NCBI GenBank assembly: GCA_963663165.1 | Contig: OY760175.1 | Location: forward strand, 6,016,001 to 6,080,000 | Direction of reading: 5' to 3' | DNA: 64,000 nt | DNA from: an uncultured Desulfospira sp. | Lineage (GTDB): Bacteria > Desulfobacterota > Desulfobacteria > Desulfobacterales > Desulfobacteraceae | Shown: positions 1 through 64,000 of the stretch, one piece after another | Numbering within the stretch: position 1 is the first letter of the stretch | How the letters are laid out: each line of letters opens with the position of its first letter | The notes under the pieces: generated by a model | Seen by the model: only the letters and a program-made list of their open reading frames with translations | Told to the model about the DNA's origin: nothing | The model's database searches: none | Made by a program: the position numbers and the translations under genes

Positions 1-78
1 TTGCCGGAATCCGGGCATGGGGCCTCTTTTGTCATAAGGATAAAAGCCGATGAAACCGATTCATATTCTGGTGGCTGA
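1..78 (+). CDS. 3' end of a probable sensor histidine kinase (partial, runs off window start)
   Basis: Frame from base 1 reads LPESGHGASFVIRIKADETDSYSGG*, resembling a HATPase_c C-terminal GxGxxF strand; overlaps the start of the response regulator. Confidence 0.6.
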   Translation: MPESGHGASFVIRIKADETDSYSGG

Positions 79-745
79 AGATGATCCCCATATCCGGATG
101 GGGCTTGTGGACACCCTGGAAAGCGAGAATTACCAGGTTACCCAGGCAGAAAATGGTTGCAAGGCCCTGGTGCTGTTTCAACAACAGGCCTTTGACCTGG
201 TGATCCTGGATATCATGATGCCGGAAAAAAGCGGGTATGATGTCTGCCGGGAAATCCGGCGGCAGGACCGGCTGACCCCTGTGATCATGCTCACGGCCAA
301 GGGAGAGGAAATCGACAAGGTGGTGGGCCTGGAACTTGGGGCCGATGACTATGTCACCAAGCCTTTTGGGATTTATGAATTACTGGCCAGGATCAGCGCG
401 GTGCTTCGCCGCTCCCGCCGGACAGACCAAACCGATCAATCCGGCAGCCCGTTCAGGTTCGGAGCGTTTGAGGTCAACCCCAAAACCTTTAAGCTTTCAG
501 GAGACGGCAACAGCCAGGACCTGTCGGAACGGGAGGTGAACCTGCTCCGGCTTTTCCATGGCCACCCCGGCGAGGTCCTCAGCCGGGACGCCATTCTCAA
601 TGCGGTATGGGGGATCGAATACCTGGGCACCACCCGGACCCTGGACCAGCATATTGCCAAACTGCGCAAAAAACTTAAGACCAGTGACGCTGCTTCGGAT
701 CTGATTGCCACAGTGCATGGGGTGGGGTACCGGTATGAAACTTGA
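50..745 (+). CDS. OmpR/PhoB-family response regulator
   Basis: REC motifs (VAEDD, LDIMMP, MLTA, GADDYVTKPF) plus winged-helix C-terminus (RTLDQHIAKLRKKL, TVHGVGYR). Confidence 0.95.
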   Translation: MKPIHILVAEDDPHIRMGLVDTLESENYQVTQAENGCKALVLFQQQAFDLVILDIMMPEKSGYDVCREIRRQDRLTPVIMLTAKGEEIDKVVGLELGADDYVTKPFGIYELLARISAVLRRSRRTDQTDQSGSPFRFGAFEVNPKTFKLSGDGNSQDLSEREVNLLRLFHGHPGEVLSRDAILNAVWGIEYLGTTRTLDQHIAKLRKKLKTSDAASDLIATVHGVGYRYET

Positions 746-759
746 GAGGAGAGGGGGCT

Positions 760-1959
760 ATGAGTGACTACAGGCAGATCATCCCGACCAAAGAGCTTGA
801 AAACCGAATCAAGGCCTTTCAGCAGAAAATGGCGGACCAGGGACTGGACGGGGCCTTGATCCTTCAGAAATCGGATCTTTTCTACTTCTCGGGCACCACC
901 CAGGCCGGGTGCCTTTATATCCCGGCGGACCATACGCCCCTGTTCATGGTGTTTAAAAATTTTGACCGGGCCGTGGCCGAATCCGGGCTTGACCGGATGG
1001 TTCCCCTGAAAGGGCCTAAACGGATTCCGGACCTCATCCGGGGCAGCAATTATAATCTTCCCCAACGGCTTGGCATGGAGCTGGACATCCTTCCGGCAGA
1101 CCAGTACCTGATGTACCTGAAAATCTTTAAAACCTCGGAACTCGAGGATGTGTCGGCCCTGATCCGGCTTCAGCGGGCCGTAAAATCCGAATTTGAGATC
1201 GACTGTATCAAAAAGGCCTCGGCCCTGGCCGATGAGGTATCCCGGAAAGCCGGTGAGTTCATCCGGGAAGGCATGCCGGAAATTGAACTGGCCGCCCTGG
1301 TGGAGGCCCATGCCCGGAAACTGGGCCACCAGGGCCTGGTTCCCATGCGGATCTGGAATACGGATATTTTTTACGGCCATATCATGAGCGGCCCGTCGGC
1401 GGCCGTGCCCGGCTGTCTGGCGTCCCCGACCTGCGGCCCCGGCCTTAACCCGTTTATCGGACAGGGCCCGGGATTCAGCCCCATCAAAGCCGGGGAACCG
1501 ATCCTGGTGGATTATGTGTTTGCCCTTAACGGGTACTTAAGCGACCAGGCCCGGATTTTTTCCATAGGCCCCTTGCCCGAAGACCTGGTAAAGGCCCATG
1601 AAGACATGCTCGCCCTGCAGGGGGCGGCCATGAAGAAAGCCATTCCCGGATTGGCTGCCGGGGATTTGTATGAGTTCATGGTTCAGATGGCGGGTGACAT
1701 GGGGTATGCCGATTATTTCATGGGCGGGGCAGAACCCCGGATCCGGTTTACCGGGCATGGGCTGGGCATAGAACTGGATGAGTTCCCGTTTATCGCCAAA
1801 GGCCAGACCCTTGCCCTGGAACCCGGCATGATCGTGGCCCTTGAACCTAAGGTGGTGATTCCCGGAAAAGGGGTGGTGGGCATTGAGAACACCTTTCTGG
1901 TGACCAAAACCGGGCTTCAATCCTTAACCCGGCTTTCAGATGACCTTAAGGTGATTTAA
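760..1959 (+). CDS. Xaa-Pro peptidase, M24 family
   Basis: Creatinase-type N domain; metal-ligand motifs (ILVD..GYLSDQAR, GHGLGIELDE, ALEP, GIEN); ATG at 760 follows a purine-rich RBS. Confidence 0.9.
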   Translation: MSDYRQIIPTKELENRIKAFQQKMADQGLDGALILQKSDLFYFSGTTQAGCLYIPADHTPLFMVFKNFDRAVAESGLDRMVPLKGPKRIPDLIRGSNYNLPQRLGMELDILPADQYLMYLKIFKTSELEDVSALIRLQRAVKSEFEIDCIKKASALADEVSRKAGEFIREGMPEIELAALVEAHARKLGHQGLVPMRIWNTDIFYGHIMSGPSAAVPGCLASPTCGPGLNPFIGQGPGFSPIKAGEPILVDYVFALNGYLSDQARIFSIGPLPEDLVKAHEDMLALQGAAMKKAIPGLAAGDLYEFMVQMAGDMGYADYFMGGAEPRIRFTGHGLGIELDEFPFIAKGQTLALEPGMIVALEPKVVIPGKGVVGIENTFLVTKTGLQSLTRLSDDLKVI

Positions 1960-1972
1960 AAGGGACAGCACC

Positions 1973-2830
1973 ATGAATTTTAAAAGCAAAAAGGCCGGCC
2001 GGCCCATCAGTGAGGATGCCTTTGCCCGGGCCGCTGAGGATCTTGATTGCGATATCGCCGCGATCAAGGCCGTGGCCGGGGTGGAATCTTCGGGAGACGG
2101 TTTTCTGGCAGACGGCCGTCCCAAAATTCTTTTTGAACGGCACAAATTTCAAAAGTTCACCCGGGGCCGGTACAATGACAGTGATCCGGATATCAGCGGG
2201 CCGCCGGGAAATTATCAGGGCGGGGCCAAAGAATATATAAAACTTGAAAAGGCCATGGCACTGGACCGTGAAGCCGCGCTCATGTCGGCTTCCTGGGGAA
2301 AATTTCAGATTATGGGGTTTAACCACAAGGTCTGCGGCTTTACCGAAGTTGCGGGGTTTGTCAGGGCCATGGTGGAATCCGAAGACCGGCACCTTGAGGC
2401 CTTTGTCTGCTTTGTGAAAGGCAGCCGGATGGACCGGTATCTCAGGGACCGGGACTGGGCCGGTTTCGCCAAAGGGTACAACGGCCCCGGATTCCGGAAA
2501 CACAATTACCACCTTAAAATGGCAAAAGCGTATGACCGGTATGCTCAAGAGCCGTTGCCGGCCGTACCGCCAACAGAACCCGCCCCTGAGATGCCGCCGG
2601 AGTTTAAAATTGAATCTGTCCGGGACCTTCAAATGGCACTGGCGGCCCTCGGGATGTCGCCCGGGCCTGTTGACAACCGGATGGGCCCCAAAACAAAATC
2701 GGCCATCCGGGCCTTCCAGCGCTTTGCACACCTGCCCGAGACCGGAGAATTTGACCTTTGTCTTAAATCAGCTGTCCAGGCGGCTTATTATATGCTCAAA
2801 CGGTTTAATCCTCGGGAAAACGCCATGTGA
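1973..2830 (+). CDS. N-acetylmuramidase (DUF3380/Muraidase family) with C-terminal peptidoglycan-binding domain
   Basis: AVAGVES, ILFERHKF, SASWGKFQIMGFNH and FAKGYNG motifs; Pro-rich linker; LQ.AL.ALG..GPVDNRMGPKTKSAIRAFQ PG_binding_1-like motif. Confidence 0.85.
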   Translation: MNFKSKKAGRPISEDAFARAAEDLDCDIAAIKAVAGVESSGDGFLADGRPKILFERHKFQKFTRGRYNDSDPDISGPPGNYQGGAKEYIKLEKAMALDREAALMSASWGKFQIMGFNHKVCGFTEVAGFVRAMVESEDRHLEAFVCFVKGSRMDRYLRDRDWAGFAKGYNGPGFRKHNYHLKMAKAYDRYAQEPLPAVPPTEPAPEMPPEFKIESVRDLQMALAALGMSPGPVDNRMGPKTKSAIRAFQRFAHLPETGEFDLCLKSAVQAAYYMLKRFNPRENAM

Positions 2831-2932
2831 TCTGCTTGCCGGGGACTTCAATTATGCCTGAAGCGTTCATGAAAAAGCCGGTTCTAAAAGGGTGAATGGG
2901 TTTATGTCCTGTTGCGCCGGGGGAGGGAATAA

Positions 2933-4234
2933 TTATTTTGTGAGGTGGGCTGCATACAGCTGAACCGGGTGGACAACCCTTATATCGTCCCGGCTTTGGC
3001 CCAGCATATCCCTGATTTGCAGGATACAGGCAGGACAGCCTGAAGCAACGGTCCGGCACCCGGTATCCAGAATGTTCTGTGCCTTGACAGAGCCGATTTC
3101 AGAGGAAATTTCATGATAGAAAAGGCTGAAGCTGCCGCCCATGCCGCAGCATTTGTCCGGATCTGCCATCTCTTTTAACGGGTGGCCTGAGGCCCTGATC
3201 AGGGCCCTTGGCTGGGCGGCGACCCCTAAGGATTTTTTCAGGTGGCAGGGGTCGTGAACGGTCACGGCCGGCTGTTCTTCACCGGGATGAGCCGGTGCCG
3301 AAACCTTAAGCACATCAATGAAAAACTGGTTTATATCCAGTGTTTTATCGGCAAGATCGCTTACATATTCTCGTTCACCGGAGCAGCCGTCAAACATGGC
3401 CGGCCATAATTTTTTGATGGTGACCGTACAGGTGGCGCAGGCCGTCACCAGATAATCAAACCGGTGCTGCTGGAAAAGCCGGATATGGTGCCCTACCAGC
3501 TGGTTAAAGGATTTCGGGTCTCCTGCAGAAAGGGCCGGGATACCGCAGCAGCCCTGGGGCTCAGGAATTATCAGATTGACCTTATGGTGGGACATGGCTT
3601 TGACCACGGCATGGCCGATGTCCGGCATGAGCTTGTCAATGAGGCAGCCGGTGAAAAAAAGGACCCGTGGCCCGGCACGGCTGTTTTCATTACAGGCGGC
3701 AGCGTTATCACAACCGTGGAAAGGGATTTTGGCCAGAAACGGAACATGGCGGCCGGAAAGCAGGGAAGACCTGAACCGGGCACAGGAGGTTTCCGGGGCA
3801 AAGCCGTCCTGTTTTACCACCAGCCCTTGAACCTTTTCCGCCAGGCCAGCCACTTTGTTGAACCGTTCCGGATTGGAAAGCACCTGTCTTAACGCCAGTT
3901 TTTTAGGGCCTGAAAGCCCGGAATATTCAGCAAGGATGGTCCGGGCACGGATAAAAATATCCGTCACTTCTACGCCGGAAGGGCATCGGGCCGCGCAGGA
4001 ACCGCACAACAGGCATTTGTTGAGCCGGTCCGCCACCCCTTTGGGATCATCGAACATTTTTGCCATTAATCCCGACAACAGGGCTAATTTCCCCCGGGCC
4101 ACATCGGCTTCCCGTCCGGTCTGCTCGAACAGGGGGCAGACCGACTGGCACATGCCGCACCGCATGCACCGGGAAAGCTTTCCTTCCAGTTTTTTGACCC
4201 GGGCGGCCAGGGCGCTGATGTCATTTCTGGGCAT
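2933..4234 (-). CDS. GlcF/HdrD-like Fe-S oxidoreductase subunit (2x4Fe-4S plus two CCG domains)
   Basis: CMRCGMCQSVCP, CLLCGSCAARCP, QGCCG, KCCGMGG, SGCPAC. Confidence 0.9.
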   Translation of the reverse strand: MPRNDISALAARVKKLEGKLSRCMRCGMCQSVCPLFEQTGREADVARGKLALLSGLMAKMFDDPKGVADRLNKCLLCGSCAARCPSGVEVTDIFIRARTILAEYSGLSGPKKLALRQVLSNPERFNKVAGLAEKVQGLVVKQDGFAPETSCARFRSSLLSGRHVPFLAKIPFHGCDNAAACNENSRAGPRVLFFTGCLIDKLMPDIGHAVVKAMSHHKVNLIIPEPQGCCGIPALSAGDPKSFNQLVGHHIRLFQQHRFDYLVTACATCTVTIKKLWPAMFDGCSGEREYVSDLADKTLDINQFFIDVLKVSAPAHPGEEQPAVTVHDPCHLKKSLGVAAQPRALIRASGHPLKEMADPDKCCGMGGSFSLFYHEISSEIGSVKAQNILDTGCRTVASGCPACILQIRDMLGQSRDDIRVVHPVQLYAAHLTK

Positions 4235-5402
4235 TTAACTGCTCGGCACCGGCCGCGGCACTGGCTTCAAACTGCTGGATCAGGGTATTGAGATTGGCCT
4301 TGAGCTTGTCTTCATACTCAGCCTGGCCTGCCTTGCCGATGTCGATCTGCCGCATTCTTTCTTTTTTTTCTTTTAAAATGTCCACGGCTGAAAGGGGCGG
4401 GACGCCCCTGAGGACTTTATCGTAGAATTCCGGGACAAATAATTCGTTTTCCCCATAGGTCCGGTCATAGATGCTTTCGTATTCCACACCAAAATAGGTG
4501 TTGCCGGCAGACAGGATGAACTTTATGGTTTGATCCAGGGTCTTTTCAATGGGCTGGTATTTGACCTTGAGGACCTTGTTTCTGAAAAACTTTATTTTAT
4601 TGGTCAGCCGGGTCTCCTGATGAAATTTATGGAGATTTTCCAGTTTCTTTAAGTCTTCGAGCAGGTCCTTGCATTCGAACAGATCCGCATCCCATATCCC
4701 GGCCTTCAGGCGGTTCAGCCGGTTGACGATTTTGACCAGATAGTTTTTTTTATACCCGATCAGGTATTGGTTGAATTTGGCCCGGACCGTATATTTGTTT
4801 TTCAGTTTGACACCAACCTTGCGAAGGTTTTCAAAGGCTTCCCCGATCTCATCTAACCGGTTGGTGTCAATGATGGCTTCAGCCTTTTCCATCAGGTGAA
4901 TAAATCCCTTGATTTCGTTGTCTTCAAACATATTGATGATATCGGCCTTTTCCCTGAGCCGGCCGATAATGGTTTTGAGCTTTACGTTTAAAATTCCCGA
5001 TGTCCGAAGATGCCGGTCTTCCCGGATCTGGTCGGCGGCGGTTAAAAGGGCCTCGCACTGTTGTGTGATATAGGCCTTATCCCCGCTTTTGAGGGCATCT
5101 TTGGCGCTTTTTACAAAAAGGTCATTCAAGAACCCTGCCGTTTCGTGAATATGGGGCACCTGTTTTAAGGGGAGATTGGATTTGATAATCTGCTGTTCAA
5201 GGTCGGACAGAAGGGATAAAATCCTTATGCAGGCGGTAATCTGATCGCCCTTGATGGGCCCGAGGGAGACCAGCTTTCCCATGGTTTCTGAAATCATCTG
5301 AAAGGTTTTCAGGTTGTGGCCGGAATCCCCTTTTTTAACAGAAGTCTTTGCAGAAGATGTCAGTTTGGCTATTGCCCGGGTTATGGTATCAGATTTGTCC
5401 AA
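4221..5402 (-). CDS. hypothetical protein, Lys/Glu-rich and predicted helical
   Basis: 393-aa ORF overlapping the downstream Fe-S gene by 14 nt; no motif recognised; TTG start uncertain. Confidence 0.75.
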   Translation of the reverse strand: MDKSDTITRAIAKLTSSAKTSVKKGDSGHNLKTFQMISETMGKLVSLGPIKGDQITACIRILSLLSDLEQQIIKSNLPLKQVPHIHETAGFLNDLFVKSAKDALKSGDKAYITQQCEALLTAADQIREDRHLRTSGILNVKLKTIIGRLREKADIINMFEDNEIKGFIHLMEKAEAIIDTNRLDEIGEAFENLRKVGVKLKNKYTVRAKFNQYLIGYKKNYLVKIVNRLNRLKAGIWDADLFECKDLLEDLKKLENLHKFHQETRLTNKIKFFRNKVLKVKYQPIEKTLDQTIKFILSAGNTYFGVEYESIYDRTYGENELFVPEFYDKVLRGVPPLSAVDILKEKKERMRQIDIGKAGQAEYEDKLKANLNTLIQQFEASAAAGAEQLNAQK

Positions 5403-5790
5403 AGCCGCGCTTCCTGGTATCTGGTTTTCATCAATTAATCACAGCAAAACAACAAATTATATAACTAAAAATACCCATTATCAACCAGTATAAATTTACC
5501 CGGCAGGGAAACCGTTTTTATTATTAGAACTTTTCCGGGGTCGGGATCGGCATCGGCATCGAAAAAAGGGGTTATTTCGATCCCGGCCCGATAGTAAAAG
5601 TGAGGCTAAGCGGCAGATAAAGCCGATACTTTGTGTGTTTTTCTCCTCAATTCCATTTGGATTAATTTAAACTTGAGGTAATATTAATCTTGAGTTAACT
5701 TTAAGGCCAAGCCGCCGTCGGGCTGGATCTGAGCTGGAAATGACGGGATTCTTATTTTCTAAATCGCTAATTGTGAAAGGGGATTTTTCA

Positions 5791-7977
5791 ATGGGAACGA
5801 AACAGGTGTTATCGTACGGACTGGTGATGCTGTTGATCGGTCTGCTCTTTGCCTGCAATGGGGGAGGGGGGGATTCATCCGGTGCCGGGTCTTCCGGGAC
5901 CACGGTTAGCGGGGTTGCCTCCAAAGGGCTGATTTCCGGGGGAACTGTAGAAGTTTACGCCATTACAGACGATGGTCAAAAGGGAAGCTTGCTGGCCACC
6001 ACCACCACGGACAGCGATGGAAATTACACCATAGAGGCCGAGATCGACGGCCCTATTCTGATCGAGGTGTCTGGCGGAACCTACACCGATGAGGCGACCG
6101 GGCAGGAAATACAGCTTTCCGGGACCCTGCGCGCGGTGGTCCCGTCGTCATCTGAAGAAAAGACCGTTGCGGTCACCCCGCTGACGGAACTGGCCACCCG
6201 CATTGCCGAAACCACCGGCAAAATGGATGACACCAGTATTGAAAGCGCCAATAATTATATTTCGCAACTCATCGGCGTTGATATTATCGAAACATTGCCA
6301 ACAAACTGCAATGACGCCGACGAGTTTGGGGCTGCGGATGCTTCAGCACAGAATTATGCCCTGTTTTTGGCGGCCCTGTCCCAGATGGCTGAATCAGGCA
6401 ACCAGGACATATCCGATATCATAGATGAATTTGAAGATGATTTGTCCGATGCCTCACTGGACAGTGTGGCAGATGACCTGCTTGCCGCTCTGGACGATTT
6501 TATTGACAGCGACCAGAATCAGACCGGTGTAGATGATGCATCTGACCTGGCAGCGATCGTTGAAGATGTGGTTGATAACGGTTTTGAAGTGGCCTATGCC
6601 ATCAGTTCAGCGTGGCTGCAATACCGGACATATGGGAACGCCGATAATAATGCGTACCGGTTCTGTTTCGCTGTGACCAAAAACGGTCTGCCCATTGAGG
6701 CCGAGGAAATTGACACCCTCACCATCACCGATGAAGACGGGAATCAACTGGACATTCTGAGCAGCGGCTTTTACTCGGGAGCCTACTATAATTATGACCG
6801 TACCGGCACATCCGATACCTTATCCGTCGCGGTTAAGGACAGCATCGTATCTGGGCGGTTGGAGACCATCCCTGCCGGAACCTGTCAGGTTGAGATTGTC
6901 ATGGCCAATGGCGACACCTTGACCAAGTCAATCCCCTATAGCGGCCAGCTGGTCCTGCCGGCCATAGACAGCGCCACCATGCAGTCTGAATGGTCTGATG
7001 ATGATCTGGTCCTCACCTGGACCAATCCCACCGAAGAGGACAACTGGTCAAGGGTCGACATTCTCAGGGTGGTCCTGCTGGATGCAGATGAAAAAGAGCT
7101 GCTCAACATAAACCTTGATGCAACGGCACAGACCGTTACCATCCCGGCTTCGGTTATAGAGACCATTTCATCACTGAGAAGTACCGGCGTCACGTCCTGG
7201 CTGATTCAGGCAAAGGCCTACGACGAAAATGAAATGAATTATGCGCGCAGTGTGTCCAACCCTGTTCCGACGTTCTATTCCATTGGTTACACATTCTTGC
7301 AGTACCGGACATTCGAAGATGGCGGGTCGTCCTATCCGTACCGCCTCTGGATGCAGGTCTATACCAATGGGGAAAGTGCCGAAGATGGTGATTTTTACAA
7401 TTTAACCATCTATGACTCCGATGGGAATGACGTCACACCGGCCAGTCCCCCCGGATTTGAGGTGGATGACCTGGACTATCCGGTATGCGATTGCCTGTCC
7501 GGGACCTGCTCATGGAGCGCCTCAGGTGCGGATAATGGTTTTTTTGCAAAATTTTCAGACCTTCCTGCAGACGATTACACACTCACGGTTGACTGCGCTG
7601 ACGGCACCTTGGCAACCAGAATCGATTTCCCGGGAGCGGTTGCCCTTCCGGTGATCGCCAGCAGTTCCGTTACGGTTCATGATACAGCGGATGACGAGGA
7701 CGGGAAGGTCACCTGGACCAATCCCACAGATGAAGACAATTGGTCAGAAGTTGATGAAATCCGTTTGTTTTTCTCGGATTCTGACGGGAATACGGTTTTG
7801 ATGGTAAAGGTCAGCCCTGATGCGGAATCGGTTACCATTCCCATTGATGCCATTAACGAAGCTGAGGCCTTGACTTCCGGGGATATTACCACGCTGCAGA
7901 TACAGACCCGGGCATATGATGAAAACAATATGCAATATGCCCGAGGGGTTTCCAGCGATGTTACGTTTGATGATTAA
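5791..7977 (+). CDS. acidic surface lipoprotein with two tandem ~230-aa repeats
   Basis: ATG 5791 after AAAGGGG; lipobox LLFAC followed by a Gly/Ser linker; repeats begin at 6595 and 7276 (LQYRT...TWTNPTxEDNWS...AYDENxMxYARxVS). Confidence 0.85.
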   Translation: MGTKQVLSYGLVMLLIGLLFACNGGGGDSSGAGSSGTTVSGVASKGLISGGTVEVYAITDDGQKGSLLATTTTDSDGNYTIEAEIDGPILIEVSGGTYTDEATGQEIQLSGTLRAVVPSSSEEKTVAVTPLTELATRIAETTGKMDDTSIESANNYISQLIGVDIIETLPTNCNDADEFGAADASAQNYALFLAALSQMAESGNQDISDIIDEFEDDLSDASLDSVADDLLAALDDFIDSDQNQTGVDDASDLAAIVEDVVDNGFEVAYAISSAWLQYRTYGNADNNAYRFCFAVTKNGLPIEAEEIDTLTITDEDGNQLDILSSGFYSGAYYNYDRTGTSDTLSVAVKDSIVSGRLETIPAGTCQVEIVMANGDTLTKSIPYSGQLVLPAIDSATMQSEWSDDDLVLTWTNPTEEDNWSRVDILRVVLLDADEKELLNINLDATAQTVTIPASVIETISSLRSTGVTSWLIQAKAYDENEMNYARSVSNPVPTFYSIGYTFLQYRTFEDGGSSYPYRLWMQVYTNGESAEDGDFYNLTIYDSDGNDVTPASPPGFEVDDLDYPVCDCLSGTCSWSASGADNGFFAKFSDLPADDYTLTVDCADGTLATRIDFPGAVALPVIASSSVTVHDTADDEDGKVTWTNPTDEDNWSEVDEIRLFFSDSDGNTVLMVKVSPDAESVTIPIDAINEAEALTSGDITTLQIQTRAYDENNMQYARGVSSDVTFDD

Positions 7978-8022
7978 CCGGTATTGTTGAGGCTATGGGG
8001 GCGACTTGCCCCTAAGGATTAA

Positions 8023-8062
8023 AGGTTACACCCAATGGATTTAAGGCCATTGGGTGTAACCT
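8023..8062. terminator. stem-loop between convergent genes
   Basis: AGGTTACACCCAATGG / CCATTGGGTGTAACCT perfect 16-bp inverted repeat. Confidence 0.65.
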
Positions 8063-8205
8063 GATCTTTGAAAGAGAAGGGTGCTGTCACAGCCGAATGT
8101 TATTCTCCGGGTTGCGGCAGGGCCGATGGCAGCGGATATACAGGGCAGCAACCCCCCACACCGTTATGCCGCTGTGCCGTTCTTTCTATAGCGGTGAACG
8201 GCAGA

Positions 8206-8730
8206 TTAATAATTCTGGTCGGCATATTCCACCCAGCCGCCGGCCTGGACCAGGGCTTTGTCAAATTCGGAAATGCCAAAGGCAAGGGAAAATTCTTTGT
8301 CTGATGTTTTGACCGTTATGGTTGAGGTTTTAAGATCAACCTCAAGCTCAGCCTTGCCGTTGCCGCAGGCATCAAAAAGGGTCTGGATGTCTTTGCCGTC
8401 AAGCTCAATGGCCAGCATGCCGCAATTGAACATGTTCTGCCGGAAAATCCGGGCAAAGTTCTGGGCGATCACCACGTTAATGTCGTTGGCTTCCAGGGCC
8501 CAGGGGGCATGTTCCCTTGAAGACCCGCAGCCAAAGTTTTTCCGGGTCAAAATGATGGATGCGTTCTTAATATCGGTTTGCTGGTCAAATCCCTCAAGCT
8601 CAAGGTCTTCCAGCAGGTGGGGCCCCATGGCCTGTTTTTCCACTGCGGTCAGGTATTTGGCCGGGATGATTTCGTCGGTATTGATATCGGACCGGTCCAG
8701 GCACAGAACGTTTCCGCTAAATTTTTTCAT
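8206..8730 (-). CDS. leuD: 3-isopropylmalate dehydratase small subunit
   Basis: DINTDEIIPA and NFGCGSSREHAPWAL motifs. Confidence 0.9.
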   Translation of the reverse strand: MKKFSGNVLCLDRSDINTDEIIPAKYLTAVEKQAMGPHLLEDLELEGFDQQTDIKNASIILTRKNFGCGSSREHAPWALEANDINVVIAQNFARIFRQNMFNCGMLAIELDGKDIQTLFDACGNGKAELEVDLKTSTITVKTSDKEFSLAFGISEFDKALVQAGGWVEYADQNY

Positions 8731-8778
8731 AAATAATCTCCTATCCTTTGCTAGCAGCTAAAGGCTGACAGCTAATCG

Positions 8779-10065
8779 CTAAGCCCCAAACAGCTCTGAA
8801 TTCGTAATCTCCCCATGGATGGCCGTGGCGGCTGCCGTGGCCGGGCTCATGAGATGGACCATGCCGCCCTTGCCCATGCGGCCGTTAAAGTTCCGGTTGG
8901 TGGTGGCGGCGGCGACTTCCCCCGGGGCCAGGACCCCGTTGCTCATGCCAAGGCACGCCCCGCAGGTGGGATTGGTCACACAGACCCCGGCATCCATGAA
9001 AATTTTAATTAGGCCTTCTTCCAGGGCGTTGGCATAAATATCCGGGGTGGCCGGAGAAACAATGGCCCTGACATTTTCATGAACCCTCTTTCCCTCTAAG
9101 ACCCGGGCGGCAATCCGCAAATCCTCAATGCGGCCGTTGGTGCAGGAGCCGATATAGACCTGGTCAACCCTGGTGCCCTTCATTTGCGCCACGGGTTTAA
9201 CATTGTCGGGTTTGTAGCCGAAGGTGGTCAGGGGGGGCAGGTGGGTAACGTCAATGTCAATGGATTGGGCATAGGGGGCATCCGGATCGGAACAGAAGGT
9301 TGAGTATGCTTCCAGGGCAGCTTCAGGGGTTTTGAATTCATCCTTGATAAAAGGCCACAGGTAATTCACCGTGGTCATGTCCGGCAGACAGATCCCTGAG
9401 GTGGCACCGGCTTCCACGGCCATGTTGGCCAGGGTCATCCGCTGTTCCATGGACAGGTTGTCTACCACCGGGCCGGTAAATTCCATGACCATGTTGGTGG
9501 CCCCGTTCACGGAAATCTGCCGGATCACCTCCAGGATAACGTCTTTGGCATAGACCCCGTCGGCCAGGGTGCCGGTAATGTTGACCTTGAAGGTATCCGG
9601 CTGTTTAAACGCGCAGACCCCTTTTAAGATGCCCACCTCAAGGTCCGTGGTGCCCACGCCGGCGGCAAAGGCGCCAAATGCCCCGTGGGTGCAGGTGTGG
9701 GAATCGCCCATGATAACGGTGAACCCGGGCCGTACAAACCCTTTTTCCGGGAAAATGGCGTGGCAGACCCCGTTTCTGCCAATATCAAAAAAGTCCTTTA
9801 TGGCGTGCCGCCGGGCCCATTCCCTTAAAATCTGCCCCTGCATGGCGGTCTTGGTATCCTTGGCCGGGGTGACATGGTCGATGACCACCTTGATTTTATC
9901 TGGGTCAAACACCCGGTCCTTGTTCCGGGCCGTAAGATCCTGAATGGCCGTGGGCGTGGTGATCTCATGGCAGAATACCCGGTCCAGGCTCAGTACACTC
10001 ACATCCCCAAAGGGCTGGTCCACCAGATGGGTTTCAAAAATTTTTTGCGCAATGGTTTTTCCCAT
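8779..10065 (-). CDS. leuC: 3-isopropylmalate dehydratase large subunit (short, homoaconitase-like type)
   Basis: HEIT, IDH, GDSHTCTHGA, GSCTNGR, CGACLG, TNRNFNGRMG. Confidence 0.92.
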   Translation of the reverse strand: MGKTIAQKIFETHLVDQPFGDVSVLSLDRVFCHEITTPTAIQDLTARNKDRVFDPDKIKVVIDHVTPAKDTKTAMQGQILREWARRHAIKDFFDIGRNGVCHAIFPEKGFVRPGFTVIMGDSHTCTHGAFGAFAAGVGTTDLEVGILKGVCAFKQPDTFKVNITGTLADGVYAKDVILEVIRQISVNGATNMVMEFTGPVVDNLSMEQRMTLANMAVEAGATSGICLPDMTTVNYLWPFIKDEFKTPEAALEAYSTFCSDPDAPYAQSIDIDVTHLPPLTTFGYKPDNVKPVAQMKGTRVDQVYIGSCTNGRIEDLRIAARVLEGKRVHENVRAIVSPATPDIYANALEEGLIKIFMDAGVCVTNPTCGACLGMSNGVLAPGEVAAATTNRNFNGRMGKGGMVHLMSPATAAATAIHGEITNSELFGA

Positions 10066-10110
10066 AAATTTAAATTCCTTTCTTTGTTGTGCTGGCCCGG
10101 TTCAACCACT

Positions 10111-10259
10111 TAGTGCTTGAACGAATCCCGGTGTTTGGACGAAAAGTTGCCCATATGCAAGGCGCAGAAAAATTTGCAACCGGAGCAACCATAAGGGTTG
10201 TGAGGATTGCAAATTTTTCTGCAACGCAGCAGATGGGTGACTTTTCGTTCAAACACCTA
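10111..10259. repeat. palindromic MITE/REP-like element, family A (TAGTG...CAC(C)TA ends)
   Basis: GGTGTTTGGACGAAAAG...CTTTTCGTTCAAACACC arms around a nested GCAGAAAAATTTGCAA/TTGCAAATTTTTCTGC stem; shorter copy at 37914-37968. Confidence 0.8.
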
Positions 10260-10838
10260 ATTTTTCTCTCCGAAGTAATCCTCCCCGTCCGCCGGCGTCA
10301 CCACCCAGTAAGCCTGAAACGAGGCGTTTGAAGTGTTCTTGATCACATGGGGAATCTGGGAAAAAAAAGAGACCGAGTCCCCTTCATGAATTTCAAATTC
10401 CTCTTCCCCGTAAACGAGAAGGGCCGACCCCTTTACCACGATCCCCAGTTCCCTTCCCAAATGGCCGTTTTTGGCATCCCCCCGTTCCTGGCCCGGTTCA
10501 AGGACCATGAAAAATGCATTAAACGAGTGGTTTCCCCTGGCCTGGCTGTCACCACAGAGGGTTTCATACTTGAACCCCTTTCGCTGGTATTTTTTTCTTT
10601 GGTCTTTTTTGATGATTTCAACCTTGGAATGGGTTTCATAATCCCTGAAAAATTTATTGGGGGACACCCCGTAAACTTCAAGGAGCTGGAGCAGGGTATC
10701 CAGGGAAGGGGAAATCCGGTTCCGTTCGATCTGGGACAGCAGGCTGGAGCTGACCCCGGCCTTGGTGGCCACCTCTTTGATGGTTAAATGTCTTGAGTTG
10801 CGGGTAGCCCGTAACAGGGCCCCGAGTTTTGTCTTCAT
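10257..10838 (-). CDS. XRE-family HTH regulator with cupin domain (PuuR-like)
   Basis: LTIKEVATKAGVSSSLLSQIERNRISPS HTH; H.GRE and GDSVSFFSQIPH cupin motifs. Confidence 0.92.
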   Translation of the reverse strand: MKTKLGALLRATRNSRHLTIKEVATKAGVSSSLLSQIERNRISPSLDTLLQLLEVYGVSPNKFFRDYETHSKVEIIKKDQRKKYQRKGFKYETLCGDSQARGNHSFNAFFMVLEPGQERGDAKNGHLGRELGIVVKGSALLVYGEEEFEIHEGDSVSFFSQIPHVIKNTSNASFQAYWVVTPADGEDYFGEKN

Positions 10839-10854
10839 AGTCGATCCATAAAGA

Positions 10855-10907
10855 TTTAAGTATATTTAATTTTTATTTAAGAATACTTAAATTATTTGGA
10901 TTGTCAA
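10855..10907 (-). promoter_or_regulatory. sigma70-like promoter with overlapping palindromic operator (probable XRE autoregulation)
   Basis: TTGACA on minus at 10902-10907, TATTCT at 10880-10885; inverted repeat TTTAAGTAT (10855-10863) / ATACTTAAA (10883-10891). Confidence 0.55.
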
Positions 10908-11061
10908 TCCTTTTATTCAGCGGCGGTTATCCTGTGATACGTCGGTTTGAAAATTGTTTTTTGGGAGTTCGGATGATATATAGGGATACGCTGCAAATGA
11001 ATGGCTTTTTGTTCGAACACGATATTAGAATTTTTATCCCGGCTTTGCCTGGGGCTTGCTA

Positions 11062-11212
11062 TATAACGGCCACGGGCCGCTTTGGTTATCCAACCAAGAG
11101 CCGCCCACAACAAATATTGAAAGTCTTCTCAGGACGTTAGGGAGCCTTTCTTATAACGGATACGGGCCGCCTTGGTTATCCAACCAGGAACCGCCCACAA
11201 CGAATAATGAAA
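11062..11212 (+). repeat. dispersed ~90-bp repeat, family B (one full plus one partial tandem copy)
   Basis: TATAACGG..CGGGCCGC.TTGGTTATCCAACCA...CCGCCCACAAC.AATA.TGAAA at 11062 and 11152; other copies at 37967-38059 (-) and 43937-44030 (+). Confidence 0.85.
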
Positions 11213-11306
11213 CTGAAAATACCAGCAACGGTAGACTATAAATTGGGCACCGCAGGTGCTTCGCCCTCTTGTCTCCAGTTTCTTATAAAACCGGTAATAC
11301 GTTGAC

Positions 11307-13496
11307 ATGCAGTTTTTGAAATTTTCCTTTAACAGGCTGGGACACCGTTCTTTGCTGAAATCCTTATTATGGGTGGTCCCCCTGCTGCTGTCCCTTTTTG
11401 CGGGGGCAGGCATGCGGTTATGGGAGGTCCCTGAATGGGACCGGCCCGGGTTGACCGCCGCCGGCGAAATCCTTCTTTCCAAACATGACGGCTATGGCTG
11501 GCTGGCCGGGGCCAAGCAGATCAATCAGCACAGTTCGGCCCCGTTTGCCATTTTCATCCGGGGGCTGCATGAGGCCACCGGGATCCCCCTTGACCGGATT
11601 GCTTTCTGGCTTCCGGCGGTGGCGGCACCCCTGGCCGCGGTCCCCGCCTTTGTGCTGGCACTCTGGTGGGGTATTCCTGAAGCCGGTTTGGTGGCCGGTA
11701 TCATGGCCGGCTCGTCCATAGGGTATTTTATCCGCACCCGTGTCACCTGTCTTGATACCGATCTGATTACCCTGCTGTTTCCCTTGTGCCTGGCTGCGGG
11801 GTTGATGATGTGGATTGAATCTGTGGCGCCGCCGCCCCGAGGCCGGGGGAATGCCCCCACATCCGGGGCCATTTTGTTTCAGGCCTTTTTGCTTGGGCTT
11901 CTGTTTCGCTGTTATCTTGCCTTTTACCCCAGTGGCGAACCCGTGGGGCTTTGCATCATTGCAACGGCCCTGGTGACCGGCATGGTTCTTTCCCCCCCCC
12001 CATTTCGCCTGCAGATGGCCTGGGGCATTCTGATGGTCTGCCTTGTGGGCGGCGGATCTTTGACGGCCACCGGTCTTGGGGCCGGGGTGGTGGCTCTCAG
12101 CCTGCTGCGGCCCGGCCTGTTTGCTCGGAAGGATGCCGCTTTGCTGCTGCTTTTGGGGCTGCTGGCCGCCTTGTGGTGGCTTTCTGATCTGGGGACAGCT
12201 GCTTCTGATCTTTGGTTTCATCTGAGCCGTTACGGCCGCATGGCGGACCACGGGGGGACGGCCGGGCTGCCTTCTGTTATCGACACCGTTCCCGAGGCCT
12301 GGCCGGTGAGCCTTGACGGGGCTGTTTTTTTTATGGCCGGCAATTGGCCGATTTTTATTGCCGGTCTGGTGGGGCTGGCCATTGTTTTGTGGAAGCATCC
12401 TGCCGCCTTGATGCTGCTGCCGCTGCTGGCCCTGGGATTTGGAAGCGTTAAGCTGGGCATCCGGTTCACCATGTACGGCGGCGGGGTGCTCGGGATCGGG
12501 CTTGCCTGCGGGACGGCCCTGTGGCTGCGTGGAATTCGTGCGCCGTTTTGGGTATCCATGGCCGCCCAGCTGATACTGCTTATGGCGGTTTGCCATCCCC
12601 TTGTCAAAACGGTTGACGCCGTGGATCCTGAGCCGGTTATCTCAAAGCCCCTGGCCAGTGCTTTGCTGGAATTAAAGCAGGCCTCGGCCCCGGATGCCCA
12701 GGTATGGATTTGGTGGGATAAGGGATACGCGGCCCAGTATTATGCCGAACGGATGACCCTGGCCGACGGCTACCGCAACTCGGCCGAAGCCATTTTTCCC
12801 CTGGCCTATGTCCACACGGCGGATACGCCTTTGAGTGCCTATCAGATGATGGCACGGTGCGCTTTGCTTCAGCAGGCCGAAGGGCCGGAGGAAGCGCAGG
12901 GATCACGGTATCCCATATACCCCAATCCCTTTGTGGATCTGATACCGGGCAAGCCGCCGGAATTCATGCACCGTTTTCTTAATGGGCTCAAACAGCCAAA
13001 GGCCGCCTGGTCCCACGACCTGCCCGATCAGTACCTGGTGCTGACCTGGGAAAATCTTAAAAAGGCTCATACCATTCTGTCTTACGGCACCTGGGACTTT
13101 ATAAATGGAAGGTCCGGCCCGGGGAATTTTACGGTGGTCCGGGAACGGGGCCTGTTTGATATGCAGCATGGCACAATGAAACTTAAAACCAGAACCTACC
13201 CCTTAAGATCCCGGACCATCATTGCCGGCAGCGGGAAAAAACGGTTTACCTGGCCCCAGAAGGACGGCCGGCATGCGGTTTCCATAAAAGGCGGCGATGT
13301 TACGTTCCTGATGGATGATGGGGCCTGGCAGACCATGATGGTGCAAATGCTTTTGGACACCCCCAAAGATTTTTTACCCTATTTTGACCTGGTCATTGAC
13401 CAGTTTCCCCTGGTTCGAATCTACCGGGTCAATCCCATTTTAACCCGCCTTCCCCCGGGCACTGTTCTTCCGGAAAGGACCCGTTATGACAGGTAG
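11307..13496 (+). CDS. pglB: STT3/PglB-family oligosaccharyltransferase
   Basis: Multi-TM N-terminal half; DGY, DTD, TVPE (TIXE-like) and WWDKG motifs. Confidence 0.85.
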   Translation: MQFLKFSFNRLGHRSLLKSLLWVVPLLLSLFAGAGMRLWEVPEWDRPGLTAAGEILLSKHDGYGWLAGAKQINQHSSAPFAIFIRGLHEATGIPLDRIAFWLPAVAAPLAAVPAFVLALWWGIPEAGLVAGIMAGSSIGYFIRTRVTCLDTDLITLLFPLCLAAGLMMWIESVAPPPRGRGNAPTSGAILFQAFLLGLLFRCYLAFYPSGEPVGLCIIATALVTGMVLSPPPFRLQMAWGILMVCLVGGGSLTATGLGAGVVALSLLRPGLFARKDAALLLLLGLLAALWWLSDLGTAASDLWFHLSRYGRMADHGGTAGLPSVIDTVPEAWPVSLDGAVFFMAGNWPIFIAGLVGLAIVLWKHPAALMLLPLLALGFGSVKLGIRFTMYGGGVLGIGLACGTALWLRGIRAPFWVSMAAQLILLMAVCHPLVKTVDAVDPEPVISKPLASALLELKQASAPDAQVWIWWDKGYAAQYYAERMTLADGYRNSAEAIFPLAYVHTADTPLSAYQMMARCALLQQAEGPEEAQGSRYPIYPNPFVDLIPGKPPEFMHRFLNGLKQPKAAWSHDLPDQYLVLTWENLKKAHTILSYGTWDFINGRSGPGNFTVVRERGLFDMQHGTMKLKTRTYPLRSRTIIAGSGKKRFTWPQKDGRHAVSIKGGDVTFLMDDGAWQTMMVQMLLDTPKDFLPYFDLVIDQFPLVRIYRVNPILTRLPPGTVLPERTRYDR

Positions 13497-14637
13497 ACAA
13501 CCCATTCGCCTGGTGTTGACCGGAGGGGAGACCGGCGGTCATCTTTATCCGGCCCTGGCCGTTTCCGAGGCACTGGCCAGGCTGGTTCCCGGGTCTGAAT
13601 CCATTTATGTGGGCGCCCCGGGCCGCGTGGATATGGAAAAAAATATCGGGGCCCAAATCACCACCCATTCCCTTTGCATCTCCCCTTATGACCGGAAAAA
13701 TCTGTTTAAAAATTTTGTCCTTCCCTGGCAGCTTTTAAACAGTTTTGTTAACGCTTTGGGGATCCTGCGGTCATACCGCCCCCATGCCGTAATGGGGGTG
13801 GGGGCGTTTCCCAGTGTGCCGGTGATCCTGGCCGCACGGATGGCCAACATCCCCACACTCCTGCTTGAACCCAATGCCCAACCGGGCATGGCAAACCGGC
13901 TGCTGGCAAAAACGGTACACCGGATCTGTGTCTCAAAAGAAGGGATGGGAGATTTTTTTCCTGAAAATAAGGTGGTAATCACCGGTACTCCGGTAAGAAG
14001 CCGGTTGTTGGCGGATGGGGTGAACCGGCAGCAGGGACACGCATTGTTCGGTATCCGTCAAGGCCGCCGGACCGTGCTGGCCATTGGCGGCAGCACCGGG
14101 TCTGCCGCTATTAACACCATGATTCTGGAAAACCTGGACCTTTTTGCCGGCCGTGTCGGCCATTTGATCTGGCTGACCGGGGAAAGGGATGAACCGCGTA
14201 TTCGCAGCCTTCTGGGCAGCCGCATGCCAGAAAACGTTACCCTGCTGCCCTACATTGACCGGATGGGCCTGGCCTATGCCGCAGCCGACCTGGTGGTCTC
14301 GTCTGCCGGGGCGGTCAGCCTTTCGGAACTTTCACTGCTGGGCAAGCCGGCCGTGATTATCCCGGACCCCACGGTCACGGAAAATCACCAGCGGAACAAT
14401 GCACGGGATCTTTACGACGAAAATGCCTGTGTTCTGGTCGGGGCAGACAGCCCTTCCCGGAACGCAGGGCTGATTATTGAACTGCTGAACAATCCCCCCA
14501 AGCTTGAACGGTTGAAAATCAATATTTTAAAGCATGCCCAGCCCCGGGCCGCCCACTTGATTGTTGAGCAGATTTTACAGCTTGCAGACTTTAAAAAGAC
14601 TCAAATGTCAGGCGGCCCTGGCTCTGGTACTCCGTAA
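13486..14637 (+). CDS. MurG-like GT28 glycosyltransferase (outside a dcw cluster)
   Basis: GGETGGHLYPA, EPNAQPGMANR, TGTPVR, GGSTGS, AYAAADLVVSSAGA, HQRNNA. Confidence 0.85.
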   Translation: MTGRQPIRLVLTGGETGGHLYPALAVSEALARLVPGSESIYVGAPGRVDMEKNIGAQITTHSLCISPYDRKNLFKNFVLPWQLLNSFVNALGILRSYRPHAVMGVGAFPSVPVILAARMANIPTLLLEPNAQPGMANRLLAKTVHRICVSKEGMGDFFPENKVVITGTPVRSRLLADGVNRQQGHALFGIRQGRRTVLAIGGSTGSAAINTMILENLDLFAGRVGHLIWLTGERDEPRIRSLLGSRMPENVTLLPYIDRMGLAYAAADLVVSSAGAVSLSELSLLGKPAVIIPDPTVTENHQRNNARDLYDENACVLVGADSPSRNAGLIIELLNNPPKLERLKINILKHAQPRAAHLIVEQILQLADFKKTQMSGGPGSGTP

Positions 14638-15217
14638 TCAGGGTTTTAAAATCCGGTATATGGTTATCTTCAATTTCAATGTCATGGTCAACCATATCCG
14701 AATACCGTGTGTCCGTGATCAGGGGATCAAAACGGGAAATCTGGTTTAAAAAGATGTCATTAAAGTCATAGGCCAGCTGAATTTTAAACGGCTGCCGGTT
14801 CACCAGCCGGACCAGTTTATCCTGATTGATGGCCGTTTCAACCGCCTGGGAATAGGCTTCGATCAGGCCCCGGACCCCAAGTTTGACCCCGCCGAAGTGG
14901 CGGGTGACTACCACGGCCACCCGGGTCATGTCATGGGCGGCTAAGGTATTGAGCATGGGCTTTCCGGCCGTGCCTGAAGGCTCCCCGGCATCCGAGCTGT
15001 GGCTGATCTGTCCTTGATCCCCCACAATATAGGCCCAGCAGTTGTGGGTGGCGGTTTTGTTTTCCTTTGATATCTTTGAGATAAAGGCCTTGGCCGATTC
15101 AATGGAAGCGGCATGGGCCATGGTGCAGATAAAGACAGAGCGCCGGATTTTGATTTCAAAGCGCCGGACCGGATCTGAATCCACCCGGCCCACGGAATAG
15201 TAGTATTTTTTTTCCAT
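14591..15217 (-). CDS. YigZ/IMPACT family protein
   Basis: ATHNCWAY, SDAGEPSGTAGKPML, TRHFGGVKLGVRGLIEAY. Confidence 0.92.
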   Translation of the reverse strand: MEKKYYYSVGRVDSDPVRRFEIKIRRSVFICTMAHAASIESAKAFISKISKENKTATHNCWAYIVGDQGQISHSSDAGEPSGTAGKPMLNTLAAHDMTRVAVVVTRHFGGVKLGVRGLIEAYSQAVETAINQDKLVRLVNRQPFKIQLAYDFNDIFLNQISRFDPLITDTRYSDMVDHDIEIEDNHIPDFKTLITEYQSQGRLTFESF

Positions 15218-15258
15218 CCCCGCCAATCTACTCTTCGAGGGGGGGGAATGTCAACCGG

Positions 15259-15305
15259 AGACCGGAGGAAGGGAGACGGGAGACCGAATACGGCAAGTTC
15301 CCTGG
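15259..15305. repeat. 47-bp dispersed repeat, family C (inverted copy at 32399-32445)
   Basis: AGACCGGAGGAAGGGAGACGGGAGACCGAATACGGCAAGTTCCCTGG; the reverse complement at 32399-32445 differs by 1 nt. Confidence 0.85.
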
Positions 15306-15318
15306 TTTGAGCGGTAGG

Positions 15319-15346
15319 GTAGGGGCGATTCATGAATCGCCCCTAC
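15319..15346. repeat. GTAG-type REP palindrome
   Basis: GTAGGGGCGATTCATGAATCGCCCCTAC is a perfect 28-bp palindrome. Confidence 0.75.
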
Positions 15347-15425
15347 TTAAAAGCCATTTGATTCCAGGTGCCAACCATGTTATTTTGCGCAAAAAATGAT
15401 GAAAGAAAATATTTAAAGCATATCC

Positions 15426-15644
15426 ATGGAAAAACACGCTGAGTTTGTTTTAGAAGCAAAGACCGCAAAAAACTGCTGGGAGCATATTCACAAAATATAC
15501 CCGGCCGAAGGGTTTAAATCCTGTTACCCTACCCGGGAGGATGCCCATGAGGCCAAATCAAATTTAAAACAGCTGCTGCACGGCCGGTGGAAGGGGAAGG
15601 TGAGCAAGTATCCCATCCGGATTCGTGAAATCAAATTGGGTTAG
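15426..15644 (+). CDS. small hypothetical protein
   Basis: 72-aa ORF in otherwise empty space, converging on the helicase; weak RBS. Confidence 0.5.
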   Translation: MEKHAEFVLEAKTAKNCWEHIHKIYPAEGFKSCYPTREDAHEAKSNLKQLLHGRWKGKVSKYPIRIREIKLG

Positions 15645-18132
15645 TGTTTGAAAGGTATTCGACATGCCCCATGACCAGCCGGATTTCACCGTAGGAATAA
15701 TCCTCTCCCAAAACGGTTTTCACTTCCTTTAAAGAGCCGGTGGCATCTTTTTCCAAGGCTGCGGCAATGGTGTTAACCTTTTCTTCGGGCACCAGGCGGC
15801 TGATGTCAAGCGCTCCTTTCCGGATGAACTCGCTTAAGTGGGTTAGGACGGTGTTTTCCACCAGTCCCCGTTCTTTGGCTATTTTGGCTGGAGTCATGCC
15901 TTGATTGAACATGTCAAAACTGACCTGGCCTGTATCCTTGGATGTGTCGGCTTGTTTTTTAGGGACACCCGGGTCAGGCTCAGGGGGCGGACCGGGCAGG
16001 TCCACCGTTTCAATCTGATGCTCTTTTCGATAGGCCGTCACCATGGAAAGAATATCATCTCCGTATTTTTTGATGGTCTGGGTGCCCACCCCGTTTATTT
16101 TTTTCAAGGCGGTCCGGTTATCCGGCAGGGTTACCACAATCTGGATCAGGACCCGCTGGTGAAGAATCTGAAACGGCGCTATCCCTAAGTTAAGGGCCTT
16201 TTGTTTTCTCCAGGCTTTAAAGGTTTCAAACAGATCCGGATGACTGATGTCGGATTCCCTGTAATCCGGGGCAGCCTTTTTTACGGTGGCTCTGGAACTT
16301 GCCGTAAGCTCGGTGCCGGAAACAAAACGAAGGTATCTGGCACAGGAAAATCCCTGTTCACAGGATTTAATCCCGGCAAGCCGGGTCTGGATTTCCTGGA
16401 TAAGGTTGTCTGTACTGTTGCCAAGCTTTTTTTTCAGGACGGTGTTGTCTGTTTCAATGTGAAAGTTTTCCAGAAGATCCGTGAACAGGGTGTTGAATTT
16501 TTCTTGAAACCAGGCCGATGCCTTGGCGGTCCGCTCTTTGATATAGGGATCGGATTCCGGCAGGCGGTCCGGGGAAAAGGCCCGGGTCATCTGAAGGATA
16601 AATTTTTGCCCCACCGTGAAAATGTCCATGTCGGCTTTTTTTCTTAATTCTTCAGGGGCGGATAGGCCGGATACATGGATCACGCCCTGGTTTCCAAGGA
16701 TCAGGCGGATCAGGTAGTTGAGCTGGTTTTTAAGTTGACCGAAATCAAAACACTGAACCAGAAGAGCCTGCTGAAACTTTAGTTTGGCATCGGACAGAAG
16801 GGCTTCTGGCGGCATGTCTTTGCCGGTTTCACCGCAGAAGTTGAGAACCGCCGGATCTGCGCCAAGACCGTTGGCCCGGACGGGCGAACTTAACACAATG
16901 CCGTCAAGGGTCTTGCACCGGCTCAACGCCACATACACCTGGCCGTGGGCAAAGGCGTCAACCGCATCAATAACGCACCGGTCAAAGGTAAGACCCTGGC
17001 TTTTGTGGATGGTCACGGCCCAGGCCAGTTTCAAGGGGTACTGTTTGAATTTGCCGATCACATCCTCGGTGATTTCCCCTTGCGCTTCATCCACCGTGTA
17101 CTTGATGTTTTCCCATTCCACCGGTTCCACGTTGATGACATTTGATTCTCCAGGACACTGAATGGCAATATTGCCGCTGCTGATGGCAACAATCCGGCCG
17201 ATTTTACCGTTGTAGTATAGTTTGTCCTCGGACGTGTCGTTTTTAAGAAACATGACCTGGGCCCCTTTTTTGAGAACCAGGCTGTCCGGGGCAGGGAAGG
17301 TGTGGTCGGGGAACTCGCCGGAAACCTTTGCCAGAAACCGGTACTCTGCCTGGTTTAACAGGGCGAGCCTGCCTTTGTTGATGGCATCGGCCTTGTTGTT
17401 GTGGGTGGTCAGGGTGATCCAGCCCTGGCCCGGTTCCGGGGTGAACTGTACATTGACCCGCTGGTTGAGACGTTCAAGGGTCGTGGGGATTTCCCGGTTT
17501 TCCCGCACCCGGTTTAAGATGTGAATAAAGTCTGAATCTGACTGCCTGAAAATTTGTTTGAGTTCAACCGTAACCAGCCGGTTTCGGTCAAGGGCATGGC
17601 TTGAAAAAAAATAAACGGTTTCATAATGTTCTTTGAGCAGGTGCCATTCCTCTTTGCGGGCCACAGGGGAGAGCTGGTGCAGATCCCCGATCATGAGCAG
17701 CTGGACCCCGCCAAAGGGGCGATCGCTTCTTCTGTGCCGGCGAAGGACCGCATCCACGCTATCCAGAAGATCAGCCCGGACCATGCTGATTTCGTCAATG
17801 ACCAGCAGATCCAGGGCCCGGATAATTTTCTTTTTTTCTTTGCTGAACCGGAACATGCGCTGCCGGCCGCTTTCATAGGCCTCGCTTCCCGGGATAAACG
17901 GCCCAAAGGGCAGTTGAAAAAAAGAGTGAAGGGTAACGCCGCCGGCATTGATGGCCGCAACCCCGGTAGGGGCGGTGATAATCAGCCGTTTGGCAGATTC
18001 TTGTTTTAACCGGGAAAGGAAGGTGGTTTTGCCGGTGCCGGCCTTACCGGTCAGAAACACATGGCAGTGGGTATATTCCACAAATTCCCTGGCCAGCTTG
18101 AGTTCCGGATTGTCGGATAAGTTTTGTGTCAT
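15631..18132 (-). CDS. Pif1/RecD-like SF1B helicase with HRDC and C-terminal HTH domains
   Basis: GKAGTGKT, DEISM, GDLHQL, TIHKSQG, YVALSR; HRDC (WRKQKA..PFQIL..GVG..KYGDDIL); IAKERGLVENTVLTHL HTH. Confidence 0.92.
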   Translation of the reverse strand: MTQNLSDNPELKLAREFVEYTHCHVFLTGKAGTGKTTFLSRLKQESAKRLIITAPTGVAAINAGGVTLHSFFQLPFGPFIPGSEAYESGRQRMFRFSKEKKKIIRALDLLVIDEISMVRADLLDSVDAVLRRHRRSDRPFGGVQLLMIGDLHQLSPVARKEEWHLLKEHYETVYFFSSHALDRNRLVTVELKQIFRQSDSDFIHILNRVRENREIPTTLERLNQRVNVQFTPEPGQGWITLTTHNNKADAINKGRLALLNQAEYRFLAKVSGEFPDHTFPAPDSLVLKKGAQVMFLKNDTSEDKLYYNGKIGRIVAISSGNIAIQCPGESNVINVEPVEWENIKYTVDEAQGEITEDVIGKFKQYPLKLAWAVTIHKSQGLTFDRCVIDAVDAFAHGQVYVALSRCKTLDGIVLSSPVRANGLGADPAVLNFCGETGKDMPPEALLSDAKLKFQQALLVQCFDFGQLKNQLNYLIRLILGNQGVIHVSGLSAPEELRKKADMDIFTVGQKFILQMTRAFSPDRLPESDPYIKERTAKASAWFQEKFNTLFTDLLENFHIETDNTVLKKKLGNSTDNLIQEIQTRLAGIKSCEQGFSCARYLRFVSGTELTASSRATVKKAAPDYRESDISHPDLFETFKAWRKQKALNLGIAPFQILHQRVLIQIVVTLPDNRTALKKINGVGTQTIKKYGDDILSMVTAYRKEHQIETVDLPGPPPEPDPGVPKKQADTSKDTGQVSFDMFNQGMTPAKIAKERGLVENTVLTHLSEFIRKGALDISRLVPEEKVNTIAAALEKDATGSLKEVKTVLGEDYSYGEIRLVMGHVEYLSNTNPI

Positions 18133-18311
18133 TTTTTTATCCCCCAGCCTTCAATCTTGAGGTCATCATGTTTTTTTTTGATTAACCATTCAAAATTGCA
18201 TAAAAATCTTAAGCGAAAGCCGCGAAGCAGTCTTGCCTTTTTTATCCTGCTAGTCTATGCTTTGTCCATGATTTTAAGGTTTGCTTGAATTTTTTCCCTT
18301 GAAGGTCGTCA

Positions 18312-18860
18312 ATGAAAAGATCACTAATCCTGATCCTGTTAAGCCTGTTTTTTGCGGCAGATTCCTGGGCGGTCACCCATGAGACCCCCATAGGGACAGG
18401 CAGTCCTGTGTTTCAGGAAAACCCTGAACAAAAATTTCGGCAGTTCATTCCCTTTATCGCAGAAAGCTTTATCGGCATCCCTTACCGGTTCGGCGGGAAT
18501 CCCCAGGTAACGGGCACATCAGACAATTCCTACCTGTTTTATTCCATATACACCATGGCCGCCCGTGAAGCCGGGCTCAAATACCATGGGTATCTTCCCA
18601 TGAAAGCCTTATTGGAACGGGTGGGCAAAGTAAACCGGGATCAGGTCAGAAACGGTGACCTGCTGGTATTGAACAACAACCTGGCCGCCATGGTTTACAA
18701 GGTGGAGAGATCAGGCAAACTTCACTTTATTTATACCTCCAAAAAACGGGGCCAGGTGTTTTCCTTTAACACGGATAACGTGGTATTCCAGGTTTACTGG
18801 ATGGAAAATTTAAAGGGGTTCTACCGGCTGTCCCGCACCATGCTTTCTCCGGCAAAATAA
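18312..18860 (+). CDS. secreted NlpC/P60-like protein lacking the catalytic Cys
   Basis: Signal peptide; FIGIPYRFGG and GDLLV motifs; DCS motif appears as DNS. Confidence 0.7.
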   Translation: MKRSLILILLSLFFAADSWAVTHETPIGTGSPVFQENPEQKFRQFIPFIAESFIGIPYRFGGNPQVTGTSDNSYLFYSIYTMAAREAGLKYHGYLPMKALLERVGKVNRDQVRNGDLLVLNNNLAAMVYKVERSGKLHFIYTSKKRGQVFSFNTDNVVFQVYWMENLKGFYRLSRTMLSPAK

Positions 18861-19073
18861 GCCGGGCGGTGGATTGGTTTCTGGTGAGGCAGGTTCTTTT
18901 TTTCTTAACATTCGGGGCATAACCCTTGAAAATTCGGGCCTGATGATTTATCTATAAAGATATCTGACAAGCTTCCACAGCAGCTTGAACCAAAATTCAT
19001 CCGTTGATGATTTATCTATAAACATATCTTACCCCCTTGGAGGGCATGGGAAAAACAAGGAAAGAAACGTTCA

Positions 19074-19991
19074 ATGAGAATTGTCACCCGCTCAGATTTT
19101 GACGGCGTTGTCTGTGCTGTCCTTTTATTCGAAGCCCTTGAAAAAGACCATGATTTAAATCCGGTAATTTTTTGGACTGAACCCGGTGAAGTCCAGGCCG
19201 GAACCGCAGATATCAAAAAAGGCGATATCCTGGCCAACCTGCCCTGGCATAAGGACTGCAGTCTCTGGTTTGACCATCACATATCCAACAAGCCGGACCA
19301 GGCCTTTGAGGGGGCCTTTGATGTCGCGCCGTCCGCAGCCGGTGTGATTTATAAGTACTATAAGCAACAGGGGAAACTGGACAGAAGGTTCGATGACCTG
19401 GTGGAAAATGCCGACATGATCGACTCGGCCGACCTGAACATGGATCAGGTCATGACCCCGGAAAAGTATCCCTGGGTGATTTTATCCATGACCCTGAAAA
19501 ACCGGAACTATGAGGATATTCCCTATTGGAATCATCTGGTTTCCCTGCTTCGGAGCAAATCCGTTGACGATATTTTAAAAGACCCTGAAGTGGCCGCCCG
19601 GCGTCAGGAAGCTATTGATGAAAACACCAATTTTATCCATCATCTTAAAGACCACACCAAACTTCACGGCAAGGTTTCTGTAACCGACTTCAGCTCCTTT
19701 GAGGTGGTCCCTGTCGGGAACCGGTTTTTGATTTATTCCCTGTTTCCGGAAACCGTGGCCAGCATGAAAATCAGATACAAAGACAAAGAAAAAACCAAAA
19801 TCCTGCTCAGCGTGGGCCGAAGTATTTTTAACCAGGGGTGCCGGGTCAACATCGGGGAATTGTTATCCCGGTACGGCGGCGGGGGCCACGCCGGTGCCGG
19901 CGGCTGCACCCTTGACGCCAACGGCTCTGCCGGAAAAATTCAGGAAATCCTGGATATCATGAAGACCAATCAGCCGCTTTCGGCTGAGTAA
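19074..19991 (+). CDS. DHH-family phosphoesterase (exopolyphosphatase/nanoRNase-like)
   Basis: TRSDFDG, WFDHH, GGGGHAGAGGC. Confidence 0.88.
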   Translation: MRIVTRSDFDGVVCAVLLFEALEKDHDLNPVIFWTEPGEVQAGTADIKKGDILANLPWHKDCSLWFDHHISNKPDQAFEGAFDVAPSAAGVIYKYYKQQGKLDRRFDDLVENADMIDSADLNMDQVMTPEKYPWVILSMTLKNRNYEDIPYWNHLVSLLRSKSVDDILKDPEVAARRQEAIDENTNFIHHLKDHTKLHGKVSVTDFSSFEVVPVGNRFLIYSLFPETVASMKIRYKDKEKTKILLSVGRSIFNQGCRVNIGELLSRYGGGGHAGAGGCTLDANGSAGKIQEILDIMKTNQPLSAE

Positions 19992-20117
19992 AAACCTTAC
20001 TGAACAGCCGATTTTCAATTGCGATATTTCGCAGATGTTTCTCTGGGCTGCGCCCCATCAGTCGCGTTGAATTTTCAATAAGGGTATCCATAAAAAAGAA
20101 TACGGTTAAAAATAATG

Positions 20118-20197
20118 GACTTGGGACTTGGGATATGGGACCTGGGGATTGCGGCATCCACGGCCTCCCCAAGTCCCATATCCCATATCCCAAGTCT
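20118..20197. repeat. heptamer-built palindrome (GGGACTT/GGGATAT units)
   Basis: GGACTTGGGACTTGGGATATGGGACCTGGGG ... CCCCAAGTCCCATATCCCATATCCCAAGTCTC; sister element at 59668-59746. Confidence 0.8.
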
Positions 20198-20398
20198 CAA
20201 CAATATACATTATTATCCGCACACCCCCCACTATAAATTGCCATTGACCTGACAGCAGGGTTTTGCCCTTCGTTCACAGCTCACCTTGACATTCTTCAGA
20301 AAATGCCTATGCTATCTGAGTTAACCCATATGCAGTTGCCGGCTGGATATGGTTTCCTTCGGTTTTCGAAGGGTAAGACAAAAGGAGAATGTGTTGTA

Positions 20399-20653
20399 AT
20401 GCCCATATATGAATTTAAATGTTCAAAGTGTGAAGAGTTTTTTGAAGTCATTGTCATGGGATCCCAGGACGATAAAACCGTAGCCTGTCCCAAATGTAAA
20501 TCTGAGGAGTTTGAGCGGGTGGTCTCCCGGACCAATTTCACCATGGGAGCCTCAACCCAGTCCGGTCATGCCAGAGGTGTCCAGACCCAGGAAAGAAACT
20601 GTTCAAGCGGATCATGTAAGACATATACGGTGGCTGGAGAAACAAGAGACTAG
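20399..20653 (+). CDS. FmdB-family zinc-ribbon protein
   Basis: MPIYEFKCSKC...CPKC...CSSGSC; AAGGAG upstream. Confidence 0.9.
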   Translation: MPIYEFKCSKCEEFFEVIVMGSQDDKTVACPKCKSEEFERVVSRTNFTMGASTQSGHARGVQTQERNCSSGSCKTYTVAGETRD

Positions 20654-20987
20654 TAAGGAAAGTTTCCTGCTTGCCCGGGGCAGCCCATTAAAATAGTACT
20701 GTTTTTAATGTGCTGCCTGAAGCGTGTGATACCAAAAGGCCGGGTTCCCGGCCGGTTTTCCCGGTTCAGTTTTTCAAGGCGGATTTTTCCCGCCGGAACC
20801 GGGGTCCTTTTTCTACAACACGGCCATGCCCTGAAGGGCGGAAACCGGGCCGGTCTGTTTATATAGCCAGGATCCGCTCGAAACCAATGTTGAAAGCCCC
20901 GGCTATCCGCCAATAGCTGGCTGTCAACACGGTTATACCCGGCCACCGCTGTCTGGATGCTGTTAAAATGATTCAAAAGGAGGTTGT

Positions 20988-22295
20988 ATGACCCAGGTTG
21001 CAAAATTAATTATTGATGGAAAAGAACTGACCCTTCCGGTGATTGAAGGCTCTGAAGGGGAAAAAGCCATAGATATCAGAAAGCTCAGGCAGCAGACAGG
21101 GTATATTACCTATGACCCGGGATATGGGAACACCGGCGCATGCAGAAGCAGCATTACCTACATGGACGGTGAAAAAGGGATTTTACGGTACAGGGGAATC
21201 CCCATTGAACAGCTGGCTGAAAAATCCACCTTTGTTGAAACCGCGTATCTGCTGATTTCAGGCCGGCTGCCCACCCGGGATGAACTGATCAAAACATCGG
21301 TTCTGCTCAATGATTTTTCTCCCATTCACGAAAATATGAAGGCGTTTTATGCCAATTATCCGCCCATGGCCCATCCCATGGGGATCCTTTCGGCCATGCT
21401 CAATGCCATGAGAAGCTTTTATCCCGAGTTAATGGACCTGGATGCGGAAATGAACCAGACCTTTTTGCGCCTGATTTCAAAGATCAGGACCATGGCGGCC
21501 ATGGCCTATAAAATTTCCAGGGGACACCGGGTGGTTTATCCCCGGCCGGACCTGTGCTATTGCTCTAATTTTTTAAACATGATGTTTGACAATCCCGTGG
21601 TCCCTTATGAGATTGATTCGGATATGGTCAGAGCCCTGAATGTGTTCTGGATCCTCCACGCCGACCATGAGCAGAACTGTTCTACCACCACTGTCCGGGC
21701 GGTGGGGTCCAGCGGGGTCAATATTTATGCCACGGTTTCCTCGGGCATTGCCGCGCTGTGGGGACCGCTGCACGGCGGTGCCAACCAGGCCGTGATTCAG
21801 ATGCTCGAAAGAATCAAGCACGACGGCATGACCGTTGAAGACTGCATCAAAAAAGCCAAGGATAAAGAAGACCCGTTCCGGCTTATGGGGTTTGGGCACA
21901 GGGTTTATAAAACCTATGATCCCAGGGCAAAAATCATGAAAAAGATGTGTGATATTATTTTGTCCAAAACCACCAGACAGGACCCCCTTCTGGATATTGC
22001 CCGGCACTTGGAGGAAAGTGCCCTGGAAGATTCCTATTTCAAGGAGAAAAACCTTTATCCCAACGTGGATTTCTACTCGGGGATTGTTTTGAGGGCCATG
22101 GGCATTCCCACCAACATGTTTACGGTCATGTTTGCCATTGGCCGGCTCCCGGGATGGATTGCCCAGTGGAAAGAGGATATTATTGATCCTGAAATGAAAT
22201 TGTGCCGGCCCCGGCAGATTTATACGGGGAACAGGGAAATGGATTATGTCCCCATTGACCAGAGAAAGGCCGAGAATGGGCATGGTGAAGGCTGA
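20988..22295 (+). CDS. gltA: citrate synthase
   Basis: LHADHEQNCST, GPLHGGAN, GFGHRVYK, YPNVDFYSG. Confidence 0.96.
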   Translation: MTQVAKLIIDGKELTLPVIEGSEGEKAIDIRKLRQQTGYITYDPGYGNTGACRSSITYMDGEKGILRYRGIPIEQLAEKSTFVETAYLLISGRLPTRDELIKTSVLLNDFSPIHENMKAFYANYPPMAHPMGILSAMLNAMRSFYPELMDLDAEMNQTFLRLISKIRTMAAMAYKISRGHRVVYPRPDLCYCSNFLNMMFDNPVVPYEIDSDMVRALNVFWILHADHEQNCSTTTVRAVGSSGVNIYATVSSGIAALWGPLHGGANQAVIQMLERIKHDGMTVEDCIKKAKDKEDPFRLMGFGHRVYKTYDPRAKIMKKMCDIILSKTTRQDPLLDIARHLEESALEDSYFKEKNLYPNVDFYSGIVLRAMGIPTNMFTVMFAIGRLPGWIAQWKEDIIDPEMKLCRPRQIYTGNREMDYVPIDQRKAENGHGEG

Positions 22296-23106
22296 GAATC
22301 GAAAGCTCGAGATTATTGCCCACAGGGGGGCTAGGAGCCTTGCCCCTGAAAATACCCTTGCCGCGGCCCAAAAAGGCTTTGCCGCCGGCGCCCACCGGTG
22401 GGAAACCGATGTGAGCCTGACCAAAGACAAGCACCCTGTTCTTTTTCATGACCAGGACCTGTCCCGGTGTACCAACGCGGCCAGCGTGTTTGCCTCGGAA
22501 CAGGCCCGGGCCGGCCGGTATTTTTTGTCTGATTTTACCTTAAAAGAGCTCCTGACCCTGGATGCCGGTTCCCATTTTATTGAAACCGATCCTTTTTCAA
22601 CCATCAAGGATCAAACGGTTTCCAAGGCTGACCTGGAAAAATTCAGGGGGCAGAAGATCCCTACCCTGGACCAGGGCCTTGCCCTGACCCGGGATCTTGG
22701 CTGGGCCATCAACCTTGAACTCAAGGACCACGGAACAGAACCGGAACCCTATGACACGGCCCGGCTGACCCTGGCCGCTCTGGACCGGTCAGGCATATCG
22801 CCGGATCAGGTGGTGATGTCATCTTTTAACCACGACTGGCTTGCCTGGATATTAACGAAGACTAAACAATTTGAAGTCCAGGCCCTGGTGGGAGATCTGG
22901 ACACAGCCCCCCTTGATTTTAAAGATTTTTCATTTTCAGTGTATAACGTGAATGCCCGGTTGATTACCACAGATGACATCAAAATGCTTAAAGCCCGGGG
23001 AAAAAAGATCAACCTGTTCACGGTCAATGAGCCGGACCGGGCCGCTTTGTTTTTTGAGGCCGGGGTGGATGGGATTTTCACCGATTTCCCTCAGTATTTT
23101 GTATGA
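22276..23106 (+). CDS. glycerophosphodiester phosphodiesterase
   Basis: IAHRGA..PENT, ETDV, FHD, NLELK, SSF, FTVN, GIFTDFP. Confidence 0.92.
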   Translation: MGMVKAENRKLEIIAHRGARSLAPENTLAAAQKGFAAGAHRWETDVSLTKDKHPVLFHDQDLSRCTNAASVFASEQARAGRYFLSDFTLKELLTLDAGSHFIETDPFSTIKDQTVSKADLEKFRGQKIPTLDQGLALTRDLGWAINLELKDHGTEPEPYDTARLTLAALDRSGISPDQVVMSSFNHDWLAWILTKTKQFEVQALVGDLDTAPLDFKDFSFSVYNVNARLITTDDIKMLKARGKKINLFTVNEPDRAALFFEAGVDGIFTDFPQYFV

Positions 23107-23196
23107 AGCTATTGGCTTTAGCTTTTAGCCATAAGGACTTTCAACCATTCGCTAGCAGCTAACAGCTAATGGCTAACAGTTAACAGCTAACCGCCA
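23107..23196. repeat. heptamer-built palindrome (TTAGCYR / GCTAAYR units)
   Basis: AGCTATTGGCTTTAGCTTTTAGCC ... GCTAGCAGCTAACAGCTAATGGCTAACAG; related arrays at 8750-8784, 27646-27735, 35935-36030, 37346-37396, 47827-47925. Confidence 0.75.
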
Positions 23197-23209
23197 AAAA
23201 GGATAGGTC

Positions 23210-24100
23210 ATGGAAATTACAAAAGAAAAAACACGTGTGGGATTTATCGGGCTCGGGGTCATGGGACAGCACATGGCCGGGCATATTCTAAACCGGGGAT
23301 TTGAACTTCATGTCTTTACCCGGACAAAATCCAAGGCAGAACGCCTGATTGGCCGCGGTGCGGTATGGGAAGACAGCGTGGCAGGCCTTGCCGGAAAATC
23401 AGATTTGATTATTTCCATGGTCGGATTTCCTGAGGATGTCAAGCAGGTTTACTTAGGGCCTGCCGGTATACTGGAAAACGCGGCCCCGGGAAGCATTGCC
23501 CTGGACATGACCACCTCAGATCCCGCCCTTGCCGCCACCTTGTTTGAAGCCGGCCGGGAAAAAGGGATTCATGTTCTGGACGCCCCGGTTTCCGGCGGGG
23601 ACTCAGGGGCAAAAAACGCCACCCTGTCCATTATGGTGGGGGGCGAAGAACCGGTATTTAAAACGGCCCGACCCATTCTGGACATCATGGGAAAAAATAT
23701 TGTTTACCAGGGAAAGGCCGGGGCCGGCCAGCATACCAAAATGGCCAATCAGATGGCCATTGCCGCCGGCATGTTAGGGGTGTGCGAGGCCCTGGCCTAT
23801 GTAAAGCAGGCCGGCCTTGACCCGGAAACGGTCCTTGACAGTATCGGCGCCGGTGCGGCCGGGTCATGGAGTTTGAACAATTTAGGGCCCCGGATTCTCA
23901 AAGGGGATTTTGCCCCGGGCTTTTTCATCAAGCATTTTATCAAAGATATGGATATTGCGTCAAAATCTTCCAAAACCCTCGGCCTTGACACCCCGGGGCT
24001 TGATCTTGCCCTGTCCATGTACCGGCAGGCCGCCCAGAAAGGGATGGCAGATGACGGCACCCAGGGGCTGTATAAACTGTATGAGGACAGCCATGGGTAG
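23210..24100 (+). CDS. NAD(P)-dependent beta-hydroxyacid dehydrogenase (3-hydroxyisobutyrate/tartronate semialdehyde reductase family)
   Basis: GFIGLGVMG, DAPVSGG, GAGQHTKMANQ, KHFIKDM. Confidence 0.92.
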   Translation: MEITKEKTRVGFIGLGVMGQHMAGHILNRGFELHVFTRTKSKAERLIGRGAVWEDSVAGLAGKSDLIISMVGFPEDVKQVYLGPAGILENAAPGSIALDMTTSDPALAATLFEAGREKGIHVLDAPVSGGDSGAKNATLSIMVGGEEPVFKTARPILDIMGKNIVYQGKAGAGQHTKMANQMAIAAGMLGVCEALAYVKQAGLDPETVLDSIGAGAAGSWSLNNLGPRILKGDFAPGFFIKHFIKDMDIASKSSKTLGLDTPGLDLALSMYRQAAQKGMADDGTQGLYKLYEDSHG

Positions 24101-24115
24101 TGTGGTTGGGATTTT

Positions 24116-25504
24116 TTAACGGCGGTTTATGTTAAAAGGCCACAAGGTGACGGTTTTTTCCCTCAGCCGCCCAAAGTCTTCTTTTTTCATGAGGACAATG
24201 GACCGGACCGACTGATCATACCGGCGGGAGAAAAACAACAGCAGCAGCAGGGTCGATAAGAAATACGATATGGATGAGGCAATGGCTGCCCCGGAGATCC
24301 CTAAGGGGGGGATCAACATAAAGTTAAGGATGATATTGCAGACCATGCTGCCCACCGAAACCATGGACACCAGGCCTGGCCGGTTCAGGCTGTAGATGTC
24401 CGCCTGTAAAATCGGGTAAACCGATAAAAACAGCATGCCCGGCAGCAGACAGACAAGGGCTTTGTAAGCGGGAAAAAACGATGCCCCAAAAAGGATTAAA
24501 ATAATCAGTTTCCCGAACAGGGCCGTGAGGATACAGGCCAGGAACATGAAAAACAGAAGATACCGGGTCACCTTTGAGGTTAATTGCCTTCCCTTATGGT
24601 GATCGGTCTCAAGCCGTATGGGTAAAAAAGGATCAACCACCGAGTCGGAAAGGGCCAGTAGAATTTCAGCTATGGATACGGAAACCGCATAATACCCTGT
24701 GGCGGCGGGTCCCAGAAAATAGGCGATCAAGAGCAGATCCACCCGCCGGGTGATCTGTGAGGCCAGGGTGTGGACACTGCCCCGCGCGCCATAAGTAAAG
24801 GCCTGTTTGGCCTGTTCAAGGTTGACGGACAGGTGCCGGGAGGTCAGTTTCAACAGCTTGTAAAGGAACAATGCCACCACAATCGTGGCCCCGGTAATCC
24901 AGGACAGGGCCGCAGACAAAAGCGCATTGCCGGTCAAGACCCAGAAAATGAAGAGGCAGACCACGGGCAGGGTAGAGTATACCAGGCTGAGAATATTGAT
25001 AAAATGAATGGCCTTGACCGCAAGCAGCAGCTGGGTCAGGGTCCGGTGGGCCAGGTAGAGCGGGATGGCCGCAATCAGCAGAAACTTGATGGGCTCAAGG
25101 TCCCCAATGGCCTCAAACCCGATCCGGTTCCCGGCCCCCATCAGGACATAGCCCGCAATCCCCAGGACAAGGCCCTGAATGACCAGATAGACCAGGCAGT
25201 TTCCTAAAATTGTTTTTAAAGGCACCTTTTTATGGGTGGACAGATACAGGCTGCCCAGCCCGAACCCCAAATTGCCGATGGCCGCAATCAATTCAGGAAT
25301 GGCAATGAACAGACTGTAAATTCCCCTTCCCGAAGGCCCTAAAAACCGGGTTAAAATAATATTTTTCAACACCCGTATGGGAAGGTGAACCGCCTTGGTC
25401 ATCAGGGTGGACAGGGCAAAGGCCTTGAGCTGTCCGGTAATACCGGCCAGCTTTTTTTTATGCTCAGGAGAATCTGTATGGGGATGTTCTTGAGAGCTTG
25501 CCAT
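24116..25504 (-). CDS. Wzx-type oligosaccharide flippase (MOP superfamily)
   Basis: Many TM segments; TRFLGPSGRGIY, GYYAVS, LIPPLGISGAAIAS. Confidence 0.88.
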   Translation of the reverse strand: MASSQEHPHTDSPEHKKKLAGITGQLKAFALSTLMTKAVHLPIRVLKNIILTRFLGPSGRGIYSLFIAIPELIAAIGNLGFGLGSLYLSTHKKVPLKTILGNCLVYLVIQGLVLGIAGYVLMGAGNRIGFEAIGDLEPIKFLLIAAIPLYLAHRTLTQLLLAVKAIHFINILSLVYSTLPVVCLFIFWVLTGNALLSAALSWITGATIVVALFLYKLLKLTSRHLSVNLEQAKQAFTYGARGSVHTLASQITRRVDLLLIAYFLGPAATGYYAVSVSIAEILLALSDSVVDPFLPIRLETDHHKGRQLTSKVTRYLLFFMFLACILTALFGKLIILILFGASFFPAYKALVCLLPGMLFLSVYPILQADIYSLNRPGLVSMVSVGSMVCNIILNFMLIPPLGISGAAIASSISYFLSTLLLLLFFSRRYDQSVRSIVLMKKEDFGRLREKTVTLWPFNINRR

Positions 25505-26499
25505 TATTTTTCCCGTGTCTGGTGGTTAAAGGCCAGGGCTTTCACACATTGTCCAAGTCCCCGAAGGGTTGCCAGGCCGGTGACATGCCACCGGATAAAG
25601 GTTAACAGCCAGACCCGGCACAGGACCAATGGGGTTTGTCTGATGGTTTTCCGTGAAAAGGAAAGCCCGAAAGACGGAGACACCCAGGCCATAAAAAGCC
25701 AGGTCCCGGAGGTCAGGGCCGGAGGCGGCCATAATACCGCCATCAGGGTCAGAAGGCAAGCCAGGTGAATCAGCCCTAAAGCGGGCACCCTTAAGGTCCG
25801 GGCCTTGAATCCGGACTTGAATGCCAGGGACAGGGCATTGGCCTGGCGCCAGAATTCTTTTTTGACAAACTCTCCAAGGGTTTGTTCCACCCCCATGTGG
25901 ATCAGGGGAAGCCCTGAGATCTTGAGCAATTCAATCCCCTGCCAGTGGGCCCTTAAGGTGAAATCCTTGTCCTCGCAGGTGGGCAGATCCGGGTCAAATC
26001 CCTTGAGATCCTCAAAAACGGTCTTGGGCAGCATCAAATTTCTGCCCGGCAGGTAGTCGACGTTTTGCTCTCCCGGCGTTGGGTCCCAGTTCTTCATATT
26101 CCATGCCTTTCCCACCCAGGGGGCATCTTCAGGGGGGCGGTCACAAAATCCGATAATGCCGGAAAATCCTTGCTCAAAATAACGGTATGCCGTTGTCAGC
26201 CAGTCATCCGGGACCTGTATATCCGCGTCAAGGAAGGCAAGGATACGGCCCTTTGCCAGGCCGGCCCCCATGTTGCGAAGTTCGGATATGGAATGGCTTC
26301 TGGGGGCCTGGACAATTTTAATGCCCTTGCCTTTGGCTGTTTCAACGGTATTGTCCGTGGACCCGTTGTCAACCAGGATGACCTCAACCTTAGCCCCGTC
26401 TGTTTGACAGGCCAGGAGACTGTCAAGGCAGGAACCGATGTGCCGGCCTTCATTCAAAGCCGGGATGACGATACTGATCAAGGGGGGCTGTCCGGCCAT
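25504..26499 (-). CDS. GT2 glycosyltransferase with C-terminal TM segments
   Basis: SIVIPALNE, VDNGSTD, FLDAD, GFD...EDKDF. Confidence 0.9.
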   Translation of the reverse strand: MAGQPPLISIVIPALNEGRHIGSCLDSLLACQTDGAKVEVILVDNGSTDNTVETAKGKGIKIVQAPRSHSISELRNMGAGLAKGRILAFLDADIQVPDDWLTTAYRYFEQGFSGIIGFCDRPPEDAPWVGKAWNMKNWDPTPGEQNVDYLPGRNLMLPKTVFEDLKGFDPDLPTCEDKDFTLRAHWQGIELLKISGLPLIHMGVEQTLGEFVKKEFWRQANALSLAFKSGFKARTLRVPALGLIHLACLLTLMAVLWPPPALTSGTWLFMAWVSPSFGLSFSRKTIRQTPLVLCRVWLLTFIRWHVTGLATLRGLGQCVKALAFNHQTREK

Positions 26500-26503
26500 G
26501 GTG

Positions 26504-27565
26504 TTATGTTTTATTAAACCCCAGCACCTGGTTGAACATCCCCACCACAGCCCGTTTCAATGCGGTCTGGTCCATTGAGAAATCCGATGCCAGGCTTTTT
26601 CTTAACAGATACTGGTCAATAAGATACTGGTGAAGTTTATTGGCGGCCCGGTACCGGATCACATATACGGCACCGTCCTGGAAGTCTTTGCCAACGCTCT
26701 TTTTGGTCTGGACATAACCGGTAAACAGCATCTTTATCCGTTTGAGATGGCCGTCCCTGAACACATCCACCGGCATCCAGAATACCTCAAATTTGGCGGG
26801 CAGTTTGGTATAGGCCGTCAGCTTGATGCACTCTTCGTTGATGTCCACCACCTGGCCGGCCGCAAAGGGTTTTCGGGACACCGGGTCAAGCAGGTGAAAT
26901 TCAATTTTTCCCAGGCCGATCCGTTCAAGGCGTCTCTTTTCATTAAAGGATTTTTTAACGTCCACCTTATAGGACGCCCACATCAGCTGGGACAGTTTCC
27001 GGCAAACGGTCAGGATAACGGCCCCAATGGTAATGCCCACCATAAACGCACTGGAAAAGAAATCCTGGCCCTGCTGGATGTTCTTATTGTCAATACTGGC
27101 CCGGATGACCTTGGGGGTGCTGTGGGGGGTGAACAGCTGGGAGTAGCCGATCATGCCGGGTTTTACCGTGAACCTGAAATCGTAATCTTTGATTTTTTTG
27201 CAGTGGGCTTCATATACGGCCTGCCGCTCAGGCCTGGGCCCGATGAAGGCCATGTCCCCCCTCAAAATGTTATACAATTGGGGCAGCTCATCAATACGGG
27301 TATCCCGCATGAATTTGGTAAACGGGGTCACCATGTTGTGTTTTTTGTTCAGCAGGTCTGAGCCGATTTTTTTTTCAGCATCCACGGGAAGGGTTCGAAA
27401 TTTATACATGATAAATTTTTGTTTGTCCTTTCCCAGCCGTTCCCCTTTATAAAGCAAAGGCCCCTTGTTGACCTTAAGGGATATGGCCCAGACAATTAAG
27501 GCTATGGGCAGGGCCATCACCAGCATGACCAGGGAAAAAAAGATGTTCAGCGCTCTTGGAAGCAT
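26504..27565 (-). CDS. priming phosphoglycosyltransferase (PglC/WbaP-type catalytic domain) fused to a PilZ-like domain
   Basis: YKFRT, RIDELPQL, GPRPER, VKPGMIG; C-terminal EKRRLER (RxxxR) and VVDINEEC. Confidence 0.85.
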   Translation of the reverse strand: MLPRALNIFFSLVMLVMALPIALIVWAISLKVNKGPLLYKGERLGKDKQKFIMYKFRTLPVDAEKKIGSDLLNKKHNMVTPFTKFMRDTRIDELPQLYNILRGDMAFIGPRPERQAVYEAHCKKIKDYDFRFTVKPGMIGYSQLFTPHSTPKVIRASIDNKNIQQGQDFFSSAFMVGITIGAVILTVCRKLSQLMWASYKVDVKKSFNEKRRLERIGLGKIEFHLLDPVSRKPFAAGQVVDINEECIKLTAYTKLPAKFEVFWMPVDVFRDGHLKRIKMLFTGYVQTKKSVGKDFQDGAVYVIRYRAANKLHQYLIDQYLLRKSLASDFSMDQTALKRAVVGMFNQVLGFNKT

Positions 27566-27645
27566 ATTTTAATACATGGTTACGATTACAACATTATCCT
27601 GTTTTATGAGAAACTTTTATGGATATGTCAATAGAAGGATGGTAT

Positions 27646-27714
27646 TTAGCCATTAGCCATTAGCCATTAGCCATTAGCCATTAGCCATTAGCCATTAGCC
27701 GTTAGCCGTTAGCG
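27646..27714. repeat. tandem heptamer array (TTAGCCA)7(TTAGCCG)2TTAGCG
   Basis: Read directly, between divergent glycosyltransferase genes. Confidence 0.95.
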
Positions 27715-27758
27715 CATCAGCAAGCTAAAAGCTAAAAATTAACGAGAGTATCGCCGTA

Positions 27759-28961
27759 ATGATTATCAGCTGGATAAGCTTAATTTTGTTCTGGGCAGGT
27801 TTTTTTGTCTTTTTTCTGGTGTTTGCCGGATATCCCGGATTTTTATTCATCAGATCCCGGCTGGTTTCCCATACGTCTTTTCCGCCTGAATCCGGGGCAC
27901 CTGAACCGGATTTGACGGTTTCCGTTCTCGTGGTCTTCAGGAATGCCAAAGGACTTTTGGATGACAAGATCGCCAATTTTTTGAGCCTGGATTACCCTGA
28001 AGATAAGCTGGAGCTGGTCCTGGTTTCCGACGGCAGTGATGACGGCTCTCAACATCAAGATTCGTCCTGGCCGGTGAACATTTTAAAATGGTTCCATTTT
28101 AACGCCCACCAGGGGAAAAACAGGTGCATGAACTTTGGGGCAACCCAGTGTTCCGGGCAGATTATTGTCTTTTCCGATGTGGATGCCATGCTGTCAAAAG
28201 ACAGCGTGAAACGGATCTGCCGCCATTTTTCCGATCCTGGGACCGGGGGTGTATGCGGCCGGCGGGTGGTCTCTGAAAGTCTTTCAGGCATCACGTCAAG
28301 CCAGGTCAGGTACATTGGCTGGGATGCCATGATCAAGGAACTTGAGATGAAAAACGGCCTGAGCATTACCGCCCATGACGGCAAAGCCAATGCCGTGAGA
28401 AAGGCCTGTTTTGCCCCCATTGCCCAGGGCGTCACGGATGATGCGTTTATCGCCCTTGGGGTCATCGGGCAGGGCAAACGATTTGTATTTGACCGAAAGG
28501 TCACGGCGGCCATCAAAGTGCCGTCCCGAAGCCCCCTTCATGAACTTCAACGGCGCAAACGGATCGTTTCCCAGAGCTTGAACGGGCTTTTTATCCACCG
28601 GCGGCTCTTTAATCCGTTTCAATACGGCCTGTTTTCTTTTGGCCTGTTTATCAACAAGGTGCTCAGGCGGCTGCTGCCCGCGGCCGGGATCGCCATGCTC
28701 CTGTCATCCTTTGCCCTGTGGCGGCACGGCTCTTTTTTTTATGGGGTCTTGTTTGCCCTGCCCATGGCCGGCATGGCCGCTTTTGCCTCGTACCCGCTGA
28801 CCGGTCTTTGTTTATCGGGCACTGCCAAATGGCAAAAACAGCTCAACCGGCTCCTGGAGCTCGGGTTTTTCTTTTTATTGGGCATGGCCGGGACCCTGTG
28901 GGGCACCATCAGCTTTGCTACCGGTGAGAAAATCACCAAATGGGAGCCTGTCAAGAAATAA
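27759..28961 (+). CDS. GT2 glycosyltransferase (membrane-anchored)
   Basis: VSDGSDD, GK..CMN, FSDVD, TDD, ELQRRKRI; N- and C-terminal TM segments. Confidence 0.9.
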   Translation: MIISWISLILFWAGFFVFFLVFAGYPGFLFIRSRLVSHTSFPPESGAPEPDLTVSVLVVFRNAKGLLDDKIANFLSLDYPEDKLELVLVSDGSDDGSQHQDSSWPVNILKWFHFNAHQGKNRCMNFGATQCSGQIIVFSDVDAMLSKDSVKRICRHFSDPGTGGVCGRRVVSESLSGITSSQVRYIGWDAMIKELEMKNGLSITAHDGKANAVRKACFAPIAQGVTDDAFIALGVIGQGKRFVFDRKVTAAIKVPSRSPLHELQRRKRIVSQSLNGLFIHRRLFNPFQYGLFSFGLFINKVLRRLLPAAGIAMLLSSFALWRHGSFFYGVLFALPMAGMAAFASYPLTGLCLSGTAKWQKQLNRLLELGFFFLLGMAGTLWGTISFATGEKITKWEPVKK

Positions 28962-31169
28962 TCATCCCACACACCCGAGGCTCGGGTCCTGGACCACAAT
29001 GGTCCGTCTTCGTTTCTTCTTTTTGACCTGGCACATCAGGGTTTTGTAAACCGGAAATCCTGAAATGGGGTCAAATTGTGCCAGATCGGTCAACACGTTG
29101 ACATTGGCCTTTCGCCAGGACTCAGGTCCATGGGGGCCGCCGCCCCCGGCCGGGGCGTAAACAAAGCCTTCCATGACCTTTTCGGTGACATCGGCCTTCA
29201 TTTCCACAAACCCCCTGGCGGTTTTTATTACCACCGTGTCTTTGGGGGCAATGCCCCGTTGTTCGGCATCTTTGGGGTTGATCTGAACCATGGGGTCCGG
29301 GTACCGGTCGATGAAGTCGGGGATGGCCCGAAGGCAGGATTTCATGTCCGGCTTGAAGGGTCCCGTCCCTAAGACCAGGGGGAACCGGTTTACCATTTTG
29401 GGCCGGCTCACAGGGGTTTCAAAGGATTCTTCGTATTTGGGCAGCCCCTCAAGCCCCATTTTTTCCAGCAGGGTGGATTTGATTTCAAACTTGCCTGACG
29501 GGGTTTGAAACCCGGGTTGGCCGTCGGCCCTTAACAGGCCTTTTTCCCATTTGCGGAAGGCCATGGGAAGCTGTTTTTTTTGAACCGCCTTTTTAGGGGC
29601 CTGTTCCAGGTCCTGCCGGGAGATGCCGGTGCCGGTCAGAACACGGTCCAGCAGGTCGGCTTCGGTTTTGGGGAATTTGTCCCCATACCCGAGCCTGTCG
29701 GCAAGCCCGGTTAAAATGGCAAAGCAGGACCGGCTGTTCCCCACCGGATCGATCATTTGCTCCCTGAGCCGGACCGTATGGCCGTAAAAACAATAGGATG
29801 ACTGCTCAAAGGCCGTGGTGGCCGGCAGGACAATATCGGCCCAGGCCGCATCCCGGGTCAGCTGCAAATCGGCACAGACCATGAAATCCAGGGATTCAAA
29901 CGCCTTTTGCCATAGAACCGGGTCAGGCCATGATGTGAGAATGGAGGCCCCCATGATAAACAGGCCCCGGATTTTATACGGATCTGAGTCAAGGATGGCC
30001 TTTGGCAGCCTTATGGCATGGGGTTCGCCGCCGCAAAAATGGGTATACACCGGGAAGTGGCCTGCGCCAATGGACTTGTCAAATCCGGGACTTAAAATCT
30101 GGTGGTCCCGGCTTAGGCCAATCTGGTTTTCAGGCTGGACAAAGCAGCGGCCGCCTTCCACATCCAGCTGCCCGGCCAGGGCCCAGAGAACCTGGACTGC
30201 CCGGATGTTCTGGACCCCGGATTTGGTGTATTCAAGCCCGGTGTACATCACATAGCTGGCCCCTTCGGCGTCGGCAATATCCACTGCCAGTGCTTCAATC
30301 ACCTTTTGGGGGATCCCGGTAATCCCGCTGACCGTTTCCGGGGTAAAATCCTTGACATATTTGGTAAACTCTTCGTACCCCAGGGTCCAGTCTTCCACAA
30401 AGGCTTGGTCCACCCAGCCGTCCCGGATCAGGATATGGGACAGGCCAAGGGCCAGGGCGCCGTCCGTCCCCGGCCGGATGGGGATCCACTGGCTGTCAGG
30501 CAGCTTGGCCGAAGCGGTCTGTCTGGGATCGATAACAATGATCTGGGCGCCTTCACTGGCGGCCCGGACCAGGCGGCCGAACATTTCCGGCGGGGTGGAC
30601 GTGGACGGGTCGGTTCCCCATACAACGATGAGGTCAGAGTTGTCCACATCGGAAAACATGTCCGTGTGAAGGCAGCCCATGGTCAGCTGGGGGGCCAGCA
30701 CCCCAAGGGAGGTGTAACAGGGCGCGCCCACCCCGAAGGTATTGGGCGACCCAAAGGGAAACAAAATGCTTGAAGCCAGATAAATATGAGATCCCCCCAG
30801 TTGAAAGGCATCCTTGAAGGCCCGCTCATAGGTGCCGGTACCGGCGTAAAATCCAAAGGCTTCGGGGCCGTGGTCCGCTTTGATGCCTTCCATTTTCCCG
30901 GCAATGATGTCATAGGCCTCATCCCAGGAGATGGGGTCAAAATCCAGTTTGCCTTTGGGGCCTTTCCGTTTCAGGGGCTGTTTGATCCGGGCTTTGGAGT
31001 AGATGATCTGGGAGGCGCTGGCCGCCAGTGGACAAAGAACGCTTCCCAAAGGCGCTTCAGGGTCCGGGGTCAGCCGTTCAATTTTTCCGGACTCGTCAAA
31101 ATGGACGGTAACGCCGCAGCCCGGGCTGTGAAAACATAATCCGCAAATGCCGTGTTGTTGTTTTTCCAA
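28962..31169 (-). CDS. cytoplasmic Mo/W-bisPGD enzyme, acetylene-hydratase-like; resembles the metallopterin module of ergothioneine synthase MES
   Basis: N-terminal 4Fe-4S Cys cluster (CGLCFHSPGC...LCP), ISWDEA, FGSPNT..APC, IRPGTD, ADIVLPATT, molydop_binding C domain; no Tat signal; TTG start after AAGGAG. Confidence 0.88.
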   Translation of the reverse strand: MEKQQHGICGLCFHSPGCGVTVHFDESGKIERLTPDPEAPLGSVLCPLAASASQIIYSKARIKQPLKRKGPKGKLDFDPISWDEAYDIIAGKMEGIKADHGPEAFGFYAGTGTYERAFKDAFQLGGSHIYLASSILFPFGSPNTFGVGAPCYTSLGVLAPQLTMGCLHTDMFSDVDNSDLIVVWGTDPSTSTPPEMFGRLVRAASEGAQIIVIDPRQTASAKLPDSQWIPIRPGTDGALALGLSHILIRDGWVDQAFVEDWTLGYEEFTKYVKDFTPETVSGITGIPQKVIEALAVDIADAEGASYVMYTGLEYTKSGVQNIRAVQVLWALAGQLDVEGGRCFVQPENQIGLSRDHQILSPGFDKSIGAGHFPVYTHFCGGEPHAIRLPKAILDSDPYKIRGLFIMGASILTSWPDPVLWQKAFESLDFMVCADLQLTRDAAWADIVLPATTAFEQSSYCFYGHTVRLREQMIDPVGNSRSCFAILTGLADRLGYGDKFPKTEADLLDRVLTGTGISRQDLEQAPKKAVQKKQLPMAFRKWEKGLLRADGQPGFQTPSGKFEIKSTLLEKMGLEGLPKYEESFETPVSRPKMVNRFPLVLGTGPFKPDMKSCLRAIPDFIDRYPDPMVQINPKDAEQRGIAPKDTVVIKTARGFVEMKADVTEKVMEGFVYAPAGGGGPHGPESWRKANVNVLTDLAQFDPISGFPVYKTLMCQVKKKKRRRTIVVQDPSLGCVG

Positions 31170-31172
31170 AAT

Positions 31173-32129
31173 TTATTGGGCTCCTTTTTGCCGCTGGGCA
31201 ATGACAAACAAAGAGGTGATGTGTTCCCAGAGGTTTCTGGTTTTTCTGATTTTCCACAACACCTGTCCCTTGTCCTGGATTTCAAATTCAGGGGAAAAAA
31301 TGCCGTTAACGCCTTGAAGCAGGCGGCAGACATTGTCCATGCCAAACCCTTTAAACGGGCCTTCATTTTTCCCCCCAAGCCAGAGATCCGGGCTGTTGAC
31401 CCCCTCGTCCCAGGAAAAAGGGTCAGACAGCAGAAATCTTGCGCCATCAGGATCCATGACCCGGTTGGCTTCGGCCAGGTGACGGGCCGGGTCCGGCACC
31501 TTTTCTAAGATATTCACCGATCCTGCCATGGCAAACCGGTTGGATCTAAAGGGCAGGGCCATGGCGTCGGCCACCAGGAATTCAGCGTTTTCAAGCTGAT
31601 AGCCCGGGTCCAGATCGCAGGCCCTTTTTTTTGTGATCTGCCCTTCCATGATCATGTCAAACTCAAGCCGTCCGGTTTTGGACAGGTTCCGGGCCGCCCG
31701 AATAAAGGACCAGGAGGTGTCAATGCCGATGGCCCGGTCATGGGTCTTGGTCAATTCAAAGGTCAGCCGCCCCACGGAACAGCCAATATCCAGTGCAAAC
31801 CCGTCCTGGGGGGTAAACGCAGCCGCCCATCGTTGATAGGCATCGGTTGCATCGGGCCCGTTGAAAAATTCAGAATAATGGCTCCACAGATAAGACGACA
31901 GCATGGAAAATGACCCATAGCCTGCCGTGTCCCGGGTAAGGGGCAGGGTCTTTTCCGGGACAACCACGGCAATTCCCTCATGGATGTCATACCGCCTTGT
32001 ACACTCAGGGCAGACCAGCTGCCCGTCTATAATTTCATCTTCTGTTTCTATTCGGCTGTCCAGGGTGAGCGGGATTTCCTTATCCAGGCACTCGGGACAG
32101 ATCAGTTCTTCAATCATCCACTTTCTCAT
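31173..32129 (-). CDS. Trm112-like Zn ribbon fused to a class I SAM methyltransferase resembling the OvoA C-terminal domain
   Basis: CPEC..CPEC..YDIHEGI; LSSYLWSHY, ALDIGCSVGRLTFEL, GIDTSWSFIRAA, SDPFSW..WLGG, WKIRKT..WEH. Confidence 0.8.
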   Translation of the reverse strand: MRKWMIEELICPECLDKEIPLTLDSRIETEDEIIDGQLVCPECTRRYDIHEGIAVVVPEKTLPLTRDTAGYGSFSMLSSYLWSHYSEFFNGPDATDAYQRWAAAFTPQDGFALDIGCSVGRLTFELTKTHDRAIGIDTSWSFIRAARNLSKTGRLEFDMIMEGQITKKRACDLDPGYQLENAEFLVADAMALPFRSNRFAMAGSVNILEKVPDPARHLAEANRVMDPDGARFLLSDPFSWDEGVNSPDLWLGGKNEGPFKGFGMDNVCRLLQGVNGIFSPEFEIQDKGQVLWKIRKTRNLWEHITSLFVIAQRQKGAQ

Positions 32130-32157
32130 ATGAACTCCTTTTCTTTCGCGCTATCCT

Positions 32158-32190
32158 AAAGGAAGAGTCGCATTAATGCAACATTCCTTT
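32158..32190. promoter_or_regulatory. palindrome just upstream of the methyltransferase/metallopterin operon
   Basis: AAAGGAA-GA-GTCGCATTAATGCAAC-A-TTCCTTT. Confidence 0.45.
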
Positions 32191-32523
32191 CCTTTTTTAA
32201 CGGATTTCAAATGGTATTTCAGGGAAGGAAAAAGACGGGAAATGCGTTGTTTCGACCGGGTTCAGTGAAAAGAATAATCGGGTTAATCCAATAAAATGGG
32301 GGAGACCGAAAACCGGAGACAGGAGACCGGATGCGCCCCTCCAAGGGAACCCAACATCCGGTGTCTATCGTTACATTTTTGGTCAATGCAAGGTAGGCCC
32401 AGGGAACTTGCCGTATTCGGTCTCCCGTCTACCTTCCTCCGGTCTTCCTTTTTTATAATCTGACACCTTATCTTGTTCCCTGGTTCTAAATTAAACACCC
32501 CCCTTCCTGCCCGGCGGGCATAA

Positions 32524-32573
32524 AAAAACCGCACCGTTTCAGGAAAGCAGCTTCCTTTAACGGTGCGGTTTTT
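32524..32573 (-). terminator. intrinsic terminator after the decarboxylase operon
   Basis: AAAAACCGCACCGTT / AACGGTGCGGTTTTT inverted repeat with U-tract. Confidence 0.75.
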
Positions 32574-32625
32574 AGGTTTAAGCCTTAAGGCCGCTGATTT
32601 TAAAATTCAGGGCGTTTCCCGCTGA

Positions 32626-33744
32626 TCACCCGCCCAAAAGGGTTAAGAAGATACCGGCTGCGATGACGGTACCGATGACCCCGGCCACGTTGGGGCCCAT
32701 GGCGTACATGAGCAGATAGTTTTTCTTATCGGCCTCCATGCCCACCTTGTGGACCACCCGGGCGGCCATGGGAACGGCCGATACCCCGGCAGCACCCAGC
32801 AGCGGGTTGATCTTGTTTTTGGAAAACAGGTTCATGAGCTTGGCCAGGATCACCCCGGTCATGGTGGAGATGATAAAGGCGAACAGTCCCAGGAAAAAGA
32901 CAAAGATCACCTGGGGCCGCAGGAAATTTTCCGCATTCATGGTGGCGCCCACCGGCACCCCTAAGAATATGGTGACAATATTCATCAGCTCATTCTGGGC
33001 CGCATCGTGCAGCCGTCCCACCACGCCGGATTCCCGGAACAGATTGCCGAGCATGAACATGGCGATCAGGGGCGCAGACGCCGGGACCAGCAGGATAATG
33101 ACAAAGGTCGATACAATGGGAAACAGTATTTTCTCAAGTTTTCCCACCTTTCTGCCCTTTTTCATGCGGATTTTTCTTTCATCCTCTGAGGTCAGCAGCT
33201 TCATCACCGGGGGCTGGATAATGGGCACCAGGGCCATATAGGAATAGGCGGCCACGGCACAGACCCCCAACAAAGAGGGGGCCAGCTTGGATGCCAGAAA
33301 TATGGTGGTGGGCCCGTCCGCCCCGCCGATAATGCCGATGGTGGCGGCCTCCTGAAGATCAAACCCAAAGGCCTGGGCCGCAAAAAAGGTGATGTACACC
33401 CCGGCCTGGGCCCCGGCCCCTAAAAAGATCAGCCGGGGATTGGCAATGAGCGGCCCAAAATCCGTGAGCGCCCCAAGGCCTAAAAAAATCACCGGCGGAA
33501 TGATCTCCCAGTGGATCCCGTACTCGTAAAACTTCCACAGCAGCCCTTCTTCAGGGGTCATGAGCCCTGCCAGGGGCAGGTTGACCAGGATAATCCCGAA
33601 CCCGATGGGCAGCAGGAGCAGGGGTTCATAGTTTTTGGCAATGGCAAGGTAGATCAGGACAAGGCCGATGATCCACATCACCACAATCCCCGGGGTGACA
33701 TAAAAAAGGCCGGTGGTCTGGAACAGGGAAAGGAATGATTCCAT
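32626..33744 (-). CDS. gcdB: Na+-translocating decarboxylase beta subunit
   Basis: [48 protein letters not shown]. Confidence 0.95.
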
Positions 33745-33902
33745 TATTTGGCCTCCTTTGATGTGTCGGACTCTGCGGCTTTACCCCGCGCTTCATAGGC
33801 GGTCACCGCAACCCCGGTCAGTCGGATGGAAAGGTAAAGAAATGCCATTCCAAGGAACACGCCGAAAATTCCCGCAACAAAAACCCCTACTGGTCCTGTC
33901 AT
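33744..33902 (-). CDS. decarboxylase small membrane (delta/OadG-like) subunit
   Basis: 52-aa single-TM ORF ([23 protein letters not shown]...) coupled to the alpha and beta genes. Confidence 0.8.
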
Positions 33903-35662
33903 GACTGGTTCCTTTCCTTTTCCGTTGCATGGTCCCTGATAATCCTGGGCAGGATCATCTGGTGCTGGGGACAAATGGATTTGGGATTCTGGTAAGCAGA
34001 ACCGGTAAAGGCCTGCATGTACTTTCTAAGGTCGGACAGTTTGACCACCTCGTCCACCATGCCCTGTTTGGCGCAGAACAGCGGGGTGGAGGTGTCTTTG
34101 TATTTCTGGGCCAGCTGGTTCATCTTTTCCACTACCGGAGAAAGATCCCTTCCGGCTTCCTTTTCTTTTACCAGGCGTCTGGCATAGGTGGCCACCGCCG
34201 CGGTTTCCCCGTGCATCACCTGGATTTCAGTGGCACAGGTGCCCAGGGTAAAGGCGTTGTTCCGGTTGGCCTGGGGACCGCCCATGACATAATGGGCGGC
34301 CGCACTGCCCTTGCGAAGGATGGCCAGCATCATGGGAAGGCCGGACTGCTGGATGGAATAGATCAGGGACTGGCCAAGGCCGAGCAGCTCAGCCTTTTCG
34401 GCAATATCGCCCACATCAATTCCAGAGGTATCCTGGAACCAGATCACCGGAATTCTGTCCCGGCCGCACAGGGTCACAAACTCGTTCATCTTGATCAGGC
34501 CCTGGCGGTACAGCTTGGACCCGATGCCCGGATAATCGGCATACTCGGGATACCCTTTGCCCAAATACCCCTGGCGGTTGCCGATGCAGGCCACCAGATA
34601 TCCGTCCACTTTGCACAGCCCGGTGTAAATTTCAGGACCATAGTCAGGCCGGTATTCCATATGCTCGGAACCGTCCACCAGGCGGGCCAGGATTTCATCA
34701 AAATCGTACACGGTTTTAGGCGCCAGGGGCAGCAGACGCATGACATCATCCGCCTCAAAGGCCGGGGCCTTGGGTTCGGCTACCCGGAAAAAGACCGGAT
34801 CATAGGCCGGCATTTTGGCCATATAATCCTTGACGCCGTCCAGGACCTCTTTTTCTTCCTTGTACACATACCGGAAAAACCCGGTATGGTCATAGTGGGT
34901 GGAGACGGCTCCCGGGGGTTTGGCCCGGTGTTCTTTGGCTTTTGTCACCAGATCTTCAGCCATGTCCACGGTGAACCCGCCCTGGGGGGCCATGCCGCTG
35001 ACAATACCGGCACCGCCTACGGCCATGTTGCATTTTTCATGGGCAAACAAAATCGTGGGGGAAATGGACTGGTATCCGCCGCCGGCCGGATTGGTGCCGT
35101 AAATGGCGGCCAGAACCGGGATGCCCTCCTGCTCAAGCTCAGCATGGCGGAAAAAGGGTGTTCCCGCACCCCGCCGGTTGGCATAGAACTTTTCCTGCTC
35201 AGTGAGTTTGGCACCGCTGCAGTTGACCAACCAGACCAGGGGCACGTTCAGCCGTTTGGCAAGGTCGGTAACCCTCAGGATGTTTTCCGACTGGCCGGCC
35301 AGCCAGGCACCGGCCATGACCTTGTTGTCAAATCCGATCAGAACGCACCATTTGCCGGAAATCTTGGCCAGACCGTCAATGACGTTGGTGGTGCCTTCCA
35401 CGTTATCGGCCGGGTTAAACAGGGTGTGAAGGGGGGTAAAGGTGCCCGGATCGACAATGTATTCAATCCGCTGCCATACGGTCATCTGTCCCCGCTGGTT
35501 GATTTTTTCTTCGGGGAGCCCTGCGTTTTTAACCTCGTTGACAGCGGCGTCAATGCCCTGTTCCGCTGCAGTTACGGCATCATAATTTTCCTGGGTCCGC
35601 TTCAGGGTGCCTGCTTTTAAGGCTTTCCCAAACGGGGCCATATGTTCAAAATAGGATCTCAT
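33899..35662 (-). CDS. gcdA: glutaconyl-CoA decarboxylase alpha (carboxyltransferase) subunit
   Basis: Carboxyltransferase motifs (NCSG, GTNPAGGGY, QDTSGIDVG, KGSAAAHYVMGGP); adjacent to acd. Confidence 0.92.
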   Translation of the reverse strand: MRSYFEHMAPFGKALKAGTLKRTQENYDAVTAAEQGIDAAVNEVKNAGLPEEKINQRGQMTVWQRIEYIVDPGTFTPLHTLFNPADNVEGTTNVIDGLAKISGKWCVLIGFDNKVMAGAWLAGQSENILRVTDLAKRLNVPLVWLVNCSGAKLTEQEKFYANRRGAGTPFFRHAELEQEGIPVLAAIYGTNPAGGGYQSISPTILFAHEKCNMAVGGAGIVSGMAPQGGFTVDMAEDLVTKAKEHRAKPPGAVSTHYDHTGFFRYVYKEEKEVLDGVKDYMAKMPAYDPVFFRVAEPKAPAFEADDVMRLLPLAPKTVYDFDEILARLVDGSEHMEYRPDYGPEIYTGLCKVDGYLVACIGNRQGYLGKGYPEYADYPGIGSKLYRQGLIKMNEFVTLCGRDRIPVIWFQDTSGIDVGDIAEKAELLGLGQSLIYSIQQSGLPMMLAILRKGSAAAHYVMGGPQANRNNAFTLGTCATEIQVMHGETAAVATYARRLVKEKEAGRDLSPVVEKMNQLAQKYKDTSTPLFCAKQGMVDEVVKLSDLRKYMQAFTGSAYQNPKSICPQHQMILPRIIRDHATEKERNQS

Positions 35663-35696
35663 TTAAAACCTTCCTTGAAGTAGAAAAGAGTGGAAA

Positions 35697-35912
35697 CTAG
35701 TCAATTACCGCCAGCAGATCGTCTTCTTCAACGGAATCACCTTCCTTGACCTTGATTTCCGATACCGTACCGGAACAGGGTGCAAACACAGGGGTTTCCA
35801 TTTTCATGGCCTCAATGACCATGATTTCGTCATCTTCTTCCACGGCAGCACCGGGCTCAAGGCTCAGGCTGACAATTTTTCCGGACAGGGGGGCTAATAC
35901 GTCTTCAGACAT
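35697..35912 (-). CDS. gcdC: biotin carboxyl carrier subunit
   Basis: EAMKM biotinylation motif. Confidence 0.93.
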   Translation of the reverse strand: MSEDVLAPLSGKIVSLSLEPGAAVEEDDEIMVIEAMKMETPVFAPCSGTVSEIKVKEGDSVEEDDLLAVID

Positions 35913-36076
35913 GGGGGTCTCCTTTTTTGTATGCTTTTGGCTGTTAGCTATTTGCTGTCAGCGGTTATTGGGCTGTCAAATTTTTGCACTTATTGGCCAG
36001 ACTCTGCAATAAAATGACAGCTAAAGGCCAATAATATTCAACAAATTAACCCAAATCAATACTAAATGCTATTTTT

Positions 36077-36122
36077 TGTCAAGAAATTTTTAATCAGATT
36101 TTTAATCAGATTTTCCTTGACA
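36077..36122. promoter_or_regulatory. divergent promoter region with direct repeats
   Basis: TGTCAA (minus -35) ... ATTTTTAATCAG x2 ... TTGACA (plus -35) between gcdC and acd. Confidence 0.5.
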
Positions 36123-36181
36123 TCAACTGAAAATTTCTGTTTATCTAACCCTATAGTGCCAAATAACCTTAAGGAGACAAT

Positions 36182-37345
36182 ATGGATTTTCAATTATCTA
36201 AAGAACTTCAAATGCTTCAAAAAGAAGTCAGAAAATTTGCCAAAAAACAGATTGAGCCCTATGCCGACCAGTGGGATCAGGACCATTATCTGCCTATTAA
36301 AGAGGTAATGAAACCTTTGGGCGAGCTCGGATACTTCGGTACCGTGATTCCCGAAGAATACGGCGGAGAGGATATGGGATTCCTGGCCGCCATGATCGTC
36401 ACCGAAGAACTGGCAAGGGTGAGCTCATCTTTGCGGGTGCAGGTCAACATGCAGGTTCTGGGCTGCGCCTATACCATTTTCAGATACGGCAATGACGAAG
36501 TTAAAAAGAAATATGTCGAAAAACTTTGCACCGCCGAATATATCGGTGGATTCGGCATTACCGAGCCCGATGCCGGTTCCGATGTCATGGCCATGAGCTC
36601 CACCGCAGAAGACAAAGGGGACCACTGGCTCCTCAACGGCAACAAGACCTGGATCTCCAACGCCAATGTGGCCGATGTACTGCTCTACTATGCCTACACA
36701 GACAAATCCGCCGGCTCCAAGGGATTGTCCGCCTTTGTCATTGAACCCAAAAACTTTGAAGGCATCAAGACATCTTCCCTTGAAAAAATGGGATCCCATT
36801 CTTCCCCTACAGGCGAACTGTTCCTGGACAACGTCAAGGTGCCCAAGGAAAATATCCTGGGCAAACCCGGCGACGGCGCCAAGATCGTATTCTCCTCCCT
36901 TAACCAGACCCGTCTGTCTGCTGCCGCCGGCGGCATTGGGCTTGCCCAGGCCTGCCTGGATGCGGCCACCAAGTATTGCAACGAAAGAAAGCAGTTCGGC
37001 AAAAAGATTGGTGAATTCCAGATGAACCAGGACATGATCGCCCAGATGACCGCAGAAATCGAAGCCGCCAGACTGGTGGTTTACAAAGCGGCCTGGGCCA
37101 AAGACCAGGGCAATCTCAACAACGGGCTGGACGTTGCCATGGCCAAATACCTGTCCGGCGAAGTCGTTTCCAAGTGTGCCAACTATGCCATGAGAATCCT
37201 GGGCGCTTACGGGTATTCAACTGAATATCCGGTGGCCAGATACTATAAAGACGCCCCCACGTATTACATGGTGGAAGGGTCTGCCAATATCTGCAAGTGG
37301 ATTATTGCCCTGGACCAGCTGGGCATCAGGAAAGCCAATCGGTAA
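36182..37345 (+). CDS. acd: glutaryl-CoA dehydrogenase, non-decarboxylating
   Basis: Acyl-CoA dehydrogenase motifs (ITEPDAGSD, GAYGY, YMVEGSANI); closely resembles the Desulfococcus-type Acd as recalled; divergent from gcd genes. Confidence 0.9.
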   Translation: MDFQLSKELQMLQKEVRKFAKKQIEPYADQWDQDHYLPIKEVMKPLGELGYFGTVIPEEYGGEDMGFLAAMIVTEELARVSSSLRVQVNMQVLGCAYTIFRYGNDEVKKKYVEKLCTAEYIGGFGITEPDAGSDVMAMSSTAEDKGDHWLLNGNKTWISNANVADVLLYYAYTDKSAGSKGLSAFVIEPKNFEGIKTSSLEKMGSHSSPTGELFLDNVKVPKENILGKPGDGAKIVFSSLNQTRLSAAAGGIGLAQACLDAATKYCNERKQFGKKIGEFQMNQDMIAQMTAEIEAARLVVYKAAWAKDQGNLNNGLDVAMAKYLSGEVVSKCANYAMRILGAYGYSTEYPVARYYKDAPTYYMVEGSANICKWIIALDQLGIRKANR

Positions 37346-37409
37346 TTGGCTGTTAGCTGTTAGCCATTAGCTTTTAACGGTTAGCCTTCAGCTGACCTGA
37401 AAAAAATAT

Positions 37410-37451
37410 AAAAAGTTATTCCCCGGATTTTCCTGGGGAATAACTTTTTTT
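37410..37451 (+). terminator. intrinsic terminator after acd
   Basis: AAAAGTTATTCCCC / GGGGAATAACTTTT followed by a T-run. Confidence 0.75.
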
Positions 37452-37519
37452 CAATAAAACCAAGCCTGACGGATATGCATCTTCATCCTTCAGCCTTCAT
37501 CCTTTTTTACAGGAGCCCC

Positions 37520-37912
37520 ATGGATCCCAAAGAGATTGCCAAAAAAACCGGCGACACCGCCAAGCTTTATTTTTCCACGGTAAAAGATGAGGACAAGCCC
37601 TATAATCTGTGGAAATACTTTGACAAGGGCCTGGCAAAAGACATGTCCCTGTATATCACAGGCCAGATGTACGCCAGGGAAAAAATTCCCCATCCCACCC
37701 GTCAGCTGATCACGGTGGCGGCCCTGACCGTCCTGTGCAAACCCGAAGAGCTCAAGCTCCACATTCATGCCGCCCTGAATGTGGGATGCACCAGCGAGGA
37801 AATCGCAGAGGTGATTTTCCAAACCAGTATTTACGGCGGGGTTCCGGCCGCGAATACGGCCCTGTCTGCATTAAAAGAAGTCCTTGAAGAGCGGACGGTG
37901 GATAAAGAATAG
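37520..37912 (+). CDS. carboxymuconolactone decarboxylase (CMD/AhpD-fold) family protein
   Basis: RQLITVAAL, ELKLHIHAALNVG, EIAEVIFQ..YGGVPAA; AGGAG RBS. Confidence 0.88.
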   Translation: MDPKEIAKKTGDTAKLYFSTVKDEDKPYNLWKYFDKGLAKDMSLYITGQMYAREKIPHPTRQLITVAALTVLCKPEELKLHIHAALNVGCTSEEIAEVIFQTSIYGGVPAANTALSALKEVLEERTVDKE

Positions 37913-37913
37913 T

Positions 37914-37968
37914 TAGTGTTTGGACGAAAAGCCACCCATCTGATGGGTGGCTTTTCGTTTACACACTA
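37914..37968. repeat. internally deleted copy of palindromic family A
   Basis: TAGTGTTTGGACGAAAAGCCACCCATC-T-GATGGGTGGCTTTTCGTTTACACACTA. Confidence 0.8.
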
Positions 37969-38059
37969 TATAAAAGTCTCACTAACATCTTGAGAAGACA
38001 CTCATTATTCGTTGTGGACAGTTCATGGTTGGATAACCCAGACGGCCCGTGGCCGTTAT
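37967..38059 (-). repeat. family B ~90-bp repeat copy
   Basis: Reverse complement matches the 11062-11151 and 43937-44030 copies. Confidence 0.8.
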
Positions 38060-38514
38060 CGATAGAATGGCCCTGAATGAAAATTATTTGCTAAATTATA
38101 TTCAATTTTGATTAACTCATTGAATCTATAGAATAAAAAGCCAGTTCCCGATTGTGATTTATCGGTTCGGAAAGCAAGTTTTCATGCTTTGGTTGACAAA
38201 AAGGAAGTCCCTATCATATACTTTGCCCGACAAAAGGAAGTTCCTATCTTAATATCAACAGGCATGTGTGAAAAAAATGTTACAGGGTTGGGAAAAAAAT
38301 GTTATAAAACTGGAAAATTTTTTCACATCGGGTTGTTGCCAAACTGGTGGGCCAATCCCTTTTTATTGTTAATGGACGATTAGATTTTAATGGCTTGACG
38401 GAGTATTTTGGTTGGATTATTATCAATATAACAAGTGAGTTACGAATGATTAAACCAAAGGCCGTTTCCGGCATCTGTTGAGCAATATCAGATTTTAAAA
38501 CCATTTTACACCTA

Positions 38515-38530
38515 AGGCATAGAGTTTGCA
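38515..38530 (+). promoter_or_regulatory. sigma54 (-24/-12) promoter of the PEP-CTERM gene
   Basis: AGGCATAGAGTTTGCA = GG-N10-GC; candidate enhancer repeats at 38194-38250 and 38267-38327. Confidence 0.65.
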
Positions 38531-38608
38531 TTAATAATATTCTGTAATCAGAATCGAAAAGATTTCATATCATGAAATCAATAAATTTGTTTTTAACAAA
38601 AGGAGACA

Positions 38609-39301
38609 ATGAAATTGAAAAATTTACTACGAATGTTAGCGATTGCCGGATTCTTATTCCTGGCATCAGCCGCTCAGGCTGCAACTACAACTTTTGATTT
38701 AAACCTGAATGTTTTGGGTAGTCAGTACAGTAACCTTATCGGTATTGACTCCATTATTTTTAACGGCACCCCAACTTTAACTCTATCTTATGATAATAAC
38801 GACATGAACAGCACAACCGGAACTTTCAAAGAATCCGGTACCGGCTTTATCAATCTTTACACTGTGTCTGGCTCTACGGGTATATCTCTTGGCCTTGAGA
38901 AGGATCTGACTTTTGACTTTACGGATCTGAAAGGGACTTGGGAATATGATGCTGGCACTGGTCTGACAACTATCACCTTTGATCCCAATCAAACAATAAA
39001 TCTAATTTATGATAGCACCACCTATGCAACTTTTACCTTGGGGGACAACTCGACTGGAACGGTTGATCGAAGTGCCACTGTGTCCGTCATTACACAAACC
39101 TATTACCTTGAGTTGACTGGCAATAGTAAAGGCCTTTTAGGGGGTGCTAGCCTTTTCGAAGCCACCATAGGTGCATTTGGCTTTAATGATACCTATTATA
39201 CAATGACCGGTAACGCAACTGCCGTAGTCCCCATTCCTGGCAGTTTCCTGCTTATTGGTTCAGGCTTAGTCTGCCTGGTTGGCATCCGCCGCAAAGCTTA
39301 A
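38609..39301 (+). CDS. PEP-CTERM-type (VPIPG) surface protein, Thr-rich
   Basis: Signal peptide; C-terminal VPIPGSFLLIGSGLVCLVGIRRKA; AAGGAG RBS. Confidence 0.9.
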   Translation: MKLKNLLRMLAIAGFLFLASAAQAATTTFDLNLNVLGSQYSNLIGIDSIIFNGTPTLTLSYDNNDMNSTTGTFKESGTGFINLYTVSGSTGISLGLEKDLTFDFTDLKGTWEYDAGTGLTTITFDPNQTINLIYDSTTYATFTLGDNSTGTVDRSATVSVITQTYYLELTGNSKGLLGGASLFEATIGAFGFNDTYYTMTGNATAVVPIPGSFLLIGSGLVCLVGIRRKA

Positions 39302-39328
39302 GATTTATCGATATTATAATTTAAATTT

Positions 39329-39363
39329 AAAAAGGGGCCGGCTTTTATCCGGCCCCTTTTTTT
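39329..39363 (+). terminator. intrinsic terminator
   Basis: AAAAAGGGGCCGG / CCGGCCCCTTTTTTT. Confidence 0.85.
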
Positions 39364-39397
39364 ATGCTTAAACTGAGGCCATTAACCTCTTTTCTTC

Positions 39398-41089
39398 GTA
39401 ACTACTCACCCCATAAAAAAATGTAAAAATTTAAAAAAAAGACTTGACAGGTTTTTTGAGGTCAATTTTAAAATTTTTTAAATGGTCACCAAATCCTTTG
39501 TTAAAGCATGCTGGCGCTTATTTATCCAGAAATTTACCGTAAAATCATGACAGATGATGCCGAATACATAGAAAATCCGCTATAGAGCAAATCTCGAGCC
39601 GCCAAAAACCCGTGTTATAATGCTGACATGGCAACGGTAGATAAAAATAGTGTTCGGGAAGAAATAGCCCGTCTAAAAAAGGATTTTGAAAATCTTTGTG
39701 CTGAGGGCAAAGTATCTCCTGAGATGCGGGCTCTGATGAACAGCATGCTCCTTATTGTGGAATTGATACTATCTATCTTCCTTGAGAAAAAGACCCGCAA
39801 AGATAACAAAAACTCAAGTCTACCGTCTTCACAAACATCTAAGGATGAGACCTCCAAATCAGATCCTGGAAGTAAAGGAAAGGGCAAAGAGGTCAGCGGT
39901 AAGCTTAGCAATGCCCGCACAAAATCAACCGTCACCGTTGCGCAAGCTGTAACATGTAATGTATGTGGTCAGCCGCTTGATCAAGCACCCTGCCAGGGAT
40001 ATGAGCGGCGTACCAAAATAGATATCATTTTTGAAAAAGTCGTGGATCATGTTGATGCCGAAATCAAAGAGTGCCCCAACTGTAACACGACGGTCAAAGG
40101 ACAATTTCCAGAGGATATGCCAGGCCCTCTGCAATATGGGAATGGACTCAAAGCATTTGTCATTCACTTGATCATCAGCCAAATGGTTGCACTCAACCGA
40201 GTTCAAAAGCAGATTTCTGCAATGAACGGTGTGGTAATTTCAGAAGCAACCCTTATAAAGTTTGTCTGGCGACTTTTTCAAGCACTTGAAAGGTGGGAGG
40301 TCAAATCGATAGAAGACATTCTTCATGCCCCATCAATTCATGTTGACGAGACATCCTTTCGGGTGGATCGAAAAAATCACTGGATACATGTATATTCCTC
40401 CGGAGGCACCACCTTGAAGCTACTTCACCGAAAGCGAGGCAAGGAGGCGATAGTCGATTTGAATATTATTCCCCGCTATGGCGGGGTAATAATCCACGAT
40501 TGCTGGGCATCATACCTGTCGTACGATCATTGTGGACATGGACTTTGTGGTTCCCATCTATTGAGGGAACTGACATTTATTGTTGAATCCAATCAGTACA
40601 GGTGGGCTGCTAATATGAAAAAGCTTTTACAGGAAACTTGTCATAAAGTAGCAAAGCGGGAAGAAAAGTGTTTGGCAGATAAAGAATACGCTAATTTGCA
40701 AAAACGATTCCGTAACATTCTTACACGAGGTGATAAAGAGCTGCCGGAAATCCCGCCAAAACCAAAAGGAAAACGAGGTAAAATGGCCAAATCAGATGCC
40801 CATAATTTGTGGGAAAGGCTTAAAAATAATGAAGCGGCCGTTTTGCTGTTTGCCAAGGACCCATATGTTCCATTCACTAATAATCGGGCAGAACGCGATC
40901 TTCGGATGGCAAAGGTAAAACAGAAAATATCAGGTTGTTTTCGATGTCAGCAATATGCTCATGCTTATTGTCGAATTTCAAGCTACCTGCAAACCATGGC
41001 AAACAAAGGCGTGAATCCTCTTGTTGCCATTCAGCTTGCTTTGGCAGGTGAAATCCCCGGTGTCGATTTTGACCGGGGTGAGTAGTTAC
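39398..41089 (+). mobile_element. complete IS66-family element (single-ORF ISBst12-like)
   Basis: 15-bp perfect TIR GTAACTACTCACCCC / GGGGTGAGTAGTTAC; 8-bp TSD TTTTCTTC at 39390-39397 and 41090-41097. Confidence 0.95.
39628..41085 (+). CDS. tnpC: IS66 transposase
   Basis: NSSLPSS, CxxC..CxxC zinc finger, HVDET, HDCW, CGSHLLREL, TNNRAERDLR. Confidence 0.95.
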   Translation: MATVDKNSVREEIARLKKDFENLCAEGKVSPEMRALMNSMLLIVELILSIFLEKKTRKDNKNSSLPSSQTSKDETSKSDPGSKGKGKEVSGKLSNARTKSTVTVAQAVTCNVCGQPLDQAPCQGYERRTKIDIIFEKVVDHVDAEIKECPNCNTTVKGQFPEDMPGPLQYGNGLKAFVIHLIISQMVALNRVQKQISAMNGVVISEATLIKFVWRLFQALERWEVKSIEDILHAPSIHVDETSFRVDRKNHWIHVYSSGGTTLKLLHRKRGKEAIVDLNIIPRYGGVIIHDCWASYLSYDHCGHGLCGSHLLRELTFIVESNQYRWAANMKKLLQETCHKVAKREEKCLADKEYANLQKRFRNILTRGDKELPEIPPKPKGKRGKMAKSDAHNLWERLKNNEAAVLLFAKDPYVPFTNNRAERDLRMAKVKQKISGCFRCQQYAHAYCRISSYLQTMANKGVNPLVAIQLALAGEIPGVDFDRGE

Positions 41090-41685
41090 TTTTCTTCTTG
41101 AATTCGTGACCGATTAATACAAGGCAGGAAAACCAAACAACGGCTCTGCCTGGAAACCGGTACGTTCAAAAACGCATGGATTTAAAATTCAAGCCTACCG
41201 GAAATAGCCGGTTGAATAACGTCACTCTATATCAAGATGGCCCTTAGACTTTTTCCAAAAATAATGTTCAAGATATCTTTTAATCATCTCCTTTGCATTT
41301 TGCATGACGGCTTTGCCGATGGTTCATGCAACCCATCATAAAAAATAACCACGGGCAAAATGCTGCCGCCCCAAGGGGCGGGTTTTAACTTTGCTGGAAC
41401 CATAACAGTCCGCCACTTTTTGATAACCGCATCCCCCCTCACAGCATCAAATCGCCCTTAAAAATAATGGATTAAAATTTCTGGTCTCCTTGGATTAAGT
41501 TTTGACTTTTTAATTCTTATTCTGGTATGGTAAATAAATTAAAAAAATCGTGTTCTCCGCCCTGTTTGCGATAAGAGATTTGTAACGCATGGAAACTGCG
41601 CCAACATTTCACATTCTTGAATATGTGATGTCATATTTAGTATACCATCAAGGGAATATAACTTTACGAAAAAAAGGAGAAAGAG

Positions 41686-42156
41686 ATGAAAAAATTGATA
41701 TTTTGTGCGTTAGCTTTATCGTGTTTTTTCGTTGTCGCTAACGGTTTCACCGCTGAAATCACCAAAGAGCAGGTCATTGCCCTTGTGGAAAAAACCTGCG
41801 AAGATATCAAGGCCGACGCCAAAGGCACATTTGAGAAAATTGCCAATGGGGAGCATCCCTACAAAGATGCTCAAAACCCGGCTTCCTACGTTTTTGTTTA
41901 TGACACCGAAGTGATCATTGTGGCCCACCCCAAGAAAAACCTTATCGGCAGAAGCTACAAAGGCAAACCCGATGTAAGGGGCAAGAAATTCCGGGACGAT
42001 ATTGTCAATGGGGCCCTTGCCAACGGAACCGGATGGGTGGATTATTCCTATAAAAAACCCGAAGACACAGGAATTCATCAAAAAACCACCTATTACCAGC
42101 TGGTTACTGGATCAGACGGCAAACAGTACGTGGTTGCCAGTGGCAAATATTTATAA
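41686..42156 (+). CDS. periplasmic single-Cache domain protein
   Basis: Signal peptide; YVFVYD...AHP...DVRGK...GWVDYSY..P...K..Y. Confidence 0.9.
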   Translation: MKKLIFCALALSCFFVVANGFTAEITKEQVIALVEKTCEDIKADAKGTFEKIANGEHPYKDAQNPASYVFVYDTEVIIVAHPKKNLIGRSYKGKPDVRGKKFRDDIVNGALANGTGWVDYSYKKPEDTGIHQKTTYYQLVTGSDGKQYVVASGKYL

Positions 42157-42302
42157 CCGTATTTTAAAAACAGACAGGGGCTGGCTGGCGGTATCTGCCA
42201 TGATCAGCCCACACAAATATTGAAAGCCGTCAGCATGGTTCCGACCCATTTCATATTATACCAACTAAATTTTCAACTTAAGTTTTAGGGAGCTGTGGAC
42301 AA

Positions 42303-43940
42303 ATGACCATTCGATTCAAATTAATTTTAATAGCCGTTATCTCATTAATTTCACTTCTGGCCGTTGCATTGCTGGGACAGTATAATATAGCACGCATGGC
42401 GCAAACACTGGAATTATATAACACCCAAAACGAAACCCTTTTAAAACTTTTCCGGGCATCCAAAAACTTCGATACCATTTTAGAAAGTTATAAACATGAT
42501 ATCATTGCCACCATGTTGGGCCAGGAAACTCACCAGGACTGGCCCAAAGTTGAAGAAAAGCTGAATATGATTCAAGCCGAACTGGTTGCTGCGGAACAAA
42601 CCAATAATATCAAGCCGGCCATCAGCAGCCAGCTCCAGTCCCTTAAGCCGTTTCTCAAGGATGGCCTGGCCGCCATTGCCGGTGAAGACGCCTACGGGGC
42701 AAGCGAGCTCTTTTCCTTAAAAATCAATCCGCTTCAAAAAGACATCCAACAGCAGACCAGCCAGATTGTGTCAACCGCCGAGAAGATATTAGAAACCAAT
42801 TATGACGAGGCATTTAAAAAATACCTGTTGAACCGGAAAATTCTGGTCATTGCTGTGGCCATTATCTGTGTGGGGATATTCGGGTTTGTTCTGATCACCG
42901 GCAGTATTATTTCCAAGCGGCTTAAACAGGCGGTCCAGGATGTGGCACGCATTGCCCAGGGGGATATGACGGTCAAAGTCGCCGTGGACCGGTCTGATGA
43001 AATCGGCAATTTAAATAAGTCATTAAACAAAATGATTACCGATTTAAGGGAAATGTTTAAAGACATTGCCGTAAACGTGACCACACTGAATTCGGCTTCA
43101 AGCCTTCTGGCAGCGTCTGCCGGCAAAATTAAAGAGCAGTCTGAAACGGCCGATGCCAGATCAAACACCGTGGCCCAAGATGTGGAAGAAGTAAAACAGG
43201 CCATGGTTGGAGTGGCGGCCGCGACCGAGGAGGCCTCGACCAGTATCCAGATGATCGTGGCCGCATCCGAAGAAATGTCCGTAACCATTCATGAAATTTC
43301 CCAAAATGCCAACCAGGGCAGCCAGACCACTTCAGACGCCGTAGGGGTGTCAGAAGAGGTCTCAGGCCTCATGGACAAACTGGACCTGGCGGCCAATGAA
43401 ATCGGTGACTTTACCAATACGATTTCAGATATTTCCGGGCAGATCAACCTGCTGGCACTGAACGCCACCATAGAAGCCGCCAGGGCCGGCGAGGCCGGCA
43501 AAGGGTTTGCCGTTGTGGCCGATGAAATTAAAACCCTGGCCGAACAAACCGATATGGCCACCAGTGAAATTAAACAAAAAATCACCGGCATCCAGGGCAT
43601 TGCCAAAGATTCCATGGGAGCAATCAAATCGGTTTCTGAAATCGTCGGCAATGTAAATTCCATTATGTCCACCGTGGCCACCTCTGTGGGCGAACAAACA
43701 ACGGCAACCAGTGATATTTCCAACAATGTTGCCCAGGCCAGTTTGGGCGTGGATGAAATCAGTCAGAATATTAACCAGACGTCATCACTGACCGAAGAAA
43801 TCAGCCGGGAGATTACCGAGGTAAGCCAGCTGGTTCAAGATACCAATTCCAGCAGTGAAGAGGTCAATGAAAGTGCCGGCAAATTGTCCGAACTGGCAGA
43901 GAATTTAAATGTTATGGTTAGCCGGTTTAAGCTGGAATAA
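42303..43940 (+). CDS. methyl-accepting chemotaxis protein
   Basis: Two TMs, [35 protein letters not shown]. Confidence 0.96.
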
Positions 43941-44030
43941 CGGTCGCGGACCGTCTTTGGTTATCCAACCAAGAGCCGCCCACAACAAATATTGAAAGTC
44001 TTCTCAGGACGTTAGTGAGACTTTCATATA
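43937..44030 (+). repeat. family B ~90-bp repeat copy (includes the MCP stop codon)
   Basis: Near-identical to 11062-11151. Confidence 0.85.
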
Positions 44031-44051
44031 AAAACCTTAGAGGGAACCGGG

Positions 44052-46832
44052 TCAGGCGGTCTTTTTAAACTGCCGCACGGCATAGGCCACAAAATCGTCA
44101 TAGGGCATGGGCTTGGCAAACAGGTATCCCTGGATAATATCGCAGCCTTCCCCCACAAGGAAATCCATTTGATCCTGGGTCTCCACCCCTTCGGCAACGG
44201 TTTGAAGGGTCATGGCCTGGGCCATGGCCAGGGCCGCCCGGACAATGGCCTTGCTAGTTTCTTCGGTTTCAATGTCATTGATCAGTGAGGCGTCCAGTTT
44301 CAGGGCCGTCAAGGGCAGATTTTTAATGGAATTCAAAGAGGAATACCCGGTGCCGAAATCATCGAGTTCCACCCCGAGCCCCATATTCCGAAGTTCCTCC
44401 ATAACGCTTCTGGCCCGGTCCATATCCTGGACAAGGCTGGTTTCGGTCAGCTCAAATTTCAACCGCCGGCTCACGGCACCGGTCTGGTCAAAAACCCGCT
44501 TAACGGTCTCAATAAACTTTTTATCGCCGAACTGAAGGGCACTGATGTTAACCGCTATAGCAAAATCGTCGGGAAGCTCAAATTTTTCCAGGTTCATGGC
44601 ATGAATGCAGGCCTGCTTGAGGACCCATTCCCCCAAGGGAAGGATCAGGCCGGTGCTTTCCGCCATGGGGATAAATTCGGCCGGACTGACCGGCGATCTG
44701 TCTGGCGGAAACCAGCGGAGAAGGGCCTCAGCCCCGCACAATACACCGGTTTTGGATACCTGGGGCTGCAAGAACAGCCTGAACTCGTCATGGTCCAGTC
44801 CGGTTTTCATATCCATGGCCATGGCGGTTTTGCTGTTCACCATGGCCTGGCGTTCTTCGCTGTAAAGGCAGATCCGGTTCCGCCCCCTGTCTTTGGCCTC
44901 ATACATGGCCACATCCGCCCGTTTGAGGACCTGGCTTTCATTCTGGTCCTTGCCGTGGAACAGGGTCACTCCCACAGAGGTGCTGGAGTAGTGGACATGC
45001 CGTTCCTCTCCCAGGATATAAGGATGGCATAAAATCTTTCTGGTCTTTTCCGCAACGGCCATGGCTTTTTCCCGGCCGCTTTTTTTGTCACTGCCCAGCC
45101 ACTCCAGCAGAATAACAAACTCATCACCTCCCAGACGCGCCACGGTATCGGTTTCCCGGACACTGGCGCTAAGCCGCCGGCCCACTTCCACCAGCAGGGC
45201 ATCTCCGACATCATGGCCCCGGGTGTCGTTTAAGCTTTTAAAATTATCCAGGTCCAGCATGAGAACCGCGCCGTAAAGCTGTTTTCTGCCGGCCAGGGCA
45301 ACGGCATGGGAAAGCCGGTCCAAAAAAAGCTGACGGTTGGCAAGGCCGGTTAAAGAGTCATACAGGGCCAGCCTGCGAATCCGGTCCTCGGCCTGACGGC
45401 GTATGGTGATATCCCAGATATACCCATGCCATAATGTGCCGCCGTCCAGCATCCGTTCCGGGGTGGCATGGGATTCCAGCCAGATATCCCCTTTCTGGGG
45501 GTGGCTGACCCGGTACTGGGCTTTCCATGTGGTGACGGACTGGGTGGATGCATTGATGCTGTCCACCACTTTGTGCCGGTCATTTTCATGGATGATGTTA
45601 ATCAGGATCCCTGAGTTTTCATACAGTTCCTCCGGGGTTATCCCGCAGGTCTGCTGCACGCCTGAGCTGACGTAAAGCACTTGCCAGTCCCCTTCCTTGT
45701 CACGCTTGAGCTGGAAGATAAATCCTGGAATATGCCGGGACAGTTTGTCCAGTTTATTGGACAGCTCCTTTCGCTGGGTGATGTCCTGAACCATGCCTGA
45801 TATTTTGATGATGTTCCCGTCCCGGTCTTTTACGCAGGCCGCCTTCTGGTAAACAAGCCGCTCAGCACCGTCAGGGCGGACGACCCGGTATTCCACATTT
45901 AAGGCGTCCGGATCATGGGCAAAGGACTTGAACTGTTTTCTGACCATGGTCTGGTCTTCAGGGTGTATAAATTCCAGCACATTTTCCCGGCTCACTTTAA
46001 CGTCGGCCCTTGATCTTCCCGCGATCTGGTATACCTGATCTGAACAGTCCATGTCCCCCGAGGCCGTGTCAATCTCCCAATGGCCGATAAGGGCCAGCTT
46101 CTGGGCTTCAACCAGGCGGTGGCGGGTGTCGGTCAGCTGGGCCACTGATGACTTTAAGGACCCAAAGGCCTGCCGCACCTGCTTTTCCAGGGGCCTGAAA
46201 ATAAAATATGCCTCCAAAAGAAGAAACAGGAGGCCGGCCAGCCAGATAAACAGTTCAAACCGCTCTATTTTCAGGATGGACGCCCTGCCGATCCGTTCAT
46301 ATTCCTCCACCACGGCGTCCAAAAGGGGTTCTAAGGCGTGGGGACCGTAATTGATCAGGTAAATATAGGCAATGGATTTTTTTGAAAGGCTTTCCATGTC
46401 CATGTCATAGACCTGTCCGGCCCGTTCCAGAAATCGTTCAAGAGCCATGTCCAGTCCCATCATGGGATCTTCATAAATATTTTTTAAGGTCTCATTGATC
46501 ACTTTAGGGGTCTGGGTTTCAGGATCGCCTTCCCTGAGGGCCTTGTGGGCGGCCTTCATTTTGTGCATGGTCAGGCCGATCTGGGACCGGGCATTTTCAA
46601 ATTCAGCCTCATCATTGGTGTCTGCCATCAGGCCGGCAAAGTAGACAATCCGGTCCGTCAGGCCGGCCTGGTGACCGGCAAGGTTAACCAGCCGGGCAAA
46701 GTCCCGCTGTTTTGAAATCACATGCTGCATGCTCAAAAAAGAAGTGGTCATCAAAAGGGCTATGGCGCTTAACCCGATCACATAACGCCAGCGCAGGTTT
46801 CCAGCAATAGTTAAAGGCAAAAGATCCTCCAA
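44052..46832 (-). CDS. membrane-bound diguanylate cyclase/phosphodiesterase (NarX/PilJ-like sensor, PAS x2, GGDEF, EAL)
   Basis: VNLAGHQ after TM1; two PAS domains; RETD I-site plus GGDEF; EALLRW, DDFGTGYSS, EGVE; TTG start uncertain. Confidence 0.92.
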   Translation of the reverse strand: MEDLLPLTIAGNLRWRYVIGLSAIALLMTTSFLSMQHVISKQRDFARLVNLAGHQAGLTDRIVYFAGLMADTNDEAEFENARSQIGLTMHKMKAAHKALREGDPETQTPKVINETLKNIYEDPMMGLDMALERFLERAGQVYDMDMESLSKKSIAYIYLINYGPHALEPLLDAVVEEYERIGRASILKIERFELFIWLAGLLFLLLEAYFIFRPLEKQVRQAFGSLKSSVAQLTDTRHRLVEAQKLALIGHWEIDTASGDMDCSDQVYQIAGRSRADVKVSRENVLEFIHPEDQTMVRKQFKSFAHDPDALNVEYRVVRPDGAERLVYQKAACVKDRDGNIIKISGMVQDITQRKELSNKLDKLSRHIPGFIFQLKRDKEGDWQVLYVSSGVQQTCGITPEELYENSGILINIIHENDRHKVVDSINASTQSVTTWKAQYRVSHPQKGDIWLESHATPERMLDGGTLWHGYIWDITIRRQAEDRIRRLALYDSLTGLANRQLFLDRLSHAVALAGRKQLYGAVLMLDLDNFKSLNDTRGHDVGDALLVEVGRRLSASVRETDTVARLGGDEFVILLEWLGSDKKSGREKAMAVAEKTRKILCHPYILGEERHVHYSSTSVGVTLFHGKDQNESQVLKRADVAMYEAKDRGRNRICLYSEERQAMVNSKTAMAMDMKTGLDHDEFRLFLQPQVSKTGVLCGAEALLRWFPPDRSPVSPAEFIPMAESTGLILPLGEWVLKQACIHAMNLEKFELPDDFAIAVNISALQFGDKKFIETVKRVFDQTGAVSRRLKFELTETSLVQDMDRARSVMEELRNMGLGVELDDFGTGYSSLNSIKNLPLTALKLDASLINDIETEETSKAIVRAALAMAQAMTLQTVAEGVETQDQMDFLVGEGCDIIQGYLFAKPMPYDDFVAYAVRQFKKTA

Positions 46833-46969
46833 ATCAACGGCAACATATCCTTGTTATCCATCAACATCCCATTTCCATTTGTCACACCGGTCAACGCGGT
46901 TATCCGATATTTGCATGTTGCCTTTTCACAGGCGATAGGGATTCTTACCACGCTTATATTAGAAAATTG

Positions 46970-47809
46970 TTAAATCGCCCCAGGGTTCAGCCGTTTTCCC
47001 AAAATGGTATTCCAGACCCCGTCCGGGCAGCGCCGCTCCATGATATGAACAGGCATCTGTTTTAATTCATCCATCACCTTCCGGGCCTGGGAAATCAAAA
47101 GCCCTGACAGGATAAAATAATCGGCCTTGAGAAATCCAGGGGCCTGAATCAGAATTTTCATGACATCATAATGGATATTGGCCACCAAAAGGTCACAGGG
47201 AAGGTCCATGACATCCTCTCCCCTGGCCTGGAAGGCCAGAACCCGGTCCTGGAAACGGTTCAACCGGATATTGTTCAGACAGGTTTTAACGGCTAAAAGG
47301 TTAAAATCGCAGGCCAGGACCCGGCGGCACCCAAGGGCGGCCGCCCCTAAGGCAAGCAATCCGGTGCCCGTGCCGATGTCCAGCACCGAATCAATCTTTT
47401 TTGGGGTACACAGCCGGTGAATCAGACTTAAGCAGTCTTCGGTGGTCTGGTGCCGGCCCGTTCCGAACACCACCCCGGGATCAAGGATAACCTCTTTAAT
47501 GTCTTTATTTTCTTTTCGGTCCAGCCGGTTCCATGGGGGGACCACACGAAGGGAGTCTACATAATAGGGGTCAATGGTTTGCCCATGCCATTGTTCACAG
47601 GTCATCTGATAGGTATCGGCCAGGGGGACCAATGGATTTTCCTGGCAGACCTTTGAAATCAGATCCGGTTTCTGGGTTTTAAAAAACAGAAACGCAGTGT
47701 CCTGCTCCACCCAATTGCCTAAAAAATCCGGGTCTGTTTCAAGTTCCCGGTCCAGGACGGGGATTCCTTCAAAATAGTAGATGGTCATGTGCTCGTACGG
47801 GTTTTCCAT
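46970..47809 (-). CDS. PrmA-like protein methyltransferase (paralog)
   Basis: LDPGVVFGTGRHQTT, LDIGTGTG, VANI, ILSGL. Confidence 0.85.
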   Translation of the reverse strand: MENPYEHMTIYYFEGIPVLDRELETDPDFLGNWVEQDTAFLFFKTQKPDLISKVCQENPLVPLADTYQMTCEQWHGQTIDPYYVDSLRVVPPWNRLDRKENKDIKEVILDPGVVFGTGRHQTTEDCLSLIHRLCTPKKIDSVLDIGTGTGLLALGAAALGCRRVLACDFNLLAVKTCLNNIRLNRFQDRVLAFQARGEDVMDLPCDLLVANIHYDVMKILIQAPGFLKADYFILSGLLISQARKVMDELKQMPVHIMERRCPDGVWNTILGKRLNPGAI

Positions 47810-47998
47810 ATGTATGCTCTCATATATAGCTGTTAGCTGTCAGCTGTTAGCCATTAGCTGTTAAACGGGAAGCATTGAGGCCGGTAAAACCGGCTAATGG
47901 CTAAAAGCTAAGGGCTAACGGCTAAAAACCATTGACATTACCACAAATGTAAAAAATAATCCCCCTGAAATCAAAAAAATAAAGACTAGGCCGGAACC

Positions 47999-48940
47999 AT
48001 GAAATTCAGAAAAATTACCATCGGGTTTGACGCCCCTGACCCGGAATCCGCAGAAGATTTGATCTGTGATATTTTTTTTTCACAGAACCTTAAAGGGGTG
48101 GTATGCCATGTCCCCATAAACGAACCGGACCAGGGATTCGGGTGTGAGGACCTGCCCGTGCCTGAAGAAAACAGCGTCACCGGGTACCTGCCGGATATTG
48201 ATTCATCGGATATGGTGTTCAATAAAATCCAGGCCATGGCCGGCGCCCTGTCGGATCTGGGCATCCGGACCCGGATCACACAAAGCCTGGTGGATGAAGA
48301 GGACTGGGCCAATGCCTGGAAAGCATATTTTGATGTGACCCGGATCAGCGACCGGATCATTATCAAACCTGAATGGAAGCCCTATGAAGAAAAGAAAGGC
48401 GAGGCGGTCATCCACCTGGACCCGGGCATGGCCTTTGGCACCGGGACCCATCCCACCACGGCCATGTGTCTTCGCCAGGTGGAGCGGTTCATGACCCCCG
48501 GGGCGGATTTTCTGGATGTGGGAACCGGGTCCGGCATTTTAATGATTGCCGCGGCCAAACTGGGTGCCGGTTTGTTGACTGGCATTGACACCGATGAAAC
48601 CGCTGTCAGGGTCTGCCGGGAAAACCTGAAAAAGAATCATGTTTCAGAAGGCAGGGTCACTCTTTCCTGTACCACCCTGGACCAGCTTGACCCCGGACCG
48701 GGGAAAAAAACCTTTGATTTGATTGCCGCCAATATTCTGGCCCAGGTGCTGGTGGACCTCATGCCGCAGCTTAAACAACACATGCACGAAAGAAGTGTCC
48801 TTATCCTGTCCGGCATTATCACAGAACGGCTCCCGGACATCATGGCGGCCCTTTCCGAGAACCGCCTTGAACCCGTTTCACAGGATCAGACCGATGAATG
48901 GGTGGCCCTCGGGGTAAGGGTGCAGGCGGCGGGCTTATAA
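47999..48940 (+). CDS. prmA: 50S ribosomal protein L11 methyltransferase
   Basis: EEDWANAWK, LDPGMAFGTGTHPTT, LDVGTGSG, ANILA, LSGII. Confidence 0.92.
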   Translation: MKFRKITIGFDAPDPESAEDLICDIFFSQNLKGVVCHVPINEPDQGFGCEDLPVPEENSVTGYLPDIDSSDMVFNKIQAMAGALSDLGIRTRITQSLVDEEDWANAWKAYFDVTRISDRIIIKPEWKPYEEKKGEAVIHLDPGMAFGTGTHPTTAMCLRQVERFMTPGADFLDVGTGSGILMIAAAKLGAGLLTGIDTDETAVRVCRENLKKNHVSEGRVTLSCTTLDQLDPGPGKKTFDLIAANILAQVLVDLMPQLKQHMHERSVLILSGIITERLPDIMAALSENRLEPVSQDQTDEWVALGVRVQAAGL

Positions 48941-49050
48941 TTTGTGCATAAACGAAACCCTTTGTGTAAAAGATATGGGTTATGCCAATATAAGTTCAGG
49001 GGATCAGACTGAAGGGATGCACAACCCCCTTCAGTCTTCAGCCTGATGCC

Positions 49051-52000
49051 CTAAAATCCATTCAGCAATGTCTCGATAAAACAGCCCCCGCCGCCCCCGC
49101 CGCCCCCGCCAGCATCGCTGACATCGGCATGCCAGCCGCTGGGAATTCCCAGGCCGGAAGGGTCCCGGACAACCCCTTCCTCATCATCGTCGTCCAGGGG
49201 GCCGTTGTCGGTGATCCTTAAAAGGACCCGCTTTCGACCGGTTTGAAAGACTGCGCCGTCATCCGGTTCTTCAGAATAGTTGCCCTTTGTGCAGGTCGCC
49301 CAGCCATCCGTTTCGGTGTACTTGAACCAGCGGGACTCATCCGGGGCCGCTTCATCCAGAAGAACCCGGAGGACCGCCTGTTCACCGGGGGTGACCACCA
49401 TAATGAAATCCAGCATTCCGTAAGTCAGATTTTTGGGACGATTATCCGTGTCTGCAATGTATCCTGCGGAATATTCATAATCCGGATCACTGGCCTTAAA
49501 GTAAATCAGACTGCCGTTAACGGCCTGGAGTGCCATGGCCGTTCCGGAAACTTCGTTGTAAAAGGTAATGGCATCGGAAGGGAAGCCGGTAATGCCGTTA
49601 TCCTCGACCGTAATGGTGACAAAGGATACGGATGTACCGAATTCGCTTTCATTGATCCGGGTCAGCTTAAAATAAAGATCCGTGTCCGAGTCCACCGCCG
49701 GTGTGACAAAGGTGGGATTTTTAATGGTGCTGCCGGACAGGGTAACGGTTGGGCTGCCGTTGTCCACCTGGGTCCAGGCATAGGTGGTATCATCATAGTC
49801 ATCACTGGCCGGGTTCTGCCGTCCCAGGGTGACGGCGGTGCCTTCCTCCACCACCATGTCAGCTCCGGCCGGGTTGCCAAGCCCGGGGCAGGCGTACCTG
49901 GCCTCAATGGCATCAATGAATTTGCCTGAGGTATATCCGGTGAAGTTTTTGTTGATGCGGACATACTGGATATCCACGTCCCGGTATCCGGTTTCAGCGT
50001 CTTTTTCCCCGAGATCCGGATAGTCGTTAAAATCAAAACTGTCGGAGTTAAGCGTACTGCCGCCGTTTTCACCCAAAGGCAGATCGGCGAGCATAATCCA
50101 GGTGCTGCCGTCGGCACTGACCTCCACCGTGGTGGCCCCGTCCGTATACCCCAGGGTGATGTCCGAATCCGTCACCCCCTGTCCGAAATGGTGGATGTAC
50201 AGGTCCGGCCCGTCCCGGTCCGCCAGGGGGTTGTCAAACCCCACCACGAATACGCCGGAATTGACCATCCATCCCGAGCAATTGCCCACCCCGGCAACCG
50301 ACGGGTCATAGTCCGGTTCTCCCAGGGCGTTTTCGCCGTTGTCCATTTCTTTATCCACCCAGTCCACCATGCCGTCCGCTTCCTGGGCAAAGGCCGCGTA
50401 AATGGTGGTCAACGCCGTGAAATGACTGATCAGACCGTCAATATAATGGGGGCCGTCCGTGTCCTCTTTGAGAAATTTCAGGTACTGGACCGATATCACC
50501 TTGGATTCACTCAGATCAGTATAATCGGCCAGATCAAAATTCTGGGTATGAACCGTGGGGGTCTGTGCTGAATTGATGGTCAGGCCGGCTGAATCCAGGG
50601 TCCCTAAGCTGACCCATGTGTCACCGTCAATACTGGCCTGAATCTCTATATTTCCGGTGCCGAAATGGTAAACGGTCAGGTCATCCCCATCTCCATCTGC
50701 CACGGGAATATTGAATTTCACCGTAATCTGCCCCACAGATCCGTCAGGAAACCCCGAGGCGTCCCCGTCCCCTGAAGATGTCATGTCCGGAAGGCCCAGG
50801 ATTCCTTTGGCCAGGTCCAGGGTCCCTGAACGATAAGAATAGCTGCCCACCTGCCAGGCAGACGTGGCCGGGTTGTCTGCGGCGATAATATAAAGTTCCC
50901 GGATGGTCACGGAAATGGTTCCCTGAACATAAAGTCCTTTGCCGTCGGACACGGTGGCCAAAAATTGCAATTCTTCACCGGGATATTCGGGCACAATAAA
51001 GGTGGCCTTGGCCGAATCGGCATTGGAAAGCGAAACAGCCGGCCCTGAAGTTTGTTCCCATTCATATGTCAGGTCATCCAGGTCCGGGTCCCAGCTTGAA
51101 GACGCATTCAGGGTAAACAGCAGATTTTCCGTGGCCGTGTCCTGGGTTCTGGAAAGGTCAATGAAGGGCGGGCGGTTAATGGTCACAACCACGGTATCCG
51201 TGCTGGTCAGGCCTGAAGGATCCGTAACCGTCAGCTCAAATTCCAGGGGCACCGGGACACTTTGGGCGGTAAAGGAGGGGGTTTTTGTATCGGCATGGGT
51301 TAATTCAACCCCGGTGCCTGACACCTGGGCCCAGGAAAAAGCCAGGGCGTCGCCGTCAGGATCATAGGACGTTGAGCCATCCAGGGTGACCAGTGCCCCG
51401 GCATTGCCCAGCATATCTTCTCCGGCATCGGCCACCGGGGTTTGATTTTCCCCGGAGGCCACCACCGTGATGGTGACTGAATCAACCGCGCTGAATACAC
51501 CGTCGGACACGGTTAACTCAAAAGAATATTCCCCGACCCGGTCAACGGCAAATGCGGGGGTGGCGCTGTCAGTGTCTGTCAGTGAAACGGCGGTGCCCGT
51601 GGACTGCTCCCAGGCAAAGGTCAGTGAATCCCCATCTATGTCAGACGAATCTGTGCCGTCAAGTACAATGGTCTGGCCGGATAACAGAACCCGGCGGTCG
51701 TTCCCGGCATGGGCCGTTGGCTCATGATACAGACTTTTCACCGAGTCGATAAACAGGGCCCGGCCTGTTGTGTTCCTGGTGGTCCCCACCGTATAATACC
51801 CGCCGTCGCCCAGCTCAATTTTGATATACCGTGCCCGTTCAAGGCCGCAGCCTTCCAGGTCCCCCCATAAAATCTGCCCGTAAACCCCCGGGTATGAGAA
51901 CTTAAAATCGGGGTTGGCGCCCCATTCCCCATCCTGCCAGCCCTCCCATCCGGAAATTTTGACCCATTGGGTTTCATCCCCGGTAACAGTGACCAGACCG

Positions 52001-52554
52001 GTGTCCGGATCAGCATCGCTGACCGTCGGATTATAGGCTTCAGATGCCACATAAACATTTACCGTGCCCATTTCTTTGGTAAACGGCTGGTTATAGGCAA
52101 ACCCGAAGCCCAATATCAAAAAATCAATGCCTTCGGGCAGGTCCACGTCCGTTGCGCCGGAATAATTTTCATAATCAAGAGCGCCCTGTCCGTTCATAAA
52201 ATCCTGGTCAAACCCGATAATCAGCGTGCCGCCGGCACCAGAACCGCCCCAGCCGGAGGTCAACTGATCCTTTTTCCCCAGAAACTTGCTATAGGTAACA
52301 ACCCCTGGATTAATCATCCCGGCACCGATCCAGTCCTGGTCCGGCCCCTGGATCACGTCTTGATCAACAATATTGTTCTGCTCCTGTACATGAAACCAGC
52401 CGGCGCCGGCCATGGTGGCATACGCTTTGGCATCAGATGCCTGCGCCGACACCATTGCCGGGCACAACAAAATCATTGCCAGGTAACATAAAACGGCCGG
52501 TCCGGTTAAGCCCTTTGCACGTCCTTGAATCCGCCTGTTTAAATTCATTTTCAT
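49051..52554 (-). CDS. large secreted surface protein: three related beta-sandwich domains, four PKD-like domains, choice-of-anchor-U-like domain, Gly-rich CFI tail
   Basis: Signal peptide; PKD motifs (PxAxAG..LDGxxSxDxDGDxLxFxWxQxxG); C-terminal ITDNG..D....G...DPSG and GGGGGGGGGCFIETLLNGF. Confidence 0.85.
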   Translation of the reverse strand: MKMNLNRRIQGRAKGLTGPAVLCYLAMILLCPAMVSAQASDAKAYATMAGAGWFHVQEQNNIVDQDVIQGPDQDWIGAGMINPGVVTYSKFLGKKDQLTSGWGGSGAGGTLIIGFDQDFMNGQGALDYENYSGATDVDLPEGIDFLILGFGFAYNQPFTKEMGTVNVYVASEAYNPTVSDADPDTGLVTVTGDETQWVKISGWEGWQDGEWGANPDFKFSYPGVYGQILWGDLEGCGLERARYIKIELGDGGYYTVGTTRNTTGRALFIDSVKSLYHEPTAHAGNDRRVLLSGQTIVLDGTDSSDIDGDSLTFAWEQSTGTAVSLTDTDSATPAFAVDRVGEYSFELTVSDGVFSAVDSVTITVVASGENQTPVADAGEDMLGNAGALVTLDGSTSYDPDGDALAFSWAQVSGTGVELTHADTKTPSFTAQSVPVPLEFELTVTDPSGLTSTDTVVVTINRPPFIDLSRTQDTATENLLFTLNASSSWDPDLDDLTYEWEQTSGPAVSLSNADSAKATFIVPEYPGEELQFLATVSDGKGLYVQGTISVTIRELYIIAADNPATSAWQVGSYSYRSGTLDLAKGILGLPDMTSSGDGDASGFPDGSVGQITVKFNIPVADGDGDDLTVYHFGTGNIEIQASIDGDTWVSLGTLDSAGLTINSAQTPTVHTQNFDLADYTDLSESKVISVQYLKFLKEDTDGPHYIDGLISHFTALTTIYAAFAQEADGMVDWVDKEMDNGENALGEPDYDPSVAGVGNCSGWMVNSGVFVVGFDNPLADRDGPDLYIHHFGQGVTDSDITLGYTDGATTVEVSADGSTWIMLADLPLGENGGSTLNSDSFDFNDYPDLGEKDAETGYRDVDIQYVRINKNFTGYTSGKFIDAIEARYACPGLGNPAGADMVVEEGTAVTLGRQNPASDDYDDTTYAWTQVDNGSPTVTLSGSTIKNPTFVTPAVDSDTDLYFKLTRINESEFGTSVSFVTITVEDNGITGFPSDAITFYNEVSGTAMALQAVNGSLIYFKASDPDYEYSAGYIADTDNRPKNLTYGMLDFIMVVTPGEQAVLRVLLDEAAPDESRWFKYTETDGWATCTKGNYSEEPDDGAVFQTGRKRVLLRITDNGPLDDDDEEGVVRDPSGLGIPSGWHADVSDAGGGGGGGGGCFIETLLNGF

Positions 52555-54713
52555 AACCTCACCGTAAGTTTAGCGAAAATCGTCCGGCCGGGGGTGTTGT
52601 GCATCACGGTTTCCTGCCAGGCTTCGTCAAAAATATCCTTTGCTTCCAGGGAGAAGCTCAAATGGCTGCCGAAATCCCGGACATATTTCAGATCACAGGT
52701 AATGTAGGAATCCAGCTCTATGCTGTTTTCAATGTCATAATACCGGGGGCCGGAATAACGGATGGTGGCATTGAACCGGCCAAGCTTATGGTGGGACCAT
52801 TCCAGCCCCAGGTTGGCCTTGTGCTTTGCCTGGTCCGGGAATTCGTTGCCCTCCAGCCGCTTGTTGTCGTAGTTGTTGAGTTTATCTTCAAACCGGACCA
52901 CCTCGGAGATATTGAGGGTATAATTGGCAAAAATGGTCACCGAATCCGTGGGGAAAAATTCAATGGCCGCTTCCAGACCCTTGGATACGGCCCGTTCAAT
53001 ATTTTCCCACCGCACGGAAATGGAAGAATAGGAAGGATCCGCCGCACTGACTTCCTGCATCCAGTCATGGATATCATTATAGTAGATGGTAAACTGGAAC
53101 AGGGCCATGGACCCGATTCGCTTCTCAAGCCCTGCCTCATAGTTGACGGCCCATTCCGTGGCCAGGTAAGGGTTGCCGATAATGGTCTTGCCCGGAGGCC
53201 GTTCATAATCGCCCAGAAGATAGGACAGGGGGGCAAAGGTGGAACTTTTGGAGATACTGGCCCGCAGCACCGTGGTCCGGTTCAGGTCCCAGTTGATGCC
53301 GATCCAGGGGTCAATCTGTTCATCGCTTAAGGAATCGACTTCATAGGGGGTGTACTCGTAAATGGTCTCATAAAAGAAATCATGGGTTTTAACCCCCCGG
53401 TACCGGACCCCGGCATCGGCTTTGAGGGGGCCTTTTTCAAAGCTGTCCTGGAGGGTGACACCCCAGCGGTACTGTTTGGCCAGCGTAATACTTTGGGTTT
53501 CATTGGTGAGCCCGTCATAGAGCCGGTTGCCCAGCTCCCCGTACCGGTGGTCCGTGGACACCTGGACCCGGTGATGGTCTCCCACATCTTTGGCCATGCT
53601 GAGCATGCCCCCGTAATCGGTTAAAGGGATATCGCTCTTGTTTCCCTGGACCTTCCAGGTGTTTTTTCCGGTTTCGGCATCCATGTCCGGGGAGGGCAGG
53701 ACGGGCTGTGAGAATTCCACATCCTGGTCCAGCCTGAAGAGGTTGCCGGAAACATCCAGATATCCTTTCCGGTTGAAATCAACACTAATCCGGTTGCGGG
53801 TCTGGTCAATATATCCGAAATCATACCCGATATCATTTTCATTGTTCCACCAGGTATAGGTGGTGTTGAACCGGAACCGCTCAAAGAGCAGGCCGTTCAA
53901 GGCGGCGTTAAAGGTATTCATTTCCCGGGTCTGGTTTTCAAGGGCCGCTAAATAGTTGTCTTTTACAGACCAGCCTTGGTCCGGGTTATTCCATGAAAGC
54001 AGGTTCTGGTCCATGGCCTCTGACCGATCGGCAATCCACTGGTCATTCCAGGCAAAATAGCCGTCACTTTCAAAATGGGTATACCCGGCCTGGAAATTGA
54101 ACCGCCGGGTTATGTTGCCCCCGGCGCCCGCATCAGCGGTTACGGAGTTATGGGTGCCGTAGGAGACCGAGGCATGGGCATTGGGTTTGGCAGCGGCTTT
54201 CCGGGTCACGATATTGATCACCCCGGCCATGCCGGCTTTGCCGGCCACGGCGCCGGCCGCCCCCCTTACCACCTCCACCCGCTCCACCGTGTCCAGGGGG
54301 ATTTCATTGTGCAGGGTCTCTCCGCAGGACAGATTGTCAATGGGCATGCCGTCCTTTAAGAATACCGTGGCCCGGGAGGCGGCAAATCCGCGCATCCTCA
54401 CCTTGCTGGCATTGCCGAAGATCCCCTGGGGCTTCCATACCTCCAACCCGGCAGCCGTGCGCAGCAGTTCGTCCACCGTGGTGGCGGCCGCCCCCTCAAT
54501 CTGGTCCCGGGTAATAATGGTGATGCTGTTGGGTTTATCTTTCAGGTCTGACGGCAGGACCGAATCCGTAACGATAATGGTATCCAGTTCCACCACATCG
54601 CTGGTGGGTTTTTCCTCTCCCCGTACTGCCCGGCAAACCCCAAACACCAGGATCAGGGCCAGGAGTACCGGGGAAATCCGGCAAAACTGTGAGAATCGAA
54701 TTTTTATTTTCAT
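52551..54713 (-). CDS. TonB-dependent outer-membrane receptor
   Basis: Signal peptide, TonB box ELDTIIVT, plug (RMRGF, ERVEVVRG, GVINIVTR), beta-barrel ending PGRTIFAKLTVRL; overlaps the downstream gene by 4 nt. Confidence 0.93.
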   Translation of the reverse strand: MKIKIRFSQFCRISPVLLALILVFGVCRAVRGEEKPTSDVVELDTIIVTDSVLPSDLKDKPNSITIITRDQIEGAAATTVDELLRTAAGLEVWKPQGIFGNASKVRMRGFAASRATVFLKDGMPIDNLSCGETLHNEIPLDTVERVEVVRGAAGAVAGKAGMAGVINIVTRKAAAKPNAHASVSYGTHNSVTADAGAGGNITRRFNFQAGYTHFESDGYFAWNDQWIADRSEAMDQNLLSWNNPDQGWSVKDNYLAALENQTREMNTFNAALNGLLFERFRFNTTYTWWNNENDIGYDFGYIDQTRNRISVDFNRKGYLDVSGNLFRLDQDVEFSQPVLPSPDMDAETGKNTWKVQGNKSDIPLTDYGGMLSMAKDVGDHHRVQVSTDHRYGELGNRLYDGLTNETQSITLAKQYRWGVTLQDSFEKGPLKADAGVRYRGVKTHDFFYETIYEYTPYEVDSLSDEQIDPWIGINWDLNRTTVLRASISKSSTFAPLSYLLGDYERPPGKTIIGNPYLATEWAVNYEAGLEKRIGSMALFQFTIYYNDIHDWMQEVSAADPSYSSISVRWENIERAVSKGLEAAIEFFPTDSVTIFANYTLNISEVVRFEDKLNNYDNKRLEGNEFPDQAKHKANLGLEWSHHKLGRFNATIRYSGPRYYDIENSIELDSYITCDLKYVRDFGSHLSFSLEAKDIFDEAWQETVMHNTPGRTIFAKLTVRL

Positions 54714-55091
54714 ACTATCCCGCCATATTAAAACCGGATGGGCAGACCGGCTGCCCAAATTTTGTTTATCCAAGATCTTCAGGCATTCCATAAATACAAC
54801 CCCATCCGGTTCTCACATCAAATCAGCAACAAAATTTTTTCAAATCATTAGATAAAAGTGAAAATGTTTGTTAAGACAAAAACGAATATGTGTCAACAAA
54901 AAAAGAAATATTTTATATAAAATTGCTATTTGTTATAAAATCTATTGACAAGAGATAAGTTTTCCAATACTAACAAAATGTCCCTTACAAAGAAGGGGCT
55001 TTCGTCCTCATAATTCCATATCGAATCTCAGGATGAACGGCAGTGCATGCGGTTTAATCAAATGAAGTTATTTTCAAAAGGAGATCAAATA

Positions 55092-55817
55092 ATGAAAAGA
55101 GTGATGAGTTTATGGGCAGTATTGTTTTTAATGATGGCCACGGCCGGAACAGTGTCGGCGGCCAGCACCTATGCTACCTCGGTGGTGGATTATAACGGTT
55201 ATTTCATGAACTGGGACACCACCAGTACATTTTATCACAATCCGGTGGATGAGTACCCCGATGCCGGTGCCAACCTGAGCTGGCTTCTGGGAGCAGAGGA
55301 CCAGACTGTGGCCGCAGGTTGGGGCGGGGACGCTAACGGCGGGACCCTGACCCTTTACTTTGAAACCGGCTTTGCTGCAGACGGAACCAGTGCTGCCGAC
55401 ATCATCGTTTACGGATTTGGGTTTGCCTATAACACGCCTTTTAGTTTGGAAAAAGGTGCCATAACGGTATACGCCTCGACTACGGGTGAAGAAGGCAGTT
55501 GGACCGTTATTTCTGATTACGCAGGCTATGACAACGGAACTACCTGGGAAGCCAATCCGGATTTCACCCAGTCGCCCCCAGGGGTTCCTTCTGTCATTAT
55601 GGGAATCGACCTGGACGACGACATCTCCAACACCTATGCCGGTGTGATCTACTACCTCAAGTTCGAGCTGGGCGACGGTGAAACCGGACATGGACGAGCC
55701 TTTTTTACCAGTTCTATCGAAGGAACAAATGCCGTTAGTGCAGTTCCGGTTCCCGGCGCATTCCTTCTCATGGCATCCGGCCTGCTGGGCCTTCTCGGCA
55801 TCAGGCGCAGAGGCTAA
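55092..55817 (+). CDS. PEP-CTERM-type (VPVPG) protein homologous to the N-terminal domain of the 49051-52554 protein
   Basis: Signal peptide; AVPVPGAFLLMASGLLGLLGIRRRG; shared GWGG..GGTL, GFGFAYNxPF, WxANPDF, ELGDG..GRAxF. Confidence 0.9.
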   Translation: MKRVMSLWAVLFLMMATAGTVSAASTYATSVVDYNGYFMNWDTTSTFYHNPVDEYPDAGANLSWLLGAEDQTVAAGWGGDANGGTLTLYFETGFAADGTSAADIIVYGFGFAYNTPFSLEKGAITVYASTTGEEGSWTVISDYAGYDNGTTWEANPDFTQSPPGVPSVIMGIDLDDDISNTYAGVIYYLKFELGDGETGHGRAFFTSSIEGTNAVSAVPVPGAFLLMASGLLGLLGIRRRG

Positions 55818-55867
55818 CCCTTTATCCACAACCCCTCCCGCAATCGAAAATGGGGTGTCCAGGTAAT

Positions 55868-55909
55868 GATTGCAGGCATCAGGCTTTAGACAGCCCGGTG
55901 CCTGCAATC
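55868..55909 (+). terminator. stem-loop after the PEP-CTERM gene
   Basis: GATTGCAGGCATCAGGCT / AGCCCGGTGCCTGCAATC. Confidence 0.55.
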
Positions 55910-56164
55910 TGGTTTAAGCCGGCCGGCCCCGCCAATGTCATGGCCCTGTCCAGATTGTCCTTCCCAAAATAAAGTTTATCTGTAACTTTTCAGCGGTATG
56001 GCAGCCTTCATACCTTTCATAATCCCCGATACCGATATATACTTGGAAAACAGGTTGTATTTTTTTCGTGTGTCATTATAATAACGGCCCTTCATTGGCA
56101 CGATATTGTTTTCGTGCTGCCTGACCCGGATATTTCGGGTTAATGATCAATTAAGGTAGACCAA

Positions 56165-57400
56165 ATGAAATTTGACACTTATGCCATCAGCAGTATCCTG
56201 AAAAAAAATTTAAACACCCAGGGGTTCATCAGGCCGACAGACATTCAGTACAAAGCAATCCCCTCCATATTAAACGGGGAAGACCTCCTGGCCATTGCCC
56301 AGACCGGAACCGGCAAAACCGTTGCATTTGCAGTCCCTGTCATAGACGCGGTCCTGAATCTGAAGAAGACAAAAAAAACTTCGGGCATCCATAGTATTGT
56401 CATGGTGCCCACCCGGGAGCTGGCGGTTCAGATCCATGAGGTCTTTATGGGGCTGTGCAGCAGGACAAAGGTTAAGCCGTTTGCTGTTTTTGGCGGGGTG
56501 GAACAGGATGAACAGATCCGGGCCCTTTTAAAAGGGGTTGATATTCTGATTGCCACGCCGGGTCGCATGTTTGATTTGATCAGCCAGAAAGCCATTGATA
56601 TCCGGCAGGTTAAAATTTTAATTCTCGATGAAGCCGATCAAATGCTGGCCAAAGGATTTCTGGAGGATATCCAGTGCATTAAGCGCCTTTTGAAACAGCG
56701 GCACCAGACCCTGTTTTTTTCGGCAACCATAAATAAGCATATTAAAAAGCTGGCCTATTCCCAGGTAAAGTCTTCGGCTGTACGCATCCAGATATCCCCT
56801 GATGATCCGGTATCAAAAAATGTATCCCATTATGTGCTTTTTGTGGAAATGGATGATAAACGGTTCTTTTTGCGCAAATTCATCCGGGAACACCCGAAGA
56901 GCAAAATTCTGGTGTTTGTCCGGACCACCGTACGGGCCGAACGGGTGGCCGCCGCCCTTCAAAGAGCAGATATCAGTGCGCTGACCATTTATGGCAAAAA
57001 AGACCAGGACCAGCGGCTATCGGTGCTGACCCGGTTCAAACAGGGGGAGGACAGGATCCTTATTGCTACCGATGTGTCTGCCCGGGGCATTGATATTCCC
57101 AATGTGGACTATGTGGTCAATTATGATCTGCCTGACAGAAAAGAGATGTATGTCCACCGGATCGGCAGGACCGGCCGGGGCCGCGCCAAGGGCAACGCCG
57201 TATCCTTTTGCAGCCAACCGGAAAAGACTCTGTTAAAGGAGATTGAAGCGTTTATAGGCAGCCCCATAGAAACCGTAAAAGTGTCCAGGGACGAATATGC
57301 CTTTACGGTTGAAGTCTCAGACACATCAACAGATATCCGGGACATGATCCTGGCCAGCGAAGCCCGGGAAAAGAAAAAAGGCCGCCGGAAAAAGAAATAA
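56165..57400 (+). CDS. DEAD-box RNA helicase (RhlE-like)
   Basis: AQTGTGKT, PTRELA, TPGR, DEAD, SAT, ARGID, HRIGRTGR. Confidence 0.96.
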   Translation: MKFDTYAISSILKKNLNTQGFIRPTDIQYKAIPSILNGEDLLAIAQTGTGKTVAFAVPVIDAVLNLKKTKKTSGIHSIVMVPTRELAVQIHEVFMGLCSRTKVKPFAVFGGVEQDEQIRALLKGVDILIATPGRMFDLISQKAIDIRQVKILILDEADQMLAKGFLEDIQCIKRLLKQRHQTLFFSATINKHIKKLAYSQVKSSAVRIQISPDDPVSKNVSHYVLFVEMDDKRFFLRKFIREHPKSKILVFVRTTVRAERVAAALQRADISALTIYGKKDQDQRLSVLTRFKQGEDRILIATDVSARGIDIPNVDYVVNYDLPDRKEMYVHRIGRTGRGRAKGNAVSFCSQPEKTLLKEIEAFIGSPIETVKVSRDEYAFTVEVSDTSTDIRDMILASEAREKKKGRRKKK

Positions 57401-57456
57401 CGGTCATCCCCTAAAGGGCAAAGCCGGACCTTCTGCCGCGCCTGTCCGGTGCAATA

Positions 57457-57882
57457 CTATGCGCCCAGAAAGGCCAGGGCATCCTCCATGGTAAATGAAA
57501 CCTTGAATTTGAACGGCAGCTTCAGGGCCATATCAATAAAGATGCCGGCAATGGCAAAGTTGGTCATGCCGGAAAGCAGAAAAGCGGATTTGTTGGGAAA
57601 AACAGGATGGCGGGGGGCAAAATACTCCAGAAGTTTTACTATTTCTTCCAGATCGGTGATGGAGATCTGGGTTTGGGTATTTAAAAAATTCCATAAGGAA
57701 TGTTTTTCATAATATTCCGGATGGCCGGCCAATGCGCTGAAGGCGGAAATGACCTTTGATTTTACCAGCGTGCCGTGAATGGTGATTTCAAGATAGGTGT
57801 CATGGGATTTAATGGTAAAGCCAAGATTCTCTTCTAAGATCGGTTTTCTGTCTAATTGATTCAGCAAGGTTATATTCTCCAT
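57457..57882 (-). CDS. hypothetical protein, SpoIIAA/STAS-like small alpha/beta fold, under riboswitch control
   Basis: 141-aa ORF; C-terminal KSAFLL...FTMEDALAFL pattern typical of SpoIIAA-like proteins. Confidence 0.7.
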   Translation of the reverse strand: MENITLLNQLDRKPILEENLGFTIKSHDTYLEITIHGTLVKSKVISAFSALAGHPEYYEKHSLWNFLNTQTQISITDLEEIVKLLEYFAPRHPVFPNKSAFLLSGMTNFAIAGIFIDMALKLPFKFKVSFTMEDALAFLGA

Positions 57883-57892
57883 TGGCAGGGAA

Positions 57893-57934
57893 CAAAAATA
57901 AAACCGCCGGCTGCTTTAAAAAAGGGCAGCCGGC
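57893..57934 (-). terminator. intrinsic terminator (riboswitch expression platform)
   Basis: Minus strand GCCGGCTGC-ccttttttaaa-GCAGCCGGC-GGTTTTATTTTT just before the start codon. Confidence 0.75.
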
Positions 57935-57954
57935 TGCATGGGGTCACCTTAATT

Positions 57955-58043
57955 TGTCCCGCAACCCGGCTGTTTCTTAAGAAGAAACCCGTGGCTTTCC
58001 GTCCCTGCCTTGCAACAGGTTTGGCCAAAATAAACGAAGGACA
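57955..58043 (-). ncRNA. c-di-GMP-I (GEMM-I) riboswitch
   Basis: Minus strand GG-CCAAACCTGTT-GCAA-GGCAGGGACGG-AAAGCCACGGG-TTTC..GAAA-CAGCCGGGTTGC matches the GEMM-I layout (GNRA-capped P2, AAAGC junction, GGGTTGC end). Confidence 0.88.
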
Positions 58044-58083
58044 TTGTATGTAATTTTAAATCGTTGTCAATGAAAATTTTGTG

Positions 58084-58236
58084 GTAACTGTTCAGCAGTG
58101 CCCCATCTTCGCTCACTCAGGCCTTCTCACATAGCAAAAGTATGCTACGAAGGCCTGATTAAACAAATATGAAGCACTGATGAACAGTTACAGACCCGGG
58201 TTTTTGCTCCTTTTTCAGCATCAGCTAAATAGTTAC
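58084..58236. mobile_element. 153-bp MITE with IS66-like GTAACT ends and 8-bp TSD
   Basis: GTAACTGTTCAGC ... GCTAAATAGTTAC; direct repeat ATTTTGTG at 58076-58083 and 58237-58244. Confidence 0.85.
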
Positions 58237-58405
58237 ATTTTGTGTTTTTGTGAACACAAATGACGGGAGACGGGAAGACGGGGCGAGCGGATGCCGGAGA
58301 CGGAAGACCGGCGGGTTGCCGGTTTGAGGGGGGTGCCTGAAGGCGGCTTTTTTCCCGGTCTTCCGTTTGAGATTTTAGGGGATTGCCCTGAGGCCTTGAT
58401 GGTGA

Positions 58406-59635
58406 TCAGGGTTGCCTTGATTTCGGCAGCAGCAGGTTCAGGGCCACGCCCAGGATACCGGCAAGGCCGATGCCCTGAAGATGAAACTGCCCGGCTGAAA
58501 AACTCATGCCCCCGATGCCGAAAATAAGGATCAGGGCGACGATAGACAGGTTCCGGGATTCCATGAGGTCGTCTCCGGATCTAACCAGGGTGTTCAGCCC
58601 AACCACCATGATGGCACCGAACAACAGCAGCATAATGCCGCCCATGACCGGTGCGGGGATGGTCTGGAGCAGTGCCCCGAGTTTTCCCACAAAGGACAGG
58701 AGAACGGCAACAATGGCAGCCCAGGTCATGATGGCCGGGTTAAATACCTTGGTTAAGGCCACGGCCCCGGTAACCTCCGAGTAGGTGGTGTTGGGGGGGC
58801 CGCCCAGAAATGAGGCCAGTGAGGTGGCAATGCCGTCTCCGAGCATGGTGTTCTGGATGCCGGGGTCCTTAAGATAATCTTTGCCCGTTACCCCTGAAAT
58901 GGCAATGACATCCCCGAAATGTTCAATGGCCGGGGCAATGGCAATGGGAACAATATAAAAGATGGCCTGGGGGTTCCACTCGGGGAAAACAAAGTCAGGC
59001 AGACGGATCCAGGCCGCTTGTGAAACCGTGGAAAAATCCACAAACCCGAAAATCAGGGACAGAATATATCCCACGGCAATGCCGCAAAGAATGGGGATCA
59101 GCTTGAGAAGGCCCTTTCCCAGGATGGATACCAGAACCGTTGTGCCAAGGGCGCTCAGGCTCACGATCATGGCCTTTGTCTGGGGCAGGGGTTCGGCACC
59201 GGCAGTTCCCATGGCCATTTTCACGGCTACCGGGGCCAGGATAAGCCCGATCACCATGATCACCGGGCCCGTGACCACCGGGGGAAGGATCCGTTTGATA
59301 ATGTCGCTGCCCTGCCACCGGACCAGAAAGCTTAAGATGATATAAACCACGCCGGCGGCGGCAAGACCGCACATGGTTCCGGGAATTCCCCATTCTTTGA
59401 CACCGAAAATAATGGGGGCGATGAAGGCAAAGGATGAGGCCAGGAAAACCGGGACCTTGCCCCGGGTAATAACCTGGAAGACCAGGGTGCCAAGGCCTGC
59501 CGTGAACAGGGCCACATTGGGGTTCAGTCCCGTGAGCAACGGGACCAGAACCAGGGCCCCGAACGCCACAAACAGCATCTGTGCCCCTAGAAAACAGTCT
59601 TTAACCTGAAAATGATAATCGGTAGGGTTGGACAT
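58406..59635 (-). CDS. uraA: uracil permease (NCS2 family)
   Basis: QMLFVAFGALVLVP, ASSFAFI, EHFGD, GGPPNTTYSE; downstream of upp. Confidence 0.93.
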   Translation of the reverse strand: MSNPTDYHFQVKDCFLGAQMLFVAFGALVLVPLLTGLNPNVALFTAGLGTLVFQVITRGKVPVFLASSFAFIAPIIFGVKEWGIPGTMCGLAAAGVVYIILSFLVRWQGSDIIKRILPPVVTGPVIMVIGLILAPVAVKMAMGTAGAEPLPQTKAMIVSLSALGTTVLVSILGKGLLKLIPILCGIAVGYILSLIFGFVDFSTVSQAAWIRLPDFVFPEWNPQAIFYIVPIAIAPAIEHFGDVIAISGVTGKDYLKDPGIQNTMLGDGIATSLASFLGGPPNTTYSEVTGAVALTKVFNPAIMTWAAIVAVLLSFVGKLGALLQTIPAPVMGGIMLLLFGAIMVVGLNTLVRSGDDLMESRNLSIVALILIFGIGGMSFSAGQFHLQGIGLAGILGVALNLLLPKSRQP

Positions 59636-59667
59636 GGGTATCCTTTCTTTTCATTGTTTTTATGAAG

Positions 59668-59746
59668 GACATGGGATATGGGAACTGGGACTTGGGGTTA
59701 TCTGACGACGCGTTCCCCATATCCCAAGTCCCAGGTCCCATATCCC
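59668..59746. repeat. heptamer-built palindrome (GGGATAT/GGGACTT units)
   Basis: GGACATGGGATATGGGAACTGGGACTTGGGG ... CCCCATATCCCAAGTCCCAGGTCCCATATCCC. Confidence 0.8.
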
Positions 59747-59804
59747 GGTTTTGCTATATTCGTTGCAGGTGGTTCCTGGTTGAACAATCAAGGCGGCATG
59801 AACG

Positions 59805-60431
59805 CTATTTCGTTCCAAATATCTTATCGCCGGCATCCCCGAGTCCGGGCAGAATATACCCCACATCGTTAAGGCGGTCGTCAACGCTGGCGGTATAAAT
59901 ATCCACGTCCGGGTGTTTTTCTTCCAGTTTTTTGATGCCTTCAGGGGCGGCCACCAGGAAAATGCCCTTGATTTTTTTACACCCGGCTTCTTTGAGCAGG
60001 TCAATGGTGGCAATGAGGGTGCCGCCGGTAGCCAGCATGGGGTCTAAAATCAGGGCGGTCCTTTTTTCCAGCTGGCCTGCGGTTTTAAAATAGTATTGAA
60101 CCGGTTTTAAGGTCTCTTCGTTCCGGTAAAATCCCACCACACTGACCTTGGCCGACGGGATCATGTCCAGCACCCCGTCCATCATGCCAAGGCCGGCCCT
60201 TAATATGGGGACAATGGTGATCTTTTTCCCTTTGATTTTTTCAATTTCCACGTCTCCGGCCCAGCCCTGGATCACCTTTTTTTCCACTTCCAGGTCCTGG
60301 GTGGCTTCATAGGTTAAAAGTCTTGCCACCTCGTTTGACAGATCCCTGAAATCTTTGGTGCTGATGTCCTTTTGCCGCATCAGCCCGAGCTTATGTTTAA
60401 TGAGAGGGTGGTCCTCTACATAGACAGCCAT
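59805..60431 (-). CDS. upp: uracil phosphoribosyltransferase
   Basis: [30 protein letters not shown]. Confidence 0.97.
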
Positions 60432-60552
60432 GTATTCCTCCTAAAATTAAATTTTCATGAAAAATTTTCCCCTTTCCTAATAAAAACAGAACAAGGCGTC
60501 AAGCAAAATCCGGTGTTGAAATAAATTCGGATTTGTGCAGAAAATAGCCCCC

Positions 60553-62985
60553 ATGATTAAGAGTGAATACATGGAAGTTGCCGTTACCCTTCCCCTGGAC
60601 CAGACCTTTACCTATAAGGTGCCCGAACACCTTACAGGGAAACAGCCCAAGCCCGGGATGCGGGTCCTGGCCCCTTTCGGGAAAAAACGGATCACCGGGT
60701 ATGTGGTTCGATGTCATCACCAAAAGCCCGAATTCAAGACCCGTGATGTCTTGGAGGTGCTGGATGATACCCCCATGTTTCCTGAAAATGAACTGCCTTT
60801 TTTTAAGTGGATTTCACAATATTATATTTACCCTTTGGGCGAAGTGATCAAGGCCGGGCTTCCCGGCGGCCTGGAACGAAAGGACGTATCCTGTGTGTTC
60901 CCGGCCGATCCCCAACCCGCCGGCCTTGGATCGTTAACGTCTCAGGAAACCCGGCTCATGGCTCTTTTGGATAAAAAACCAGGGGCAAGTATTAAATGGC
61001 TGGCCGGCCTGGCTGATTTTCCAAAAGCCGCTTCCCTGGTCCGGAAAATGGAAAAAAAAGGCCTGGTCAGAATTTCAGCCGTTTTAAAAGAAGAACAAAC
61101 CCGGGTAAAGCTTGAAAAATTTATTGCCTGCAAAGATGCCCCCCCGGATGATCAGGCCCGGCTGTCCAGAAAAAGAATTCAGATCCTGAACCTTGCCAGG
61201 CAAAAAGGGGAAATCTCCCTGACCGGCCTTAGGCAAGAAATTCCTACGGCCCCAAGACTGATCCGCCCCATGGAAGCGGCCGGCCTGATTAAGGTGACTC
61301 AAAAAAGGGTGTTCAGGGACCCGTTAGGGGACCCGGTTGAACCGGATACCCCGCCCAAGCTTACCCCGGAGCAGGCCCTTGTTCTGGAACAGGTTGAATT
61401 TGATAAGGGGTTTGTTCCCTATCTGCTGTCCGGGGTAACGGGCTCCGGGAAAACCGAAGTCTATATGCGGCTGACGGCCCGGGCCGCAGAACAGGGCAAA
61501 AACGCTGTGGTGCTGGTGCCTGAAATCGCCTTGATCAGCCAGACAGAGCGGCGGTTCCGGGCAAGGTTCGGTGAAAACATTGCCGTGATCCACTCCATGC
61601 TCACGCCGGGGGAAAAGCTGGACCAGTGGCGCCGGATTTTAACAGGCCGGGCAAGGATCGTCATTGGGGCAAGGTCTGCCGTCTTTGCCCCCTTTGAAAA
61701 CATCGGGGTGATCATTGTGGATGAGGAGCATGATTCATCCTACAAACAGGAAACAGGCCTTCGGTACAATGCCCGGGACCTTGCCCTGGTCCGGGGGAAA
61801 ATGCACAACTGTCCTGTGATACTGGGCTCGGCAACTCCGTCGGTTCATTCTTACCAAAATGTGGTGTCAGGCCGTTTTGCCCATCTTGAGCTGACCTGCC
61901 GGGTCAACAGCAACCCTTTGCCGGACATCAAACTGGTGGATTTAAAAAAATACAAAGATGGAAACCCGGCAGACCGGATTATTACCCCGGAACTTGCAAA
62001 GCAGATCCGCGCCTGCCTGGACAAGGGAAACCAGGCCCTGATTTTTTTGAACCGGCGCGGGTTTGCCACGTTTCCGGCCTGCCGGGATTGCGGGGCTTCT
62101 TTGTCCTGCCGGCACTGCGATGTCACCATGACCTTCCATAAAAGGGAACAGCAGTATAAATGCCATTTGTGCGGTTATGCCCTGAATGCGCCGGCAGCCT
62201 GCCCTAAATGCGGCAAGCAGGATATCCGGGATTTCGGCTTTGGGACCCAGAAAATAGAGGACATGCTGAAAACCATGTTCCCCGATGCCCGGTTGGCCCG
62301 GATGGACCAGGACTCGACCTCCCGAAAAGGCAGTGTCCTGACACTGCTCAAAAGCATCCGGAACCGGACCGTGGATATTATTGTGGGCACCCAGATGCTG
62401 GCCAAGGGGCATGATTTTCCGTCCATTACCCTGGTCGGGGTCATCTGTGCGGACCTGTCCTTGAACCTGCCGGATTTCAGGGCCGCCGAAAGGACCTTTC
62501 AGCTGCTGGCCCAGGTGGCCGGCCGGGCCGGCCGGGGCAGCGAACCCGGCAAAGTGGTCATGCAGACCTATGCGCCGGAGCATTTTACCATTGAAGCCGC
62601 CAGGCGCCAGGATTTTCAGGATTTTTTCAACAATGAAGTCCCCTTTAGAAAGGCCCTGGGCTATCCGCCATTTACCCGGATGATCCAGCTAAAATTTTCA
62701 GGAACAGACCCCAAAAAAGTAGCGGCTGCGGCCAGGACCGCTGCCGGGGTAATCACGGCCCTGCTGGGCAGCGGTGAAGCCCAGGGGCTTAACCGGCAGA
62801 TGATGGGCCCCATAGAGGCGGCCATCCCGAGAATCTCCGGCCGGTATCGATGGCAGCTGTTGTTAAAGGATCCATCGGCCGACCGGATCAACGGCCTGGT
62901 CCGGGCCATGATGGCCGATCCTAAAGTGGCGTCTCTTAAAGATGTCAGGATCAGTGTTGATGTGGATCCTTATTTTTTGATGTGA
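60553..62985 (+). CDS. priA: primosomal protein N' (replication restart helicase)
   Basis: GVTGSGKT, PEIAL, DEEHD, SATPS, Cys-rich Zn modules, GTQMLAKGHDF, QVAGRAGR. Confidence 0.97.
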   Translation: MIKSEYMEVAVTLPLDQTFTYKVPEHLTGKQPKPGMRVLAPFGKKRITGYVVRCHHQKPEFKTRDVLEVLDDTPMFPENELPFFKWISQYYIYPLGEVIKAGLPGGLERKDVSCVFPADPQPAGLGSLTSQETRLMALLDKKPGASIKWLAGLADFPKAASLVRKMEKKGLVRISAVLKEEQTRVKLEKFIACKDAPPDDQARLSRKRIQILNLARQKGEISLTGLRQEIPTAPRLIRPMEAAGLIKVTQKRVFRDPLGDPVEPDTPPKLTPEQALVLEQVEFDKGFVPYLLSGVTGSGKTEVYMRLTARAAEQGKNAVVLVPEIALISQTERRFRARFGENIAVIHSMLTPGEKLDQWRRILTGRARIVIGARSAVFAPFENIGVIIVDEEHDSSYKQETGLRYNARDLALVRGKMHNCPVILGSATPSVHSYQNVVSGRFAHLELTCRVNSNPLPDIKLVDLKKYKDGNPADRIITPELAKQIRACLDKGNQALIFLNRRGFATFPACRDCGASLSCRHCDVTMTFHKREQQYKCHLCGYALNAPAACPKCGKQDIRDFGFGTQKIEDMLKTMFPDARLARMDQDSTSRKGSVLTLLKSIRNRTVDIIVGTQMLAKGHDFPSITLVGVICADLSLNLPDFRAAERTFQLLAQVAGRAGRGSEPGKVVMQTYAPEHFTIEAARRQDFQDFFNNEVPFRKALGYPPFTRMIQLKFSGTDPKKVAAAARTAAGVITALLGSGEAQGLNRQMMGPIEAAIPRISGRYRWQLLLKDPSADRINGLVRAMMADPKVASLKDVRISVDVDPYFLM

Positions 62986-63251
62986 GCCGGCCTGGGCGCG
63001 TGGGAAAGTGAGCCGGTGGGAAAGTGGGACTTTCTGCGGGCGGGAAGGGGGACTCGGTATGTTTTTTTTGTCGCGGTGGTTCATGAACAGTTACCAAATA
63101 ACCAACAGTTTCAACTATAAGCTTAAATTCAAAATTGTTATTTTGTGGGCTGGTATTTTAAAGGGCCGAAAAGATAAAAGTGGGGGCCATGATTTAAAAT
63201 CATTTTTAAATTAATGTGGTTACGATTCGTTAAGATCTGGTGTGGTTTGCT

Positions 63252-63268
63252 TTGGCACTGGTTTTGCT
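63252..63268 (+). promoter_or_regulatory. sigma54 (-24/-12) promoter
   Basis: TTGGCACTGGTTTTGCT, near-consensus GG-N10-GC. Confidence 0.75.
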
Positions 63269-63391
63269 TCACATTGAAGTGAAGGGATTTAAAGATCAGG
63301 GGCGATATAGCATAATTGCATGTGCGGCCCAAAAGATAACAACTAACCATGAAGGCTTGAAGGCTAACAGCTTTTTATAAACGAGGCCCCA

Positions 63392-63679
63392 ATGACCATA
63401 CAGCACGCCCTGGATTTTATTAACAGGGGACAACATGATGAACAGCTTCGATGCCGATTGGAACAGGCCTCCGGATACCCTGCCATTGAAGCCATACTCG
63501 GGGAAGAATGCATCCCTTTTTCGGAAGGTGAATTTGAAGAGGCCTATTCTTTGAGTCTTTTTAAATGCCAGGACCAGTCCCAAGCCCAGGCCCTGATGGC
63601 CTTTCGCATGTGGTGGCTCCTTTTAATCCGCAGTCCGGCCCAGCCTGTAAAACGACCGGCTGAAAAGGGGACAGGCTGA
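63392..63679 (+). CDS. small protein with a Nif11-like N-terminus
   Basis: MTIQHALDFI..GQHDEQLR.RL.....IPFSEGEFEEA resembles the Nif11/leader-like pattern; GAGG RBS. Confidence 0.6.
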   Translation: MTIQHALDFINRGQHDEQLRCRLEQASGYPAIEAILGEECIPFSEGEFEEAYSLSLFKCQDQSQAQALMAFRMWWLLLIRSPAQPVKRPAEKGTG

Positions 63680-63756
63680 AGGCTGCCGGGATTGCATGCG
63701 CCGGGGCCTTTCGCCCGTCCACTTTCCCGCTTTCTCACTTTCCCACCTGCCCCGGT

Positions 63757-64000
63757 TTAAACGTAGAGCTTGTTAAAAAACAGGTAAGGTCCCAAATTGT
63801 CATAATGTTCCTGGGAGATAAACTCGGCGCTCAGGTAATGCCCGTTCCGGGCCAGGACCGTCACCTCTTTTTTGACGATGGACTGTTTGGGGTCATCTAA
63901 AACAAATTCCACAATCATGTCCACACCCGGGGAAATGTTCTGCTCCAGGTTGGTTTTAAGGGCAATTCCCTTTGAATTGAGCCGCTTGACGGTCATTTTT
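63757..64000 (-). CDS. C-terminal part of a probable PilZ-like domain protein (runs off window end)
   Basis: MTVKRLNSKGIAL...VEFVLDD...KKEVTV...SAEF beta-barrel pattern. Confidence 0.6.
   Translation of the reverse strand, partial: KMTVKRLNSKGIALKTNLEQNISPGVDMIVEFVLDDPKQSIVKKEVTVLARNGHYLSAEFISQEHYDNLGPYLFFNKLYV

Follow-up and report, generated by a model that had tools for sequence, protein, structure and literature searches.

Two adjacent genes in a window of 64,000 nucleotides from an uncultured Desulfospira sp., a sulfate-reducing bacterium, raise the question of whether a thiohistidine can be sulfurised and then methylated on its ring without oxygen. Thiohistidine antioxidants comprise two classes, ovothiol and ergothioneine. 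Anaerobic routes to ergothioneine are known (EanB and MES, the metallopterin-dependent ergothioneine synthase, whose substrate is trimethylhistidine), and MES is, to our knowledge, the only molybdenum enzyme family that forms C-S bonds. OvoA forms its C-S bond in an O2- and iron-dependent reaction that proceeds via cysteine sulfoxide and a lyase. In the literature that we found, including the accessible part of a September 2026 review (PMC13603875), ovothiol is known solely via OvoA, and this literature contained no oxygen-free route of the type considered here. Judging from sequence, we believe that the two genes probably provide a hitherto undescribed, oxygen-free route to a methylated antioxidant of the thiohistidine type.

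Both genes are on the minus strand and are separated by 3 nt (ATT). The first gene of the pair (31173..32129) encodes P0002, a SAM-dependent methyltransferase of 318 amino acids, and stops with TAA at 31173-31175. The second gene (28962..31169) starts with TTG at 31167-31169 and encodes P0001, a cytoplasmic Mo/W-bis-PGD enzyme of 735 amino acids that is an unfused relative of the MES molybdenum module. The ribosome-binding site of the P0001 gene, AAGGAG (31181..31186, minus strand), lies inside the P0002 gene, 11 nt 5' of the TTG. The open reading frames and the sequence bear out this arrangement, which an earlier note on this DNA had described. On the 5' side, the pair is preceded by glutaconyl-CoA decarboxylase genes that end in a hairpin and T-run (32522..32570, minus strand; arms AACCGCACCGTT...AACGGTGCGGTT, then TTTTT), and this marks the 5' limit of the two-gene unit. 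A consensus terminator scan missed the hairpin because its loop exceeds 8 bases. The 3' neighbour is a convergent gene for a GT2 glycosyltransferase. Domain searches of the neighbouring genes found no Fe-S or membrane subunit gene beside P0001, no desulfurase, rhodanese or carrier gene adjoining the pair, and no peptide, selenium-donor or transporter gene in the operon. On balance, and as part of our best reading of the whole locus, we favour the view that the two genes may form a self-contained operon for an O2-independent thiohistidine-type metabolite.

P0001 contains the Pfam domains Molybdopterin and Molydop_binding. Pfam found no aminotransferase class V domain in P0001, which stops at residue 735. 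Because the N-terminus opens straight at the Cys motif LEKQQHGICGLC, there is no twin-arginine leader. The domains, the N-terminus and the neighbouring genes thus agree with the earlier description of a cytoplasmic enzyme that lacks a Tat signal and Fe-S or membrane partners, and the Mo-enzyme motifs quoted at that time (ASSILFPFGSPNTFGVGAPCY, MYTGLEYTKSGVQNIRA, GASILTSWP and DPISGFPVYKTLMC) are all present. The four cysteines of the [4Fe-4S] motif (C9, C12, C18 and C46; 31032..31145, minus strand) are each at least 90% conserved in an alignment of 51 sequences. They are spaced CX2CX5C, with an F-H-S insertion, compared with CX2CX3C in MES. Cys151, in the sequence GVGAPCY (codon 30717..30719, minus strand), is the predicted Mo/W ligand. 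Its column is invariant in the 51 sequences, and it aligns with the cysteine of MES GVGALCY. The metal ligand of the Caldithrix abyssi enzyme, CaMES, is Cys153, and a C153S variant is inactive (PMC9516567, in the text available).

How close is P0001 to MES? Residues 2-717 are 45-51% identical to fusion proteins of ~1130 amino acids. These relatives are MES, since the fusion protein tested (L074) joins a molybdenum module to a NifS-type desulfurase, and at 26 of the 56 fusion-type loci there is a gene of one BLAST cluster, of which the member tested proved to be EgtD (TIGR03438; 363 bits exceeds the cut-off of 290.9). At 42 of these 56 loci, the encoded protein has 1050 amino acids or more. When representatives were searched with P0001, that of its own short clade scored 1052 bits, that of MES 780 bits and the remaining matches at most 668 bits. 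IQ-TREE joined the short clade and MES at 100/99 support, as fits the earlier claim of a MES-like enzyme, and FastTree runs concurred. The short clade alone had 100/100 support, and MES monophyly just 77/43. P0001 is therefore, by sequence, an unfused member of the MES family or a sister of that family. The short clade and MES have 189 conserved positions that are identical between them; a further 35 positions are conserved within both clades but switched between them, and several of these flank the ligand cysteine. An adjacent unfused clade (L079 and L080) neighbours MttB-family methyltransferases and an IclR regulator, a setting that looks catabolic.

The C-terminus of P0001 consists of a polybasic linker and a Cys tail, QVKKKKRRRTIVVQDPSLGCVG, which includes Cys733 (28965..29030, minus strand). 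In a survey of homologues, DP[ST]LGCxx stood at the extreme C-terminus of 114 of 120 proteins and was missing in 6, among the clade members without a tail being L021; the P0001 tail reads DPSLGCVG. Residues 721-735 are disordered in the structure model (pLDDT < 50; mean for the whole model 90.7). Neither MES nor the L079/L080 clade has this tail, and that of P0001 is not alignable to the tail of MES. CaMES depends on its penultimate residue, Cys1135 (PMC9516567, available text). Cys733 recalls this essential cysteine, by analogy rather than by shown homology.

P0002 contains the Pfam domains Trm112p and class I methyltransferase, in keeping with the earlier description of a Zn-ribbon SAM methyltransferase. 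The N-terminal Trm112-like zinc ribbon (residues 1-59, CPEC...CPEC; 31953..32129, minus strand) has four cysteines in the translation; residues 9-52 match PF03966 Trm112p, and residues 1-59 match NCBIfam NF038101 at 40.5 bits, below its 77-bit cut-off. The methyltransferase domain (residues 75-309; 31203..31907, minus strand) is OvoA-C/OvoM-like. Its top family is TIGR04345 ovoA_Cterm (110 bits, E 1.3e-31), which it matches over model positions 5-238 of 242, and the runner-up methyltransferase family scored 35 bits (E 7.7e-9). There was no match to EgtD (TIGR03438) at E up to 0.001, so the view that the protein is OvoA-C-like and not EgtD-like held. The closest solved structures are OvsM (9bxh, 3.3e-27, 98.6 bits), OvoM (9bxl, 7.7e-18) and OvoA (8khq, 8.2e-17); the fourth PDB match was far weaker (1.2e-8). 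All of the motifs quoted earlier were found (LSSYLWSHY, ALDIGCSVGRLTFEL, GIDTSWSFIRAA, SDPFSWDE..LWLGG and IRKTRNLWEH). An alignment showed 29 conserved positions at which tier-1, tier-2 and bona fide OvoA-C/OvoM sequences have the same residue, among them Y71, Y80, H84, D114, G116, R121, E125, D137, P237, W240, W250, G253 and R295. Eight of these (Y71, Y80, H84, P237, W240, W250, G253 and R295) are among the family motifs present outside the SAM-binding core.

The score of 110 bits is below the curated cut-off of TIGR04345, an equivalog model (170 bits), and bona fide OvoA and OvoM of Desulfobacteria score 309-349 bits. Additionally, a long branch of ~3 changes per column separates P0002 from bona fide OvoA-C/OvoM in the tree. 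The only longer relatives of P0002 that were found are OvoA. P0002 is thus a distant relative of OvoM, and the sub-cut-off score and the long branch make any assignment of its substrate tentative.

The two families occur together much more often than chance would allow. Immediately upstream of the Mo-enzyme gene, a P0002 homologue is encoded at 22 of 24 related loci, and among the 44 genomes with a P0001-type enzyme in our sample of 401 Desulfobacteria genomes, the pair is adjacent in 40. The conservation check proposed in the earlier note thus came out in favour of the pair. Carriers include strains of Desulfobacula, Desulfosarcina and Desulfosudis. The adjacent methyltransferase is missing beside the Mo enzyme in L016/G124 and G160. 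The MES relatives adjoin EgtD instead of an OvoM-like methyltransferase. The short clade was seen in Thermodesulfobacteriota-type genomes only, and MES across many phyla. One genome (G300) encodes both MES and the short pair, and so their products are probably not redundant. In the source genome (96.7% complete), no EgtD was matched and no OvoA was found, the best ovoA_Nterm score being 45 bits against a 400-bit cut-off; a NifS (610 bits) is encoded elsewhere in this genome. A sister methyltransferase subfamily, 40-45% identical, is paired with another Mo enzyme at 9 of 13 loci. This partner lacks the Cys tail, shares 28-31% identity with P0001 and branches at the opposite side of the tree; it is not MES-like, and it is closer to acetylene hydratase (267 bits) than P0001 is (200 bits). 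Thus, the association of methyltransferase and Mo enzyme is not tied to MES-type enzymes.

Based on these results, we propose a model in which sulfur is inserted into histidine independently of O2 and the ring is then N-methylated, giving ovothiol A or its 2-thio isomer. We put the probability of this reading at about 0.55. If P0001 works like MES, its Cys151 would hold a Mo(VI)=S centre that places sulfur onto an imidazole carbon of histidine. With no EgtD in the genome, the substrate of P0001 would not be trimethylhistidine. The reduced metal could be re-sulfurised by a persulfide on Cys733 of the flexible tail, and the tail may receive this sulfur in trans, from a housekeeping cysteine desulfurase or from the sulfane sulfur of the cell. 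The available text of PMC9516567 reports that CaMES cannot use a desulfurase supplied in trans, which counts against this unfused scheme. The insertion of sulfur(0) into a C-H bond is redox-neutral overall, and this fits the lack of electron-transfer subunits. P0002 would then N-methylate the ring; we place thiolation before methylation because this order is borrowed from OvsM, for which histidine itself is not a substrate. Sulfur at C5 would give ovothiol A, and sulfur at C2, as in the chemistry of MES, a new N-methyl-2-thiohistidine. The sequence does not tell these two products apart.

The earlier note had put forward an anaerobic thiohistidine or ovothiol pathway. None of the three in silico refutation tests was contrary to this proposal, and we regard it as partly supported; it is weakened by the score and branch of P0002, the non-MES partner of the sister methyltransferase and the lack of a fused desulfurase, and its choice of product goes beyond what the sequence tells. 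We offer a wider version tentatively, and doubt it more than we trust it. In that version, this would be the first O2-independent ovothiol A pathway, with histidine C5 thiolated by an unfused MES-type Mo/W enzyme via a persulfide that a swinging Cys arm carries at the enzyme's own C-terminus, and N-pi methylated by a Zn-ribbon OvoM relative. With the enzyme in 44 of the 401 Desulfobacteria genomes of our sample, such a pathway would be widespread among marine sulfate reducers. Another Mo-enzyme clade, recruited independently, would act in the same manner with the sister methyltransferase, which would make the Mo-dependent thiolation of heterocycles a general anaerobic strategy that evolved repeatedly.

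The same genes can be read in other ways. The enzymes may insert sulfur or selenium with molybdenum and methylate the product, but act on something other than free histidine; this could be histamine, urocanate, an imidazole acid, another heterocycle, or peptide- or protein-bound histidine, and the Trm112-like Zn ribbon would then act as a module for docking to a macromolecule or partner. We consider this possible but rather unlikely. It would suit the distance of P0002 from OvoM, the Trm112-like domain that all three Zn-ribbon methyltransferase groups have and true OvoA-C/OvoM lack, the clustering of switched positions near the ligand cysteine, and the selenium enzyme OvsM as the nearest solved relative. 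The MES authors also suggest that heterocycle sulfurisation may be the task of many Mo enzymes that are still uncharacterised (PMC9516567, available text). However, the charged and aromatic residues that P0002 has in common with bona fide OvoA-C/OvoM (R121, E125, E162, R295, R313, W240 and W250) fit an amino-acid substrate of the kind those enzymes use, and the operon has no gene for a peptide, a carrier or a selenium donor.

It seems improbable to us that thiohistidines play no part and that P0001 belongs with the common cytoplasmic hydratases and oxidoreductases of the acetylene-hydratase/DMSO-reductase type, with a substrate such as an unsaturated compound or an S- or N-oxide, while P0002 modifies its product or a metalloid. 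The best solved-structure match of P0001 is acetylene hydratase (2e7z, ~200 bits, E 4.2e-58), the partner of the sister methyltransferase is nearer still to that enzyme, and ArsM-type families match P0002 weakly (E 1e-5 to 1e-8). But P0001 matches the MES representative at 780 bits and groups with MES in the tree, and the ArsM-type matches are confined to ~60 to 100 residues of the SAM-binding core whereas the OvoA-C match covers the entire domain. Additionally, the residue after the second cluster cysteine is Asp in acetylene hydratase (CQSCD), which we take to be catalytic, and Phe13 in P0001 (CGLCF), and the conserved terminal Cys tail would have no role in such enzymes. More improbable again is a reverse or salvage role, where the Mo enzyme strips or exchanges sulfur on imported thiohistidines and the methyltransferase tailors the salvaged compound. 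The MES reaction is chemically reversible, and an exchange or desulfurising role would need just such a desulfurase-free enzyme; the neighbouring L079/L080 clade, unfused as well, has its catabolic-looking setting. CaMES with a dead desulfurase still swaps sulfur between ergothioneine and trimethylhistidine (PMC9516567, available text). Yet a SAM methyltransferase is a biosynthetic partner and not a catabolic one, the conserved tail suggests sulfur delivery, and the operon has no transporter gene.

If O2-independent thiolation and methylation of histidine is the correct reading, thiohistidine biology would reach into the strict anaerobes. The C-S-bond-forming Mo enzyme family would also gain a second function, and would be seen to work without a fused desulfurase, through a C-terminal Cys arm. 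The two genes would make a compact cassette for fermentative production, and would yield a new natural product should the 2-thio isomer be what they make.

Of the known systems, MES/EgtD of C. abyssi (Beliaeva and Seebeck, 2022; PMC9516567, available text) resembles P0001 in its acetylene-hydratase-like bis-MGD module, its Cys metal ligand and its N-terminal four-Cys cluster. Both enzymes are cytoplasmic, have no redox partner subunits, carry a cysteine, comparable by analogy, at the extreme C-terminus and are co-encoded with a SAM methyltransferase. Unlike MES, P0001 has no fused PLP cysteine desulfurase, which CaMES requires in cis (PMC9516567). Its tail, DPSLGCVG on a polybasic linker, differs from the ...RFLPCK that stands behind the desulfurase of MES, and its partner resembles a ring N-methyltransferase of the OvoM kind whereas that of MES is EgtD, the histidine N-alpha-trimethylase. 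Acetylene hydratase is likewise a non-respiratory single subunit with a [4Fe-4S] cluster and a Cys ligand, but P0001 has Phe13 in place of Asp and its similarity to this enzyme is far below that to MES.

The OvoA/OvoB pathway and stand-alone OvoM (8khq and 9bxl), whose methylation step targets N-pi of 5-thiohistidine, have the whole OvoA C-terminal domain and the 29 positions in common with P0002, which differs in its extra zinc ribbon, low score and separate branch. The predicted logic of our pair is that of the OvoA pathway, histidine thiolation followed by ring N-methylation, although the C-S-forming genes of that route are absent here. OvsM, the closest solved relative of P0002, belongs to the OvsA/OvsM ovoselenol pathway. 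It is a stand-alone methyltransferase that is active only after chalcogen insertion, and OvsA, a non-haem iron enzyme, requires O2 and draws on a selenosugar (bioRxiv 10.1101/2024.04.10.588772, available text); the search for an OvsA-like enzyme here was made with the OvoA/SenA-type N-terminal model alone. Last, the EanA/EanB pathway of anaerobic ergothioneine synthesis, whose rhodanese-like transferase EanB is unrelated in sequence to the P0001 type as far as the available text of PMC9516567 goes, likewise relies on O2-free transfer of sulfur to imidazole from sulfane sulfur.

The methyltransferase P0002 (a 318-aa ORF in the ORF listing; 31173-32129, minus strand) and the Mo/W-bisPGD enzyme P0001 (a 735-aa ORF with a TTG start; 28962-31169, minus strand) form a separate two-gene unit. 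The earlier note had described two minus-strand genes 3 nt apart with the second ribosome-binding site inside the first gene, and this was seen in the sequence: the TAA stop of P0002 is followed by 3 bases and the TTG of P0001, and AAGGAG lies within the P0002 gene, 11 nt 5' of that TTG. The motifs that it quoted were all found in the two translations. We regard the pair as its own unit because about 390 nt of non-coding DNA lie 5' of P0002, with a perfect 12-bp hairpin and T-run (read by eye) farther 5', after the stop of the glutaconyl-CoA decarboxylase beta-subunit gene, and because a convergent GT2 glycosyltransferase gene lies downstream. A consensus promoter/terminator scan gave nothing useful, and the hairpin was absent from its output. 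An 83-aa ORF in the leader region (32283-32534) had no family match and was taken as non-coding. Family scans of the window revealed no Fe-S, membrane or Tat-related partner in the two-gene unit, as had also been claimed.

On one side of the pair are polysaccharide glycosyltransferases and a flippase; the genes on the opposite side encode glutaconyl-CoA decarboxylase and glutaryl-CoA dehydrogenase. These neighbours were rejected as pathway members because they are not conserved beside the pair in other loci. The stretch just 5' of the pair (window 32626-37345) encodes a glutaryl-CoA dehydrogenase of the Desulfococcus type (NF045552, 795 bits) with glutaconyl-CoA decarboxylase subunits, an anaerobic aromatic/glutarate degradation module typical of Desulfobacteraceae.

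P0002 matches Pfam models for generic class I methyltransferases and, at residues 9-52, for a Trm112-like Zn ribbon. Its top NCBIfam family by far is TIGR04345, the OvoA C-terminal domain (110 bits, E 1.3e-31, 234 of 242 model positions); the second-best methyltransferase family reached E 7.7e-9, and the same scan gave no EgtD match. Among solved structures the top three were OvsM (E 3.3e-27), OvoM (7.7e-18) and OvoA (8.2e-17), with the fourth at 1.2e-8. Thus, the claim that the methyltransferase is OvoA-C-like and not EgtD-like stands as to resemblance, but not as to equivalence: P0002 falls under the curated TIGR04345 cut-off (110 versus 170 bits). Four bona fide Desulfobacteria OvoA/OvoM proteins that were scanned scored 309-349 bits. 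An alignment of P0002 with such proteins contains 29 positions that are conserved and identical, many of them outside the SAM-binding core. In a tree, the Zn-ribbon methyltransferases and true OvoA-C/OvoM are set apart by a very long branch of about 3 changes per column. Because of the sub-cut-off score and this long branch, we class P0002, within the OvoA-C superfamily, as a distant subfamily and not as an equivalog. No methyltransferase-Mo fusion was found among longer proteins, where the only fused architecture was OvoA (two proteins); this is weak evidence.

Stand-alone true OvoM-type methyltransferases above the cut-off (309-341 bits) were seen at two fetched loci, L129:3980-4741 and L128:3518-4744. 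Each of the two genomes has a DUF4416 gene at a distance of about 1-1.6 kb from the OvoM-type gene, and an OvoA N-terminal domain was not found in the fetched stretch. Further Zn-ribbon methyltransferases that resemble OvoA-C (363-400 aa, about 100 bits) make up a third group, at L130:3932-7245, L133:2645-5187 and L132, and lie among small 127-aa ORFs. At L130, the only locus of this group that was scanned, one ORF of the 127-aa type carries a PAAR motif, and upstream is a gene for a B12-binding radical SAM protein.

A related-locus search with P0001 returned 80 loci in two clean groups. The short clade comprises 24 loci (L001-L023 and L052) encoding unfused proteins of about 735 aa that are 64-96% identical to P0001. 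The other 56 loci (within L024-L080) are 45-51% identical to P0001 and resemble the metallopterin-dependent ergothioneine synthase (MES): 42 proteins are at least 1050 aa long, 10 are truncated at contig ends, 2 are broken and 2 (L079 and L080) are truly unfused. The Mo module of L074, from an uncultured Caldithrix, is joined to a NifS-type desulfurase, and EgtD was identified as the gene cluster that adjoins 26 of these 56. We assign the long relatives of P0001 (at least 1050 aa) to MES. When 1.84 billion representatives were searched exhaustively with P0001, a short-clade representative (735 aa) scored 1052 bits, an MES representative (1139 aa) 780 bits and an L079-type representative (735 aa) 668 bits; all others scored at most 515 bits. 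In an IQ-TREE tree (33 rows, LG+G4), the short clade was supported at 100/100 with a stem of 0.52, its grouping with MES at 100/99, and the grouping of both with a clade of L079, L080 and P0125 at 100/99. Two FastTree runs concur, and the proposed membership of the Mo enzyme in a MES-like family is borne out. As the monophyly of MES was supported at just 77/43, the short clade may be either the sister of MES or derived within it.

The unfused 718-727-aa enzymes of L079:1-4706 and L080:3665-8145 (Chloroflexota MAGs), which form the clade next to MES and the short clade, adjoin genes for MttB-family (trimethylamine-type) methyltransferases and an IclR regulator; each may be a locus for the breakdown of ergothioneine or trimethylhistidine. 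In a Zixiibacteriota MAG (L033:5974-11031), an open frame of 1685 aa has the MES Mo module at its start; its desulfurase match stops at residue 1076, about 600 residues short of the frame end, and it is closely preceded by a gene of the EgtD cluster (L033:4956-5966). The window's own genome encodes three paralogous Mo enzymes of 711-717 aa, 35-38% identical to P0001 (G000:C1:4272660-4274759, 3574966-3577032 and 3824396-3826432; L092-L094). As read from ORF ends, L092 and L093 adjoin an ORF of about 170 aa whose Cys motif is ferredoxin-like, and next comes an ORF of 320-330 aa that bears an N-terminal GNGGAAAH motif; a similar ORF lies about 400 nt downstream of the Mo enzyme in L094, and a 434-435-aa hydrophobic ORF adjoins the Mo enzyme in L093 and L094.

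Conservation of the pair, which the earlier note had proposed as a check, was evident at both scales. A P0002 homologue lies immediately 5' of the Mo gene in 22 of 24 short-clade loci, the exceptions being L022, with 151 nt of upstream sequence only, and L016, with an unrelated 315-aa ORF in that place. A P0002-type methyltransferase is absent from all 56 MES-type loci. Among 401 Desulfobacteria genomes, 44 encode the short-clade Mo enzyme (at least 64% identity), and in 40 of these the methyltransferase gene immediately precedes it in the same orientation; in two of the others the methyltransferase is on another contig (G124 and G160), and two are broken at contig ends (G346 and G369). Cultured species among the named matches that carry the pair include Desulfobacula phenolica, Desulfosarcina ovata, Desulfosudis oleivorans and Desulfocicer vacuolatum. 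Fused MES occurs in 10 of the 401 genomes, one of which (G300) also has the short pair. OvoA-size frames occur in 8, none of them among the 44. The window's genome, one 6.74-Mb contig that is 96.7% complete, contains no OvoA N-terminal domain (best 45 bits versus a 400-bit cut-off) and no match to EgtD. Since EgtD is absent from the genome, the substrate of P0001 is not trimethylhistidine.

True full-length OvoA, which joins the O2-dependent sulfoxide synthase to a methyltransferase, was found in Desulfobacteria at L122:2579-4801, L124:2693-4813, L123, L125 and L126 (688-695 bits on the OvoA N-terminal model for L122 and L124), which is odd for presumed strict anaerobes.

Cys151 of P0001 is invariant and aligns with the Cys of GVGALCY in MES; the available text on the Caldithrix abyssi enzyme (CaMES) names Cys153 as its metal ligand (PMC9516567). 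The four cluster Cys of P0001 are at least 90% conserved. The short clade and MES share 189 conserved, identical positions, and 35 positions are conserved within both clades yet differ between them. These switches include P150L, T153V, L155F, G156A and V157M around the ligand Cys, with more clusters at 109-131 and 600-619. Such a pattern would be expected if the two clades shared their chemistry but differed in substrate.

In place of the desulfurase, the short clade has a polybasic linker and a terminal DP[ST]LGCxx, as seen in 114 of 120 homologues; 72 end in GCVG and 40 in GCGG. An AlphaFold model of P0001 (pLDDT 90.7, pTM 0.91), which served for overall confidence and tail disorder only, has residues 721-735 disordered. 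According to the available text on CaMES, that enzyme needs both its penultimate Cys1135 and Cys1074 of the desulfurase; a persulfide relay is proposed to pass sulfur to the metal, and complementation with a desulfurase on a separate chain failed (PMC9516567). By analogy, we infer that Cys733 is the counterpart of the last relay station. A NifS is encoded elsewhere in the P0001 genome (610 bits). Sulfate reducers are rich in sulfane sulfur. Short-clade members without the Cys tail were also seen: L021:5998-8169 ends in KKKSAYDAG, and the match in G160 reaches residue 719 only. Genome G216 has a 53%-identical unfused enzyme and no methyltransferase match at E<=1e-20.

Of the 401 genomes, 22 contain a second subfamily of Zn-ribbon OvoA-C-like methyltransferases, whose identity to P0002 is 40-45%. 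In 9 of 13 fetched loci (L108:5893-9025, L110, L113-L116 and L119-L121, all Desulfobacteria), the methyltransferase gene is the first of a conserved two-gene unit whose second gene encodes another type of Mo enzyme (about 685 aa). The Mo enzyme of this unit shares 28-31% identity with P0001, carries a CxxCxxCC motif and lacks the Cys tail; it lies on the opposite side of the family tree and has acetylene hydratase as its best solved relative (267 bits). Either two Mo-enzyme clades converged on one job, or the methyltransferase-Mo partnership serves chemistry beyond MES-type thiolation. Genome G124, with a short-clade Mo enzyme and an unlinked methyltransferase of the second subfamily, is a single case that hints that the two subfamilies are interchangeable.

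The best-supported mechanism for the P0002-P0001 pair is O2-independent sulfur insertion into histidine, then ring N-methylation. We propose that the MES-type Mo(VI)=S centre of P0001 would insert sulfur into the imidazole ring, that the Cys733 tail would be the last persulfide station, loaded in trans, and that P0002 would then methylate a ring nitrogen. MES attacks C2 and OvoM-type enzymes act on 5-thiohistidine; thus, the product may be either N-methyl-2-thiohistidine or ovothiol A, a regiochemistry not readable from sequence. The order of the two steps is suggested by OvsM, a 5-selenohistidine N-methyltransferase that, in the available text, does not accept histidine (bioRxiv 10.1101/2024.04.10.588772).

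Full-text searches for an O2-independent ovothiol or Mo-dependent thiohistidine route matched nothing but the MES paper, reviews and unrelated papers; the MES supplement (S1, Figure S2) may list unfused homologues. The available text of a September 2026 review describes OvoA alone for ovothiol (PMC13603875). In public records both proteins bear generic names ('molybdopterin-dependent oxidoreductase' and 'methyltransferase domain-containing protein'). The closest solved relative of P0001 is acetylene hydratase (200 bits), but the two differ after the second cluster Cys, where acetylene hydratase has an Asp, which we take to be catalytic, and P0001 has Phe13.
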